Notes under the pieces: model-generated
What the model saw: the letters and a program-made list of their open reading frames with translations, nothing else
Databases searched by the model: none
What the model was told of the DNA's origin: nothing
Source of the DNA: Heterodontus francisci
Taxonomy: Eukaryota
NCBI RefSeq assembly: GCF_036365525.1
Contig: NC_090384.1
Coordinates: 34,047,966-34,111,965 of the forward strand
Length of the DNA stretch: 64,000 bases
Direction: 5' to 3'
Program-made: the position numbers and the translations under genes
Shown here: positions 1-64,000 of the stretch, in pieces
Numbering within the stretch: the first letter of the stretch is position 1
How the letters are laid out: each line of letters begins with the position of its first letter

Positions 1-50
1 TGACAGAACAAGCTTGAGGGGTGAAAGGCCCGCTTCTGTTTCTATGTTCC
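1..50 (+). mobile_element. 3' tail of CR1-type LINE (family A)
   Basis: aagcttgaggggtgaaaggcccgcttctgtttctatgttcc matches the CR1 3' tail seen at 33600-33645 and 61770-61820. Confidence 0.6.
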
Positions 51-1625
51 CATGGTAAAAGCTTACTGGCTCTTACTTAACAACATTGAGGCACTGCTAT
101 CTGGAATGGCACGAACGATGATAGCTTTCCTGCTCAAAGCACAGGTTTAGAAAGAAAACACAGAGAAACACTCAAGATATGGAACGGGTACGAATAGATG
201 TGGTGTGCACCTGTCCTGATGGTCATGGCCAAGATTACTAATTCAATGAGGAATTGATTGTATAATGAATATCTTAGATTAATATATGTAGCTCAAAGGC
301 TCTTTCTTGACTCTGTCTCTAGATTCATAATCGTAGCTTGCAGGTACTCTTGAGTCTCCTATCTCTAGGTTCCATTATGAGGTTGATGATGAATCTCTTG
401 CCACTTAATGCTTCTATCTGGCAGCTTTCTTACCTCGTTCAATTAAACCTCTGATTAGATAAAGCGTGTCCCTGTACTCTGATCTGCAACTCCTTTTGTT
501 TACTGATCGAATGGTAGCAACAAAAGGCTCTGCTTAAGCTCCTTGAGACGGTATCATGTATACCTAATGAAATTACTGAGCTGGAAACATGTTGCTGAGC
601 TATAGAGAATGTTGTGTATTCTATCTATAGTGCCTAGGGACACTATACCTGGGAGGCAACTTTGACAGGTACTTTCTCCAAACATAAAATCCAGCCAGCT
701 GCTTGTGGAATGTTTCTGCTATTGCGTTCAGATGTTTCTATCACCTTGCTTTTCTGTGATAATTTTCAAGGCAGTCAGAAGACCAGAGGACTGTATTGTA
801 AGGACAGGCAAGGGAGAAGGGAGCATTTTCCAGCAGCTCAGTCAAGGTGCAGGAGAGAAGATGAGGCTTTTACATACAGATCTCATGATGTAATAAATTA
901 CCTTTAATAGTCAGAGAGAACCTGTTCATTGCTGCTCAGCTCTGCTGCAACTTCCTGAAAATCACTCCTAGGGGTGTGTCAAGCTCTGTACTGGGAGTTT
1001 AAGTTAATAAAATCTACTCAACTAACTTCCCCAGAACAGATTATCTGGTCATTTAAGCTCCTTATAAACAAGCAATCACTTAAATTTCTACAGTACTCAA
1101 TAAATACAAAAAAAAACTCTGAGCACTTTACAGGTCAAGGGACAAGATTGGACATCAAGCAGCTGGGAGAACTCAGAAAAAAGACTGAGAGAGCCCTTTG
1201 AAAATCACTCTAAATACATGTGTAAACACTGAACTCAGGCTGCTATCTGGACTGTACCAAAATCACTCAAATTAACAGAATGGATGTGTCCTTCAAAAAA
1301 CATGGAATCTAATAACAAGGCTTCCTTGTTCAAACTACAACTTATTGCACTTCTATATGGCCAGCGAGTTAGCCCCATACTTAGAATGGAGGGAGCAAGT
1401 TTAGTGATTTTAAGAGGAGCTTGGGATCATTCTGTTCTAAACAATGGAGTTACAGTTTTTTCTCATCTACCAGAAGGTTGCATTTTTGAAAATGATTCTC
1501 ATGTTTATGTGATTTTTGATTAAGGACTAGAATCGTGTTCTAATCATCCATCCAATCTTATCTCAGCTGTGCCCTTCCTAGTTCAGGCTAAGCATCATAC
1601 AACTGGTATTCATATAGCGCCTTTA

Positions 1626-2590
1626 AAGTATAGTGTGATGATTTTGGTGTCACACATCTCCTGTGGAACAGAGCCTACTTTCCAGCAGAGAAGGAAAAGG
1701 TCACAAAGGTGTGGCAATAGATGGGACTTCCTGTGCTTGAGCAGTTCGTCTGGGATTCCGTACTTGTCAGGTGCCCTTCTGTTCCCTAGGTGGTCTATAG
1801 CCTTCTCGAGCTCCGGTGATGAGGGTTTTTCATCTAACTCATCCATAACAGGAAGTTGCGGGAGAGCGTCAAGCACAGATTGGGAGATGTCCAACTCACA
1901 GGAGTACAGCTCACAGTAGTGTTCAGCCCAGCAGGACATCTGTTTACTTCTGTTGGTGAGTACATCACCATCTTCAGGGGAGCAACTTTGGTGATGGCAG
2001 GGCCAAGCGCTCTCTTGATTCCCTACGTACATATCTTGTAGATTTCCTTTGTTGCTTGCAGTTTGGATGTCCTGACACAATCTGATCCAGTGTTTATTTG
2101 TGCAGTATCCCCCTCTCCTTTGCACAGCTGTCTTGGCTACTTTCAGGTCATGCAGTTTCTTAGCTGTTGGGTTTATATTGTGCATCGTGTAGGTTTTACT
2201 TTTTGCATCAATGACAGATATCATCTCAGCTGAGTAGGTCTGAAACTAGTCCTTGTTGCGGGTTCCGCTTTTACCAAATGATGCTTCTGCTTCTTCATAG
2301 ATGATTGAGCTTAGTGACTTCTGAGATTCATCAATGCTGGCATTGGTGCTTCCCGTTAAGGCTTTGGTTGGTAGTAAGTGTTCTAGTGACGGTGCAAAGT
2401 GCTCATATTTGGCATCATTGCTTATGCAAGGAATGCTGAAGCATGGTGGGCCATTGTGTTTGGAGCTTTGGAACTTTAAGGGGTTCACCTTCACGCTGCT
2501 GCTGGTAAGAGAGTGGTCGGTGTCACAATCTGTGCTGTGGTAGGTGTGGCTGTGAAGAACACTGGGCAGATCGCACCTCCTCATGATGAC
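1626..2590 (-). mobile_element. RTE-clade LINE, inverted 5' segment (endonuclease C-terminus, linker, start of RT)
   Basis: ORFs 2246-2584 (TYHSTDCDTDHSL, APE endonuclease end) and 1610-2224 (WAEHYCELYS, APDKYGIPDELLK, CWKVGSVPQEMCDTKIITLY); frameshifted. Confidence 0.85.
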
Positions 2591-2639
2591 TGGAAGTGGT
2601 TAGCAAATTTTGCTTCCTTGAGTCCATGGTAATAGACAA

Positions 2640-3400
2640 TCTGTCCCTTGCAGAGCAGATGCAGTGCTCGATGCACGCATAGGGAAAGCAGCTACCACCT
2701 TTGGCTGACTCGCAAAACGTGTATGGGATAACATCAAGCTAACCTTTAGGACCAAGCTGATGGTTTACAAGGCCTGTGTTCTCAGCACTTTGCTATATGG
2801 TTGTGAAACATGGGCAACTTACAGCTACCAGGAAAAGAAGCCCAATAATTTCCATCTTCGCTGTCTGCAACGCATTGTGGGTATACCCTGTCAGGAATCA
2901 CAAATACAGCAGTCCTTTCAAAGGCAGAGCACCCAAGTGCATTGGCACTAATCAAACAGAGGCAACCTCGGTGAATCGGAACGTCCGCAGGATGGAAGAT
3001 GGTCAAATACCCCAGGACCTTCTGTATGGTGAGGTTGCCGGGGCCAGACGACCAGTGGAGCACACAAAGCTCCGCTTCAAGGATGCTTGCAAACGTGGCA
3101 TGAAGGCCCTAAATTTGACTATTGCACCTGTGAGTCACAAGCTGGCAAAAGAGGGAAATGATGACACATCCTGTAGACTGGTGTGCACTACCATGATGAC
3201 CAGTTGCTACAGCAGCTTGGCAACAGACACCAACATCAAAAACAACAACTCGCAGTGTCACTTGGCAGCTTCACCTGCAGTTGTGACAGAACCTGCCTCT
3301 CAACGATTGGCCTTCACAGCCACCAGCAAAGGTGCACCAAGAGAAGACACCTCACCTAAATGGATTGTTTGCTGCGTGTCCATCATCTTTCGTAGATCAA
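2640..3400 (+). mobile_element. RTE-clade LINE, 3' segment (RT C-terminus and tail)
   Basis: LDARIGKAATTFG, VYKACVLSTLLYGCETW, RMEDGQIPQDLLYGE, LRFKDACKR; homologous to 44259-45458. Confidence 0.9.
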
Positions 3401-3640
3401 CCTTCACTGTAATAAAATGTCCCAAGGTGCTTCACAGGAATGTAATCAAATAAAAATTCACACTGAGCCACATAAAGAGACATTAAGATAGGTGACCAAC
3501 CAAGGAAGTTTAAAGAAGTCACTTAAATGAAGAAAGAGGCAGAGAGGCAGAAAGGTTATGGGAGGAAATTCCAGAGCTTATGGCTGAGACAGCTGAAGAC
3601 AAGGCTGCAATGGTGGACTGAAGGAAATACAAGGCTACGA
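3401..3640 (-). mobile_element. L2 LINE 3' end, split by the RTE insertion; its terminal ~25 nt are at 1600-1625
   Basis: catatagcgccttta (1611-1625) joins to taataaaatgtcccaaggtgcttcacagg (3410-), the same tail seen uninterrupted at 20230-20300. Confidence 0.75.
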
Positions 3641-4148
3641 CATCTGCCCTTGTGCAACAAGCTGACTGAAAAATGCAAACTGGCACCAGGCAACATCTCA
3701 GGATAGTTCTCTCATTGCCCCTATCTACACTGTAACTGGCCACTGTGCAGGGATAGCAGGTGCATCTGTGTTCTCCCACAAAAAAGAACACAGGACCTTA
3801 CTGCACAGGATTTAGACTCTAATTTTCCTTCCACCTTGCTTAGATACTATTAAAGGACAGTGTTCCAAATTTAAGAAAGGAACTTGGAGCAATGTTGAGA
3901 ACATCTGCCACAAACTGTAACTGGCTGTGCCACACACCTGTCCTATGGATCAGCTGTAAGCGGTAACTTTCTCTTACGATTTGTATCAGCAATCAGTTTG
4001 CTTTCAGTTATCTCCCCATCTTCTAATTGTCACCGACTTTCTGACTTTTTGTGCAACATTTTGCGCTCCCTGTGGCAAGCACCAAGATTCATGGGAAACG
4101 CACAGGGTATAGAGGTGGGATGAGCCATTTGTCCCCAACCATCCACTT

Positions 4149-5300
4149 CATAGAATCATAGAATGGTTACAGCACAGAAGGAGGCCATTTGGCCCATCGA
4201 GTCCATGCCAGCTCTCTGCAAGAGCAATTCAGCTATTCCCACTCACCCATCCTTTCTCCATAACCCTGTAAATTTATCTTCAGGTGCTTATCCAATTCCC
4301 TATTGGAAGCCACAATGGAATCTGCCTCCACCACATTCTCAGGCAGTTCATTCCAGATCCCAACCACTCACTCCATAAAAAAAAGCTTTTCCTCATGTCG
4401 TCTTTGGTCCTTTTGCCAATCATCTTAAATCTGTGTTCTCCGGTTGTCAACTGCTCTGCCAACTTCTCTCTGTCTACTCTGTCCAGCCCCCTCATGATTT
4501 TGAACACCTCTATCATATCTCCTCTCACCCTTCTCGCCTCCAAGGAGAACAGCCCCAGCTTCACCAACCTATCCCCATAACTGGTCTCTCAACCCTGAAA
4601 CCATTCTCGGAAATATTTTCTGCATCCTCTCAGAAGCCTTCGCATCCTTCCTAAAGTGCGGTGCCCCGAATTGTACACAATACTCCAGTTGAGGCCGAAT
4701 CAGTGCTTTATGAAGGTTCACCATTACTTCCTTGCTTTTATACTCCATGCCTCTTTTTATAAAGCCTAGGATCCCATATGCCTTTTTAACCACTTTCTCA
4801 ACCTGCTCTGCCACCTTCAATGATTTGTGAACATATAACTTTGGTCCCTCTGCTCCTGCACCCCTTTTAGTGTTGTACCCTTTAGTTTTATTGCCACTCC
4901 TCATTCTTCCTACTAACATTTTTCTGCATTAAATTTTCACCAGCCTTTCTATGTCCTCTTGAAGGTTATGGCTATCCTTACAGTTCACGATACTTACAAG
5001 TTTTGTGTTAACTAAAAATTTTGAAATTGTGCCCTGTACACCAAGAAAAGCAGTGGTCCTAGTACCAACCCCTGGGAACCTTCCTCCAGTCCGAAAAACA
5101 ATTATTTACCACTACTTTCTGTTTCCTGTCACTCAGCCAACTTCATATCCATGCTGCTACTGTCACTTTCATTCCAAGGGCCTCAACTTTGCTGGCATGT
5201 CTATTATGTGGCACTTTCTCAAACACCTTTTAGAAGTCAATTTACACCACACGAACTGCATTACCCTCATCAATCCTTTTTGTTACCACGTCAAAAAACT
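4149..5300 (-). mobile_element. CR1 LINE (family A), 5'-truncated, degenerate RT C-terminal part
   Basis: catagaatcatagaa tail; ORFs with LIRPQLEYCVQF, LGLFSLEARRVRGDMIEVFKIMRGLD. Confidence 0.92.
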
Positions 5301-5309
5301 CACTTAAAT

Positions 5310-5482
5310 ACGAACATACGAATTAGGAGCAGGAGTAGGCCACTTGGCCCCTCGAGCCTGCTCCGCCATTCAATAAGATCATGACTGATCTGATTGTAAC
5401 CTCGACTCCACATTCCTGCCGACCCCGATAACCTTTCACCCCCTTGCTTATCAAGAATCGGTCTACCTCTACCTTAAAATTA
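5310..5482 (-). mobile_element. CR1 (HER1-like) 3' UTR fragment
   Basis: gaacatacgaattaggagcaggagtaggcc...cctgctccgccattcaataagatcatg, nearly identical to 34690-34880. Confidence 0.8.
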
Positions 5483-5489
5483 TCCTTTC

Positions 5490-6400
5490 ACATAACCATT
5501 CCAAGGTGCTTCAGGATTGGGAGAAGAAAAAGATGCAAGCCAATCAGGGAGATGTTAGGAGGGTCTTGGTCAAAGAGGTGGATTTCAAGGAGAATCTTAA
5601 GGAGGAGAGAGAGGTGGAAAGGCAGAAACATTTAGAGAGGGAATTCCAGGGTGTGGGGCTTGGGAGTCTGAAGGCATCACTGCCACTGATAGGTTAAAGT
5701 AGAAGCAATACATAAGAAGCCAGAGACTCTGGAGGGACTGCAGGGCTGGAGGTAAGGTAAGTGGGACAGTGCAAGTCAGAATACAGACTGCAGAGTTTTG
5801 AATGAGGTGAAGAGGGTGGAGGATGGAAGGTTAACCAGCAGAGCATTGGAATAGTCAGGTTGGGAGACTGCAGAGGTATAGATGAGAGTTTTGGCAGCAG
5901 ATGGGCTGAGGTAGCAGTGAAAGCGAGCAATGTTATGGAGGTGAAAGTAGGTCGTCTTTCTGGCAGAGGCTCAGCTTGGGGTTCAATAGTATGTTTAGGT
6001 TCAGAATGGTCTCCTTCAGCCTGAGCTAACGACTAAGAGAAGCTAGTTAATGGCAGCATGAACCCTATGGTTTCAGTCTTCCACATAGTTAACTGGAAGA
6101 AGTTACTGCTCACCCAAGATTGGATGTCTGACAAGCAATCTGACAACACAAAAACAGTGAATGGGTTAAAGAAATTTGAGGAGAGGTGGAGCTGGGTGTT
6201 GTCAGCATATATGTGGAAGCTGACCACAAGTCTGTGGATGACGTCTCCAAGGGGCAGCATGTAGATGAGGAAATGGTAGGGGGAGCAATGATAGATCCTT
6301 GGGGACACTGGAGATACTGTGGAGAGACACTGTGTTGGGAAGTGAAGACATTGCTGGAGATATCCTAGCTTTGATCGGAAAGGTATGTGTGGAAGCAAGC
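5490..6400 (-). mobile_element. L2 LINE, degenerate RT fragment
   Basis: FLIYMLPLGDVIHRLVVSFHIYADNTQLHLS...LSDCLSDIQSWVSSNFFQL (L2 YADDTQLY motif). Confidence 0.88.
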
Positions 6401-7017
6401 AAGGGCAATAGAGGAGGGGCCCTGGCGGTCAGGAAAAAATTATGTACAGCAAAGAGTTATTGGAATATGGAATCTTTTGTCACAGGGAGGGTTGAAGCAG
6501 TAAAGATTGTGGGTGAAAAATTGTGATCAGTTCCGCCCGTTTTTTGGGCACTATGAGTGACCTTAGAAATCCAAAATGGTGTCTGTGGTGCATATGCACA
6601 CTTTTGGGACAAGCTGCGCCTACGCCATTTTGGTGAGGGCGTTAGCACACATGTCATGAATAGATGGCAGAAGTATGAAGAGCAGGCAGATCGTGATGTC
6701 AAAAATTATACAATGCTGATTTAACACCAGCAATGGCATACTGGAGCTCAACACTTCAGCTAATGCCCTATCTTAACCTCTCAAAACTGGACATGCATTC
6801 AACAGCAGGAAGGACCCTCATTAGCAGATTTATAGGGATCAACTACTTACAGGTTAGTTGCTGGTTGATTTCTTCTGGCTGTTGCTTTGATTCTACAAGT
6901 GTTTGGTGCTTTCTATAGTTATTTCAAGTTGCAAAGGTCGACAGGGAATGGTGTGACAGGTGCTGAAGGACTTGGTTCTGAGACCAAGGCTTCTACAAAA
7001 ACCAGTAGCTCCCAGAC

Positions 7018-7450
7018 ATGGTGCAATATTAGGTGTGCCTCGTGGAGTACAGCATGACTTGGAGAATGAACAGAGGCCATGCAGAGCAGGACAAGCTGCT
7101 GGAAGAGTGAGGAGGAAGAGGGGGAGGAGACCTCTCAGAGGGACACCATATCTCCCCAGGGTCTTCAGGGACCAATTCTCCTACTTGAACCTCAGCGAGG
7201 AATAATGTGTGAGATATCTGCTCTTCAGAAAGGATGTCCTCACTGAAATGTGCCATCTGCTGCAGCCATAATTGCACTCTCAGAGCAGGGCAAGGACAAC
7301 ATTGTCAGTGGTTGTGAAGGTGACTGTGGCGATGAACTTTATGCGTCTAGCTCCTTCCAGGCTGGAGCTGGAGATATTTGCAGCATCTCACAGTTTGCCA
7401 TCCAGTGTTGCATAAGAGAGATCGCTGAGGCTCTCTATTCAATCATGAAG
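7018..7450 (+). pseudogene. Harbinger transposase N-terminal fragment (DDE core deleted)
   Basis: RVFRDQFSYLNLSEE*C...FRKDVLTEMCHLLQP...VKVTVAMNFYASSSFQAGAGDICSISQFAIQCCIREIAEALYS; stops and frameshifts; jumps to an acidic C-terminal tail at ~7475. Confidence 0.85.
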
Positions 7451-7799
7451 GGTCAACTCTTACCACCAGCTATACAATGAGGAGCTGAGGAAGAGGAACA
7501 AGAGGAAGAGGAAGGGAGGAGGCAACCCAGAAATCCCTTTTCTGTCTGGACTGTCTGTGAATAACTCAATACCTGCAACCACAACCTCAATTCCCCATTC
7601 ACCAACAGTCCCACTCCTTATCTTTCCTCTGTCACTGACCACCACTGAGTCTATTTGGCCACAATGCTAAAATAAAAGCTACCACAAAATAAACATTTCA
7701 TACAAAATTTTGAAATGAAATCAATCCATATTGCATACAAAGTCAACTAATCATCTTTGTGCATTCCATTAGTGCCTGTCTTCCATGTACCTTTACCTG

Positions 7800-9470
7800 T
7801 CCTAGTGCTTCTACGCAGTACAGCGTGACTGGTGGAAGCAGACTTTCAACAGAGGAGACTGCAGATAGCATTGGAAGATGCTATCAAGGAGCTCTGTGTC
7901 AGAAGACCCAGCTGTGGACTGCACCATCTCGGCATCGGTGGCAACAGTCTGGGCTGGCTGGCTGACTAGCAACAGCAAGAGCACTGGCGGAGTGGCAAGA
8001 GTGGGAGCACGAATGCTGTCGTTCTGAGAGAGGACAGCAGGTTCGTGTTCCACTGCCACTCCCCCTCGGCAATGCATCAGCAATCCTAGTAATCTGTTGG
8101 AGGCCCTTTTACACTCTGTAATCCACAGTCAGGATGACAGCAATCTGAGCTTGTACAGCAGCAGTCAGAGCTTCCAGTGCAGCATTCAGAAGTTGAACGG
8201 CTGCTGGCTGTGCTCAATGGGAGCTGAGACAGACGCTGAATCAAGTTTGGGTTCACAATTGTGCGAGTTTGAGTTGCTATGCTGGAATGGATGGACCCCA
8301 AGCCCTACACAAAACCCTGGGCTAAGTTGGTGCAGAACTCCTCCATGCACCTCGACATTGACTTCAGGTTTTCTGGCAGGCTTCCCAAAGCATCAAGCAT
8401 TTCATTGTGCGTACCCATTACTGTTGTTCTGTAGGCCGCCCCATCAAAGTGCTCATCTGAGTCCGCTAAAGCGGAACTCGTGTTCGACCTCATCCCCTAG
8501 CGAACTGGTACCTACGCTATCCTTGTCCCCTCCAGGCCACTAGTGCTCGGTGTCTCACTACATGCTGCTCCTGCCTCTATGCTATCCTCTAAGGTACGTG
8601 CACTGTCAGTATCTGAGCTGTGGGCTGTACATTCAAAATAAAGTGGTGTTCCTTCATCAATGCTATTTTTCTGTTGCCTCCACTGCATGGCCAGGTTGCC
8701 CTTTTTGGGTATTTGAAAGGAGAAAGTCACAAAGGTAAGGCCGTGGGGTGAAGAGGGGAGAAAAAGTTAGAAGTGCATGCTTACAGCGTCTGTAGCTTGT
8801 AAATCAGATGATAGCGAGGGGTGAGGGTGAATGGGATGTGAGAATGGCCAGCACTGTCTCCTCCATGGGCTTTGGAGACACAGGCCTACCTGTCCCCCAT
8901 TGGTTAGCTGCTGCTGCCTTTGGTTTCTGTGCCACCTTATTCTGCAAGAGAGAGGAAAGTGTGTCAGTGAGTGTGGTGCAATCTTTTTCACTGATATGGC
9001 TGTCATGGTTGAATAGCTGGCTGTGTTGCAACCTCTGAGATGTGGCTGTGAGGCTTTTATCAGTGTTAAGTGGGGAGTATGAGGGGGCAGTGAAGCATAT
9101 GAATGTTAGTTATGTCCTGATTGATCGAGATTGTTGGCAGGTTAGTGATGGGGGTGCAGTGAATTGAGCAGTGTGTGAGGCGAGTGGTCCAGTTGGTAGG
9201 ATATGGCATTTGAAGATACTTCATTGATCTTGACCCCTCGTGTGAGGTCATTGAACTGCGTGCGGTATTGCATCCAGGTCCTCGGGGCCTGACTCCGGCC
9301 ATTAACCTCCAAGGCTATCTGCTCCCATTGCCTTTTGAGCATGTGTCTGGAGGGCTCCTGGCCCCCTAGGGATACAGGACATTGCTCCTCCTCTCCATCT
9401 CCTACACCAAGGCCTCCAGTGCAGCATTTGAGAATCTTGGAGCCAGCTCTCTCCCACGTTGTGCCATTCT
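7800..9470 (-). pseudogene. Harbinger Myb/SANT-like DNA-binding protein gene remnant (3 exons)
   Basis: FSNAALEALV...HMLKRQWEQIALEVNGRSQAPRTWMQYRTQFNDLTR (Trp-spaced Myb/SANT); acceptor ctctcttgcag before NKVAQK at ~8943. Confidence 0.8.
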
Positions 9471-10164
9471 TCAATGTTTCTCAGGTCAGAGTCATTTCTT
9501 GCCACAATGCACCCGAATTTGTGCAGACTAGCTTGAAGTGATGCTAAATATTTGAAGCAGAGGAGAATTCGGGGGAAGACAGCAAGGCAGTGGGATTAGT
9601 TTTGGATTATTCCAGGAAAAAAATTTGACAGAGACATGAAGGACCGATCGGCCCCCTTCTGTGCAATAAACTTCCACAGTTCCATGACCTGCTATGTATT
9701 CTGAGCATTTTCTGTATTTCAAATTTCCAGCATTTCTCTTTTTAATCCTCAGCAGAGGATGATAGGAATTAGTGGTTGAACAAATAAATTAAATTAACAT
9801 TTAAAGTAGCATTTGGATCCGTGATGTGATAAAGTAGAATCATGTAACTTGCTAAAAACAGCCGGATAGAGATGGCACGATTCATTATGTACTGTTGTAC
9901 AGCATGTAGCAAAATATCCAGGTCGCATTCTGCAATTACACCTACACAGTGTGGGCAACAGTTCCCAGAGAACATACAACAATGGAAAAATTCAAGTCAC
10001 GCAATGGAAATATGGCTGATATCAGTGTAAAAAACCAGATTAAAAATTAGTTTCAAATTCCAAGTACCTATTGAAATAAACAGTGACAATGTAATACTTG
10101 CTAGGGCCATTCTTGAAAGTTTGCATTTTATTCCAGTAACCTATTTATTGATCAGCTTCTTCTA

Positions 10165-10310
10165 GTTTTTTTTTCCTGTCCTGAAGATGCTGCCACTTGC
10201 TGGGTTACAGTCATTCAAGCAGCGAGCCTGGGCCATGAGTGTCGGCAGGCTGTTCAACTGTGAAGGTATCACAGCCAAGCCCAATCCCATCCCCACACAT
10301 CAGAGGCCAG
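10165..10310 (-). mobile_element. LF-SINE-like fragment (3' half)
   Basis: gagtgtcggcaggctgttcaactgtg...atcacagccaagcccaatcc, complement of the LF-SINE central/3' motifs as recalled. Confidence 0.65.
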
Positions 10311-10864
10311 ATTTTCTCCCTGCCTATCTCAGTGGACTGAGGCCAGTAGCAGCTACCAACCTGGACTCTGACTGTGACCTGCTAATTCAGGACGAACTGG
10401 GTGGGGGAATAGGATGGGGTGAAGGTCAGTGTAGGAAAGAGGCTGCAAAGATAGGACCTGCTGGCCCCTGTGGTTCACTTTCACATTGGGCAATGTTAAA
10501 CACCAGTTAAACCATCAGGCAACTTGTGTCTTAATCAGATTCAGTACTCAGGTTGGCTGTTATTTCTGAACACGTGCAATTTGGTGTGAAAACGATGATC
10601 TGAATCAGTGGAAAAGGGGAGAACCTTTCCTGACAGCCTTTAGAAAAATATACAGCGCTACGAATCAGTAAGACTGTATTGTACAAGCGGGAGTCCACCT
10701 GCCATCCATCACCATAAGAACTTTAAAATCAGGAAGCCTATGGATTCCTATGAATGTCAACAGCAGTGACTGAGATAAGGTACTATAGTTTTCTGTATGA
10801 ACTGGATTATAAAAAAAATTACACAACAGATGCAGTCTATTCTATCCAGTGTTTTCCTGAAACA

Positions 10865-11055
10865 AAAAGGAAAGAACTTGCATTTATACAGCGCCTTTCA
10901 AAACCTCAACTTGTACCAAAAGGCTTTTACAGCCAATTGTGTAAATTGCAATATTAGAAAACCTGGCAACCAACTTGCGCACAGCAAGGTCCCACAAACA
11001 GCAGTGAGGTAAATGACTAGATAACCTGACGTCATGATGTTCTGTGAGGGATAAG
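10865..11055 (-). mobile_element. Deu-domain SINE 3' tail fragment
   Basis: aaagaacttgcatttatacagcgcctttca...gcacagcaaggtcccacaaacagca, complement of the tail of the 39670-40075 SINE. Confidence 0.7.
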
Positions 11056-13789
11056 TATGCTCACCTCACTATAGATCCATCACTGTGTGACTGAGTGGCC
11101 CCATGACAGGCTTATACCTATCACTGTATAATAGCTGACTGTTTGTGTGTGTTGAGGGGGAAAACGCAGGGGAGAAGGAGCTAAAAAAGGGTTGACAGCT
11201 GCAGTCCAATGTTATTACCAAGGGATATGAGCCAGCACAGGAGCTCTTTGAATGAATGTCATTCAGCATTCGTGAAAGGCAGCGTTAAAGGGCTGCGGTA
11301 CTTAGGAAACTCAGACCACACAGGATATCCTCTTCCTTGACATATTGGCTAAATGTTTTGAAGGAGAAATGACAACTTTCTCAAAAGCCCCATTATAAAA
11401 TACTGAAATGTAATTACTTGTGGGAAGTGAGATTAGTGCAGTCATCACCCGTATTTATACTTCACAGGAAAGTTGCTCAATAAAACATAAAAAGAAATAT
11501 ATATATATATATTTTTTAAATAGTATGCAAAGCTGTTTAGATATTTTAAAACCCTGCAACTGAAGTATACTCGAGACTGACAGCACAAAGTAGAAGCTTT
11601 TACAAAGTCATTATCATGTGACAGTGGTTTAAGCCCCTGAGGATGCAATCACAAGTAACAGTTGATGCAGCACATAGATGAGAACTAGCTGAGTAAATCT
11701 GACACAATCACAAACATACACAGGCCTCAATAGTAACGGGGAGCCAGGAAGGCTGCAGGGAGAGGCCCACAGCTCTGACCTCCCCCTCACTTACTGTGAA
11801 ATTTAAGTTGTGTCAATGATGTCATCAGCCCATGACTTTGGTATGTTCACTCAGCCCGCTTTGCAGGAATCTCATCCGCGGCCTGATTCCTGCATTTAAA
11901 ATTTAAAGGGGTGGGAATGGGGTCAGGTTGCCCAATCCTGATATTTTAGCCTGCCTGTTGGGAGGCGACTTCATTAAAAATCAAAGCCTTGGAACCAGAT
12001 TCAAGGCAAATGCAAAGCCAGTCTTATTCTGGACCATACAGCTAGATTAACTGTTGAACTTGCAGGCAAAAGACTTTGTGCCATGGTTGTGATACTATGG
12101 CATATCAAGTTCTCAGCGGCTTAATTACCTTGCACACCTCGATTAGAGCATGTCCAACACTCCACAATGACGCGCAGTATGATCTCTCTCTCATGCCAAT
12201 CCCTCGCCCTCCTCACATATACATATATATTACAACACAGCCATAGTGCCATAAATTTCATAATGATAGGGGTAATGTATCGATGTAAATACCCTAGAGG
12301 AAGCCAGGAAATAGTTTGCGAATGAAGGATTAGACTTGGATCAAATCTTGTTATGTGACACGAAATGAAATCTGCAAAGACATGGCAAGCGTATTCATTA
12401 AAAGAATAACATTAAACCCTATGGTTAACTGGCAATTAGAGCCACTGTCCAGCATGGGAATGAGTTAGTATTTTTCCCTCTCGCTCTAACACAAGCTCCA
12501 AGAGAAGCTTCGACATTGAAGTCTTTGGCCCTAAGCTCTCAATTCACTTCCCAAAAAAAAAGTTGCAACCCAAATTGTGGATGACATAATAATGTAATAG
12601 TTTCAGGAGACATAACTTAGCAACCAAGCGTCTAGAGCTGACAGAGCTCCAAGCAATTCAGTCATTCTTTTTAATTAGGTAAATACAGGAATGTTACAGA
12701 CAAAGATTACTACTTGTTGAAAATGGCTTAGCAGTACAAACCATCTCACACAGCCAATAGAGTCAGCCCCCGCTGTCTTAACATTAAAACTTGTTCCTGT
12801 TGTCAATACGGGTAACCTTGTCAGCTGTTGGTCACATAAGTCAATATTTGCACTCATCGAAGGGAGGGACGTCAATGTTGGGGAATGAAACCCTTGTTTC
12901 ACTGTTGGCACCGTGTCAGCATCAGGCAAGCCAGGAATAATGAACAAAATCAGGATAAAGTTCCATATATTGTGCCCCTTAAATGACAATCTCAGAACAG
13001 TGCTACACCTCTTATTAAAATCCATTTCGCACACCTGCCAAACCCAGGGCCTCTTGGAGTAAGACTCAGAGTCTATTCGGAATTACGGGTAGTTTTGTGT
13101 TGTGACAACATACCGACATGGAATAGAAAAAAAAAATACTGCCATAAGACGTCCCAAATGCGCTTTACAGCCAATTAAGTACTTTTGAAGTGTAGTCACT
13201 GTTGTAATGTAGGAAATGCAGCAGTCAATTTGCACCCAAGGTCCCACAAACAGCAATGTGATAATGACCTTTCACTTCATTTTTGATTGGCACATAGCTT
13301 CAGCCAATCCTCTCTCCTTCCTTTGGGAGAGGCTGAAATATTTAAAATTAATTTTGAAGCTTTAGAAAGGCAGAAACAATACGTGCCCCCACATGCACTC
13401 ACTTACCTTTAAGTGTAAATATTTCTTTAAATTTGAGTTGCTGGACAGATTTTGCGCATCCCCATTAGGCTAGATGCTGATGCAAGGGCAAGGTTGTGCT
13501 GGGAGTTCATGCTAATTATGTAAATGAGCTAACCCTGCAAAATTCAGCAGTTAGCTCAGTGAACTGTGGGCGAGCTTGGGTCAGGCAGCTAATCATACAT
13601 GGCACAGATTTTGACAGTCATACAAAAATGAGGCTGTTATTTCCTCCCTTTCTGTAGGTTTCCAGATGCTATGTTTTGTTTGTCCAATCAGGCCAATTGC
13701 AAGATCTCTCTCATTGGTTGCTGAATGCAATCGAGAGGTCCAGGGTGATCCACTTCATGATACCGTCTTTACACAGCAAGCACTGAACC

Positions 13790-14460
13790 TCTGCAGTTTT
13801 GATACAGTTGTTCACATCATCCTCCTCCAATGTGTAGCTCAGTAGAACTGTCCCCTCGCTTAGGCGTCTCTTCCTAGCCAATCATAATCACAGCATCTCC
13901 AGCAATGGTTTCTTTTTCCTTCCCTGCACAATCACCCCAAGACCGCCCAAAGATCTATCCTTGGCCATCTCCTCTTCCTCACGCTACCCCTTGATGACAC
14001 TATCAGCAGACGTGGGGTCAACTACTGTACATGCTGATTAACATCCAGCTCCATCTCTCTCAGCCACTCCACAGCCTCCCCCTCCAAAGCCACTCCACTC
14101 TCTACCTCTGCCCATGTGATGCAAAAGCCCTCTTCTGTCCATTGTCACCTCCAGTTTCAACTACTCCAATGTTCTCCAGGCTGGCCTCTCACTCTCCAAC
14201 CTCAGTAAACTTCAGCTCATCCAAACCCGTTGTCCATATGCTACCAAGTCCTGATCACTTGTTATCCTTATCCTTGCTGCCTGTTGTTTTATTGTACATC
14301 TACCCTTCCCTTTACCCTATCATTGCTGGCCATGTCTTCAGGCTCCTAGGTCCCACAATCTGGAATACTCTCCCTAAACCCTTCCTTCTCCCTCTCCTCC
14401 TTTAAGACCCTCCTTAAAACCCTTCCCCTTCTTTGGCTCAGTGTCGTTATTCTACCTTAA
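13790..14460 (+). mobile_element. L2 LINE, highly decayed
   Basis: Remnants of AFDTVVHIILL, HADDIQLHLS and VTSSFNYSNVL; L2-type 3' region. Confidence 0.7.
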
Positions 14461-15429
14461 AGGCAACAAGTTGCTTAACACCTCCCTCAAGGAACAGCTG
14501 AGATTGCAAGCTCACTATTGGGGAAAGGTGGTGGACAGCATTTGTGGCTCACAGCATTTACACTTCTTACGACTGCTGGACTACACCATATAACTAACAA
14601 AAACTTGGCACTAAATTAGCAATTCACTCAGACAGGCCACAAAAATGCCTGGTGTGTTAAATAGAAACATTTGTTTAGGGTGTGCTTTCTTGAGGTTGGG
14701 GTTCACATATAGTGTTGGACTTTATGCCACATCAGACCTAACATTATTTAGTACTGGGTGACAAACGTGGACACATATAATGATAACTTTTAACGGGACA
14801 CATGAATTCACCAGAAATGAAGGGAAGCAGTGTATATTCCTTTCGAAACACAGTGGTCTTTATTGTGAACTATTTTCAAATACGGAATTGGTAGAAATAA
14901 AAATGGCATTAATATTCGATTAATCTTTTAGAAAGGGGTTCTGCTGCTGTAAGGAGATTTTCTCTAATTCCACTAAAAATGCTCTAGTACTTCTTTAATA
15001 TTTTAAAAATATTATAATGGTGCATAATTATTATTTATGCAAGTATAAATAATGTCTGCAGACAGAAGCTGATATACTGCACTTTCTGTCTGGTACATTA
15101 CATCACCACTTTAACATTTATGCATGGCAGTTTCATTTGCAGTATATTTAAAAAAAAACAAATCTCAAAGATACACAGGATGGGAGAGATGGATCTCTTT
15201 AAATAATAAAAATCATGTGCACAACCCTTAATATTTGAGTCATTGCTGTTCAACAGGATTTCTTGTAATTTGAGAGGCTCCCCTCCAAACAAAAAGGTGT
15301 TTGAGAGGGGCAAGCCTATCTTTAAAATGGATTTGGGAAGGGGACACATGCTGTAACGTGTGCACAAATAAATGCTTCCCATTCACACTTATATCAGTGG
15401 AACTGTATATCTGCATTTTTATACAATGA

Positions 15430-15790
15430 GCACAAGAAAATTAGGAAGAGGAATAGGCCATTTAGTCCCTCCGGCCTGTTCTGCCACTCAATTAGATCAG
15501 AGTTGACTTGTACCTCAACTCCATTTTTTCACCTTTACTCCATACTCCTTGATACCCTCACTCAACGAAAATCTATTTCAATCTTGAATACTCCAACTGT
15601 CCTAGCAATCACCGTCTTTTGAGGTAGTGTTCCAGATATCAACTGCCCTCTGTGCGAATAAATGTTTCCTAATTTCGCTCCTGAATGTCCTAACCTAATA
15701 ACTTTAAGATTATACCTCCTTGTCCTTGATTTCTCCCACCAGAAGAAACAGTTTCTCCATATTTACCCTATGGAATCCCTTAATCATTTT
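15430..15790 (-). mobile_element. CR1 LINE 3' fragment
   Basis: gaaaattaggaagaggaataggccattt... tail complement and CR1 3' region motifs. Confidence 0.7.
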
Positions 15791-15879
15791 GACCAGGTAT
15801 TTCATGCCAAAACCATTACAAACAATTGGCTCACTGAGATGCTAATAATGAACAATGATAAAACTGGACAGTCCTAAGA

Positions 15880-16380
15880 ACAAGTTAAGCCACATAGACC
15901 AGCAGATCCCAGATGGATTTCTAATCAATGCTGAAATGAATGATTAAGTTAGGAAGGCAAAAGAAGAGCTTGCATTTATATAGTGCCTTTCACAACCTCA
16001 GGATATCCCAAAGTACTCTGCAGAGCAATTAAGTACTTTTGAAGAGTAGCCACTGTTGTAATATAGGGAAGAACATGAATAGGGTATGCACTCCTGTTCG
16101 TTATCCAGCGATACTTTTTGGACATTTGCATGGGAGGATGCTAGGTAAAAACAGGACTGGTTTGGCTGTGACGTTGCACTCTGTCTCTCCACCCCACAGC
16201 ACCCTGCCCCCTCCCCCCCCCCCCCACCACTGCCCCCGTGGCTAAATAGCCTGCGACTACTCACCATCAAGGTCCACACGTATATAATGAACACTTGGAC
16301 AAGATACTGGAAGGGAACCATGCCTTTGGAAGAAGTCAACACTTCCAGCAAAGAAGGGAGAAGAGAAGAGAGGAAAAAAA
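15880..16380 (+). mobile_element. LF-SINE-like copy, interrupted by a SINE tail (15960-16070, minus)
   Basis: ctcctgttcgttatccagcga...caggactggtttggctgtgac...aatagcctgcgactactcac...gagtcaacacttccag, as in the recalled LF-SINE consensus. Confidence 0.65.
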
Positions 16381-16649
16381 ATCAAGAAGGGATAAATGTT
16401 GAGATGGCTGCTGCATGATGCTCATGCTCAGACTTGAAAGCCTAGCACTCAACATAGGTGTTTAGTCAGTTTCCAATTTTTGAAAGGGTCATTCTCATTA
16501 CTTCAGTTATGGGCACGTCTATACACTCAAGGAATACTGGCCAGTCCTTCCCGGAACATGGCCCCTGTGTTCCCTACACTCGGAGTAAGCTTGGGATTTA
16601 CTGAGGCTTTAGCCCAATGCTATAAAACCAAAAGCTATGCTTTCCTTTT

Positions 16650-17010
16650 TCTCCCCCAGTGTTCCCCTCCTTCCTCCCATTCCCTCTTGACTTGAAGGTG
16701 TTGACTCCTTGCTGATTCCGTGCGTGCCAGTTTTCTGTGACCTCACCCAAGTAGCCATTATTATGCAAGGACGAGGATGAACCTCGTCAGTCGATTAAAC
16801 CATGGAAAGTATGCTAAGCACAAAAGCATCCTCATCGACATCCAGGCACATGCACTTCTAGCAGGGCTCACTGGATAACCTTCAGAAGCAGCAAACCTGT
16901 CCAATTTTCCTTTTGTAAACCCAGGGACACCGCGGGGAATTATATCTTCCACTGGCCCAGGTGAGACCAGCTAACATAGCAATGATTGAGGAACAAACCT
17001 GGGCCCTCCC
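16650..17010 (-). mobile_element. LF-SINE-like copy, near full length
   Basis: gaaggtgttgactccttgctg...ctcacccaagtagccatt...cacttctagcagggctcactggata...gagaccagctaac, the reverse complement of the LF-SINE motif order. Confidence 0.7.
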
Positions 17011-17429
17011 CTCAGTGTCACCTCCCCCACTGTCTGCTATCTCCCTCCAACTCCAATTTTCTCCCTCCCCCTCAGGCGCTGACTGTGACTGGACTTTTGT
17101 TCATAAGTACCAGCAGTTCTTCTGTGTCTTCCCCTTCAAATGACTATTTTGTATCTGTCACCTGGGCAATGAGGTCCCCAGGGTTTTCTCACATGGGACC
17201 TCACAATCATTCTCATTTCTGTTCTTATCTTATTTTCACATGTGTATCTTCTAGTAGGAGTCATTAGATTGGAATTGGGAGAAGGAGCCCCTGCCTAATT
17301 GAGGAGTATTGAGGCCAACTGCAGAGCCTTTCCGATTGCCTAGCTATGGTCAAAAGCATCAACACAGACTGCTGGGATCAAGCTCAGGGCCAGCAAGCTT
17401 ACTTCTATAAGGCACTATATAGAAATGAG

Positions 17430-17995
17430 TCATAAGATCAGGAGGAGGTTGTTCAGATCCGCGAGCCTGCTCCACCATTCAAAATGGCCGTTCAGTACCT
17501 CAACTCCAGTTGGCCACCCTGGCTCCATAACCCTGAATAGCCTTACATAACAAATCTATCCATCTCAGTTTTGAAATTCTCAATTGATCTAGCCACAACA
17601 GCTTTTTGCGGGAGGACTGTTCTAGATTTCCACTGCCCTTTGTGTGAAGAAGTGCTTTCTGACATTACCCCTGAATGACCAAGCTCTAATTTTAGAACTT
17701 GCTCTGGATTCTCCCACCAGAATAAATAGTTTCTCTCTATCGCCCCTATCAAATCCTTTGATCATCTCAATTATATCACCCCTTCATCTTCTATACTCGA
17801 GGAAATACAATCCTAGTCTGTGCAACCCGTCCTCATAATTTAACCGTATTAGCCCCGGTAAACTTTGGGTATAGCTGCGCTATACATTCTCCTCTTCCTG
17901 AGGTGTGAGTCGCAGAACTAAACGCAGTGCTCCAGATGTGGTCTAACCAGAGATTTATACAACTTTAGCACAACTGCCACCCCTTTGTATTCCTC
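17430..17995 (-). mobile_element. CR1 LINE 3' fragment
   Basis: Tail complement cataagatcaggaggagg; KAVVARSIENFKTEMDRF. Confidence 0.8.
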
Positions 17996-18019
17996 AGCCA
18001 TTTTCTGTTTTTTTAAAAT

Positions 18020-19070
18020 TAATTTGCATGGGATGTGGATGTTACTGGCTAGGACATCAATTGCTGCTCATCCCTAATTGCCCTTGAGAAGGTAGGGGTG
18101 AGATGCCTTCTTGAACCACTGCAATCCATCTGGCGCAGGTACGCCCACAGTGATGTCAGGGAGGGAGTTCCAGGAGTGTGATCTAGCGACAGTGAAGGAA
18201 CGGTGATATATTTCCAAGTCATCAAGTGTATGGCTTGCAGGGGAACTTGCAGATGATGGTGTTTCCACACATCTGCTGCCCTTGTCCTTCTAGGTGGAAG
18301 AGGTTGCAGGTTTAGAAGGTGCTGTCAAAGGAAGCGTGGTGAGTTTCTGCAGTGCATCTTATATACAGTACACACTGCTGCCACTGTGTGTCGGTGGTGG
18401 AGTGAGTGAATGTTTAATATGGTGGATGGATTGCCAATCAAGTGGGCTGCTTTAACCTGGATGGCGTTGAGATTCCTGAGTGTTGTTGGAGCTGCATCCA
18501 TCCAGGCAAGTGCAGAGTATTCCATCACACTCCTAACTTGTGCCTTGTAGATGGTAGACAGGCACTGGGGAGACAGAAGGTGAGTTACTTACTGCACAAT
18601 TCCCAGCCTCTGACCTGCTCTTGTAGCCACAGCATTTACGTGGCTGGCCCAGTTCAGTTTCTGGTCATTGGTGACCCCAGGATGTTGATAGTGGGGGAAT
18701 TCAGCAATGGTAATGCCATTGAACATCCCCACTTCTGACCTTATGATGGACAGAAGGTCATTGATGAAGCAGCTGAAGATGGTCGGGCCGAGGACACTAC
18801 CCTGAGAAACTCCTGCGGTGATGTCCTGGGGATGAGATGATTGGCCTCCGACAACTATAACCATCTTCCTTTGTTTCTAGGTATAACTCCAACCGGTGGA
18901 GAGGTTTCTGCCTGATTCCCATTGACTTCAATTTGGTTAGGGTTCCTTGATACCACACTCGGTCAGATGCTGTATTGATATCAAGGGCATTCACTCTCAC
19001 CTCACCTCTTGAATTCAGCTTTTTTGTCCATGTTTGGACCAAGGTTGTTATGAGGTCAGCAGCGAGTGGC
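18020..19070 (-). mobile_element. CR1-superclade LINE, family B, 5'-truncated
   Basis: GEVRVNALDINTASDRVWYQG, AGVSQGSVLGPTIFSCFINDL, MEYSALAW; family-B tail gcccttgagaaggt. Confidence 0.9.
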
Positions 19071-19439
19071 TCTGGTGGAACTCGGGCAATTCCTTTGCCT
19101 GCTAGACCATTGGATGAGCTACCTCCGTACATCTCCAATGATTTTAACACCGTGTTTCAAGCAAATATGTAAAAGTTTAAACAGCCTAATAGCTTTCTGT
19201 GAGAGAACATTCCCCATGCAGAAAGTTGCCGTCCGGTTACTGTACTATAATTCATGGACAGCTGGGAAGTTCAGTATTGAGTTAGATGTCACAAGGGAGC
19301 AGTTGAATGTCGTGGAGATTTTGACAGCCTTGCTTGGTTTTGTTTGTCCTGGGAGCTTTACCATACATTTACACTGCAATGGCCGTATCTGTGCAAAGTG
19401 AAATTGTTTCACAGCAATTCTGCTACTGTAGTCCACCTG

Positions 19440-20105
19440 CACCCTTAATCTATCTTGGGGTGAGATCTTAAACTGAGGCCCCATCAGCTCTGTCAGGTGC
19501 ACGTAAAAGATCCCATGGCAATATCTGAGGAAAGTGAGATTTTTAAAATATATTTCATGGGATTTGGGCATCAGTGGCAGGCCAGCATTTGTTGCCCATC
19601 CCTAATTGTCCTTGAACTGAGTGGCTTGCTAGGCCATCTCAGAGGGTGTTTAAGAGTCAACCACATTGCTATGGGTCTGGAGTCACATGTAGGCCAGAGC
19701 AGGTAAGGACAGCAGATTTCCTTTCCTAAAGAACATTCGTGAATCAAATGGATTTTTACGACAATCAATGACAGTTTCATGGCATCATGACAGAAAGGAG
19801 CTTTCAATTCCAGATTGTTATTAATTAATTGCATTTATTACTTAATTGTATTTAAATTCCACCAGCTGCCTTGGGGCCTCTGGATTATTAGTCCAGTGAC
19901 ATTACCACTACGCCACCATCTCCGCTATTATCTCCTGTGTCCTGGTCAACATTTACCTCTCAACCAACACCTAAGAGGGAATATGTGGTCATTATCACAT
20001 TGCTATTTACATCTGACTACACTTCAAAAGTACTTAATTGGCTGTAAAGTGCTTTAGGATGTCCTGAGGTTGTGAAAGGCGCTATATAAATGCAAGTCTT
20101 TTTTT
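19440..20105 (+). mobile_element. Deu-domain SINE, split by a minus-strand LINE-tail-like insert (~19545-19920)
   Basis: aaactgaggccccatcagctctgtcaggtgcacgtaaaagatcccatggca ... resumes at tgtcctggtcaacatttacctctcaacc ... gcgctatataaatgcaagtc. Confidence 0.75.
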
Positions 20106-20227
20106 TGAAAAAAATGTGCCTTTTGGTTGAAAATTATTTACTGAATGCTTTTTCATTGCGCACCTTTAACAAGTATCAGTGCCTTGCAGACCTGAAAACA
20201 AATGGCTGCCTTCAAAGCTCTTTATTA

Positions 20228-20610
20228 ACAACAATTTGCATTTGTTTAGCACCTTTAAGGTGGTAAAACATTCAAATATGCTTCACAGGAATGTAATCAG
20301 AAAATAATTAACACTGAGTCACATAAGGAGATATTAAGATAGGTGACCAGAAACTTGGTTTTAAGGAGTGACTTAATGGAAGAGTGAGGTGGAGACACAA
20401 AGAGATTCAGGGAGGGAATTCCACAGCTTAGGTTCTATTTAGCTGCAGGCATAGCTGCCAATGGTGAAGCAAAAGGAGTGGGGGATGCACGAGACCAGAG
20501 TTGGAGGAGTGCAGAGATCTCGAAGAGATGTCAGGCTGAAGCAGGTTATAGAGATAGGGACGGGTCAGATCATGGAGAGATCTGAACACCAGGATGAGAA
20601 CTTTAAAATT
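20228..20610 (-). mobile_element. L2 LINE 3' end
   Basis: aacaacaatttgcatttgtttagcacctttaa...gcttcacagg...gagggaattcc. Confidence 0.75.
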
Positions 20611-21252
20611 CTCCCAGACGCTGGTAGTAAGGAGACTGGTTGGACCTGGAGGAATGCAGCCAGCAAATGCTCCCAGTGATGGGAATGTTGCGGTCGCAGC
20701 CTCCAGGCACAGCAGGCAACCATGGTCTCCCAGTCACGGCTCACAACTCATTCCTCAACTGTGGACATGATGGTGAATGAAAAGAGCCTAGGAGTGTGCA
20801 CAGGAACAAATAACACTGCCCTTCGAGATGCCAGCTTGTTGAGTGTGGTTGTTGATGCTGCTGAATAGATCAAGAGGGGTTATGTAGAGCGGGGGCCAGG
20901 GGATGCAGGGGGGAAGGAGAGATGTTTTTGGCACTTAGTGCCCCAGGAATTCTTAATGTAGCTTTGCTCAAAAGTTTACTTATGTCCAGGATGAGAGGAT
21001 GGCTGTCTGAATTTAATCCAATCTCAGGGTTCAGCTGCTGAGCATAATCTGCACAGGTGACAATAACTGCATTCACAGCTGAATGGTTCTCTTAGAATTC
21101 AAGCAGACTCTATACTACAACTGTTCTCTATGCAATGCACATTTTAATTTTAAAACTATTCTACATGCGGCTGACTGGGGATATGAAAAATTTGTTGCCG
21201 GCTGCCAGATCAGGTATATTTGGGGTGTTATGTCAGCTTGTTTTGCACTCAC

Positions 21253-21370
21253 TAAGTTCCCAGTATGATTGCGAAGGTTGGAAATCAGAAATAACAGACT
21301 GAGTGATGACAGCAATGAGGGGAACAGCTGGATTGCTTTGCTTGTTGTTATCTGTTGTGCTAATCAGAAG
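21253..21370 (-). other. Candidate 118-nt exon, probably untranslated, of an unidentified host gene
   Basis: Minus-strand acceptor ttatttttcttttactgcag and donor TTA|GTGAGT, in non-repetitive sequence downstream of a promoter-like island. Confidence 0.4.
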
Positions 21371-22549
21371 CTGCAGTAAAAGAAAAATAACCGAGGCTGC
21401 TGGTTTCAACAGAAAAATTGATGGAATCATCGGATGCCAAGGTAATAAAAACCAGTACCCTCTTCCATCCTTGGAAACAAGCAACCTATTTATTTACTAT
21501 AGACCAGCCTACCTGGTTACCTTTTTCGATAGAAAAACAGAGGTGGAATAGGGGAGAACCTCATGTAATAATTATTTTCACTTATTCAGCCACTACAAAC
21601 CAGTGGCCTTGGAAGTCCCGACATCACGAGAGACGTGCTTAACAAGCAACGCAATTACTAACGTCTATGCAATATAATTGCACAGGTCTTTAGCATGCCA
21701 ATGATTTGGCTAACACTTCTTTCCCCTTGAAGACACTGCCCTTTTAATAAACATAAGGGAGCTTTTTTATATTTGCGAGCATTGAGAGGCGGTTACTTAT
21801 CCAACCTAATCCCTTTTGAAATAACAAGCGACATATTAAAGGCGATTAAAGGATTAGATAAATCAAAGTCTTCAGAAAATTAGACAAAGCTTTAAACTAT
21901 GCATTTTGCAAAATGCAGACCGTCGAGTTACCAGAACGGCTCTTTATTCCACCCTCTAAATCAAATGCGCAATACAATCATTAAATTCAAGGTATCGTTT
22001 GCAAACCAGGTATTACCACATGCATGTAAACAGAGAAGCGAAGGAGTTCAATGCGTCCGTGCAATCAAGAGGGAGAGGGTCCTTTTCAAATGAAATCTCA
22101 TCCCCTCTGCACCAATTTAACATCCGTATCCCACAACCAGGTCAATTCTGGGCGTCACTTGACAGCATTGTGTGCAGCAACCGATTAGACAGATCTTTAA
22201 TACATATCTGCAGACAACATGGTCCTCGATTGCACAGTGACAACGTTAGCGCATTACGCTGACATTCACTTTGCCAGCAATGCCAGACACGAATGGTGAT
22301 CTTACAGCCCTTGCACGATCTCTGCCGCCTCTCGTTCTGCAGTCACAGAGGTGGTCAACCCTGCCCACCTTGCAGGATGAGCGGACTGGCATTGCTGTAG
22401 GATGCAGCATCACGCAACATTGCATTGCCCCACTCCAAACGGCAGCCGGACATTGGGTTGCAAAGCACAGATAAGCTGGGGGGTCAGCTGCCCACAGTGA
22501 ATGACCGAGACGGCGAAAGACACATTGCTGGAGAGAGCCCCTTTCATTT

Positions 22550-22950
22550 AAAAAAAACTCACCTCCTTTACTTCCGGGAGCTCCCCTTATTATTTTCCAT
22601 GGACAAGCCTTCTTGCAATTTCACCCGCGCGATCAATGGGAGATGATCCTCGATTTTGCAAAGAAATTAATCATGAAAGAAATATAAAATGAAGTTCTTA
22701 CATTTCAGCCTACCGCAAGCTGCTATTTTGCCGGATTGGCTGGCTGCGAGTTGGCCATTAGGAATAGCAAAACAGAAGGTGCAACATAACCAGGAATGAA
22801 CTGGGGATGAAGTCATTCTTTTTTTAAAAAAAAATACAGGATGGCGTCATTGCCAACCAATCAGGATGAGCCTCTGGTGGCTGGAGTGACGTCAGGCTCT
22901 TCTCCCGAGCCCTGGGTGCAGATTAAAGGGAGATTGTCTGCACCGCACTG
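22550..22950 (-). promoter_or_regulatory. Candidate Pol II promoter and first exon region
   Basis: Full CRE TGACGTCA 22887-22894; CCAAT 22857-22861 and ATTGG 22735-22739; ETS CCGGAAGT (minus) 22570-22577; minus-strand donors GTAAGA at 22701 and GTGAGT at 22562; locally CpG-richer and repeat-free. Confidence 0.5.
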
Positions 22951-24302
22951 TCACAGTCTTAAAGCAGCAGCGTCCCTTTTGTACACTCGTTCTTAAGGCG
23001 CCTTACCGAAGCCAGCATTAAATACCTTCCCTAAATTCCCACAAAATGCATGTTGTTAACATCCAGCTTAAGTATTTGAATAGACTAATTTTACCTTACC
23101 CAGTATTTCGCCCCTCCCCTCCTGACACTACATTGGGGGACGACTTCAAGGGCACCAGCAAAATACGTATTCTTCATGTCTAAGTCTCAGTAAGTCTTCT
23201 GGACTACGGAGGGCATCATAACTAAACCCAATCAAAGCCTTAACCTTTCTGGTCGACATGTAAGTTCATGGTACACCCTCTTGTCAATGCTTGCATTCTC
23301 GTCACACTACCTGAAAGATGTCATTCTCCAGGAAGCATACAAGGAATTAACAAGCCTGTCACCATTTTTATGCTATATGTCCAGAAAATAAGACTAATCT
23401 ACTCAAATTGTTTTGTTTAAAAAAAGCAAAAGGAACCTAATTATGTTGTCATGTTCCCTATCATTCTGTAAACATCCCGATCTTTAAATTAGCACTGTAT
23501 TTATTAAATGTACAGGCTATTTTTGTATTTTTATAGAGACAGCATTTATTTATATATTTATAAATGGGCACTTGCAGGGCATTTTTAAAGCATCAAATGC
23601 TATATAATTTTAAAGGGAAAAGTACAGTACACATTTTATTGTTCCACATTTTAAAGTATTATTTCCTTATTTTACCACATGCTTGCTAGTGCAGTGAAAA
23701 GTGTAGGTGATCTTAGCATCAGTTCTGTGTCACATTCAACAAAGACTCTGTGGAGACTGAGCTGAACAGCTACACTTCCCCAAACAGCTTGTGAATTTGC
23801 CAACTGATGGATCACAAATGCCTAATGCGGGGATCCCCTTGGCTGATATCACCAGAATGCATCATCTCTAGATTTCTAGACAGGAGCCTGTAAAATATAA
23901 AGCCAATATAAAACGTCTTTGGTAGTTTCTCAGTCAATTTTTAAATAAATGTACTTCCTGTGGCCTTATTCGCCTGTCAATGACAGGAACTTTAAACCAC
24001 ATAAAAGGAGGAACTTGTATTTATATACCATGTTATCACACTTCTTAGGAAGGCTCAAAATGCTTTAAATCTAACAAATGACCTTTTGAGATGCAGTCAA
24101 TGTTTTTATGTGGGTAAATGTAATGCACAAGCTCTTACTCTGGGGTACAAGTTGTTCTACCATGGTGTTGCATTTGGGGAGTGAAGACCTAGTGTAGCAC
24201 TGAGGTGAAATAGAGTTAGAAGGTGGGATATAATTGGGCCAGAGTGCAGACACAAGGTTTTCATAAGCGATAGAATGATATATAATATAAATATATATAT
24301 GA

Positions 24303-24425
24303 GTCACAGACCTGAAACATTAACTCTGCTTCTCTCTCCACAGATGCTGCCAGACCTGCTGAGTATTTCCAGCACTTTCTCTTTTTATTTCAGATTTCCA
24401 GCATCCGCAGTATTTTGCTTTTATA
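24303..24425 (+). mobile_element. Single arm of the Penelope-like fold-back element (ribozyme core truncated)
   Basis: gtcacagacctgaaacattaactctgcttctctctccacagatgctgccagacctgctgag...gcagtattttgcttttat, matching 54255-54375. Confidence 0.85.
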
Positions 24426-26099
24426 TAAAATACATAGTCTCCATTTTAAGGTCTTGCATTGTGTCCTTATTTTGTATCATAACTTGATTTTATATTATTC
24501 GCAGTTAATAAAGAAGGAAATAAAGAATTTGCATTTTTGTGGTGTCTTTCACACCCTCAAGACGTTTCAAAGTGCTTCACGATTAATGGCGTATTTTTGA
24601 AGTGGCTTTGCGGTTGTGATGTAGCAAATCGCAAAACTTACTACAATTTCACAAACAGAGAAAAGAGTTGGTTCAAACAGAAGCGTTTCTCTTTTGTACA
24701 GGTGAGGAACTGAGAGACTTAAGACTGAGGAGTTTGGCACATCCACAGACAGGAGGAAGTAATTACAGACTGATAGGTTTACAGGGGCAGTTCCCATTAC
24801 AAATATGGACATAAGAATTTATTAAGGCAAATTTTGACAAAAAAATGTGACAGCAGAAAATAAAGTTTTGCAGGCAGGAAATGCTTATGATTTTTAAAAA
24901 TTTGATCTCCTGTGGCATTTCTCATGGAGGAAAATAAGTCTCTCTCTTCCAACAAGTGTCGATTATTCTTTCCCACACTGATTTCCCACTCATCTTTCTC
25001 TCTCTTGGTGCTCATTTTTTTCATTCCATCTCTCCCTCTTATCTCCTTTTCCTTCCACTTTTTATGTAAACCTCTCCTTTCCATCTCCTCTGACTCCCTA
25101 TGTCTTTCATTCTCTGTTGCATTGTCACGCATGTTCCTTTAAAAATTTACTTAATTTCCTACCTTTTACTTTTTTTAGAACCCAGTTACAAGGTAAGATG
25201 GCATCAAATATGGTCTGAGGTGGGTACAGGGAACAGGTGGGAAGAAGCTATCTGGGTACAGCTAGAATACACCCACATATGAGAGAGAAATTGGAGGGTA
25301 GTGCTTGCAGATTTAGAGGAGAGTGGCTGAGGGATTTGGGCTGTAAGGAAGTGGAGCTGCGTTTGGTATAAAGGAAACAAATATTAGTGGGCCTAATACC
25401 CAGGAAAGAGTGGGTGGGGCTGGTAGAAGGATCTTTGACTTTGGGAGGGGTGGGAATTGGGCTGGGGTCTGGGTTACTTAGGTGGAATGGCGTCTATAGT
25501 TCTGAGCAGTGGAGCTTAGAAGCATGAGGATGGGCTGGGAACCCTGTTAGGGAGATAGGCCTGGCACCACTTGAGGGAGTGGCTGGGCTAGAGTGTGGGT
25601 TCGTTGAACATTAGGAGGGAATCTGGGAGCACGTGGGGTGGTCTGGGAGCAGTAATTGGTGGTTTGGAAGTACTTGGGATGCGTGGAGCACTCAGCTGGG
25701 CAGAGTTGGAGGTGGGCATCTGGGTGCATTGGAACCTGCAGCAGAATTAATCTTACAGTGGGTGTTCTAGAACTGTCACTTGGTTGTTAACAGTCCACTT
25801 TTAGAAACTGTGTGATTTTAGCATGTCAGATCTAGATTGTAAAAATTCTACATTCCTTTCAATCCAATTATTGTTTTTATATTGTTAGTTTCTATTTTGC
25901 TTACGTACTACACATTCCTTTTCCATTTTGTATCTACTGACTGTTTAAATGTTATGCCATAGCCACCAATTACTTATATTATTGCTTTGCAATAATTAGC
26001 TTTAATTCCAGTTGCAGTTGTCATTTTGATTCCAACTCTAATTATGGTTTATAGCCAAACTCACATATGGTATTCTTTATAACTGTGATCACAGTACAT

Positions 26100-27115
26100 T
26101 ATCCCTCCTAACCTTCCTTGATCTTTCTGCATAATTTGATGCAGCTGACCACACGTTCTGCTCCAATGCTTCTCCATTGTACAATTCCATGGGACTGCCC
26201 TAACATGGTCTTATTCCCAACTTTCCGAATACAGCCAGTGTTTCTCTCATAATGGCTTTTCCTCCCTTCCCTACACTGTCATCGACCAAGGCCCTTTCCT
26301 CATGCTTAACTAAATACTACCCTTCAGTGACCTTGTCTGCAACTTCCATGTGATGATATCCAGCTCTATCTCTCCATCATTTCTCTCAAACCCTTAGATG
26401 CCTTCATGTTGTCAGACTGCTTATCAAATGCCAAACCCTGAATGATTCAACAACTTCCTCTGGCTCAACAACAAGGACATTGAAACCATGATGGTTGACC
26501 CCATCATAAACTCAGCTTCTTTGTCAATGACTCCTTCTCCCTACAGGCCCAGTCTCTCAGGCTGAACCAGACTGTTTGCAATCCGAACTGAGTTTTAACT
26601 CCTCCTCCACCCCACCCCCACCTCGAGATGGACATTTTTCCATGTTTGATGAGCACTGCCTCCATTCTTGATGGACAATTCCCCATGTGCAATGGACATT
26701 TCCCTATTTTTGTTAGATATTTTCCCATTGTTGATAAATTTCCTCATGTGTGATGGACACGTTCCAATATGTGATGGACATTTTCACGTGGTTGTTGAAA
26801 GTTTTTTGTCACTCCTCCAAGAACTCTGCATTGCCCCATCCCTAGCTTCCTATTCATCTCCCACCTCCTTTGCCCCACCATTGGCACCCCTGCCTTCAGC
26901 TGTCTAGGCCCTAAATTCCAGAATTCCTTTCCTAAATTTATCTACTTCTCTATCCTCCTTTAGAACCTACCTCTTTGACCAAGCTTTTGGTTAACTGTCC
27001 TCAAGTTGCTTCCTTTGATTTGGTGTCAATTTGTGTCTGTTTACGATTCCTGTGAAGCACCTTGGGACATTTTACCATTTTAAAGGCACTATATAAATGC
27101 AAGTTACTGCTGTTT
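26100..27115 (+). mobile_element. L2 LINE, decayed, containing a 21-bp minisatellite
   Basis: LLDLSA*FDAADH, DDIQLYLS and LSDCLS remnants; tail gtgaagcaccttgggacatttt...gcactatataaatgcaagtt. Confidence 0.75.
26627..26793. repeat. ~21-bp tandem repeat, about 8 degenerate copies
   Basis: Unit approx. GATGGACATTTYCCCATGTGT, e.g. gatggacaattccccatgtgc / aatggacatttccctattttt / gatggacacgttccaatatgt. Confidence 0.8.
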
Positions 27116-28499
27116 TAGAGAGGGGGAATGCCAAACAGGGTGCTTGTGCCTGACTCTTGCATATGTAGATGAGGGATGAATAGGATCTGCCTTGGGCCAC
27201 TCACTTGTGATTATGCATCACAGGGTTTGAAATGCCCTGTAAGTATGTGGAAAAGTAGATTGGGAAGGGGAGTGTTTCTACTAAGAGAGGATCTGATGGT
27301 AATCAAAAGAGACAATTAAATCTGAGATGAGGGGAAGGCTACAGTCCATCTGGGTGGAAATTTGTGACAGCAAAGGGTACAATATTAATGATTGGGAATT
27401 GTTGCTCTCCCATTAGACACAACAGAAGAAACTGATGTGGAATCAATCAGGTGGAGGAGAAAACAAACACACTGAATTTAACTACCTAGAAATTAAGTAA
27501 AATTGACAGTTAAGATTTTTCGAAAGAAACAATTTGGGATTTAGTGGACGACTGCCTCTGTTGTAAAGGGACCAGGAAACAGGCTGTATTTGAGTTAATA
27601 GCCGTGAGCGTGAGGTGGTGGAGGTTGGAAACCTTTTATGCACCAGTCATCAAAATGACATTAAACCTGACCCCCACGAAACAAGCCAGAGCAAAGGGAA
27701 ATAAAGTGAATTCGCAGATTTCAACAGCAGGAGCTTAAAGCACCAGCAAACAAGCACAGGAGTAACAGGACAGGGGGAGAGGGGAACGACGTCAGCAAAA
27801 TGGAGAATATTTAAGCATTAATTGGGAAGAAAATAGATGTGGGAGGAGACAATGAAAACCTAGACCCAGGTGCTGAATTAATGTGGTTTGAGCAAGAAAG
27901 AAGGAAAGAAAGAAATTTCTATTTTTCCTTCAAGTTACGTTTATAGAGCACATTAAAAGAAACATTTAAAAAGTCTTAAGCTATTAAAATGCGATGGGAA
28001 ATAGGAAGATTGGAAACTATTGGACAGAAAACACAGAAATACATGTTCAATTAATGAGGTGCTGGAATCTTTAATATCTGTTTGAACAAAAATAAAGGTC
28101 CTCAGTTTTAATGTCTTAATTGAAGAATGATGCAGCACTTCCCCAGTACCGCACTGGAGTCTAAGCGTACATCAATGATACAAGTGCTGCCAACTCAAGT
28201 AAGCTGACATTTCGTTGGTTAACTTGGCAGCCTTAAAGGGAAAAATATTTGAGCCTATTATAACAGGAAGTAACTTTTGGAACAACATCTAAGCCATCAT
28301 CAGATTATGACAGTAAAGTCATGGCTAAGATGTAATTGAGTTGGTGAATGAGGATAAAGCAATGGATATCATGAATGGGTGATTCCGCAATCTGGTACTC
28401 CAGGTGCAGAAAAACAAATTGAAATTATATAGCGGTTTTGAGGCTATTACAGGAGAATAATTAAACAAAAATTGATACGACGCCAAAGAAAGAGGCATT

Positions 28500-28890
28500 A
28501 GGACAAGTGAGCCAGCGTTTGAGCAAAGGGGTAGATTTTAAGGATCTTCTTAAAGAAGGCAAGAAATGGAGATGTAAAGAGGTTTAGGGAGGGAATTCAA
28601 GAGCTTAGGGCCTAAAAGGCACAGTCTCCAATGGTGGGAAGTGGGGGATGCACAGAGTTGGAGGAATGCAGAGATCTCAGAGGGTTGTAAGGCTGGAGGC
28701 AGTTACAGAGTTAGGGAGGGATGTGGCCATGGAGGATTTTGAACACAAGGATGAAAATTTTAAAATCGGGATGTTACTGGGCCCAGAGCCAATGTAGCTC
28801 AGTGAGCTAGAGGGGACGGATGTATTGGAGTTGATGCAGCGTTTAGGGTGGACTTAAATTTATGGAGGGTAAAGGATGGGAGATCAGCAG
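28500..28890 (-). mobile_element. L2 LINE 3' fragment
   Basis: gaggtttagggagggaattcaagagcttagggcc...gagttggaggaatgcagagatctc, as at 20400-20600. Confidence 0.7.
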
Positions 28891-29261
28891 TTGGTTGGAG
28901 TGCGTTGTGAGAAATTGCGGGAGGGAATTGTGATTTTGCGTGAATTAATGTTAGTAGATGGGAATTCAGGAGCTGCAGAACTGCAATTTCCCACAATGCA
29001 CACCCTGGGCAGATTTCTTATTCAGTAGGCTGTAAAAGGATATGGATTTAGCAGTGAGGTGGAGAGGATTAAAAGTGGTCTGAGTTTCTTAGTGATGGCA
29101 AAACCTAAGTAGGTGAAATAACACTGTCTTGTTCTTACTTCAGATTCTTATAAGTAATATTTTTAAAGGGTTATTTTTCTACCTATACTTAGAACGCAAT
29201 GTTCACAGTCAAGAGAAGGTATTAGAGTGGACCATGTGTACCCATTTATTCCCACTGAATA

Positions 29262-29716
29262 AATATTTAATGGACTAAACCCTTCCTGTTTATGCCACTA
29301 AATAAAATTACAATGGATCAGATCCCAGCCTATTCACTACCTTTGTGTAAAATTCCAGTAAATCAAATCCCATCCTATTTGAAACCTTGTGTGAAATTCC
29401 AGTAGATCAAATCCCATCTCATTCACTACCTTTGTGTGGAATTCCAGAAGATCAAATCCCATCCCATTCATTATCTTCGTGTGAAATTCCAGCAGGTCAA
29501 ATCACATCCCATTCATTACCTTTGTGTGGAATTCCAGCAGGTCAAATCCCATACTATTCAGTGCCAATTTGTCGCATTCCAATGGATAAAACAACCTTCT
29601 TACTCACTCCCATTGTATAAAATTCCATTGAATCAAATCATATCAAATTCGATCTCAATGGCTAGAATTTTGATGGATTAAACCTTTCTCATTCACTCCC
29701 ATTGGGAGAATTTCAG
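29262..29716. repeat. ~45-bp minisatellite, about 10 copies
   Basis: Unit approx. AATTCCAGTAGATCAAATCCCATCCCATTCACTACCTTTGTGTGG; best-matching copies 29351-29575, decaying outwards. Confidence 0.88.
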
Positions 29717-30139
29717 ACCGGAAGACAAAATGTTTCCAAATAATCCATTACTAACTTGTTACACACTTAATATAGTTAGCCCAGTGCCAATTCAACTTGA
29801 AGACTATGGTTTACTCCAAAAAATGAATCACTTGCGTGAAAAACATGAGAAATAATTTCTCTGCTTTCTATATTTAGAGCATTGATAAATGTATTTTTGG
29901 TAAATAGATTTAGAATTTCTCTACATATAGCAACAAGACCACTTTTTCCCCTGCTTAATGCTTCTCCGCTTCTAATATCTGCTGTAGTTCTTGTTTGGAT
30001 TAATGAAGGATTCAATGCTGGCTGTACAGAGACTCACAAACTGGTTATTTCCATCCAGAGTTCATAGAAATCTCCATTCAAGTGAAACTTTGATCTATAT
30101 GGAACATTTCTTGGGAGAGGAATTCTATCTTTACCAGAG

Positions 30140-31270
30140 TTTTTTTTATTCATTCTTGGGATATGAGCATCACTGGTAAGGCCAGCATTTATTGCCCATC
30201 CCTAATTGCCCTTGGAAGGTGGTGGTGAGCTGCCTTCTGGAACTGCTGCAGTCCTTGTGGTGTTGGTATACCCACAGTGCTGTTAGGGAGGGAGTTCGAG
30301 GTCTTTGACCTAGTGACAGTGAAGGAACGGTAATTTATTCCCAAGTCAGGATGCTATGTGACTTGGAGGGGAACTTGCAATTGGTGGTGTTCTCATCTGT
30401 CTGCTCCCCTTGTCCTTCTAGGGGTAGAGGTCGTGGGTGGCTTGGCATGTTGCTGCACTGCATCGTGTACATGGTACACACTGCTGCCACCGTGAGCCGG
30501 TGATGGAGGGAGTGAATGTTTAAGGTGATGGATGGGGTGCCAATCAAGCTGGCTGCTTTGTCATGGATGATGTCCAGCTTCTTGAGTGATGTTGGAGCTG
30601 CACTCATCCAGCCAAGTGGAGAGTATTTCTCTTGGCTATGCCTTGCCGATGGTGGACAGGCTTTGGGGAGTCAGTAGGTGAGTTACTCACAGCAGAATTC
30701 CCAGCCTCTGACCTGTTCTTGCGGCCATACTATGTATATGGTTGGTCCAGTTAAGTTTCTGATCAATGGTAACCCCCCCAGGATGTTGATGGTGGGGGAT
30801 TTAGCGATGGTAATGCTGCTGAATGTCAAGGGGTGATGGGTAGATTCTCTCATATTGGAGATGGTCATTGCTTGGCACTTGCATGGTGCGAATGTTACTT
30901 GCCACTTATCAGCCCAAGCCTGAATGTTTCCCAGGTCTTGCTGCATGCGGGCACAGACTGCTTCAGTATCTGAGGAGTTGTGAATGGTACTGGACACTGC
31001 ACAATCATCAATGAACATCCCCACTCTGTTAGAGGGAAGATTGATGAAGCAGCTGAAGATGGTAGGACTTAGGAAACTTCCCTAAGGAACTCCTGTAACC
31101 ATGTCTTGGGGCTGAGATGATTGACCTCCAACAACCACAACCATCTTCCTTTGTGCTAGGTATGACTCCAAGCAGCAGAGAGTTTTCCGCCTGATTCCCA
31201 CTAACTTCAATTTTGCTATAGTCCTGGGTGCCACGCTCGGTCAAATGCTGCCTTGATGTCAAGGGACATG
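30140..31270 (-). mobile_element. CR1-superclade LINE, family B
   Basis: MFIDDC, MQQDLGNIQAWADKWQVTFAPCKCQAM, SAAPTSLKKLDIIHDKAA; family-B tail. Confidence 0.9.
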
Positions 31271-31879
31271 CATTAAGGAAAGTGAATCTGCACAAAAGCA
31301 TCACACCTAAATTGGAGGGCTGCCAAAACCTCCCATAGAGCTTCAAGCTATAACTTCATTGTGAGATGACTGGAATTTTTTTTAAATCATCAGAGGAAAA
31401 GCTGGAGAGAAGAGCTGGTTATCCTAACCATTTTTATATTCACTAATATGTAATTCTGCCAAGGCATACCTTTAACACTAATCTTCTGAAAAGCAAAGAT
31501 TCTTTTCGAGTTGTGAATTATTTTTGTCTTCTCTCCCTTTTATTCTGGCAGGTCTTCCTGCATCATGCCCCACGTCTTTCCCTAGGCCTTTGTTCAGCAG
31601 TGAGGAGGAGTGTGAGGGCAGCTCAAAGCAACCAACTCTCTCTAATTTTATCACCACTTCTCATTGCAAGCTATCTGATCACGTCTTAGTGTTGCCCCTA
31701 TTGATAGCTGAGATCTGGAATCGATTGAGTAAGGAATCGGCCATGAACCTATGTGCTCTCACTCCATGGTACAACACATTAAGGTTCCTCTATGGTAAGA
31801 GTGACTATTATGAAGCACTGATAGTATTCCTGACCTGAGGTTAGAAAAGGGATTCCCGTGGGAAAAGGCCAATGGCAAG

Positions 31880-31995
31880 GCAATAGGGGAAAAATGTCCG
31901 TCCACACTTTTTTTGTCTTTCTTCCTGATGGTGCATTGGTGTAGAGTACCTTCTGGCCATTACCCGAGTGGCCACCCTTCATATGTGAACCTCCA
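31880..31995 (-). mobile_element. LF-SINE-like 3' fragment
   Basis: ttcctgatggtgc...cccgagtggccacccttcatatgtgaacct. Confidence 0.45.
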
Positions 31996-32489
31996 CTTGC
32001 AGAACTGCTAGGATTTGGATGTAAAATTTAAATACATGGAAATCTAAGCTGAGAATAATAATGGATTCAAAAATGCCAGGAAATACACCAACTCAGTTCC
32101 AACACTTACACATTTTTGCTTGGTAATGCCCTCAAACCCTTCTCCAGAAAATACATCTCATGCCTTCAATACTTACATTCTCCCTTCAGTAATTTCCACT
32201 GCTGCAAACTGCAGTAAAAGTGATTAACGTCATAAGGCTATATCTGTAGCTTAAGTTATGACAGTCTTGTGTGCTGCTGACCTTTGAGTCGAACTTCTTG
32301 TCTTCATATATCAAAAGGTTCTACTTGTGTAGTTAAGCAACCATCATCAACAAATGAGGTAATAGACAGTATCAAGCTAAACTAAAGGCTTACACTAATA
32401 CAAGGAAAGGCAGAAATCCAGCGGATTGGGATAAAAATGACTAATGGATACAAAAAAGTAATAAGAGGTGTAAAAGGGAATATGAAAAT

Positions 32490-33645
32490 TAAAGGGTGAT
32501 TTGATCGAAGTTTTCAAGATATTAAGGGAAACTTATTCTTCTTCTTCTTTGGCCTCCTTGTCTCGAGAGACAATGGGTAAGCGCCTGGAGGAGGTCAGTG
32601 GTTTGTGGAGCAGCGCCTGGAGTGGCTATAAAGGCCAATTCTAGAGTGACAGACTCTTCCACAGATGCTGCAGATAAAATTGGTTTCCGGGGCTGTTACA
32701 CAGTTGGCTCTCTTACACTTCTGTCTCTTTTCCTGCCAACTGCTAAGTCTCTTCGGCTCGCCACTCTTTAGCCCCGGCTTTATAGCTGTCCGCCAGCTCT
32801 GGCGATCGCTGGCAACTGACTCCTACGACTTGTGGTCAATGTCGCAGAACCTCATGTTGCATTTGCAGACGTCTTTAACGGCCGGTGGGTCTGATACCAG
32901 TGACGAGCTTGCTGTACAAGCATCTTATGGGGATCCTGCCATCTTCCATGCGGCTCACATGGCCAAGCCATCACAAGCGCCGCTGGCTCAGTAGGGCGTA
33001 TATGCTGGGGATGTTGGCTGCCTCGAGGACGTCTGCATTGGAGATACAGTCCTGCCACCTGATGCCAAGGATTCTCCAGAGACAGCGAAGATGGAATGCG
33101 TTGAGACGTTGCTCTTGGCTGACGTACATTGTCCAGGCCTCGCTGCCATAGAGCAAGGTACTGAGGACACAGGCTTGATACACTCGGACTTTTGTGTTCC
33201 GTGTCAGTACGCCATTTTCCCACACTCTCTTGGCCAGTCTGGACATAGCAGCAGACGCCTTTCCCATGCGCTTGTTGATTTCTGCATCGAGTGATACAGG
33301 GGAACAGATATGGAATAGAGAGAGAAACTATTTCCACTGGTTGGGAAATTTAGGACTAGAGGATATAGCCTAAAAATTAGAGACAGGCTTTTCAGGTAAA
33401 GTTAGGAAACCATTCTACACGCAAAGGATGGTTGAAGTTTGGAACTCTCTTCGGCAAATGGCGGTTGATGCTGAGTCACATGTTAATTTTAAATCTGAGA
33501 TCAATAGATTTCTAGCAACCAAAGGTATTAAGAGATATGGGACAAAGGTGGATATATAGAGATAGGTCATAGGTTGACCATGATATCATTGAATGACAGA
33601 GCAGGCTTGACGTTTTAAATGGCCTACTCCTGTTCCTATGTTCCT
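32490..33645 (+). mobile_element. CR1 LINE 3' fragment, interrupted by an RTE
   Basis: GDLIEVFKILRE (32495-32530) resumes at ggaacagatatgg...ctatttccactgg (33300-) and ends with ggcctactcctgttcctatgttcc. Confidence 0.8.
32535..33297 (-). mobile_element. RTE-clade LINE, 5'-truncated
   Basis: MGKASAAMSRLAKRVWENGVLTRNTKVRVYQACVLSTLLYGSEAW; (gaa)n tail; same family as 44208-45405. Confidence 0.93.
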
Positions 33646-33774
33646 AAGTTACAGTATCCACCAGATCACGATAGGTGGCGCCGCAGAGCGATTAAAACTT
33701 ATACCCAGCAGTGCCACTAGGAGGAAGTATAATGTACTGCACCTATTTCCATTGCAATCTGAAACAGAATCAGT

Positions 33775-34564
33775 AGGCTCGATTTGAAGAGCCCACCACC
33801 GATCTTGGCGGCGAGGTCAAAAAATGAGAGCCGCCACAATCTCCCGCACGGCAGCTCATTTAAATAGCCAGGGCGGCCCGCAGACCCCCCAATCACATGG
33901 AGGGGGCGGGCTGTCCATTCCCAGCAATCACATCAGCTGTCTGTGCGTAGGCGCTGGCACCGTTTTTAAAGGGTAGCCAGCCCTGTCGGCTCATTTACAT
34001 TTTTAAAGAAGTAACCCCCCAAAATTGATAAATAAATTTATAATGCCCCTTTCCCACCCCCAATAACAATTACATTTACTATTTGCCCTTTTCCCCCAAA
34101 ACACTTACCTTTTCCATCTGGCCTACCCCTCCAAACTGCACAAAGTTTAAGGTTCAACCCTTCCCACCATACCCCACACCTATTAAATTTATTTGACCCC
34201 GACCCGCCACCCCCTCTGCACTGACAAACTTACCTCCACCCCCCCCCCCCCCTCCCCACCAGTGTGGCACCACGTTTCCCTGGACAGGAATCTGAAGGTA
34301 CGGGAGTGCCAGCTGACCACCGTAGATCCGGCCCACAAGATCACAAGCAGGTCTATCTAAATGTATTCATTTTATTGATTTCAATATGTTAATTGTGGTC
34401 TTGTCGCCCAGCGGCGGGGAGGCCGCCACGGAGCCTTGGCCCCACCAGCAGGATCAGGCTGGGCCCTCCCGGCGTTGAAGTCCATGGCAGGCCTCATTCG
34501 AAGTCACTGTCAGGGTCCCCCCCACCACGGAACCCGATGCCTGGGGGAGAACAAAATCCAGCCT
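33775..34564. mobile_element. Non-autonomous Harbinger-type element (MITE)
   Basis: TIR aggctcgattt / aaatccagcct (1 mismatch), flanked by a 3-bp repeat agt; internal similarity to 49760-50572. Confidence 0.75.
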
Positions 34565-34567
34565 AGT

Positions 34568-34690
34568 AAATGCTGGAAATTACTCAGAAGGTCAGGCAGC
34601 ATCTGCATAGGAAGGAGAATAGATAATGTTTCAGGTAGAATTTTCTATTTCTGATTCCGATTTCCAGCATCTGCAGTATTTTATTTTATG
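34568..34690. mobile_element. Decayed Penelope-like fold-back element
   Basis: aaatgctggaaattactcagaaggtcaggcagcatctg...tttccagcatctgcagtatttt. Confidence 0.65.
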
Positions 34691-34880
34691 AACATACGAA
34701 CATATGAATTAGGAGCAGAAGTAGGCCATTCGGCCCCTCTAGCCTGCTCCGCCATTCAATAAGATCATGGCTGATCTGTTGGTGTCTTGAATTCCACATC
34801 CCACCTACCCCCGATAACCTTTGATTCCCTTGCCTAACAAAAATCTATCTACCCCTGCCTTCGAATTATTCAATGACCCC
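34690..34880 (-). mobile_element. CR1 (HER1-like) 3' end, left part; continues at 39096-39390 after the Harbinger insertion
   Basis: ...attcaatgaccc | ctgcctccacc... rejoin into contiguous CR1 sequence. Confidence 0.85.
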
Positions 34881-35299
34881 GGCCAGAATTTTACCGTTGA
34901 CGGTGGCTCAGAGTCCAATGAGGCAGAAGCGGGTGAAGAACTTGTTCCTGCTCCACAACTTGTTGCCGCCAGTATCATGCGCGGGGCAGCCAATTAGCGG
35001 CCCCGCGGTGTACTTCTGACTGAAAAGGGCACGCGCGGGCAGGAGGCTGAGCAGGGGTGGGGCAAGAGCTGGAAGAGTCTGCTGAAAACCATTTAAAAAG
35101 GCTTTCAGCAATCTCTGTGGCTCATAAAGGCTTACCTGAAGCAAGAAGGAGGACGTTGATAGGAGACACTGAACACATGTGAGGGAAAAACATGGGTCCG
35201 AGGCTGAAAGGACCGTAGGAGATCTGCAAGTGCTCACCAGGCCAACACTTTAGAAAAATCAGAACCCCACCAGAAGCATATTGCAGGTATAGAAGGGAG

Positions 35300-37090
35300 A
35301 AGTAGCCGCATGGCCCCCTGCTCTCAGAGGAATCCTTACAGGTCCTCCTCCAGGTGGCTGAGGCAAGGTGGGAGGACCTCTGACAATCCGACAGAAGAAG
35401 GAGGCCTTCCCATGTTACAAAGAAGGCGTGGCTGGAGGTTACGGAGGAGGTCAGCAGCCGTGGCATTGTTAGGAGGACATGGCTTCAGTGCCACAAGCGG
35501 GTCAATGACCTTCTGCGCTCTGCCCGGGTAAGGGGCGTTCTGCATTCATCTCATCTTTTATGTGAAATGGGAGGGTCAATGAATGCTGAAGCTGCAAGGT
35601 GGAAACCATCCATGTTCAGTGCTTGGCTGCAGCCATGCCTTGGGCCGCATAATGGGCACATCTGTGACGCTCAGTAGTCCAGATGTGTCCCATCTGTGTA
35701 CTTCACTGGCATTTGTTTGAGATGCAGCATTCAGCACAAGGGACGAGCGCGTGATCTTTCAAGTGATATGTCTTAACTAAGTCCTTTGTGTATACACAGG
35801 AGAAGAGGGCACATAATGCCCGAGAGAGGTCCCCGACCGGTGGCGGCGTGGCCAACCATATCTGAGCAGACCAGAGGAGGATGCTGGCAGGAGAGGATGG
35901 AGGATGCTCTATAGCTGAGAGTGAGTACCCCAGTATGTGGCTGAGGAGTGGGGGGGGGGGGAGGGGGCAGGCATGTGGCACAGTGATTGTCTCAGGCACT
36001 GACGGTTGCTCCCACACAGATGCCCACAATGCAGTCTATAACATGTCCTCCAGTCAGGGGTGCTGATCACAACTGATCATTCTGATTTTCCCTGCAGGAG
36101 AAACACAGCAGCCGCCAGGCAATGTTTCCAGGGCCCATCCGTCCACCTCTGAGGATGAGGATGGGACCTCAAAGGGTGCAGCGTCACATCCTCGCACCGC
36201 ACCTCGGTTAGGATGCGTGTCTCCTTGGATTTGTGGTCACAACCTGGTGTCAGCACCACACAATTGCCGGGACAGCTGCCAGAGGCAGTGCCAGCCGAAG
36301 CCTCTGACAATCGGAGGACTGTGGGAGGCCAGGCCAGTGCAGAGCCACAAGCTGATGACAAGTCTCTGATGACATCCATTCGGCGGGAGATGCTGCAAGT
36401 GTAGCGAGCGGTGTGTGGAGATCTGGTGAAGTTACCAGAGACTTAGCGTACTATGACTCAGACTTTGGAGATGTCCATCCAGGGCCTGAGTGCCGCACAT
36501 TCTCTGTCATCTGTCCATCTAGCCTTCTCCATTGACAGATTGGTGGCTGTAGTGGAGAGGCCAATCCTGGATGCAATGCATAACCTCACAGAGACCTCAC
36601 ATGCTCCTTGGACCAGAGCATTTCGAGAACAGAATCTGATGCGCATGCAACAGTTTGAAGCTGCTCATCCCTCTGATGTTAGCACTGAGGACCAATCGAA
36701 CCTCAGGAGGGCACAGGGGCAGCAGCAGATTTCAGATGGGAGGTCCTCTCACGGTGCTTCTGATGCATCCTGCAGCTCCTTGTCCCCTCTGCCAGTGACA
36801 TCAGCACCGCATACTCCCAGGGTGTCAGAGGTTGTTCCTGAGACGTCTCAGGGTCATTTTGACATGCTGCAGCCCGCACGGCCTTGGGCAGGCAGAAGAC
36901 CCCTGCCAAAGTCATCTGGAGCAACACGGCAGCCTGATCAGCCACCTGCCTCTGGTGTGGCTGGTGGCGAGGGGTCGTCCACACGCACGAGCACTCACAA
37001 AGGTTTCGAAAAATCACGGCAACAGCATTCCGGGGTAACAGGTGCAATATGTAAATTTTTATTTCATGTATCAACACACTATAAATAATA
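35300..37090 (+). pseudogene. Harbinger Myb/SANT-like gene remnant, 3 exons (~35300-35527, 35800-35920, 36098-~37090)
   Basis: SEESLQVLLQVAEARWEDL...KKAWLEVTEEVSSRGIVRRTWLQCHKRVNDLLRSAR|gtaagg; cag|EKRAHNARERSPTGGG...|gtgagt; ttttccctgcag|; AATAAA 37087-37092. Confidence 0.82.
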
Positions 37091-37326
37091 AAACTTTACA
37101 CTTGGCATTTTTACATGTCAAACGTCATTGCTGTTGTTGTAGGTGATATGGTTGCTCTTCATAAGAAGGGTTATTTGAGATGCGACACATTTGGGCTGGG
37201 TGATGTTTGATGGAAAGGTGGCCCGGTTCAGATCAGATTTCCCCCTGAAGGTGAGTACCTCTGCCATTCCAGCTCCTGTCATTGACTCCTCTCAGACTGC
37301 CATGTCAGTTTATGGTTGATGAGACT

Positions 37327-38537
37327 TCAGGAGAAACGCATGAGTATTAGAGCCTTCCGGGTCACCCTTGCACTGAACTCCACCTGTCTTCAGCTCCCTC
37401 TCCCTGCTGTTCAGGTGGCTGCGGCTCCTTCTTCCTCATCCGGATCACCATCCTCGTTTGAGGAAGCCTCGCGCTGACCTTGATCATCCTCCAGGGTCTC
37501 TCCCCTCTCTATCGCCGGGTTATGTAAGGCACAGCTCACGACAATAATTCTAGAGACACTTGATGGTGAGTACTGCAGGGCTCCACCTGAGCGATTGAGA
37601 CATTTAAATCTCATTTTGAGAAGACCTATAGTCTGTTCTACAGTCACTCTGGTGGCCGCATGGCTCTCATTGTAACGTTCCTCTGCATCATTCCTTGGGT
37701 TCTTCACCGGACTAATCAGCCATGTCTTCAGCGATAACCCCTGTCGCCAAGTAACCATCCTTGCAGGCATTCAGGAGGGCTGAATAGTGCCGGCACCTGG
37801 GAGTTCCGGAGAATGAATGCATCGTGACTGCTTCCAGGGTAACGTGCACACACCTGCATGATTCCCTCATGATAATCACAGACGATTTGAACATTCATTG
37901 AGTGGAACCCCTTGCGATTAATGAAGGCCCCTGTCTGACCTGTAGGTGCTCGGATGGCCATATGCATACAGTCTATTACACCCTGGACCGTTGGGAACCC
38001 AGCAATTGTGCTGAAGCCTCTGGCTCTCAGCCTGATTGGCGGTGTCCGTCTTGAAGTTGATGAAATGGTTGGCATGCCTGAAAATGGCATCAGTCACACT
38101 TTAATGCAGTGATGCACTGATGCTTGGGAGACTCCGCACATGTCTGCTGATGAAGCCTGGAACAAGCCTGATGCATAGAAATTCAGCGCTACCTTTACCT
38201 TCACTGTATCCGGCATTGGATAGCCACCCACGCAGTTTGAAGCAACCTCCCCTGCCAGCATCTCACACAGAGATGTGACAATCTTCCTTGACAGGCACAG
38301 TTTTCTTCAGCACTGGCGTTCTGACAATTGCAGGAAGCTCAAACGTGGGCGGGGATAGACCCTGCCTGCAGGGTAGGCTCGTCTCCTGACAGGTGGCTGC
38401 ACCCAGGCCACTCTGCCACCTTCTCCCCCTCCCCCATTATGAGGCTGCACTGGGCCAGCAGGTTGCGTCCTCCTGTCCCTCCTTGGGACATAGTCCTCCT
38501 CATTAGATGAGCCACCTCCAGAGTGCACAATTCCCAT
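37327..38537 (-). pseudogene. Harbinger (HARBI1-like) DDE transposase, disrupted
   Basis: GFPTVQGVIDCMHM, FINRKGFHSMNVQIVCD, ARYPGSSHDAFIL, LLGDRGY, YNESHAATRVTVEQTIGLLKMRF, CALHN; a few stops and frameshifts. Confidence 0.95.
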
Positions 38538-39095
38538 TGTTGCTGTGTTCCACAGATGCAATTACTTCAGGTCTTATCAGCCTGCTGTAAGGATAGGACA
38601 CACAGCCCCCTCCCTCTCAACCAAGAAATCAATACTGCTGGGGCCCGATCAGGAGTAAGTAACACTCAGATGAATCCTGCTGAACAAGCTGAAAGTACCA
38701 CAAACTGTAAAGTCACACAAACTTTAAAGTCACACAAAGAAATAACATTGAACAACCAGCCAACATAACAGTACCTCCAACTCCCTCACCAATTCACTGC
38801 CTGCTGCTCTTTTAAACCCGCCGGGTTCCTGAGATGCCCCTTGACTCGTTTTACAGCCGTAAAATCTGACAGCCACCGGAAAATGGCCATCAATTGGTGT
38901 TTTAAATACCTCAATTGCCATTTAATTGATTGTAAGCGGACGGTGAGCGGCGCCTCGATCTCACCCGCCATCCGACCGTTGTAAAATGGCGTTCATGTGT
39001 CATGATGTCGGGAACCCGACCGACATCATCGACTGCCATTTTACATCTCAGACAACTCTTAAGACTCCCATTTTTCAACGGTAAAATTCCGGCGC

Positions 39096-39390
39096 CTGCC
39101 TCCACCAGCTTCTGAGGCAGAGTTCCAAAGTTGCACAACCCTCTGAGAGAAAAAATTTCTCCTCATCTCTGTCCTAAAAGGGCGACCTCTAAATTTGAAA
39201 CAGTGCCCCCTAGTTCTGGACTCACCCACAAGAGGAAACATCCTTTCCACATCCACCTTGTCAAGACCGATCAGGATCTTATATACTTCAATCAAGTCTC
39301 CCCCCATTCTTCTAAACTCCAGTGAAAACAACCCCAGTCTGTCCAACCTTTCCTCATAAGACAACCTGCTCATTCCAGGTATCAATCTAG
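39096..39390 (-). mobile_element. CR1 LINE, right part of the split copy
   Basis: TRLIPGMSRLSYEERLDRLGLFSLEFRRMGGDLIEVYKIL. Confidence 0.9.
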
Positions 39391-39669
39391 TTTCTTTCCA
39401 TTTCATTCTGGATCCCTTATTCAATATTATACTTTTAACAAAATATGACAGGCACACAACCATTGTATGATGTGCAATATGCTATCCATTGCATATACAC
39501 CAGGTTAAAACTGCTGTATATATTTAGAAAAACATCTTAATGTATACTGAAGAACTGTTTAATACAAGGACATGAAAAAAGTCAAGAATGAGAAAGGCCA
39601 TTTACCCCATTGAAGGCCATCTCTCCAATATGCTAACTCTCCCAGTCAAAGCATCCAACTTTAGCTGTT

Positions 39670-40075
39670 GGCCATGGCTTAGTGGTAGCACTCTTGGCTC
39701 TGAGACAGAAGGTTGTGGACTGTAGTCCCAGTACTGAGGGAGCGCTGCACTATCAGAGGTGCTGCCTTTCAGATGAGATGTTAAACCGAGACCCTGCCTG
39801 CCCTCTCCAGTGGATGTAAAAGATCCTATGGCATTATTTGAAGAAGAGCAGGGGAGTTCTCCCTAGCGTCCTGGGCAATATTTATCCCTCAACCGACATC
39901 ACTAAAACAGATTATCTGGTTGTTGTCTCATTGCTATTTGGGGAGTGAGTTGCTGTGAGCAAATTGACTGCTGTTTTTCCTACATCACAACAGTGAATAA
40001 ACCTCAAAAGTAATTTGTTGGCTTTGAAGCATTTTGTGACGTCATGAAAAACACTATATAAATGCAAATTTCTTT
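39670..40075 (+). mobile_element. tRNA-derived Deu-domain SINE (SacSINE1-like), near full length
   Basis: A-box-like tggcttagtggtagc head; Deu core gatgagatgttaaaccgag...gtaaaagatcctatggca...gaagagcaggggagttctc; L2-like tail ctatataaatgcaa. Confidence 0.8.
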
Positions 40076-40739
40076 CAACTTCAAGATTCTAATGTGTTTG
40101 ATTGTACTATCCTGTTAAAAAGTGAAACAGATGGGTGACTCACTGAAACACATATGCTTAGAAATTAGTGTTAGTGATAGTGATAGTATGAGTATATGGT
40201 TAATACCAATGTTAAAACACCAGACAGAGGAATGCCATACAAACACATTGTGTATTGTCTGCTGTTATAGTCGACAGTAATTTCTAAGTTGTAGAGTTAT
40301 AGCACTTTTCAATAAGTGGAACATGGGTAGACATGTCTGATTTCTGGTTTGGAACAAGACTTGATAGACCTGTAGATGCATGAGCTAAAGTTGGGCCTCA
40401 CATTTGTAAGGAAACTTGCCTTTGGAGTATTTCTCTGCAATCTAACTGTTCCAGAGAAGTGGGACAGAATTCCCGCAAATCTATGCCACAAAGGATAGCA
40501 TCTGGGATTCACTATACAGTCAATTAGAGCCACTCAACAGGTTGCTGCTTCACAGCGGAGGTCAGTGAAATTGGAGGCAAAGTCAGGACTTTCACGTGAC
40601 TTCTTGTAATGAGCTGAAGTGCAGTATTAGCAATGGCCTGGAATTAAGTCTACGACTTGTGTCGTGGGCTGGGTTAATGATGGTTAGGCTACAGAGGAAC
40701 AGTGAGGAGAATATATTAAATGCTTCACAGATATTTGAA

Positions 40740-43025
40740 CACACGGTTGATTCCTGGGATGAGAGGGTTGTCCTATGAGGAGAGATTGAGAAGAACGGGA
40801 CTTTATTCTCTGGACGTTAGAACACTGAGAACTACTTCATTGAAAAATAAAATTCTTAGAGGGCTTGACAGGATAGATGATGACAGTTTGTTTCCCCTGG
40901 CTGGAGAGTCTAAACTCAGACTTATAGCCCCAGAATTTTTTTTTAAAATTTCGTTCATGGGATGTGAACATCACTGGCAAGGCCCACCACCAAGGTGGTG
41001 GTGAGCTGCCTTCTTTAACCACTGCAGTCCCTGTGGTGTAAGTACACCAACAGTGCTGTTAGGAAGGCAATTTCAGGTTTTTAACCCACAGTGAAGGAAT
41101 GCCAATATATTTCCAGGTCAGGATGGTGTGTGACTTGGAGGGGAATTTGCAGGTGATGGTGCTCTCATGCGTCTGCTGCCCTTGTCCTTCTAAGTGGTAG
41201 AGGTGGTGGGTTTGGAAGGTGCTGTCGAAGGAGGCTTGGCAAGTTGCTGCAGTGCATCTTGTAGATGGTACACACTGCTACCACTGTGCACCTGTGGTAA
41301 AGGGAGTGAATGCTTAAAGTGGTGGATGGGTTGCCGATCAGGTGGGCTGCTTTGTTCTGGATGGTGTGAAGCTTCTTGAGTGGTGTTGCAGCTGCACCCA
41401 TCCATCCAGGCAAGTGGAGAGTATTACATCACACTCCTGACTTGTGCTTTGCTGATGGTGGACAGGTTTTGGCGAGTCAGGAGGTGAGTTACTCACTGCA
41501 GAATTCCCAGCCTTTGATCTATTCTTGTAGCCACACTATTTAGATATTGGTCCAGTTAAGTTTCTGATCAATGGTAACCCCAGGGATATTGATAGTGGGA
41601 TATTCAGCAATGGTAATGCTGTTGAACATCAAGGGGAGATGGTTAGATTCTCTCTTGTTGGAGATGGTCATTGCCTTGCACTTGTGTGGCGTGAACGTTA
41701 CTTGCTACTTATCAACCCAAGCCTGAATGTTGTCCGGGTTTTGCTGCCTATGGGCACAGACTACTTCAGTATCTGCAGAATTACAAATGGAAGTGGACGT
41801 TGCTCAATCATCAGTGAACATCTCCACCTCTGACCTTATGATGGAGGGAAGGTCATTGATGAAGCATCTGAAGATGGTTGAGCCTAGAACACTACCTTGA
41901 GGAACTGCAGTGATGTCCTAGGACTGAGATGATTCGTCTCCAACAACCACAACCATCTTCCTTTGTGCTAGGTATGACTCCAACCAATGAAAAGTTTTCC
42001 GCCAGATTACCATTGACTTCAATTTTGCTTGGGCTCCTTGGTGCCACACGAGGTCAAATGCTGCCTTGATGTCAAAGGCAGTAACTCTCACCTCACCTCT
42101 TGAATTCAGCTCTTTTGTCCATGTTTGGACCAAGGCTGTAATGAGGTCTGGAGCCGGGTGGCCCTGGAAGAACCCAAACTGAGCATCGGTGAGTAGGTTA
42201 CTGCTGAGTAAGTGCTGCTTGGTATCACTTTCAACGACATCTTCCACCACTGCTGATGATCGAGAGTAGACTGATGGGGCGGTAATTGACGATTGGATTT
42301 GTCCTGGTTTTTGTAGACAGGACACACCTGGACAATTTTCCACATTGTTGTGCAGATGCCAGTGGTGTAGCTGTACTGGAACAGCTTGGCTATAGGTGCG
42401 CAGCTAGTTCTGGAGTACAAGTCTTCAGTACTACAGACGGGATGTTGTCAGGGCCCATAGCCTTTTCTGTATCCAGTGTCTTCAGCCGTTTCTTGATACT
42501 ACGTGGAGTGAATTGAGTTAATTGAAGACTGGCATCTGTGATGATCAGGACCTTAGGAGTAGGCCGAGATGGATCATCCACTCTGCACTTCTGGCTGAAG
42601 ATGGTCGCAAATGCTTCAGCCTTGAACTAGGGTTGATTCCCTTGGTTTGATGGTAATGGTACCATGAGCGATATGCGGGCCTTCAGGTTAAAGATTGTGG
42701 GTGAATACAATTCTGCTACTGCTGATAGCCTACAGCTTGGATGTCCAATTTAGGCGATGTCCAGTCCCAGATAAGGGGTTGGCCATTCAAAACTGAGTTG
42801 AGACTCAGAGGATTAAGAATCTTTGGAATTCTCCACTCTGGAGGGCTTTGGCTGCTCAGTTGAGAAGTATATTCAAAACTAAGATTTAGGTTTTAGGACA
42901 CAAAGGGAATCAAGGGATATGGTATGGTAGGAAAAATGGAGTTAAGGTAGAAGATCAGCCAAGTTTTTATGGAATGTTGGAGCAGGCTGGAGGGGCCAAA
43001 TGGCCTATTTCTTATATTCCTATGT
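40740..43025 (+). mobile_element. CR1 LINE 3' fragment (40740-40925 and 42770-43025), interrupted by a family-B LINE
   Basis: TRLIPGMRGLSYEERLRRTGLYSL; resumes at agataaggggttggccattc... and ends gcctatttcttatattcctatgt. Confidence 0.75.
40940..42740 (-). mobile_element. CR1-superclade LINE, family B
   Basis: KAMGPDNIPSVVLKTC, AQFGFFQGHPAPDLITALVQTW, AFDIKAAFDLVWHQG. Confidence 0.92.
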
Positions 43026-43249
43026 AAAACAGTTATTGTGACAAATGTGTAGAGTGCACAACTTCATTCTCCCGCTGTCTTTAACCGCACAATGACACTT
43101 GAGATTAATCCTTTAAACTGTGCCCATGGGACACAGCGGATTGGTTGAGTTCTGTTTACAGTTCCCCCAATGGCCCAGTTAATATATATGCAATAATGGG
43201 AGCCATTCATATTTGGAGATTCCAGTTCCTCATTTGTCCTAAACTAGTT

Positions 43250-43385
43250 AACCACAGCCAGGGCAATAAGTTCAAGGTGCTATCATTGACATCAATAGTC
43301 CTCGGCGCTAGAATGTGGGGAGTTCAGCCAGGATTTCTGGCCCTGAGCACTATCTAATGACACTTGCTGAAAACTCAGTGGAAAT
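43250..43385 (+). mobile_element. LF-SINE-like fragment
   Basis: ttcagccaggatttctggccctgagcactatctaatgacacttgctgaaaa. Confidence 0.5.
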
Positions 43386-43409
43386 TCTAACCCATAGATT
43401 TTTACACTA

Positions 43410-44130
43410 CGGATGGAGATTATTTGACCCGAAGTGCTTGTGCTGTATCACTTAAAGAGCCCCCCCCCTTAGTCTCATTCCCCTATCCTTACCCCATCCC
43501 CTTTTAATTTTCTTATTTTTCAAACTATTATTGATTTTGCTTTCATCACTGTTTCTGGTTAGCTGTTCCATATTCTAATAATCCTCTATATAAAGTAAAA
43601 GAATTCTCCAAAGTTCTATTGTTGATCTTAAATTTATGCCCTTCAGTTACTAGACGAAATAATTTTTCTTTTGTCAAAACCCTTCCTAATTTTGGACACC
43701 TCTGTCGGCTCTCAATTGCCTTTGAACTGATGAAAGAGCCCCAGTTTCTCTAATCTCATTACTAAAGCCTTTCATCTCTGCATCATCTGAAGAAATCTTT
43801 TCGATTCCCTGTTCCTATTCTTGCCAAAAGTTCCAAAGCTGAACACTATTCTAACTGTAACCTAACCAATTATATGTATAGGTTTAGCATTACATCCTTG
43901 CTTTTGTACTTGATTTATAAAACTTAGAATCCCAAATGTACTTTTGTTTAAATTACAGCATTATCAGCTGTTCTCCCGTACTCGAATCCTCAGATTCATT
44001 TCAACTTCACCTTTGGTTAGTTCTGCAGCATCAATGGTGTACATGAAACTCATTGTTCCTCCCAATATGTTTTATTCAACATAAATAGATTCCAGTGCTG
44101 GTGTCAACAATCTCAGTCACCTTTGAACAT
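43410..44130 (-). mobile_element. Old CR1 fragment
   Basis: acatccttgcttttgtact, tctaactgtaacctaacc and ccagtttctctaatctc align with the complement of CR1 RT C-terminus. Confidence 0.55.
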
Positions 44131-44207
44131 TATAGGAATAAGCAATTGCTAGATAAGAAAAGACTGAGATTCATCTAGTTCGCCTTCTACATTCCTGGTA
44201 GTTGCAT

Positions 44208-45405
44208 TCTTTTGGGCCTCCTTATCTCGAGAGACAATGGATACGCGCCTGGAGGTGGTCAGTGGTTTGTGAAGCAGCGCCTGGAGTGGCTAAAAAGGCC
44301 AATTCTAGAGTGACAGGCTCTTCCACAGGTGCTGCAGAGAAATTTGTTTGTCGGGGCTGTTGCACAGTTGGCTCTCCCCTTGCGCCTCTGTCTTTTTTCC
44401 TGCCAACTACTAAGTCTCTTCGACTCGCCACATTTTAGCCCTGTCTTTATGGCTGCCCGCCAGCTCTGGTGAACGCTGGCAACTGACTCCCACGACTTGT
44501 GATCAATGTCACAGGATTTCATGTCGCGTTTGCAGACGTCTTTAAAGCGGAGACATGGACGGCCGGTGGGTCTGATACCAGTGGCGAGCTCACTGTACAA
44601 TGTGTCTTTGGGGATCCTGCCATCTTCCATGCGGCTCACATGGCCAAACCATCTCAAGTGCCGCTGACTCAGTAGTGTGTACAAGCTGGGGATGTTGGCC
44701 GCCTCGAGGACTTCTGTGTTGGAGATACGGTCCTGCCACCTGATGCCAAGTATTCTCCGGATGCAGCGAAGATGGAATGAATTGAGACGTTGCTCTTGGC
44801 TGGCATACGTTGTCCAGGCCTCGCTGCCATAGAGCAAGGTACTGAGGACACAGGCCTGATACACTCGGACTTTTGTGTTCCGTGTCAGTGCGCCATTTTC
44901 CCACACTCTCTTGGCCAGTCTGGACATAGCAGTGGAAGCCTTACCCATGCGCTTGTTGATTTCTGCATCTAGAGACAGGTTACTGGTGATAGTTGAGCCT
45001 AGGTAGGTGAACTCTTGAACCACTTCCAGAGCGTGGTCGCCAATATTGATGGATGGAGCATTACTGACGTCCTGCCCCATGATGTTCGTTTTCTTGAGGC
45101 TGATGGTTAGGCCAAATTCATTGCAGGCAGCCGCAAACCTGTCGATGAGACTCTGCAGACACTCTTCAGTGTGAGATGTTAAAGCAGCATCGTCAGCAAA
45201 GAGGAGTTCCCTGATGAGGACTTTCCGTACTTTGGACTTTGCTCTTAGACGGGCAAGGTTGAACAACCTGCCCCCTGATCTTGTGTGGAGGAAAATTCCT
45301 TCTTCAGAGGACTTGAACGCATGTGAGAGCAGCAGGGAGAAGAAAATCCCAAACAGTGTGGGTGCGAGAACACAGCCCTGTTTCACGCCACTCAGGATAG
45401 GAAAG
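44208..45405 (-). mobile_element. Young 5'-truncated RTE-clade LINE with an uninterrupted RT C-terminal frame
   Basis: GVKQGCVLAPTLF, RELLFADDAAL, FTYLGS, C-terminal CSTCGRACHSRIGLFSH zinc finger; 11-bp TSD ggtagttgcat at 44197-44207 and 45406-45416. Confidence 0.96.
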
Positions 45406-45714
45406 GGTAGTTGCATAATACAATGAAAATGGAGTTGTTGATTAGTCAGAACACACAACCTCTATCAATTAACCAACAACATATCCAGACAGATCCAGTG
45501 GTGGGGAGCTTTAGGAACCATAGATCCAAAGTCACCCGTTTCTTGCAAACAGGCTACAATTACCACATATCTCAAATTATTCAGATACTGTATCCCAAGA
45601 TGTTTTCTAAAACACATTACAGCCACTCGTTGATTCAGAGCCAAACTGAGGTTGCTGCAGCCACAAGGCAGAGCAGTAATCACTGTACCATCAGTACACT
45701 CCACGGAGAGAAAC

Positions 45715-46700
45715 ACCTTTTCCTGATATATATTAATGACTTCGACCTTGGTGTACAGGGCACAATTTCAAAGTTTGCAGATGATATGAAACTTGGAAGC
45801 ATTGTGAACTGTGAGGAGGATAGTGTAGAACTTCAAAAGGACATAGACAAGTTGGTGGAATCGGCAGACAGGTGGCAGATGAAGATCAATGCAGAAAAAT
45901 GTGAAGTGATTCATTTGGTAGGAAGAACATGGAGAGACAATATAGAATAAAGGGTACAATTCTAAAGGGGGTGCAGGAGCAGAGGGACCCAGGTGTATAA
46001 GTGCATAAGTCATTGAAGGTGGCAGGACAGGTTGAGAGAGTGTTTAAAAAAGCATGCAGTATCCTGGGCTTTATTAATAGGGGCATAGAATACAAGAGAA
46101 AGGAAGTTATGCTGAACTTGTATAAGACACTAGTTCAGCCTCAGCTGGAGCATTGCGTCCAATTCTGGGCGCTGGACTTAAGGAAAGACGTGAGGGCATT
46201 GGAGAGAGTACAGAAAAGATTCACGAGAATGGTTCCAGGGATGAGGAATTTCAGTTATGAAGATAGACTGGAAAAGTTAGGACTGTTTTCCTTGGAGAAG
46301 AGAAGGCTGAGAAATGATTTGATAGAGGTATTCAAAATCATGAGGGGTCTGGACAGAGTAGATAGAGACAACCTGTTCCCACTCGTAAAAGGATCGAGAA
46401 TGAGAGGGCACAGATTTAAAGTATTTGGTAAGAGAAGCAAAAGTGACATGTGGAAAAACTTTTTCACGCAGTGAGTGGTTAAGGTCTGGAATGCACTGCC
46501 TGAGAACATGGTGGAGGCAGGTTCAAATGAAGTATTCAAAAGGGAATTAGACAGTTATATGAAAAGGAAGAATGTGCAGAGTTAAGGGGAGAAGGCAGGG
46601 GAATAGAACTGAGGGAGTTGCTCTTTGAGAGAGCCGGTGCAGACACGATGGGCTGAATAGCCTCCTTCTGCGCTGTAGCGATTCTGTGATTCTGTGATTA
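45715..46700 (+). mobile_element. CR1 LINE (family A), 5'-truncated
   Basis: LFLIYINDF, ISKFADDMKLG, LVQPQLEHCVQFW; (attctgtg)n tail. Confidence 0.93.
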
Positions 46701-46949
46701 CGATCTTGAAATTCCTATAATATACATAGAACATTCACACTTTGTTCTCATAGTTTATGAGCTCCTTTCTTTGAATACCTCTCTTGTAGCATATATATTA
46801 CAGACCACTTGTTTTCAACTGCCAGTTCCATTTGTGTGCATATTTTCTAATACTCCCAAACCACTCATATCACCCACAGCATGTTCTTCCTCATTTGTAG
46901 GCAGTAGCCTGGGGAAACTACAGGGAAGAAAAGGCAACTTGTTTGTGTA

Positions 46950-47232
46950 TAAGTCCTGTGTCTGCCTTCTCAGTTGGATGTAAAAGATCCCATGGCATTA
47001 TTTCAAAAAAGAGGAGGTGAGCTTCTGAGTCCTCACTAACATTTCATCTCTCAACAAACAGCACCAAAACAGATGATCTGGTTAGTTATTTCATTGCTAA
47101 TTGTGGAAGCTTGCTGTGTGCAGCAAATTGGCTGCTGTGCTTCCTGCATTACATCAATAACTACACTGGTTGTAAAGCACTTTGGGACATCCTAAGGTCA
47201 TGAAAGGTGCTATATAAATGCAAGCCCTTTCC
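46950..47232 (+). mobile_element. Deu-domain SINE, 5'-truncated
   Basis: ggatgtaaaagatcccatggcattatttc...gtgctatataaatgcaag. Confidence 0.78.
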
Positions 47233-49122
47233 TTTGGTGATTTACATCCTGTTGCCCAGGCTACAATTGCAGTGCAGATCAATTGTTTATCTTGCTTTCC
47301 AAAAAGAGAAACAAAGAGAAATTGTTGGGAGATGAGCCTTCACAACATGACTGGAAAGGCTATATAAAGGCTATAATAGGACCATCGTGATAAAGTAAGT
47401 ATTCTGTGAGGAGCTAGTTTCTTCTTTTAATGTTTCCTCTGTTCCTTCTTTTTGATTTCTTCATGACACATACTAGCAGGAGCATCAAGGGCAGGTGGAC
47501 AGGCTCCACCAATGCTGCTCTGACCTGGCTACCAAGAAGACCAAGACAGTAGCACAGGAATGACTCCTCTTCTGATCTTCCTCCTGGCCACAACTCAATG
47601 TCCTTGTGGCCTCCATCTCAGTGAGCTAGTCGGGGTTTGAACCTGCACCTCTGTGATGCTGTGCAGTGATGTTCCAATGCATTATGTTAACATGTCACTC
47701 ACCCCATTATGAGGACCCATCTTTGTTGAAAACTACTTTGCTGTCCTTTGAAAACTGAAGATGTAGAATTTATGAAAATGCACCCATGAGGACAATCCAT
47801 AATTATCATTTCTAAGGGACCCTCATCTTTCCAATTATGTTGAGATTCTGATGCACTGTTGAGCCAACAGAATCCTTCAGGTTGATCCTGGAGGCTATCT
47901 GAAACTGTCAATCATTAAACAGCTCAACAACAGAGTTAGAGAATTACTAGATTGCAGCTTTGGACTGGCATCCAAGAATATGGCAAAGATTTTGCCCACC
48001 CCGAAATGCTGGGTCTTCACCAATGTGCAGTACAGAGGAGAATTAATTAATTATTTCAATACATTGCTGAGTTAGAAACAGTATTGAAATTTCTATCATC
48101 AAAAAAGGTAAAACAGATGAATAAATTAAACCATGAGATTAGGGGAGTAACAGTGGGCTGGGATATGACAATCTCCGTGTTCTTAGGAGAATGGCATTTC
48201 ATCAACAAGGAAGGGGGCGGGGGGACAGGGGGAGCGGAAGATCTGAACCCAAGAGTGTGCTACTCAGACTTTGGGAATTCACTAAGGAGCTCCACATTTG
48301 TTGCACAGTTTAGTGCGGCCTTTCTTTGGGTAATATATCATTCTCCATGAAGTGTGCACTTTGAACAAATGCCAGGTGGAGAAATGATCCTGAAAACTCT
48401 CCAGAGACTCAACCTGGCCTGTCTTTGGTCTGCATTAAACTCCCATTCACATTCCATTTACTTAACAGTGTGTTTATCCTGGAATGTCGGGAAATAGAAA
48501 ATAACTCATAGTGACAGCAGGAATACACAGATTATTCAGGGACAGTGAGAAGTCTGTGATTAATAATCCTTCCTTAGGGGAATTACTGAAACAAACCATA
48601 TATCGCTGCTGGGGTGTAGTGAGCTATTTGGTTGATATGTAATACAGATACTGAGGAAATTCTGGCCTTATTCAAACATGGCAGCTTGCTCATTTCATTT
48701 TTGTATTTAATATGGTGGAATAACATTATAGGTCTGGTGAAAAAACTTAAGTACCTATACTATGCCCATATTGTAACACCAATACCATACACTTATATCC
48801 TGTACCCATATTCTAAAACCCCAAATTGTATTGAATACCTATATACATGCATGCTGTACAAAATAGAATGAAGGGGCTGAGATGACTGATGGTGATTCCG
48901 CTAATAGTGGAGTGCTGGGAAGGACGAGGCCAGAATCAAAAGAGGATGTAAGTTGATGTAAGTTTTAGAAGTGGGATACGATGAAACTATGGCGAGCTTA
49001 ATAATGGAGAGCTTAATAAATAAAGAAGAAGATTTTGAAATCAGTAGGGAGGGAGCCAGTTGTTGAGATAAACAAATGCTAGGAAAAAAATCAGAAATTA
49101 AATGCACAAAAAAAAGAGTTTG

Positions 49123-49210
49123 AAATAAAAACAGAAAGTGCTGGAAATACTCAGCATCTGTGGAGAGTGAAGCAGAGTTAACGTTTCAGATCTGTGACCT
49201 TTCATCAGAA
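49123..49210 (-). mobile_element. Penelope-like fold-back element arm with hammerhead core
   Basis: Minus strand reads CTGATGA-A-AGGTC-ACA-GATCT-GAAAC-GTT-AACTCT. Confidence 0.75.
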
Positions 49211-49559
49211 AGAAGTTTGATATATGTTAGAAAATCATTTGCTTCTCATCATTGCAGCTTGTTTCTTCACAGTGTTGCTTGGTGAATAGGAACATAGGAA
49301 TAGGGGTAGGCCATTTAGCCCATCAAGCCTGCCCCACCATTCAATATGATCATGGCTGATCTTCCACTTCAATGCCTTTTTCCCCACACTATCCTCATAT
49401 CCCCTTATGTTTCATTTACCTGAATTTGTTCCATATCCATTAATAATCTATCTATTTCAGGTTTGAAATTTTCAATGGACCTGGCATGTATTTAACGCTC
49501 CCTGTATTTAATTTCCATTTTTTCCTAATAGTTTGACTTAATAATCATCTCCCTTTTTT

Positions 49560-49672
49560 ATTTATTCATGGAATGTGTGCATCAGTGGAAAAGGCCAATA
49601 TTAATTGCCCATTCCTAACTGACCTTGAGAAGGTGGTGATAAACCACCTTCTTGAATAGTTGAAGCTCGTGT
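49560..49672 (-). mobile_element. Family-B LINE 3' tail; host of the Copia insertion, continues at 56021
   Basis: gaccttgagaaggtggtg...cttcttgaa...cgtgt | ggtacactcacagt...gagttccagg rejoin as in the intact copy at 30200-30300. Confidence 0.8.
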
Positions 49673-50693
49673 TGTTATATTCCAGAAAGCCAGTTGGTGA
49701 AGGATAGAACTGGAGCCAATCTTTATACATTTTTATAAGCATTTATTTACACAGCTGCAGGGCTGAATTTTTCCAACTCACTGCTGATCTCGGTGGTGAG
49801 CTTCAAATATGGAGAAGCGCATGCGCGAGATGTGCGCAGCGAAGCCGCTGCGATATTTAGCAGAGCGGCTCATTTACATGGAGGGGGCAGAATGCCCGCC
49901 CCCGATGATGTAGAGGGGGCTCGTACTTTGTCCCTGGCAACGGTGTCTAGCGCCACCGCACAGGTGACGGAGCTATTTATAAATGGCTTCAAGTTGATCA
50001 GGTCCATTAACATTTTTAAAGGTGCAGGTCTGTAAAAAATAAATTTGACATTCTATTAGCATTTTCAATACCCTCTCCCAACCCCGAAATGACCAATTAA
50101 TTTATAATGTGCTCCCTCCCCCCCAAAAATTAAACTCTCAATCCCGACCTTTCCCCCCGAGCTTTCTTCACTTTCAACTTCAACCCCTTCCCACCATCCC
50201 CTCCACCAATTGCTTCAGGTTTTGCCATTCTCCCTCTGCCCTGAAAACCTAACTCCTCCCCCCTCCCCACCAGTGTTTCACCTCGGATCTCTGAACAGAT
50301 ATCCGAAGGCGAGGGAGTTCCGGCAACCAGCTGGACGGGATGGCCGTCGCGACAAGGTAGGTATTTATTCATGTCATTTAAATGAATTAACATATTTTAA
50401 TTAGGTTCCTGTTGCCAAGCGGTGCGGAGGCTGCCACGAGGCCTCGCTGTCGCCGGTAATATGAGGTGGGGCCTTCCTGGTGTCGAGGCCCGTGGCAGGC
50501 CTCTCCTGGAGGTATTTTCCGGGCCTCCCCCACCTCTACCCCCGACACCAGGTGGCTGGTAAAATCCAGACTACAGATTACAAGCAAGCACCTTCTAACA
50601 CAACCACCACAGGTTAAACCTTTGTATATTTCTTGGTGCACAAGTGAATCCCACCACCTGCCTACAATTAAACACAATTACTGTACAATTAAC
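49673..50693 (-). repeat. 3' LTR of the Copia element (~210 bp, interrupted by a MITE)
   Basis: tgttatattccagaaagcc...aagcatttatttaca ... cccaccacctgcctacaattaaac...acaattaa, a direct repeat of 55816-56020; purine-rich PPT-like tract on the minus strand at 50694-50705. Confidence 0.88.
49760..50572. mobile_element. Harbinger-type MITE inserted in the Copia LTR
   Basis: Ends gggctgaatttt / aaaatccagact; same family as 33775-34564; absent from the other LTR. Confidence 0.82.
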
Positions 50694-50779
50694 TTCCTGT
50701 CTTTAATTAAAAACCACGCTTATATGTACAACCAAAATTTCAAAACAATCAAAAACCTCTATATTCTGTGCATCTATTG

Positions 50780-52260
50780 CAAGGCGCCTCTCCTCTAGGA
50801 TCCCTAACAATTTCTTTCTGTAAAGTAACTAGGCAGTTGATGACTTGCATCCACCCACTTAATTTTAGACATTTCTTTTCTCTCCAGCATTTATTTCAAG
50901 ACAGTGAGGTCAATCTGTAATCTTTTCTTACTTACGCTTTGCATGGAGTGTACATTATCCCAAAATGAATTAACATCATACATCATATTTGATGGGTATA
51001 CTATCTTCAGTATGCCCATTTTACAGGATCTCACATAAAATATTTGACAAATGGAATCCCATATCCATGCCTCCACAAGAGCCAGTGTTTCAGCAGCCAA
51101 GTACTTTTAACAATCCTTTTTATTTTCTTAGCTTCCCAAGCTAAGGGACATCATTTCCCATTTTCACCCATAAGAAATATCATGAAACCAGCTGCACTAG
51201 AATACGCATCAGGAAGATTAGCATGTGAAGCTATGCTATGTGACTAGCTTCATGTTCTTTGGGCCACCTAAGGATGGGAACTTAAGTACACATTTCTCCA
51301 ATTTAAAAAATGTTTTATTTGCCCTTACAACATTCTCAACTTTAGGGAGTTTCATCATGATAATTAACTGCAATACATCAATACTATCATCTGGTCAAGT
51401 CTGAGTGCCCAACCAGTTCAACTGACCAATCAAGCTTCGTAATTGCTCTCTCTCTTCTTTAGATATCACAGCATCTTTCTGTGAGGACTGAACACGATTA
51501 ACCGGGATGGGAGTAACACTCTCACAATAGGATTGTTGATTTACTGTTATTCCAGACCTACTCTGCTTAATATCTAAACCAATATATTTAAAAACTCCAC
51601 AAGCCTGACCCACAATATTAAATTTTACTTTAACCTGATTAATAACATATTTCTCAAATTCTGCAGTACCGCCCAATAAGAAATCATCAACATGCATCAT
51701 GAAGATGCCTGAAGGTTTTCCTTTACGATACCAATAAAACAGTGCGGAATCTGCTTTTAGTTGAACACAACGTATTTTCAGTTAAACAGATCTCACCGAA
51801 AAATACCACACCCTAGAAGCATGATTCAGGTCATAGGCACATTTGTTTCATTTCCATAGTTTTCCTTTTGCATCTGCTGCCTCTTTAGGCCATTACAGAA
51901 ACACTTCTCTCTGTAAGTATTGCCCTGTGGAAATGTGGCTTTTGTATCGATTGATCTGCACTCACATGAATATGTGGCCAAAAGAGCTATAAAGATTTTT
52001 AAGATTAACTTTCCAGCTGTGGGAGAGCCCACTCTAACATCTGTATCATGCACTCACTCTTCAAAACCCCTTAACAACTAGCCTCGCTTTAGCCTTATAA
52101 ATCCCATCTGCAAGGACTTTTTCAGTACAAATCCACCTATGTAACAAGGCTGGTTGACTCTGATCTGGTACTTCAGAATAAACTCCAAATTCTCTCCAAC
52201 TCTCTAATTTCCTTTGTTTTGCCTCTATTATTAGTTTATCCTCAAGTTTATTGGCAGCCA
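50780..52260 (-). pseudogene. Copia reverse transcriptase and RNase H, disrupted
   Basis: LESWREFGVYSEVPD...RWICTEK...YKAKARLVVKGF; SPTAGK; IDTKATFPQG; MHVDDFL; FKYIGLDI; LRSLIGQLNWL; AAETLAL. Confidence 0.9.
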
Positions 52261-52591
52261 ATAAAACTTTACAACCATGAGGACTTCTGCTTTCAGTTCT
52301 ATTCTGAGATGGTTCTGTTGCCTCTACTTCAATGTGTCATCTATTCAAGCTATGGCCTCTGCTTCTACTTTTATGTCTGTCGGGGCAAATACTGTGAGAT
52401 CTCCCTCTTGCACTATTGCAGGCTCTTTCTCGAGTTCATGATTGTTTTCTGACATAAGAGTCACTTACGCACTCACTATCAGTACTTGTATTGAGCTTTA
52501 TTACTTTCCACTCTTTCATCTCATTCTGCCAGTCCATGGACCTCGCTTCTCGGCCATCATCCTGAACATTCAACCAATACTTAAACTTGCC

Positions 52592-52778
52592 AAAATAAAA
52601 GCAAAATACTGCGGATGCTGGAAATCTGAAATAGAAACAAGAAACGCTTGAAGTACTCAGCAGGTCTGGCAGCATCTGTGGAGAGTTCTGAAGAAGGGTC
52701 ACTGACCTGAAACGTTAACTCTGTTTCTCTCTCCACAGGTGCTGCCAGACCTGCTGAGTATTTCCAACGTTTCTTGTT
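52592..52778. mobile_element. Penelope-like fold-back element inserted in Copia, 11-bp TSD
   Basis: TSD ttaaacttgcc at 52581-52591 and 52779-52789; imperfect inverted arms. Confidence 0.9.
52682..52722 (+). ncRNA. Putative minimal type I hammerhead ribozyme
   Basis: AGAGUU-CUGAAGA-A-GGGUC(acu)GACCU-GAAAC-GUU^-AACUCU: stem I 6 bp, stem II, loopless palindromic stem III (ACGU), as in PLE minimal hammerheads. Confidence 0.6.
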
Positions 52779-53126
52779 TTAAACTTGCCCGTAGTTTTTC
52801 CTACATGTTGCACAATTGTCACATCCCTCCATTCACTAGACCCCTCTAGAATATATGTCACCTGAGAACACACTCTGAGCAATTGGCCTGTGGATGTGAC
52901 AGCTCTGTCATGTGTGTCTTGATCACTCACATTACCACTATCCAGCCCTTGATCTACCATATTCTGTTCCTCAGGACCCTCATCATAAAACACATGAGCA
53001 TTTGAGGTACAAGGTGCCTCGTTTACTTCTATCAGCTGCTCAGAGTCTGAGATTTTGCAATTTATTTTGATCAATAATGAGGAATGAACCTTAACAGTTT
53101 GATTGTCATGTTTGATAAGAACTGTC

Positions 53127-53419
53127 AGTGTTGATGCATGGGAAGTCCTGTCTGCTGACCGGAATTCCTGGAGAATAGCAGTCAGGAAGGGCATGGAAAA
53201 AGCAGAGGACAAAAGAAATTACCAGCTGGCGGAAAAGAGAGCCTGGCAGAAGGAAAAACATCAGTCAACCTCGGACCAATGATATTCATCTGTGCCATCT
53301 GTGGAAAGGGCTGCCACTCACGAGTCGGCCTCTATAGCCACAGCAGGCAATGTTCAACTCAGAAGTGACATACACCCCAGGAGCGGTCCATTGTCTTCCA
53401 AGACGGATGGATGTCTAAT
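53127..53419 (+). mobile_element. RTE LINE 3' end inserted in Copia
   Basis: WEVLSADRNSWRIAVRKG...FICAICGKGCHSRVGLYSHSRQC; flanking actgtc repeats at 53121-53126 and 53420-53425. Confidence 0.85.
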
Positions 53420-53429
53420 ACTGTCTTAC

Positions 53430-55000
53430 CATCATGACCTATTACCTTACCAGGGCCTTTTCATTCCCTAAGACCCTCTCTTTTATAATACACCAAATCT
53501 CCTGATTTCAATTCTGTCTTGGATGGTCAGATACAATGCCTCAGTGCTCTCTGAGTTTTCTCCAAGACCTCAGCCTTGATAAAGATAAATCATTCAAATC
53601 TGCAGAAAAATGGCACTAATTGTAGTACCTTCTAAAGCAGGAAGACTATCACACAGCACAGAAGGCAATTTGGGATTTTGCCCATAGACTAATTGTATCC
53701 TCCAATCATCTGGAGAACATTCTTTGAATAAACCATCCAGGCCAGGCTGTTGTCAACTTGCAGGCTGGTTGATCAGCGAAAATTTTATGAACCATTTCTT
53801 TGATCACAGCATGATTCCTTTCACAGAGTCCATTGCTGAAAGGACTTTCAGCTGCAGTATCGATGACCGTGATGTTCATATAGTCACACGTTTCTGAACA
53901 CATCATTGGAAATTTGCCTCCATTATTCGTCAAAAACTTTGCTGGTGCCCCAAGACTGGTCCCTTTCCATTTCTCCATGATTTTATCTATAATAACCCTT
54001 TTATCTGAACTAAGTATTATCGTAGAAATCTGGTTGCCAGGTCGACAAATGTAGAATGAGAATATTTCTGTCTTTGTCCCAAATCTTTAGATCCATAGTA
54101 ATTATCTTGTTAAATTCATGTGCCAATGGAAGGCTTACAATAGAACATGAAATGCTGGATTCACTCAGCAGGTCTGGCAGCATCTGTGGAAAGAGAAGCA
54201 GAGTTAACGTTTCGGGTCAGTGACCCTTCTTCGGAACAAGAGTTCCGAAGAAGGGTCACTGACCCGAAACGTTAACTCTGCTTCTCTTTCCACAGATGCT
54301 GCCAGACCTGCTGAGTGAATCCAGCATTTCTTGTTTTTGTTTCAGATTTCCAGCATCCGCAGTATTTTGCTTTTATTACAATAGAACATGCCAGCTTCCT
54401 CTGACACATTTTACAGATTTCACACTTCTCACTAATCTCTTCTATTTGCCTCGTGCACTCCTCAACAACCACACCTGCATCCTTTAGCAGGATTTTAAAC
54501 CTCTGACAAGTAGAGAGCAAACTGTCTATGTAACCTTAAAGAGAATTTGATTTTTTTTCTCTTATCACCTGATGCCATGAATATTTGTCGAATACTCTGA
54601 TCAGAAACAACAGATTTTGTTAAGGGGATACAATAATGTCAATACTGTAAACTGCAGATCCACTGACTTTCCAAAAATAATTGCTTTATCATGCTCCTTG
54701 TCAAGTTTCATTTGTTCCTTTTTCATAGAAGGTTTGTCCAACAGCATAGGTATCTCACTACAGATTACATCAGTACTTATAAAATGGTTTACTCCTGCTA
54801 TTTTACATGGAATTACAACTCTCTTTAGTGATCTCAATGAATTGTCATCACCAAACCTAAAGCAAGTAGTACTTTTATATTCCTTAACCTTACATCAATT
54901 CCTCACTACTTAGTGAATCAAGATAACATTTTAACCAACCTGTTCCACATACTGTTGAAGTGCAAGCGCTATCAAACACTGCACAATTAAAGGAGTCCGC
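53430..55000 (-). pseudogene. Copia protease and integrase, disrupted
   Basis: FNCAVFDSACTSTVCGTGW (~54935-54991), IPMLLDKPSMKK, RLHRQF, KILLKDAG...CEICK, TAAESPFSNGLCERNHAV. Confidence 0.88.
54150..54375. mobile_element. Penelope-like fold-back element: perfect 89-bp inverted arms, 15-bp TSD
   Basis: Arms 54149-54237 and 54242-54330 are exact reverse complements around a 4-nt loop aaga; TSD ttacaatagaacatg at 54135-54149 and 54376-54390. Confidence 0.95.
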
Positions 55001-55049
55001 GACTAATACAGTCATCACAGGACTAAAACTTCCTTGTGATTAGTATAAT

Positions 55050-55720
55050 TCATTCAGATTCATCATTATCTTCATCTTCTTCCTCAGAAGTATCTGAACC
55101 ATTTTGAAATCTGGCAATCATTGAGTCCTCTATTCTTTGTGTCACCGCAGAATATCCCAGTTGTTCCATGAAGGCTGAAGGAAATGTTTGTTTTCCCAGG
55201 CATTTTTTCAGACATCTGATCCAACAGGATCTCCCTCTCCAAGAACCAAACAACAGTTAGAACCAGTAGTCTGTCCATATGAGACACCTTAGCACAATCC
55301 AGCAATTTAAACTCCAGTGCTGATCCAGGGATCCCCAACTGTAATCAATCTTCTGTACAATCTGTTAAAGTCTTTGATATATTCTTCCATGGAATCACCA
55401 TGTGTTTCCCGAAATTTATCAATTTCTGACCATGCCTCATAGGCATTTAACAGATCATCTTTTTTGTAAATTTCATCCAAGAACTCTAATAGAAGATCCC
55501 AACCTTCATCACCATCCAACTGACAGGCATCCAGCTCACAAAATACTTTACTTCTGATTTTACTTCTTGGAGGAAGTGACAACGCCAAGGTCATAACTCA
55601 TTCCCTCTTTTGTAGGACGCAACCTGTGGCCAAAAATCCACTTAATTTTTCCACTGGTCATAGACTCCGAGAACATTGGAGGGTAATCATACCACGACAA
55701 TTTATATTTGTTTTCTGTCA
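55050..55720 (-). pseudogene. Copia gag, disrupted
   Basis: LALSLPPRSKIRSKVF...GWDLLLEFLDEIYKKDDLLNAYEAWSEIDKFR...SMEEYIKDFNRLY; LEFKLLDCAKVS. Confidence 0.8.
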
Positions 55721-55797
55721 ATTTCCACAATGGCTATTAGGATAGTAGTTTTTTGTCTGAAAATTGTTTTCTTCGTTTCCAAGATTCACCTTGAGGC

Positions 55798-55815
55798 AAC
55801 CATCCTGTGTTACCA
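55798..55815 (-). other. Primer-binding site complementary to the tRNA-iMet 3' end
   Basis: Minus strand TGGTAACACAGGATGGTT vs TGGTAGCAGAGGATGGTT (16/18), immediately adjacent to the 5' LTR. Confidence 0.88.
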
Positions 55816-56020
55816 TATTATATTCCAGAAAGCCAATTGGTGAAGGATATAACTGGAACCAATTTTTACACTGTCTCATAAGCATTTATTTACATGGTTA
55901 CAAACAGCTCGCAATCCAACCACCACAGTTTCAGTGTATATCGATTTATAGGGGCACAAGTGAATCACCAGTTAATGCCCACCATCTGCCTACAATTAAA
56001 CATAATTAATATACAATTAA
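55816..56020 (-). repeat. 5' LTR of the Copia element
   Basis: Direct repeat of 49673-50693 once the MITE is removed; AATAAA on the minus strand (tttatt) within it. Confidence 0.88.
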
Positions 56021-57660
56021 GGTACACTCACAGTACAGTTAGGAGGGGAGTTCCAGGATTTTGACCTAGTGATAATGAAGGTACGGCAATATATTGCCAA
56101 GTCAGGATGGTGTATGACTTGGAGGGGAATTTGCAGTTGACAGTGTTCCCATGTGCCTGATGCCCTTGTTCTTCTAGACAGTAGAGGTCACAGGTTTGGA
56201 AGGTGCTGTCAAAGGAGCCTTGGCGAGTTGCTGCAGTGCATCTTGTAGATGATACACGCTGCAGCCACTGTGTGCTGGTGGTGGAGGAGATCATTGTTTA
56301 AGGTGGTGGATGGGCTGCCAGTCAAGCAGTTTGCCTTGCCCTGAATAGTATCGAGCATCTTGAGTGTTGTTGGAGATGCACTCATCTAGACAAGTGGGGA
56401 GAATTCCCTCACACTCCTAACTTGTGTCTTGTAAATAATGGACAGGCTTTGGGGAGTCAGAAGGTGAGTTACCGCAGAATTCACAACCACTGTTCTGTTT
56501 TTGCAGCCACAGTATTTATGTGGTTGGTCCAGTTAAGTTTCTGGTCAATGGTGACCCCTAGGATGTTGATAATGGATAATTCAGCAATGATATGTCATTG
56601 AATGTCAAGGGGAGGTGGTTAGATTGTCTCTTGTTGGACATGGTCATTGCCTGGCACTTGTGTGGTGTGAATGTTACTTGCCACCTATCAGCCCAAGCCT
56701 GAATGTTGTCCAAGTCATGCTGCATGCGAACACAGACTGCTTCATATCGGAAGAGTTAAGAATGGAACTGTAACTGCAATCATCAGCAAACATCCCCACT
56801 TCATACCTTAAAATGGAGGGAAGGTCATTGATGAAGCATCCGAAGATGGTTGGGCCTAGGGCACTACCCTGAGGAACTCTGACAATGATGTTCTGGGGCT
56901 GAGATAATTGGCCTTCAACAATCATAGTCATCTTCCTTTGGGCTAGGTATGATTCCAGTCAGAGGAGATTTTTCTCCTGATTCCCATTCACTTCAATTTT
57001 ACTGGGCTCCTTATGCTCCACTGGGTCAAATGTTGTCTTGATGTCAAGGGGAGTTGCTTTCATCTCACCTCTGGAATTCAGCTCTTCTTTGTTCATCTTT
57101 GGACCAAGGCAGTAATGAGGTTTGGAGCCCAGTAGTCCTGGCGGAACCCAAACTGAGCATCAGTGAGCAGGTTGTTGCTGAGTAAGTGCCACTTGATAAA
57201 ACTATCGATGACACCTTCCATCACTTTGCTGATGATCGAGAGTAAACGGATGGAGTGGTAATGGGCTGGATTGGATTTATCCTGCTTTTTGTGGACAGAA
57301 CATACTTGGGCACTTGTCCACATTGTCGGGTCGATACCAGTATTGTAGCTGTACTGGAACAACTTGGCTAGGGACGAGGATAGTTCTTGAGCAGTAGTCT
57401 TTAGTACTACTGCCAGGATGTTGTCAGGACCCACAGCCTTTGCTGTGTCCAGTTCCTTCAGCCGTTTCTTGATATCATGTGGAATATTGAGTTGGCTGCA
57501 GACTGGCACCTGTGAACTGGCAACATCAGGAGGAGGCCGAGATGTATCATCCACTCGGCTCTTCTGGCTGAAGATGGATGCAAATGTTTCAGCCTTGTCT
57601 TTTGTACTGATGTGCTGGGCTCCCCCATCATTGAGGATGGGGGTGCTTGTGGAGCCTTCG
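56021..57660 (-). mobile_element. CR1-superclade LINE, family B (host of Copia)
   Basis: VPQGSALGPTIFGCFINDLP...MFADDC; KAVGPDNILAVVLKT; AQFGFRQ. Confidence 0.92.
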
Positions 57661-57769
57661 ATTGAACAGGCAGTTAACTAAATTCATAAAGCACTGGTTA
57701 TCGTTTTGGAGGTATTTAACAACATTTATTTTTTGAACCAGTGAGTTTCATATGGAGCTTTTACGGACA

Positions 57770-58280
57770 CTTTTGTGTTGCATTTTATTCTGGCGTTAGG
57801 GGTCCCGGCAGTGGGCAGGAAGGTATGGGGGAGAATCCGCCTCAGCCCTCCATCAGATCCCCATAGCTATTTATTGGCAGGCAGACAATTAAATAACTGC
57901 CATCGGGGACTCCGTCGCCTTAAAGAACAAACTCCCACCTCCAACAGTTGCCGGCCAATCAAAAGGCCGGCAGCTCTGCAGTACCGACAGCGCCACCAGG
58001 AGCAGTGGGCACCTGTAAACTGGCAACATCAGGAGGAGGCCGAGATGGATCATCCAATCGGTTCTTCTCACTGAAGATGGATGCAAGTGCTTCAGCCTTG
58101 TCTTTTTCACTGATGTGCTGGGCTGGGCTCCCCCATCGTTCAGGATGGGGTGTTTGAGGAGCCTTGCCCACCCCGGACAAAATGGCAGGGGGCCCAGACA
58201 ATGTCGAGTACGGTGCCTCCTGGCATTTGTTTGACCCCCCTTTGTGCCCATCTCCAAGGGCAGAATAAAATCCTGCTCTT
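57770..58280. mobile_element. Harbinger-type MITE remnant carrying a copy of neighbouring LINE sequence
   Basis: GC-rich MITE-like flanks ending aataaaatcctgctc; 58007-58165 duplicates 57505-57658. Confidence 0.55.
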
Positions 58281-58544
58281 TGTTCACAATTTCCAAAGAG
58301 AATTGGTTGAGGTAGATAATGCCCATAGTTGATGATTAAAAAGGAAAAGAATCACTTCCCATTCCCCAGCATGATCTTTGGGACTAATCCCATTTCTTTA
58401 CCCTTTCTACGTGCCCTTTTGTCTTCTTCCTTTTTAAATATCTATCAAATTCTCTTTTTTAAATGATGCTATAATCACTGCATCAATAGTCACTCTGTTA
58501 TAAGAACCCACTACTAACTTCACATTTGAACTTCTAGCTGGACT

Positions 58545-58745
58545 GAGTTTCTATAGTAAGCTAGCTGATCTCAGCTGCTTGATGGCTTCAATTAGCTTGT
58601 GTTCCTTGGTTAGGGAGGAAGATAAACCAGCAATGGTGCTCCTGCATGTTAGCTTGAGTGGGACTCAGGCGAAGACAGGATCTGGCTTGGCTGTGATGTT
58701 GTACATAACTGAATGGCTGGCTGATACTCACTATTTCACTGTTAG
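58545..58745 (+). mobile_element. LF-SINE-like copy
   Basis: tagctgatctcagc...caattagc...ttagggagg...gacaggatctggcttggctgtgatg...gaatggctggctgatactcact. Confidence 0.72.
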
Positions 58746-60183
58746 GAGGGATCCTGCCCTCCTTGGAATTCTATGTGAGCAATCATCTGCTACTTCAGGG
58801 AAGATAAAGAGATCTTTGGAGATTAATTTTAAAGGATTGGCAAATTAATTTGTGTATTTACTAACTTGGTCCTTGGTCCTTGGTTCACTTTTTTGAAGAG
58901 TCTCCTTGAGGGTTTGTTAATTACTCACTTCGTTTAGCTACTGTTTGTTAGTAAAAAAAACCCCTTCATTAACTTTTTCTGTCGGATGTTCTTTGCCGCA
59001 GTGCCAATTCTTTCTCTAGCCCGTAACAAAGATATAAAATGGTCCTGATGTCATGTTAATTTAATGTAGCTGGAGGTACCAATCTGGTGCAACCTGGGCT
59101 GCAGTTACTATGCATCACAATTCAAACACTTGATCCAGCCATTCAGATACTGCATAAATGAGGTAACCAGACAGCATGGCACCAGGCTTGAACACCTCAG
59201 TCACTGAAGGAAGGCAAGTAGTATAAACTTCAAAGGCACATTATGTGACTGAGATCATGTCTCCAGCAAAATTCCTGGGAAACAACTAGTGCAAACTATT
59301 CAGGAAACATTTTTTAAAGGAAATTGAAAAAGTAGTTAAAAGCTGGTTTGTCGTAGGGCTGCTTCAGTTGACTTCAATGCCTTGGGTTGGAGAGTGGTCA
59401 TACTCTTTATCACTACCCAACAGCCCTAGCTGGAAGTGGACATGTGGGGAAGTTGAGTGAGGTCATGGTTCCCCATGCCAAATAACTTCAAATAGCTCCT
59501 CTCAAGTTTCACATTTGGCCTGTAGAATGAGCACGAGACAAAGCATCCAAGGACAGATTTTCAAATTGTCGTCTGGGCGTAAGGCTACCATTGTGAATCA
59601 GCTGCTCATTGTAGGAACTGCCCAATATTCATTTCCACAATTTCTATATCGGCAGGTTGACCTGCAATACCAGTTTCGTGCTCAGGTGTCAAGTTGAAAA
59701 ATCTTACACCGTCCTTCCAGTGTTCATAAATCCAGACCATAATAATAACTCAATGAGGGTTCATTTCACCTTCACTTTTGGTGATAAACTGTTGAAGCGG
59801 ATTACCCAACATTTCTTTCAATGGGAATCCATGGGAATGGAAATCGAGTGCTTTTCATACAAGGGCGGTGGGGATGGGGGGATTCCAAAATACCAGTTCT
59901 GTACCTAGGTGGCAAGATGAAATTCTGTCCCAATGCCTTTATGAGAGGAAATCTGGGATGAGTGGAGGTATGGAGATAGGGTTGGGGAATGCAGATTTAT
60001 AAAGTACTGCATTAATACTGGTGGCTGGAGTCAACTATGGAAGGCGACTCCAGACCCCAGTCCAAGGATCCAATGTCTATTCACATATTTGGAGTGAGTC
60101 TGGCAGCCATGCCTTCAGTTGTTTAGGCCCTAAGCGCTGAAATTTCCTCCCTAAATCTCTCTGCCACATCACCTCTCTCTCCT

Positions 60184-60450
60184 CATAGAATCATAGAATA
60201 ATAGAAGGAGGCTATTCAAGCCTGTGCCAGCTCTCTGCAAGAGCAGCTTAACTATCCCCACTTCCAGTCCTCTCTCCGTAGTCCTGCAAGTTTTTTTCCT
60301 TGAGGTGCTTATCCAATTACCTTTTGAAAGCCACGATTGAAAGAGCAGTGCATTACAAATCTTAACCATTCGCTGTGTAAAGAAGTTTTTCCTCATGTCA
60401 CCATTGATTATTTTGCCAATCACTTTGAGTCTGTGTCCTCTGGTTCTTGA
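60184..60450 (-). mobile_element. CR1 LINE 3' end; continues at 61822 after a nested insertion
   Basis: catagaatcatagaa tail; ...ctctggttcttga | ttgacctttctgcc... rejoin. Confidence 0.88.
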
Positions 60451-60454
60451 TTCT

Positions 60455-61820
60455 TGAAAATTCTAGAGTCCATTATAAAAGATTTTATAGCAGAGCACTT
60501 GGAGAACAGTGGTAGAATCGGACAGAGTCAGCATGGATTTACGAAAGGGAAATCATGCTTGACAAATCTACTAGAATTCATTGAGAATGTAACGAGTAGA
60601 GTTGATGAGGGGGAGCCAATAGATGTGGTTTATTTAGACTTTCAGAAGGCTTTCGACAAAGTCCTACGTAAGAGATTAGCGTGTAAAATTAAAGCGCAAG
60701 GGATTGGGGTTAGTGTATTGCAATGGATAGAAAATTGGTTGGCAGACAGGAAACAAAGAGTAGGAATAAATGAGTCTTTTTCCAAATGGCAGGCATTGAC
60801 TAGTGGGGTACCGCAGGGATTGGTGCTAGGACCCCAGATATTCACAATATATATTAATGATTTAGATGAGGGAACTAAATGTAATATCTCCAAATTTGCA
60901 GATGACACAAAACTGGGTGGGAGGGTGAGTTGTGAAGAGGATGCAGAGAGGCTTCAGGGTGATTTGGACAAGTTGAGTGAGTGAGCAAATGCATGGCAGA
61001 TGCAGTATAATGTGGATAAATGTGAGGTTATTTGGTAGCAAAAACAGGAAGGCAGATTATTATCTGAATGGCTGTAAACTGACAGCGGGGAATATGCAAC
61101 GAGACCTGGGTGTTCTCGTACACCAGTCGCTGAAGGTAAGCATGCAGGTCCAACAGGCGGTAAAAAAGGCAAATGGTATGTTGGCCTTCATAGTGAGAGG
61201 ATTCGAGTACAGGCGTTGGGATGTCTTGCTGCAATTATACAGGGCCTTGGTGAGGTCGCACCTGGAATATTGTGTGCAGTTTTGGTCTCCTTATCTGAAG
61301 AAGGATGTTTTTACTATAGAGGGAGTGCAGTGAAGGTTTACCAGACTGATACCTGGGATGGCGGGACTGACATATGAGGAGAGATTGAGTCGGTTAGGAT
61401 TATATTCGCTGGAGTTCAAAAGAGTGAGGGGGCTGTCATAGAAACCTTTAAAATTCTGACAGGACTTGACAGGGTAGATGCAGGAAGGATGTTCGTGATG
61501 GTGGGGAAGTCCAGAACCAGGGGTCATAGTGTAAGAATACGGGGTAAACCTTTCAGGACTGAGATGAGGAGAAATTACTTCATCCAGAGAGTGGTGAGCC
61601 TGTGGATTTCGCTACCACAGAAAGCAGTTGAGGCCAAAACATTGTATGTTTTCAAGAAGGAGTTTGATATAGTTCTTGGGGCAAAAGGGATCAAAGGATA
61701 TGGGGAGAAAGCGGGAACAGGTTACTGAATTGGATGATCAGCCATGATCATAATGAATGGTGGAGCATGCTCAAAGGGCCGAATGGCCTACTCCTGCTCC
61801 TATTTTCTATGTTTCTATGT
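60455..61820 (+). mobile_element. CR1 (HER1-like) LINE nested in an opposite-strand CR1
   Basis: QHGFTKGKSCLTNLLEF, VYLDFQKAFDKV, SGVPQGLVLGP, SKFADDTKLGG; (tttctatg)n tail. Confidence 0.95.
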
Positions 61821-61821
61821 T

Positions 61822-64000
61822 TGACCTTTCTGCCAATGGGAACAATTTCTTTCTATCTACTCTCTGTCTGGATCCCTCATGATTTTGAACACCTCGATCA
61901 AATCTCCTCTGAACCTTTTGTTCTCGAAGCAAAACCACCCCAGCTCCACCAACCTATTCTCGTAACTGAAGCTCCTCACCCCTGGAACCATTCTCGTACA
62001 TCTTTTCTGCACCCTCGCTAAAGCCTTCACATCCTTTCTAAAATGCAGTGTCCAGAATTGGACACAATACTTCAGCTGAGACCGAATCAGTGTTTTATAA
62101 AGGTTCACCATAACATCCTTGCTTTTGTTCTCTACGCCTCTATTAATACAGCCCAGGATCCCATATGCTTTTGTCACCACTTTTTCAACCTGCCCTGCCA
62201 ACTTCAACAATTTGTGCTCATATACCACCAGGTTTCTCTGTTCCTGCACCCCATTTAGTATTGTACCCTTTATTTTATATTGTCTCTCCTCATTCTTCCA
62301 ACCAAAATGTATCACTTAGCACTTCTCTGCATTATATTTCATCTGTCACATGTCTGCCCATTTCACCAGCCTGTCTACGTCCTCTTGAAGTCTATCATTA
62401 TCCTTCTCATATTCCACTATCCTTCTAAGTTTTGTGCCATCTGAAAATTTTGAAATTGTGACCTGTGTACCCAAGTCTTAGTCATTAATATATCAAGAAA
62501 AGCAGTGGTCCTAGTACTAACCCCTGGGGAACACTAATGTATACCTTCCTTCAGTCCGAAAAACAACTGCTGACCACAACTCTCTGTTTCCTGTCACTCA
62601 GCTACTTCGTATCCATGCTGCCAGTGCCCCTTTATTCCATGGGCTTCAAGTTTGCTGGCAAGCCTCAAGCCTATTATATGGCATTTTATCAAAAGCATTT
62701 GAAAGTCCTTATACACCACATCAACCCTCTCTGTTATCCCATCAAAAAGCTCAATCCAGTTAGTTAAACAAAAATTGCCTTTAACAAATCTGTGCTGGCT
62801 TTCCTTAATTAATTAACATTTGTCCATGTGACTGTTAAATTTGTCCCAGATTATCGTATCTCAAAGCTTTCCCAGTGTTGAGGTTACACTGACTGGCTTG
62901 TAGTTGCTGGGTTTATTCTTACACCGTTTTTTGAACAAGGGTGTAACATTTGCATTTCACCAGTCCCATATCTAAGGAGGATTAGAAGATTATGGCAAGC
63001 ATCTCCACAATTTCCACCCTTACTTCCCTCAGCATTCTCGGATGCATCTTATCCAGTTCTGGTGACTTAACAACTTTAAGTACAGCTAATCTTTCTAATA
63101 CTTCCTCTTTATCAATTTTTAGCCCATCCAGTATTTCAACTACCTCCTTTTTCACTATGACTTTGACAACATCTTCTTCCTTGGAAAGACAGCTGCAAAG
63201 TATTCATTTAGTTCCTCAGCCATGCTTTCTGCCTCTATATGTAAGTCTTTTTTGCTCCTTAATCAGACCCTAATCTTGCTACCCTTTCACTATTTATATA
63301 TCAATAGAAGACTTTTGGATTCTTTTTCATGTTAGTTGCCAGTCTCTTCTCATATTCTCTCTTTGCTTCTCTTATTCCCTTTTTCACTTCCCCACTAAAT
63401 TTTCTATGTTCAGTCTGGTTCTCACTTGTATTATCAACCTGACATCTGTCGTACCCCCTTATCTGCTTCATCTTACTGTCGTTCCCTTTCGTCATCCCGG
63501 GAGCTCTGGCTTTGCTTGGCCTACCTTTCCCCCTCGCAGGAATGCACCTTGACTGTACCATCTCCTGTTCAAAGGCAGCCCATTGGTCGATTATAGATTC
63601 GCCTGCCAATCTTTGGTTCCAAATTACCCAGGACAGATCTGTTCTCATCCCACTGAAATTGTCCCTCCATCAATTAAATATTTTACTCTAGATTGCTCCT
63701 TGTCTTTTTCCATATCTAATCTAAACCTTATGATACTATTATCACTGTTCCTTAAATGTTCCCCTATAGACACTTGGTCCATTTGAATCACCTCATTCTC
63801 CAGAATCAGATCCAGCAATGCCTCCTTCCTCATTGGGCCAGAAACATACTGATCAAGAAAATTCTCCTGAATTCACTTCAGAAACTCTTCCCCATCTCTA
63901 CCTTTTAGACGATTATTGGATAATTGAAGTCCCCATTATCACTACTCTATAGTTTTTTCACCTCTCTGTAATTTCCCTGCAAATTTACTCTTCTTTCTCT
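61822..64000 (-). mobile_element. CR1 LINE (family A), degenerate ORF2 running off the window end
   Basis: LIRSQLKYCVQFW; EAKREYEKRLATNMKKNPKVFY; endonuclease end EALLDLILEN...EHLRNSDNSIIRF. Confidence 0.93.

What the first reader, a model, noticed from the sequence alone, without database searches (positions are those of the whole stretch)
52581..52789. Short TSD-flanked fold-back element carrying an intact minimal hammerhead ribozyme motif
Seen: a 187-bp non-coding insert with an 11-bp TSD. Its centre reads AGAGUU-CUGAAGA-A-GGGUC-acu-GACCU-GAAAC-GUU-AACUCU: both hammerhead core boxes, stems I and II, and a loopless palindromic stem III, with predicted cleavage after 52716. Related arms occur at 24303, 34568, 49123 (CUGAUGA core, different stem II) and 54150. 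Established: Penelope-like elements carry minimal hammerheads in their pLTRs that cleave as dimers, and they often insert with an inverted terminal repeat. Inference: a dense family of tiny, protein-free, ribozyme-bearing retroelements (PLE-derived, retrozyme-like). Caveat: there is an extra A between the core and stem II.
Basis: partly seen in the sequence, partly recalled or inferred. Interest (0 to 1): 0.7.

Follow-up and report, generated by a model that had tools for sequence, protein, structure and literature searches.

The report
Fold-back stub of a Penelope retrotransposon
This 187-base hairpin is one of very many short, mirror-image leftovers of an ordinary Penelope-type jumping gene whose end repeat carries a known small hammerhead motif; it is not a separate ribozyme element, though the ends of such copies likely record where the element's RNA starts and how both cut DNA strands get copied.

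Summary
In detail: a 187-bp insert, an 11-bp target-site duplication and a minimal hammerhead motif at the stated places. The reading as a separate retrozyme-like family fails. The insert is two head-to-head pieces of the 3' end repeat (pLTR) of a Neptune-type Penelope-like element (PLE). Intact 916-aa RT + GIY-YIG copies with the same repeat lie in this genome. In 1.2 Mb of unselected DNA, 85 insertions form a size continuum, and none of 21 fold-backs has this copy's junction. The extra A is a published PLE-hammerhead hallmark; native stem I is 4 bp, not 6. Mechanistic clues: 17 of 17 intact fold-backs have the tail on one arm only. Arm 5' ends pile up at the hammerhead's first base (25 of 93), not at its cut (5 of 93, chance level). 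The two arms of long fold-backs are near-identical. This fits priming from both cut strands on uncut RNA that begins at that base (inferred). Inverted copies, the one-sided tail and the hammerhead are published. The scan noted the same before, in this genome and in at least 22 genomes. Cleavage is untested.

The parts
52581..52591 (+). Left target-site duplication, 11 bp (TTAAACTTGCC)
52592..52685 (-). Left arm: reverse complement of PLE nt +46 to +139 (+1 = A of AGTT), ending in the roughly 36-nt 'tail' (about 52592-52630); carries no hammerhead core
   Evidence: aligned to the 3,296-bp unit of an intact copy
52684..52778 (+). Right arm: PLE nt +1 to +95, tail-less; shares 2 bases (AG, 52684-85) with the left arm at the junction
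   Evidence: 91-98% identical to the best genome matches, among them L008, L019 and L024, which run on upstream into ORF sequence
52684..52720 (+). Minimal type I hammerhead motif: stem I 52684-87/52717-20, CUGAAGA 52688-94, extra A 52695, stem II 52696-700/52704-08, GAAAC-GUU 52709-16, predicted cut after 52716; helix III only possible between two molecules (ACGU palindrome)
   Evidence: definition in PMC4209133; activity not tested
52779..52789 (+). Right target-site duplication, 11 bp
54135..54390 (.). Second, younger fold-back of the same PLE (insert 54150-54375, 15-bp TSD); left arm tail-less, right arm tailed and 100% identical to the intact unit; CCGAAGA core on both arms
24303..24424 (+). 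Solo tailed stub, nt +15 to +136; lacks the first core box
34568..34689 (.). Decayed fold-back (tail-less arm plus tailed arm), no hammerhead core, no TSD found
49121..49210 (-). Older solo tail-less stub with CUGAUGA core and AGGUC/GAUCU stem II; 5' strand of stem I damaged

Best explanation
The insert is two short pieces of the 3' end repeat of a Neptune-type Penelope-like retrotransposon joined head to head between target-site duplications, likely written in one event in which both nicked DNA strands primed reverse transcription on the element's uncut RNA. Shown: the arms are nt +46..+139 and +1..+95 of a 3,296-bp unit that encodes RT and a GIY-YIG endonuclease; the hammerhead motif occupies +1..+37 of that unit, 173 nt before the ATG of the next unit. 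Inferred: the endonuclease makes a staggered cut 11-15 bp apart; one strand primes at the tail end (+136), the other about 36 nt upstream (+100), matching the two internal RT start sites shown in vitro for an anole PLE; the tail-less cDNA ran to the RNA's 5' end, likely a transcription start at +1, the tailed one stopped at +46, and the two were joined through a 2-base microhomology. The hammerhead is a passenger in this copy: it lacks the upstream promoter-like sequence, its two arms differ at 4 of 50 shared bases, and stem I is predicted not to form in the hairpin.
For: Parent element: L036 holds pLTR-ORF-pLTR fused to an inverted copy. By hand count, 108 of 149 scored hits lie in 924-residue stop-free frames. 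L138 encodes 916 aa with RVT_1 (E 1e-5) and GIY-YIG (E 0.002), both below Pfam's curated cut-offs, and a C-x4-C-x2-C linker. One-sided tail: 17 of 17 fold-backs with two intact 3' ends, 5 of 5 in the hold-out sample; p about 7e-6 if the arms were independent. The same holds in 7 of 7 long inverted loci. The tail-less arm reaches further 5' in 13 of 17, the tailed one in 3, with 1 tie, so neither arm is always a copy of the other. The arms of 7 long fold-backs differ by 0-1.7 substitutions/kb, against medians of 4.9-10.4/kb to other loci. 5' ends: 25 of 93 at -2..+3 (22 in the pre-stated -1..+3), 1 at -20..-3 and 5 at the cut +-2 (3.2 expected, p 0.21). The flanks upstream of these ends are unrelated to the pLTR, 2-13 of 30 identical. 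TTATAA or TTAAAA lies near -30 in 14 of 21 arms that run through +1, and the young family reads TCAGTT at +1 (Inr consensus recalled). Literature: two RT start sites, both strands cut and extended, hammerhead cleavage not needed for insertion (PMC11167929); inverted pLTR, one-sided tail, TATA/Inr in pLTR (PMC3846280; PMC8557442).
Against: No RNA 5' end was observed: the runs found were contigs only. The sequence before +1 also looks like a splice acceptor (CTAAY in 19 of 21, YAG in 20 of 21), and in Drosophila Penelope an intron ends at the 5' edge of helix I. The hold-out pile-up is small (5 of 28 at -1..+3). No excess of G at -1, as a copied cap might leave: 12 C, 4 G, 2 A, 1 T among the 19 of 27 arms that keep AG. 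Arm-to-arm identity could come from gene conversion or assembly polishing, and for L140, L145/6, L147/8 and L150 another locus is nearly as close. The long copies were chosen by a protein search, not at random. In vitro, the anole PLE showed no strand difference in start-site use, so the one-tail rule is not yet explained by that assay. BLAST ends are good to about +-3 bases.
Confidence: 0.8

Rival explanations
1. A separate non-autonomous, retrozyme- or SINE-like family of short hammerhead elements with its own master copies, moved by the PLE protein.
For: 59 of 85 unselected insertions are 260 bp or shorter, and solos often share both ends (+1 to +100 or +136). Animal retrozymes are reported to derive from pLTRs (bioRxiv 10.64898/2026.07.22.740005). 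Short copies in host transcripts could be re-copied now and then.
Against: None of 21 fold-backs shares this junction. Of the 29 other fetched best matches only L011 and L012 were fold-backs, with other junctions. No head-to-tail array of short units appeared among 85 insertions. Short copies carry the same subfamily variants as long ORF-bearing copies, and 54241-54376 is 100% identical to the intact unit. Short copies lack the upstream promoter-like sequence.
Confidence: 0.06
2. PLE insertion as above, but the inverted arm arises by self-priming: a strand folds back at a palindrome and copies itself, possibly on an antisense template (proposed in PMC3846280).
For: Explains near-identical arms. 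The hammerhead region is rich in short palindromes, and several junctions use them. Published proposal.
Against: A tail-primed first strand that folds back would make the tailed arm the longer one at the 5' side; in 13 of 17 fold-backs, and in this copy, the tail-less arm is longer. Both orders occur. An antisense-template version is not excluded by these data.
Confidence: 0.15
3. PLE insertion as above, but the edge at +1 marks a splice acceptor or an RT stall at the hammerhead rather than a transcription start.
For: Conserved CTAAY and YAG before +3. Intron end at helix I in Drosophila Penelope; there the start lies 46 bp before a 75-bp intron (PMC2377424).
Against: Of the 27 arms that start at -2..+4, 19 keep the AG and no shared exon precedes them; in several solos the TSD abuts directly. 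A stall should act on each pass, but only 1 of 16 long arms stops there.
Confidence: 0.25
4. The hammerhead cuts the RNA in vivo and the cut RNA is the main template of the short copies.
For: The motif is kept across subfamilies. 5 of 93 arms start within 2 bases of the cut. More-than-unit arms and 100%-identical tandem units fit the circular-template idea of PMC4209133.
Against: 5 of 93 is the background rate (3.2 expected, p 0.21). The finding's right arm spans the cut site, so its template was uncut. The intact young family has a C at core position 4.
Confidence: 0.08

Closest known systems
Complex insertions of endonuclease-positive Penelope-like elements (Pen2a_Av of Adineta vaga, PMC3846280; general scheme in PMC8557442; passages read)
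   Same: pLTR with an adjacent inverted, 5'-truncated copy; 30-40-bp tail at one end only; TSD; microhomology at the 5' junction; TATA- and Inr-like motifs in the pLTR; partial tandems.
   Different: Here both arms are cut down to under 100 bp and hold no ORF; TSDs are mostly 12-15 bp (26 of 30) against 8-10 bp in the rotifer examples; extrapolated copy number is about 4e5.
Minimal hammerheads of metazoan PLEs (Cervera and De la Pena 2014, PMC4209133; parts 1-2 of 4 read)
   Same: No helix III, palindromic 15.2-16.2, 4-bp helix I, extra nucleotide before stem II, mostly found as single motifs of truncated PLEs, sometimes two on opposite strands close together.
   Different: Stem II is 5 bp, shorter than the 7-8 bp given for Schistosoma; pair 10.1-11.1 is G-U in this copy (A-U and G-C in other subfamilies); the intact young subfamily has CCGAAGA. 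Sharks are not named in the parts read; supplements not seen.
PAc, Poseidon element of Anolis carolinensis (Frangieh et al. 2024, PMC11167929; parts 1-2 of 4 read)
   Same: Two internal RT start sites bounding the tail, downstream of the hammerhead; both target strands cut and extended; AT-rich targets (TSDs here 66% AT against 56% background).
   Different: PAc is Poseidon clade and its ORF starts inside the hammerhead; here the ORF starts at +173, after the tail, and has the Neptune-type cysteine linker.
Animal non-LTR retrozymes (bioRxiv 10.64898/2026.07.22.740005; parts 1-3 of 5 read)
   Same: Non-coding, hammerhead-bearing, related to pLTRs; monomers scattered over chromosomes.
   Different: Defined there as head-to-tail tandem repeats with a hammerhead in each unit; this insert is head-to-head with one hammerhead and has no fixed unit.

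Membership tests
EN+ Penelope-like element | Single ORF with RT followed by GIY-YIG endonuclease, linked to this repeat | tested here: met
   916-aa ORF in L138; RVT_1 442-567, GIY-YIG 818-852, both under Pfam's cut-off but in order, with DKG, YIDD and CxxC motifs visible
EN+ Penelope-like element | pLTR formed by partial tandems; inverted 5'-truncated copy | tested here: met
   21 arms with a full unit preceded by a partial unit; 7 inverted loci among 17
EN+ Penelope-like element | 30-40-bp tail, often on one end only | tested here: met
   3' ends fall in two classes, 49 tailed and 44 short of 106 arms (13 other); 17 of 17 intact fold-backs discordant
Neptune clade | CX2-5CxxC linker between RT and EN (shared with Nematis) | tested here: met
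   FPCNRRRCNTC in L138; definition in PMC8557442
Neptune clade | RT phylogeny groups with Neptune rather than Nematis | not tested
   No reference sequences at hand; Neptune and Poseidon are the groups reported in vertebrates
PLE minimal hammerhead | CUGANGA and GAAA-UH boxes, helix I 4-5 bp, helix II, extra nt before stem II, palindromic 15.2-16.2 | tested here: met
PLE minimal hammerhead | Covariation across families | tested here: inconclusive
   Subfamily-level change is confined to core 4, core 7, loop II and one stem II pair, paired in 43 of 43 distinct rows (GU 19, AU 13, GC 11); covariation score reached by 4 of 500 shuffles; only that pair varies and relatedness is not controlled
PLE minimal hammerhead | Self-cleavage as a dimer | not testable with these tools
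   Nearest-neighbour energy of the double hammerhead (-8.5) is worse than two monomers (-11.8) and than a stem II cross-dimer (-20.8) for the 37-nt motif; the model omits core contacts
Non-LTR retrozyme | Head-to-tail tandem of short units, each with a hammerhead | tested here: not met
   This insert is head-to-head; no short tandem array among 85 insertions
Non-LTR retrozyme | Fixed-length non-autonomous unit with its own copies | tested here: not met
   0 of 21 fold-backs share the +46/+1 junction; lengths 140-3083 bp
Non-LTR retrozyme | Abundant circular RNA | not testable with these tools
   Only contig-level runs were offered

The most novel reading that the evidence does not exclude
PLE insertion is routinely two-ended: the two nicked target strands prime at the two ends of the tail on RNA from one donor, copying overlapping stretches. 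The capped transcript begins at the first base of the hammerhead, so monomeric RNA yields only 100-136-nt run-off stubs, hundreds of thousands of them here, while full-length progeny come from multi-unit or circular RNA. The hammerhead would then act on the RNA's 5' end (cap removal or unit release), not in making the stubs.
Probability: 0.4. Interest if true: 0.5.

Novelty: new member of a known kind. Interest (0 to 1): 0.2.

Why it matters
The insert itself is ordinary. The family is a large natural record of PLE integration: about 426,000 insertions and 105,000 fold-backs by extrapolation, with intact young parents. How PLEs make inverted copies and one-sided tails, and what their hammerhead does, are open questions in the papers read. 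The end statistics give three testable predictions: paired priming at two start sites, a transcription start at the hammerhead's first base, and uncut RNA as template of the short copies. Other agents of this scan noted the first two already; those notes are not independent support.

Tried and rejected
Rfam scan of the window: no hammerhead hit; a mir-3127 match at E 0.42 over the hairpin is below threshold and reflects the fold-back. PDB sequence search with the RT region: 0 matches at E<=1. The protein atlas gave no result. Sequencing runs: all contigs, RNA status mostly guessed, so no start, strand or level; pieces cover the pLTR and ORF 5' part but show nothing decisive; no contig showed an empty site at this insertion, which proves nothing. 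CpG decay as the source of CTG versus CCG in the core: rejected as the main cause, since positions 6 and 25 change together (18 of 19 C with C) and G7 or G26 to A is rare, 3 of 50 each. A 6-bp stem I: rejected as a junction accident. Cap-derived G at -1: no excess. The first Fisher test used a miscount (1 of 12); one search recounts it as 1 of 16. Fold-back counts in the first sample depend on the reference: 15 of 57 or 14 of 57. Alignment A1 used 51 of the 54 motif rows (two very divergent rows and the second arm of 54150 left out). Host gene context was not resolved: of 13 long frames in the window 4 hit RVT_1 and none a host protein family. Lunse et al. (RNA Biol, dimer cleavage of variants) and Pyatkov et al. 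2002 were not held, so whether the position-4 variant cleaves is unchecked. Literature searches for these readings (listings only unless cited) showed no paper on twin priming in PLEs or on shark PLE hammerheads; subscription journals, Repbase/Dfam and supplements were not searched.

Full report
Observation. The RNA folds as a long hairpin, z = -12.4. Numbering the A of AGTT (52684) as +1, the motif is stem I +1-4/+34-37, CUGAAGA +5-11, A +12, stem II +13-17/+21-25 and GAAAC-GUU +26-33, with the predicted cut after +33. Rfam does not detect it. A motif scan gave 14 hits in 1.2 Mb of unselected DNA, all of this family, and 0 in three shuffles. The extra A is a listed hallmark of PLE minimal hammerheads (PMC4209133, parts 1-2 of 4). 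Stem I is 4 bp in the family; the two further pairs come from the inverted arm.

What it belongs to. The window lies in a 6.0-Gb genome; its repeats look shark-like to me (recalled, not tested). Among the 30 best matches to the right arm, L008, L019, L024 and L029 continue 0.9 to over 1.5 kb upstream into coding-like DNA. Locus L036 holds pLTR-ORF-pLTR on one strand, fused to an inverted truncated copy. A search with its N-terminal frame scored 149 places, 108 of them (hand count) in 924-residue stop-free frames. In 17 such loci the unit is 3,296 bp, occurs as partial and full tandems, and is preceded by a variably truncated unit. The 916-aa protein has RT then GIY-YIG (both weak Pfam hits, below cut-off) and a C-x4-C-x2-C linker, the mark of the Neptune and Nematis clades (PMC8557442 passages). 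No tree was built. The ORF stop lies at -373 and the next ATG at +173. The finding's arms are +46..+139 (inverted, tailed) and +1..+95 (tail-less), overlapping by AG.

Is there a short family of its own? I took 24 blocks of 50 kb at round positions on large contigs: 16 first, then 8 as a hold-out after writing the tests down. They hold 85 insertions, 64 single and 21 inverted, which extrapolates to about 426,000 (331,000-531,000) and 105,000 (65,000-145,000). 59 of 85 are 260 bp or shorter and 23 reach upstream of -400. Fold-backs measure 140-3083 bp, and none of 21 has the finding's junction. TSDs of 10 bp or more were found in 15 of 21 fold-backs, 15 of 57 solos with an intact 3' end, and 5 of 150 random intervals. 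No head-to-tail array of short units was seen. So the insert is best read as one truncated product of the autonomous element, not a retrozyme.

3' ends. Of 106 arms, 49 end at the tail end (about +136), 44 about 36 nt earlier and 13 elsewhere (dropped). All 17 fold-backs with two classifiable ends have one of each (hold-out 5 of 5; 4 of 21 unclassifiable); p is about 7e-6 under independence. So do 7 of 7 long inverted loci; L155 is rearranged and was left out. A tail on one end only is published (PMC3846280; PMC8557442). The tail's two edges match two internal RT start sites shown in vitro, where both target strands are cut and extended (PMC11167929, parts 1-2 of 4). The tail-less arm runs further 5' in 13 of 17, the tailed in 3, with 1 tie; a tail-primed strand that folds back on itself predicts the reverse. 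The arms of long fold-backs differ by 0-1.7 substitutions/kb, while medians to other loci are 4.9-10.4/kb; the contrast with the nearest other locus is clear for L138, L141 and L142 and weak for the other four. Gene conversion or assembly polishing could also produce this. Inference: two cDNAs, one from each nicked strand, from RNA of one donor.

5' ends. Of 93 arms, 22 start at -1..+3 (the pre-stated window; hold-out 5 of 28), 25 at -2..+3, 1 at -20..-3, 21 at +4..+21 and 5 within 2 bases of the cut, where 3.2 are expected. Upstream flanks of the +1 arms are unrelated to the pLTR. A TATA-like word near -30 is present in 14 of 21 run-through arms, and TCAGTT spans +1 in the young family (consensus recalled; similar motifs noted in a rotifer pLTR). 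I read +1 as a transcription start (about 65%). Against: CTAAY (19 of 21) and YAG (20 of 21) also fit a splice acceptor, as in Drosophila Penelope, no G excess marks a cap, and no raw RNA reads were available.

The ribozyme. Across 50 unselected copies, variation above decay level is at core 4 (U 31, C 19), core 7 (A 28, U 20), loop II and the first stem II pair, plus decay of one CpG. That pair is standard in 43 of 43 distinct rows (GU 19, AU 13, GC 11); 4 of 500 shuffles reach the covariation score, but it is a single pair among related sequences. This fits selection on the parent elements and is thin as covariation. The intact young copies carry CCGAAGA; the paper on such variants was not held. 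In this copy stem I is predicted unpaired and the double-hammerhead is not the favoured dimer (the model omits core contacts). Published minimal hammerheads cleave weakly even as dimers, and PAc's needs its protein and is dispensable for insertion in vitro. Cleavage here is untested.

Verdict. A new member of a known kind: an inverted, 5'-truncated EN+ PLE insertion with the known pLTR hammerhead. I reached the one-tail and start-site readings before the look-ups (notes); the scan's earlier notes hold the same readings, in at least 22 genomes (251 findings) and in this genome (79). Two notes favour starts at the cut; my sample shows no excess there. Supplements of the cited papers were not read and may list shark motifs. 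Interest 0.2.

Noticed in passing
L143-L144 (G000:C2:92976779-92990128), L145-L146: Four full 3,296-bp PLE units in tandem, 100% identical to each other, and a three-unit array with an inverted arm: very young multi-unit insertions or collapsed assembly.
   Followed up: partly
L140, L141, L142, L147-L148: Giant palindromes in which both arms are longer than one PLE unit, each arm with an intact 924-residue frame.
   Followed up: partly
L136-L155; window 54150-54375: The intact, youngest subfamily has C instead of U at hammerhead core position 4, always together with a G-C first pair in stem II.
   Followed up: partly
L137:5175: A full-length copy that begins at +2 behind a 6-base filler and a 14-bp TSD, i.e. 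exactly one start-to-tail transcript without upstream promoter.
   Followed up: partly
window 29300-29613: Tandem array of about 45-bp units, six or more copies.
   Followed up: no
window 18088-19063, 30215-31217, 40991-42154, 56021-57004; 44259-46698; 60451-62493: Several LINE-like fragments with RVT_1 hits in four frames; no host exon found.
   Followed up: no
L064:3076-3323, window 54238-54241, L058:1102-1330: Some fold-back junctions carry 3-10 filler bases between two arms that both reach about +1.
   Followed up: no
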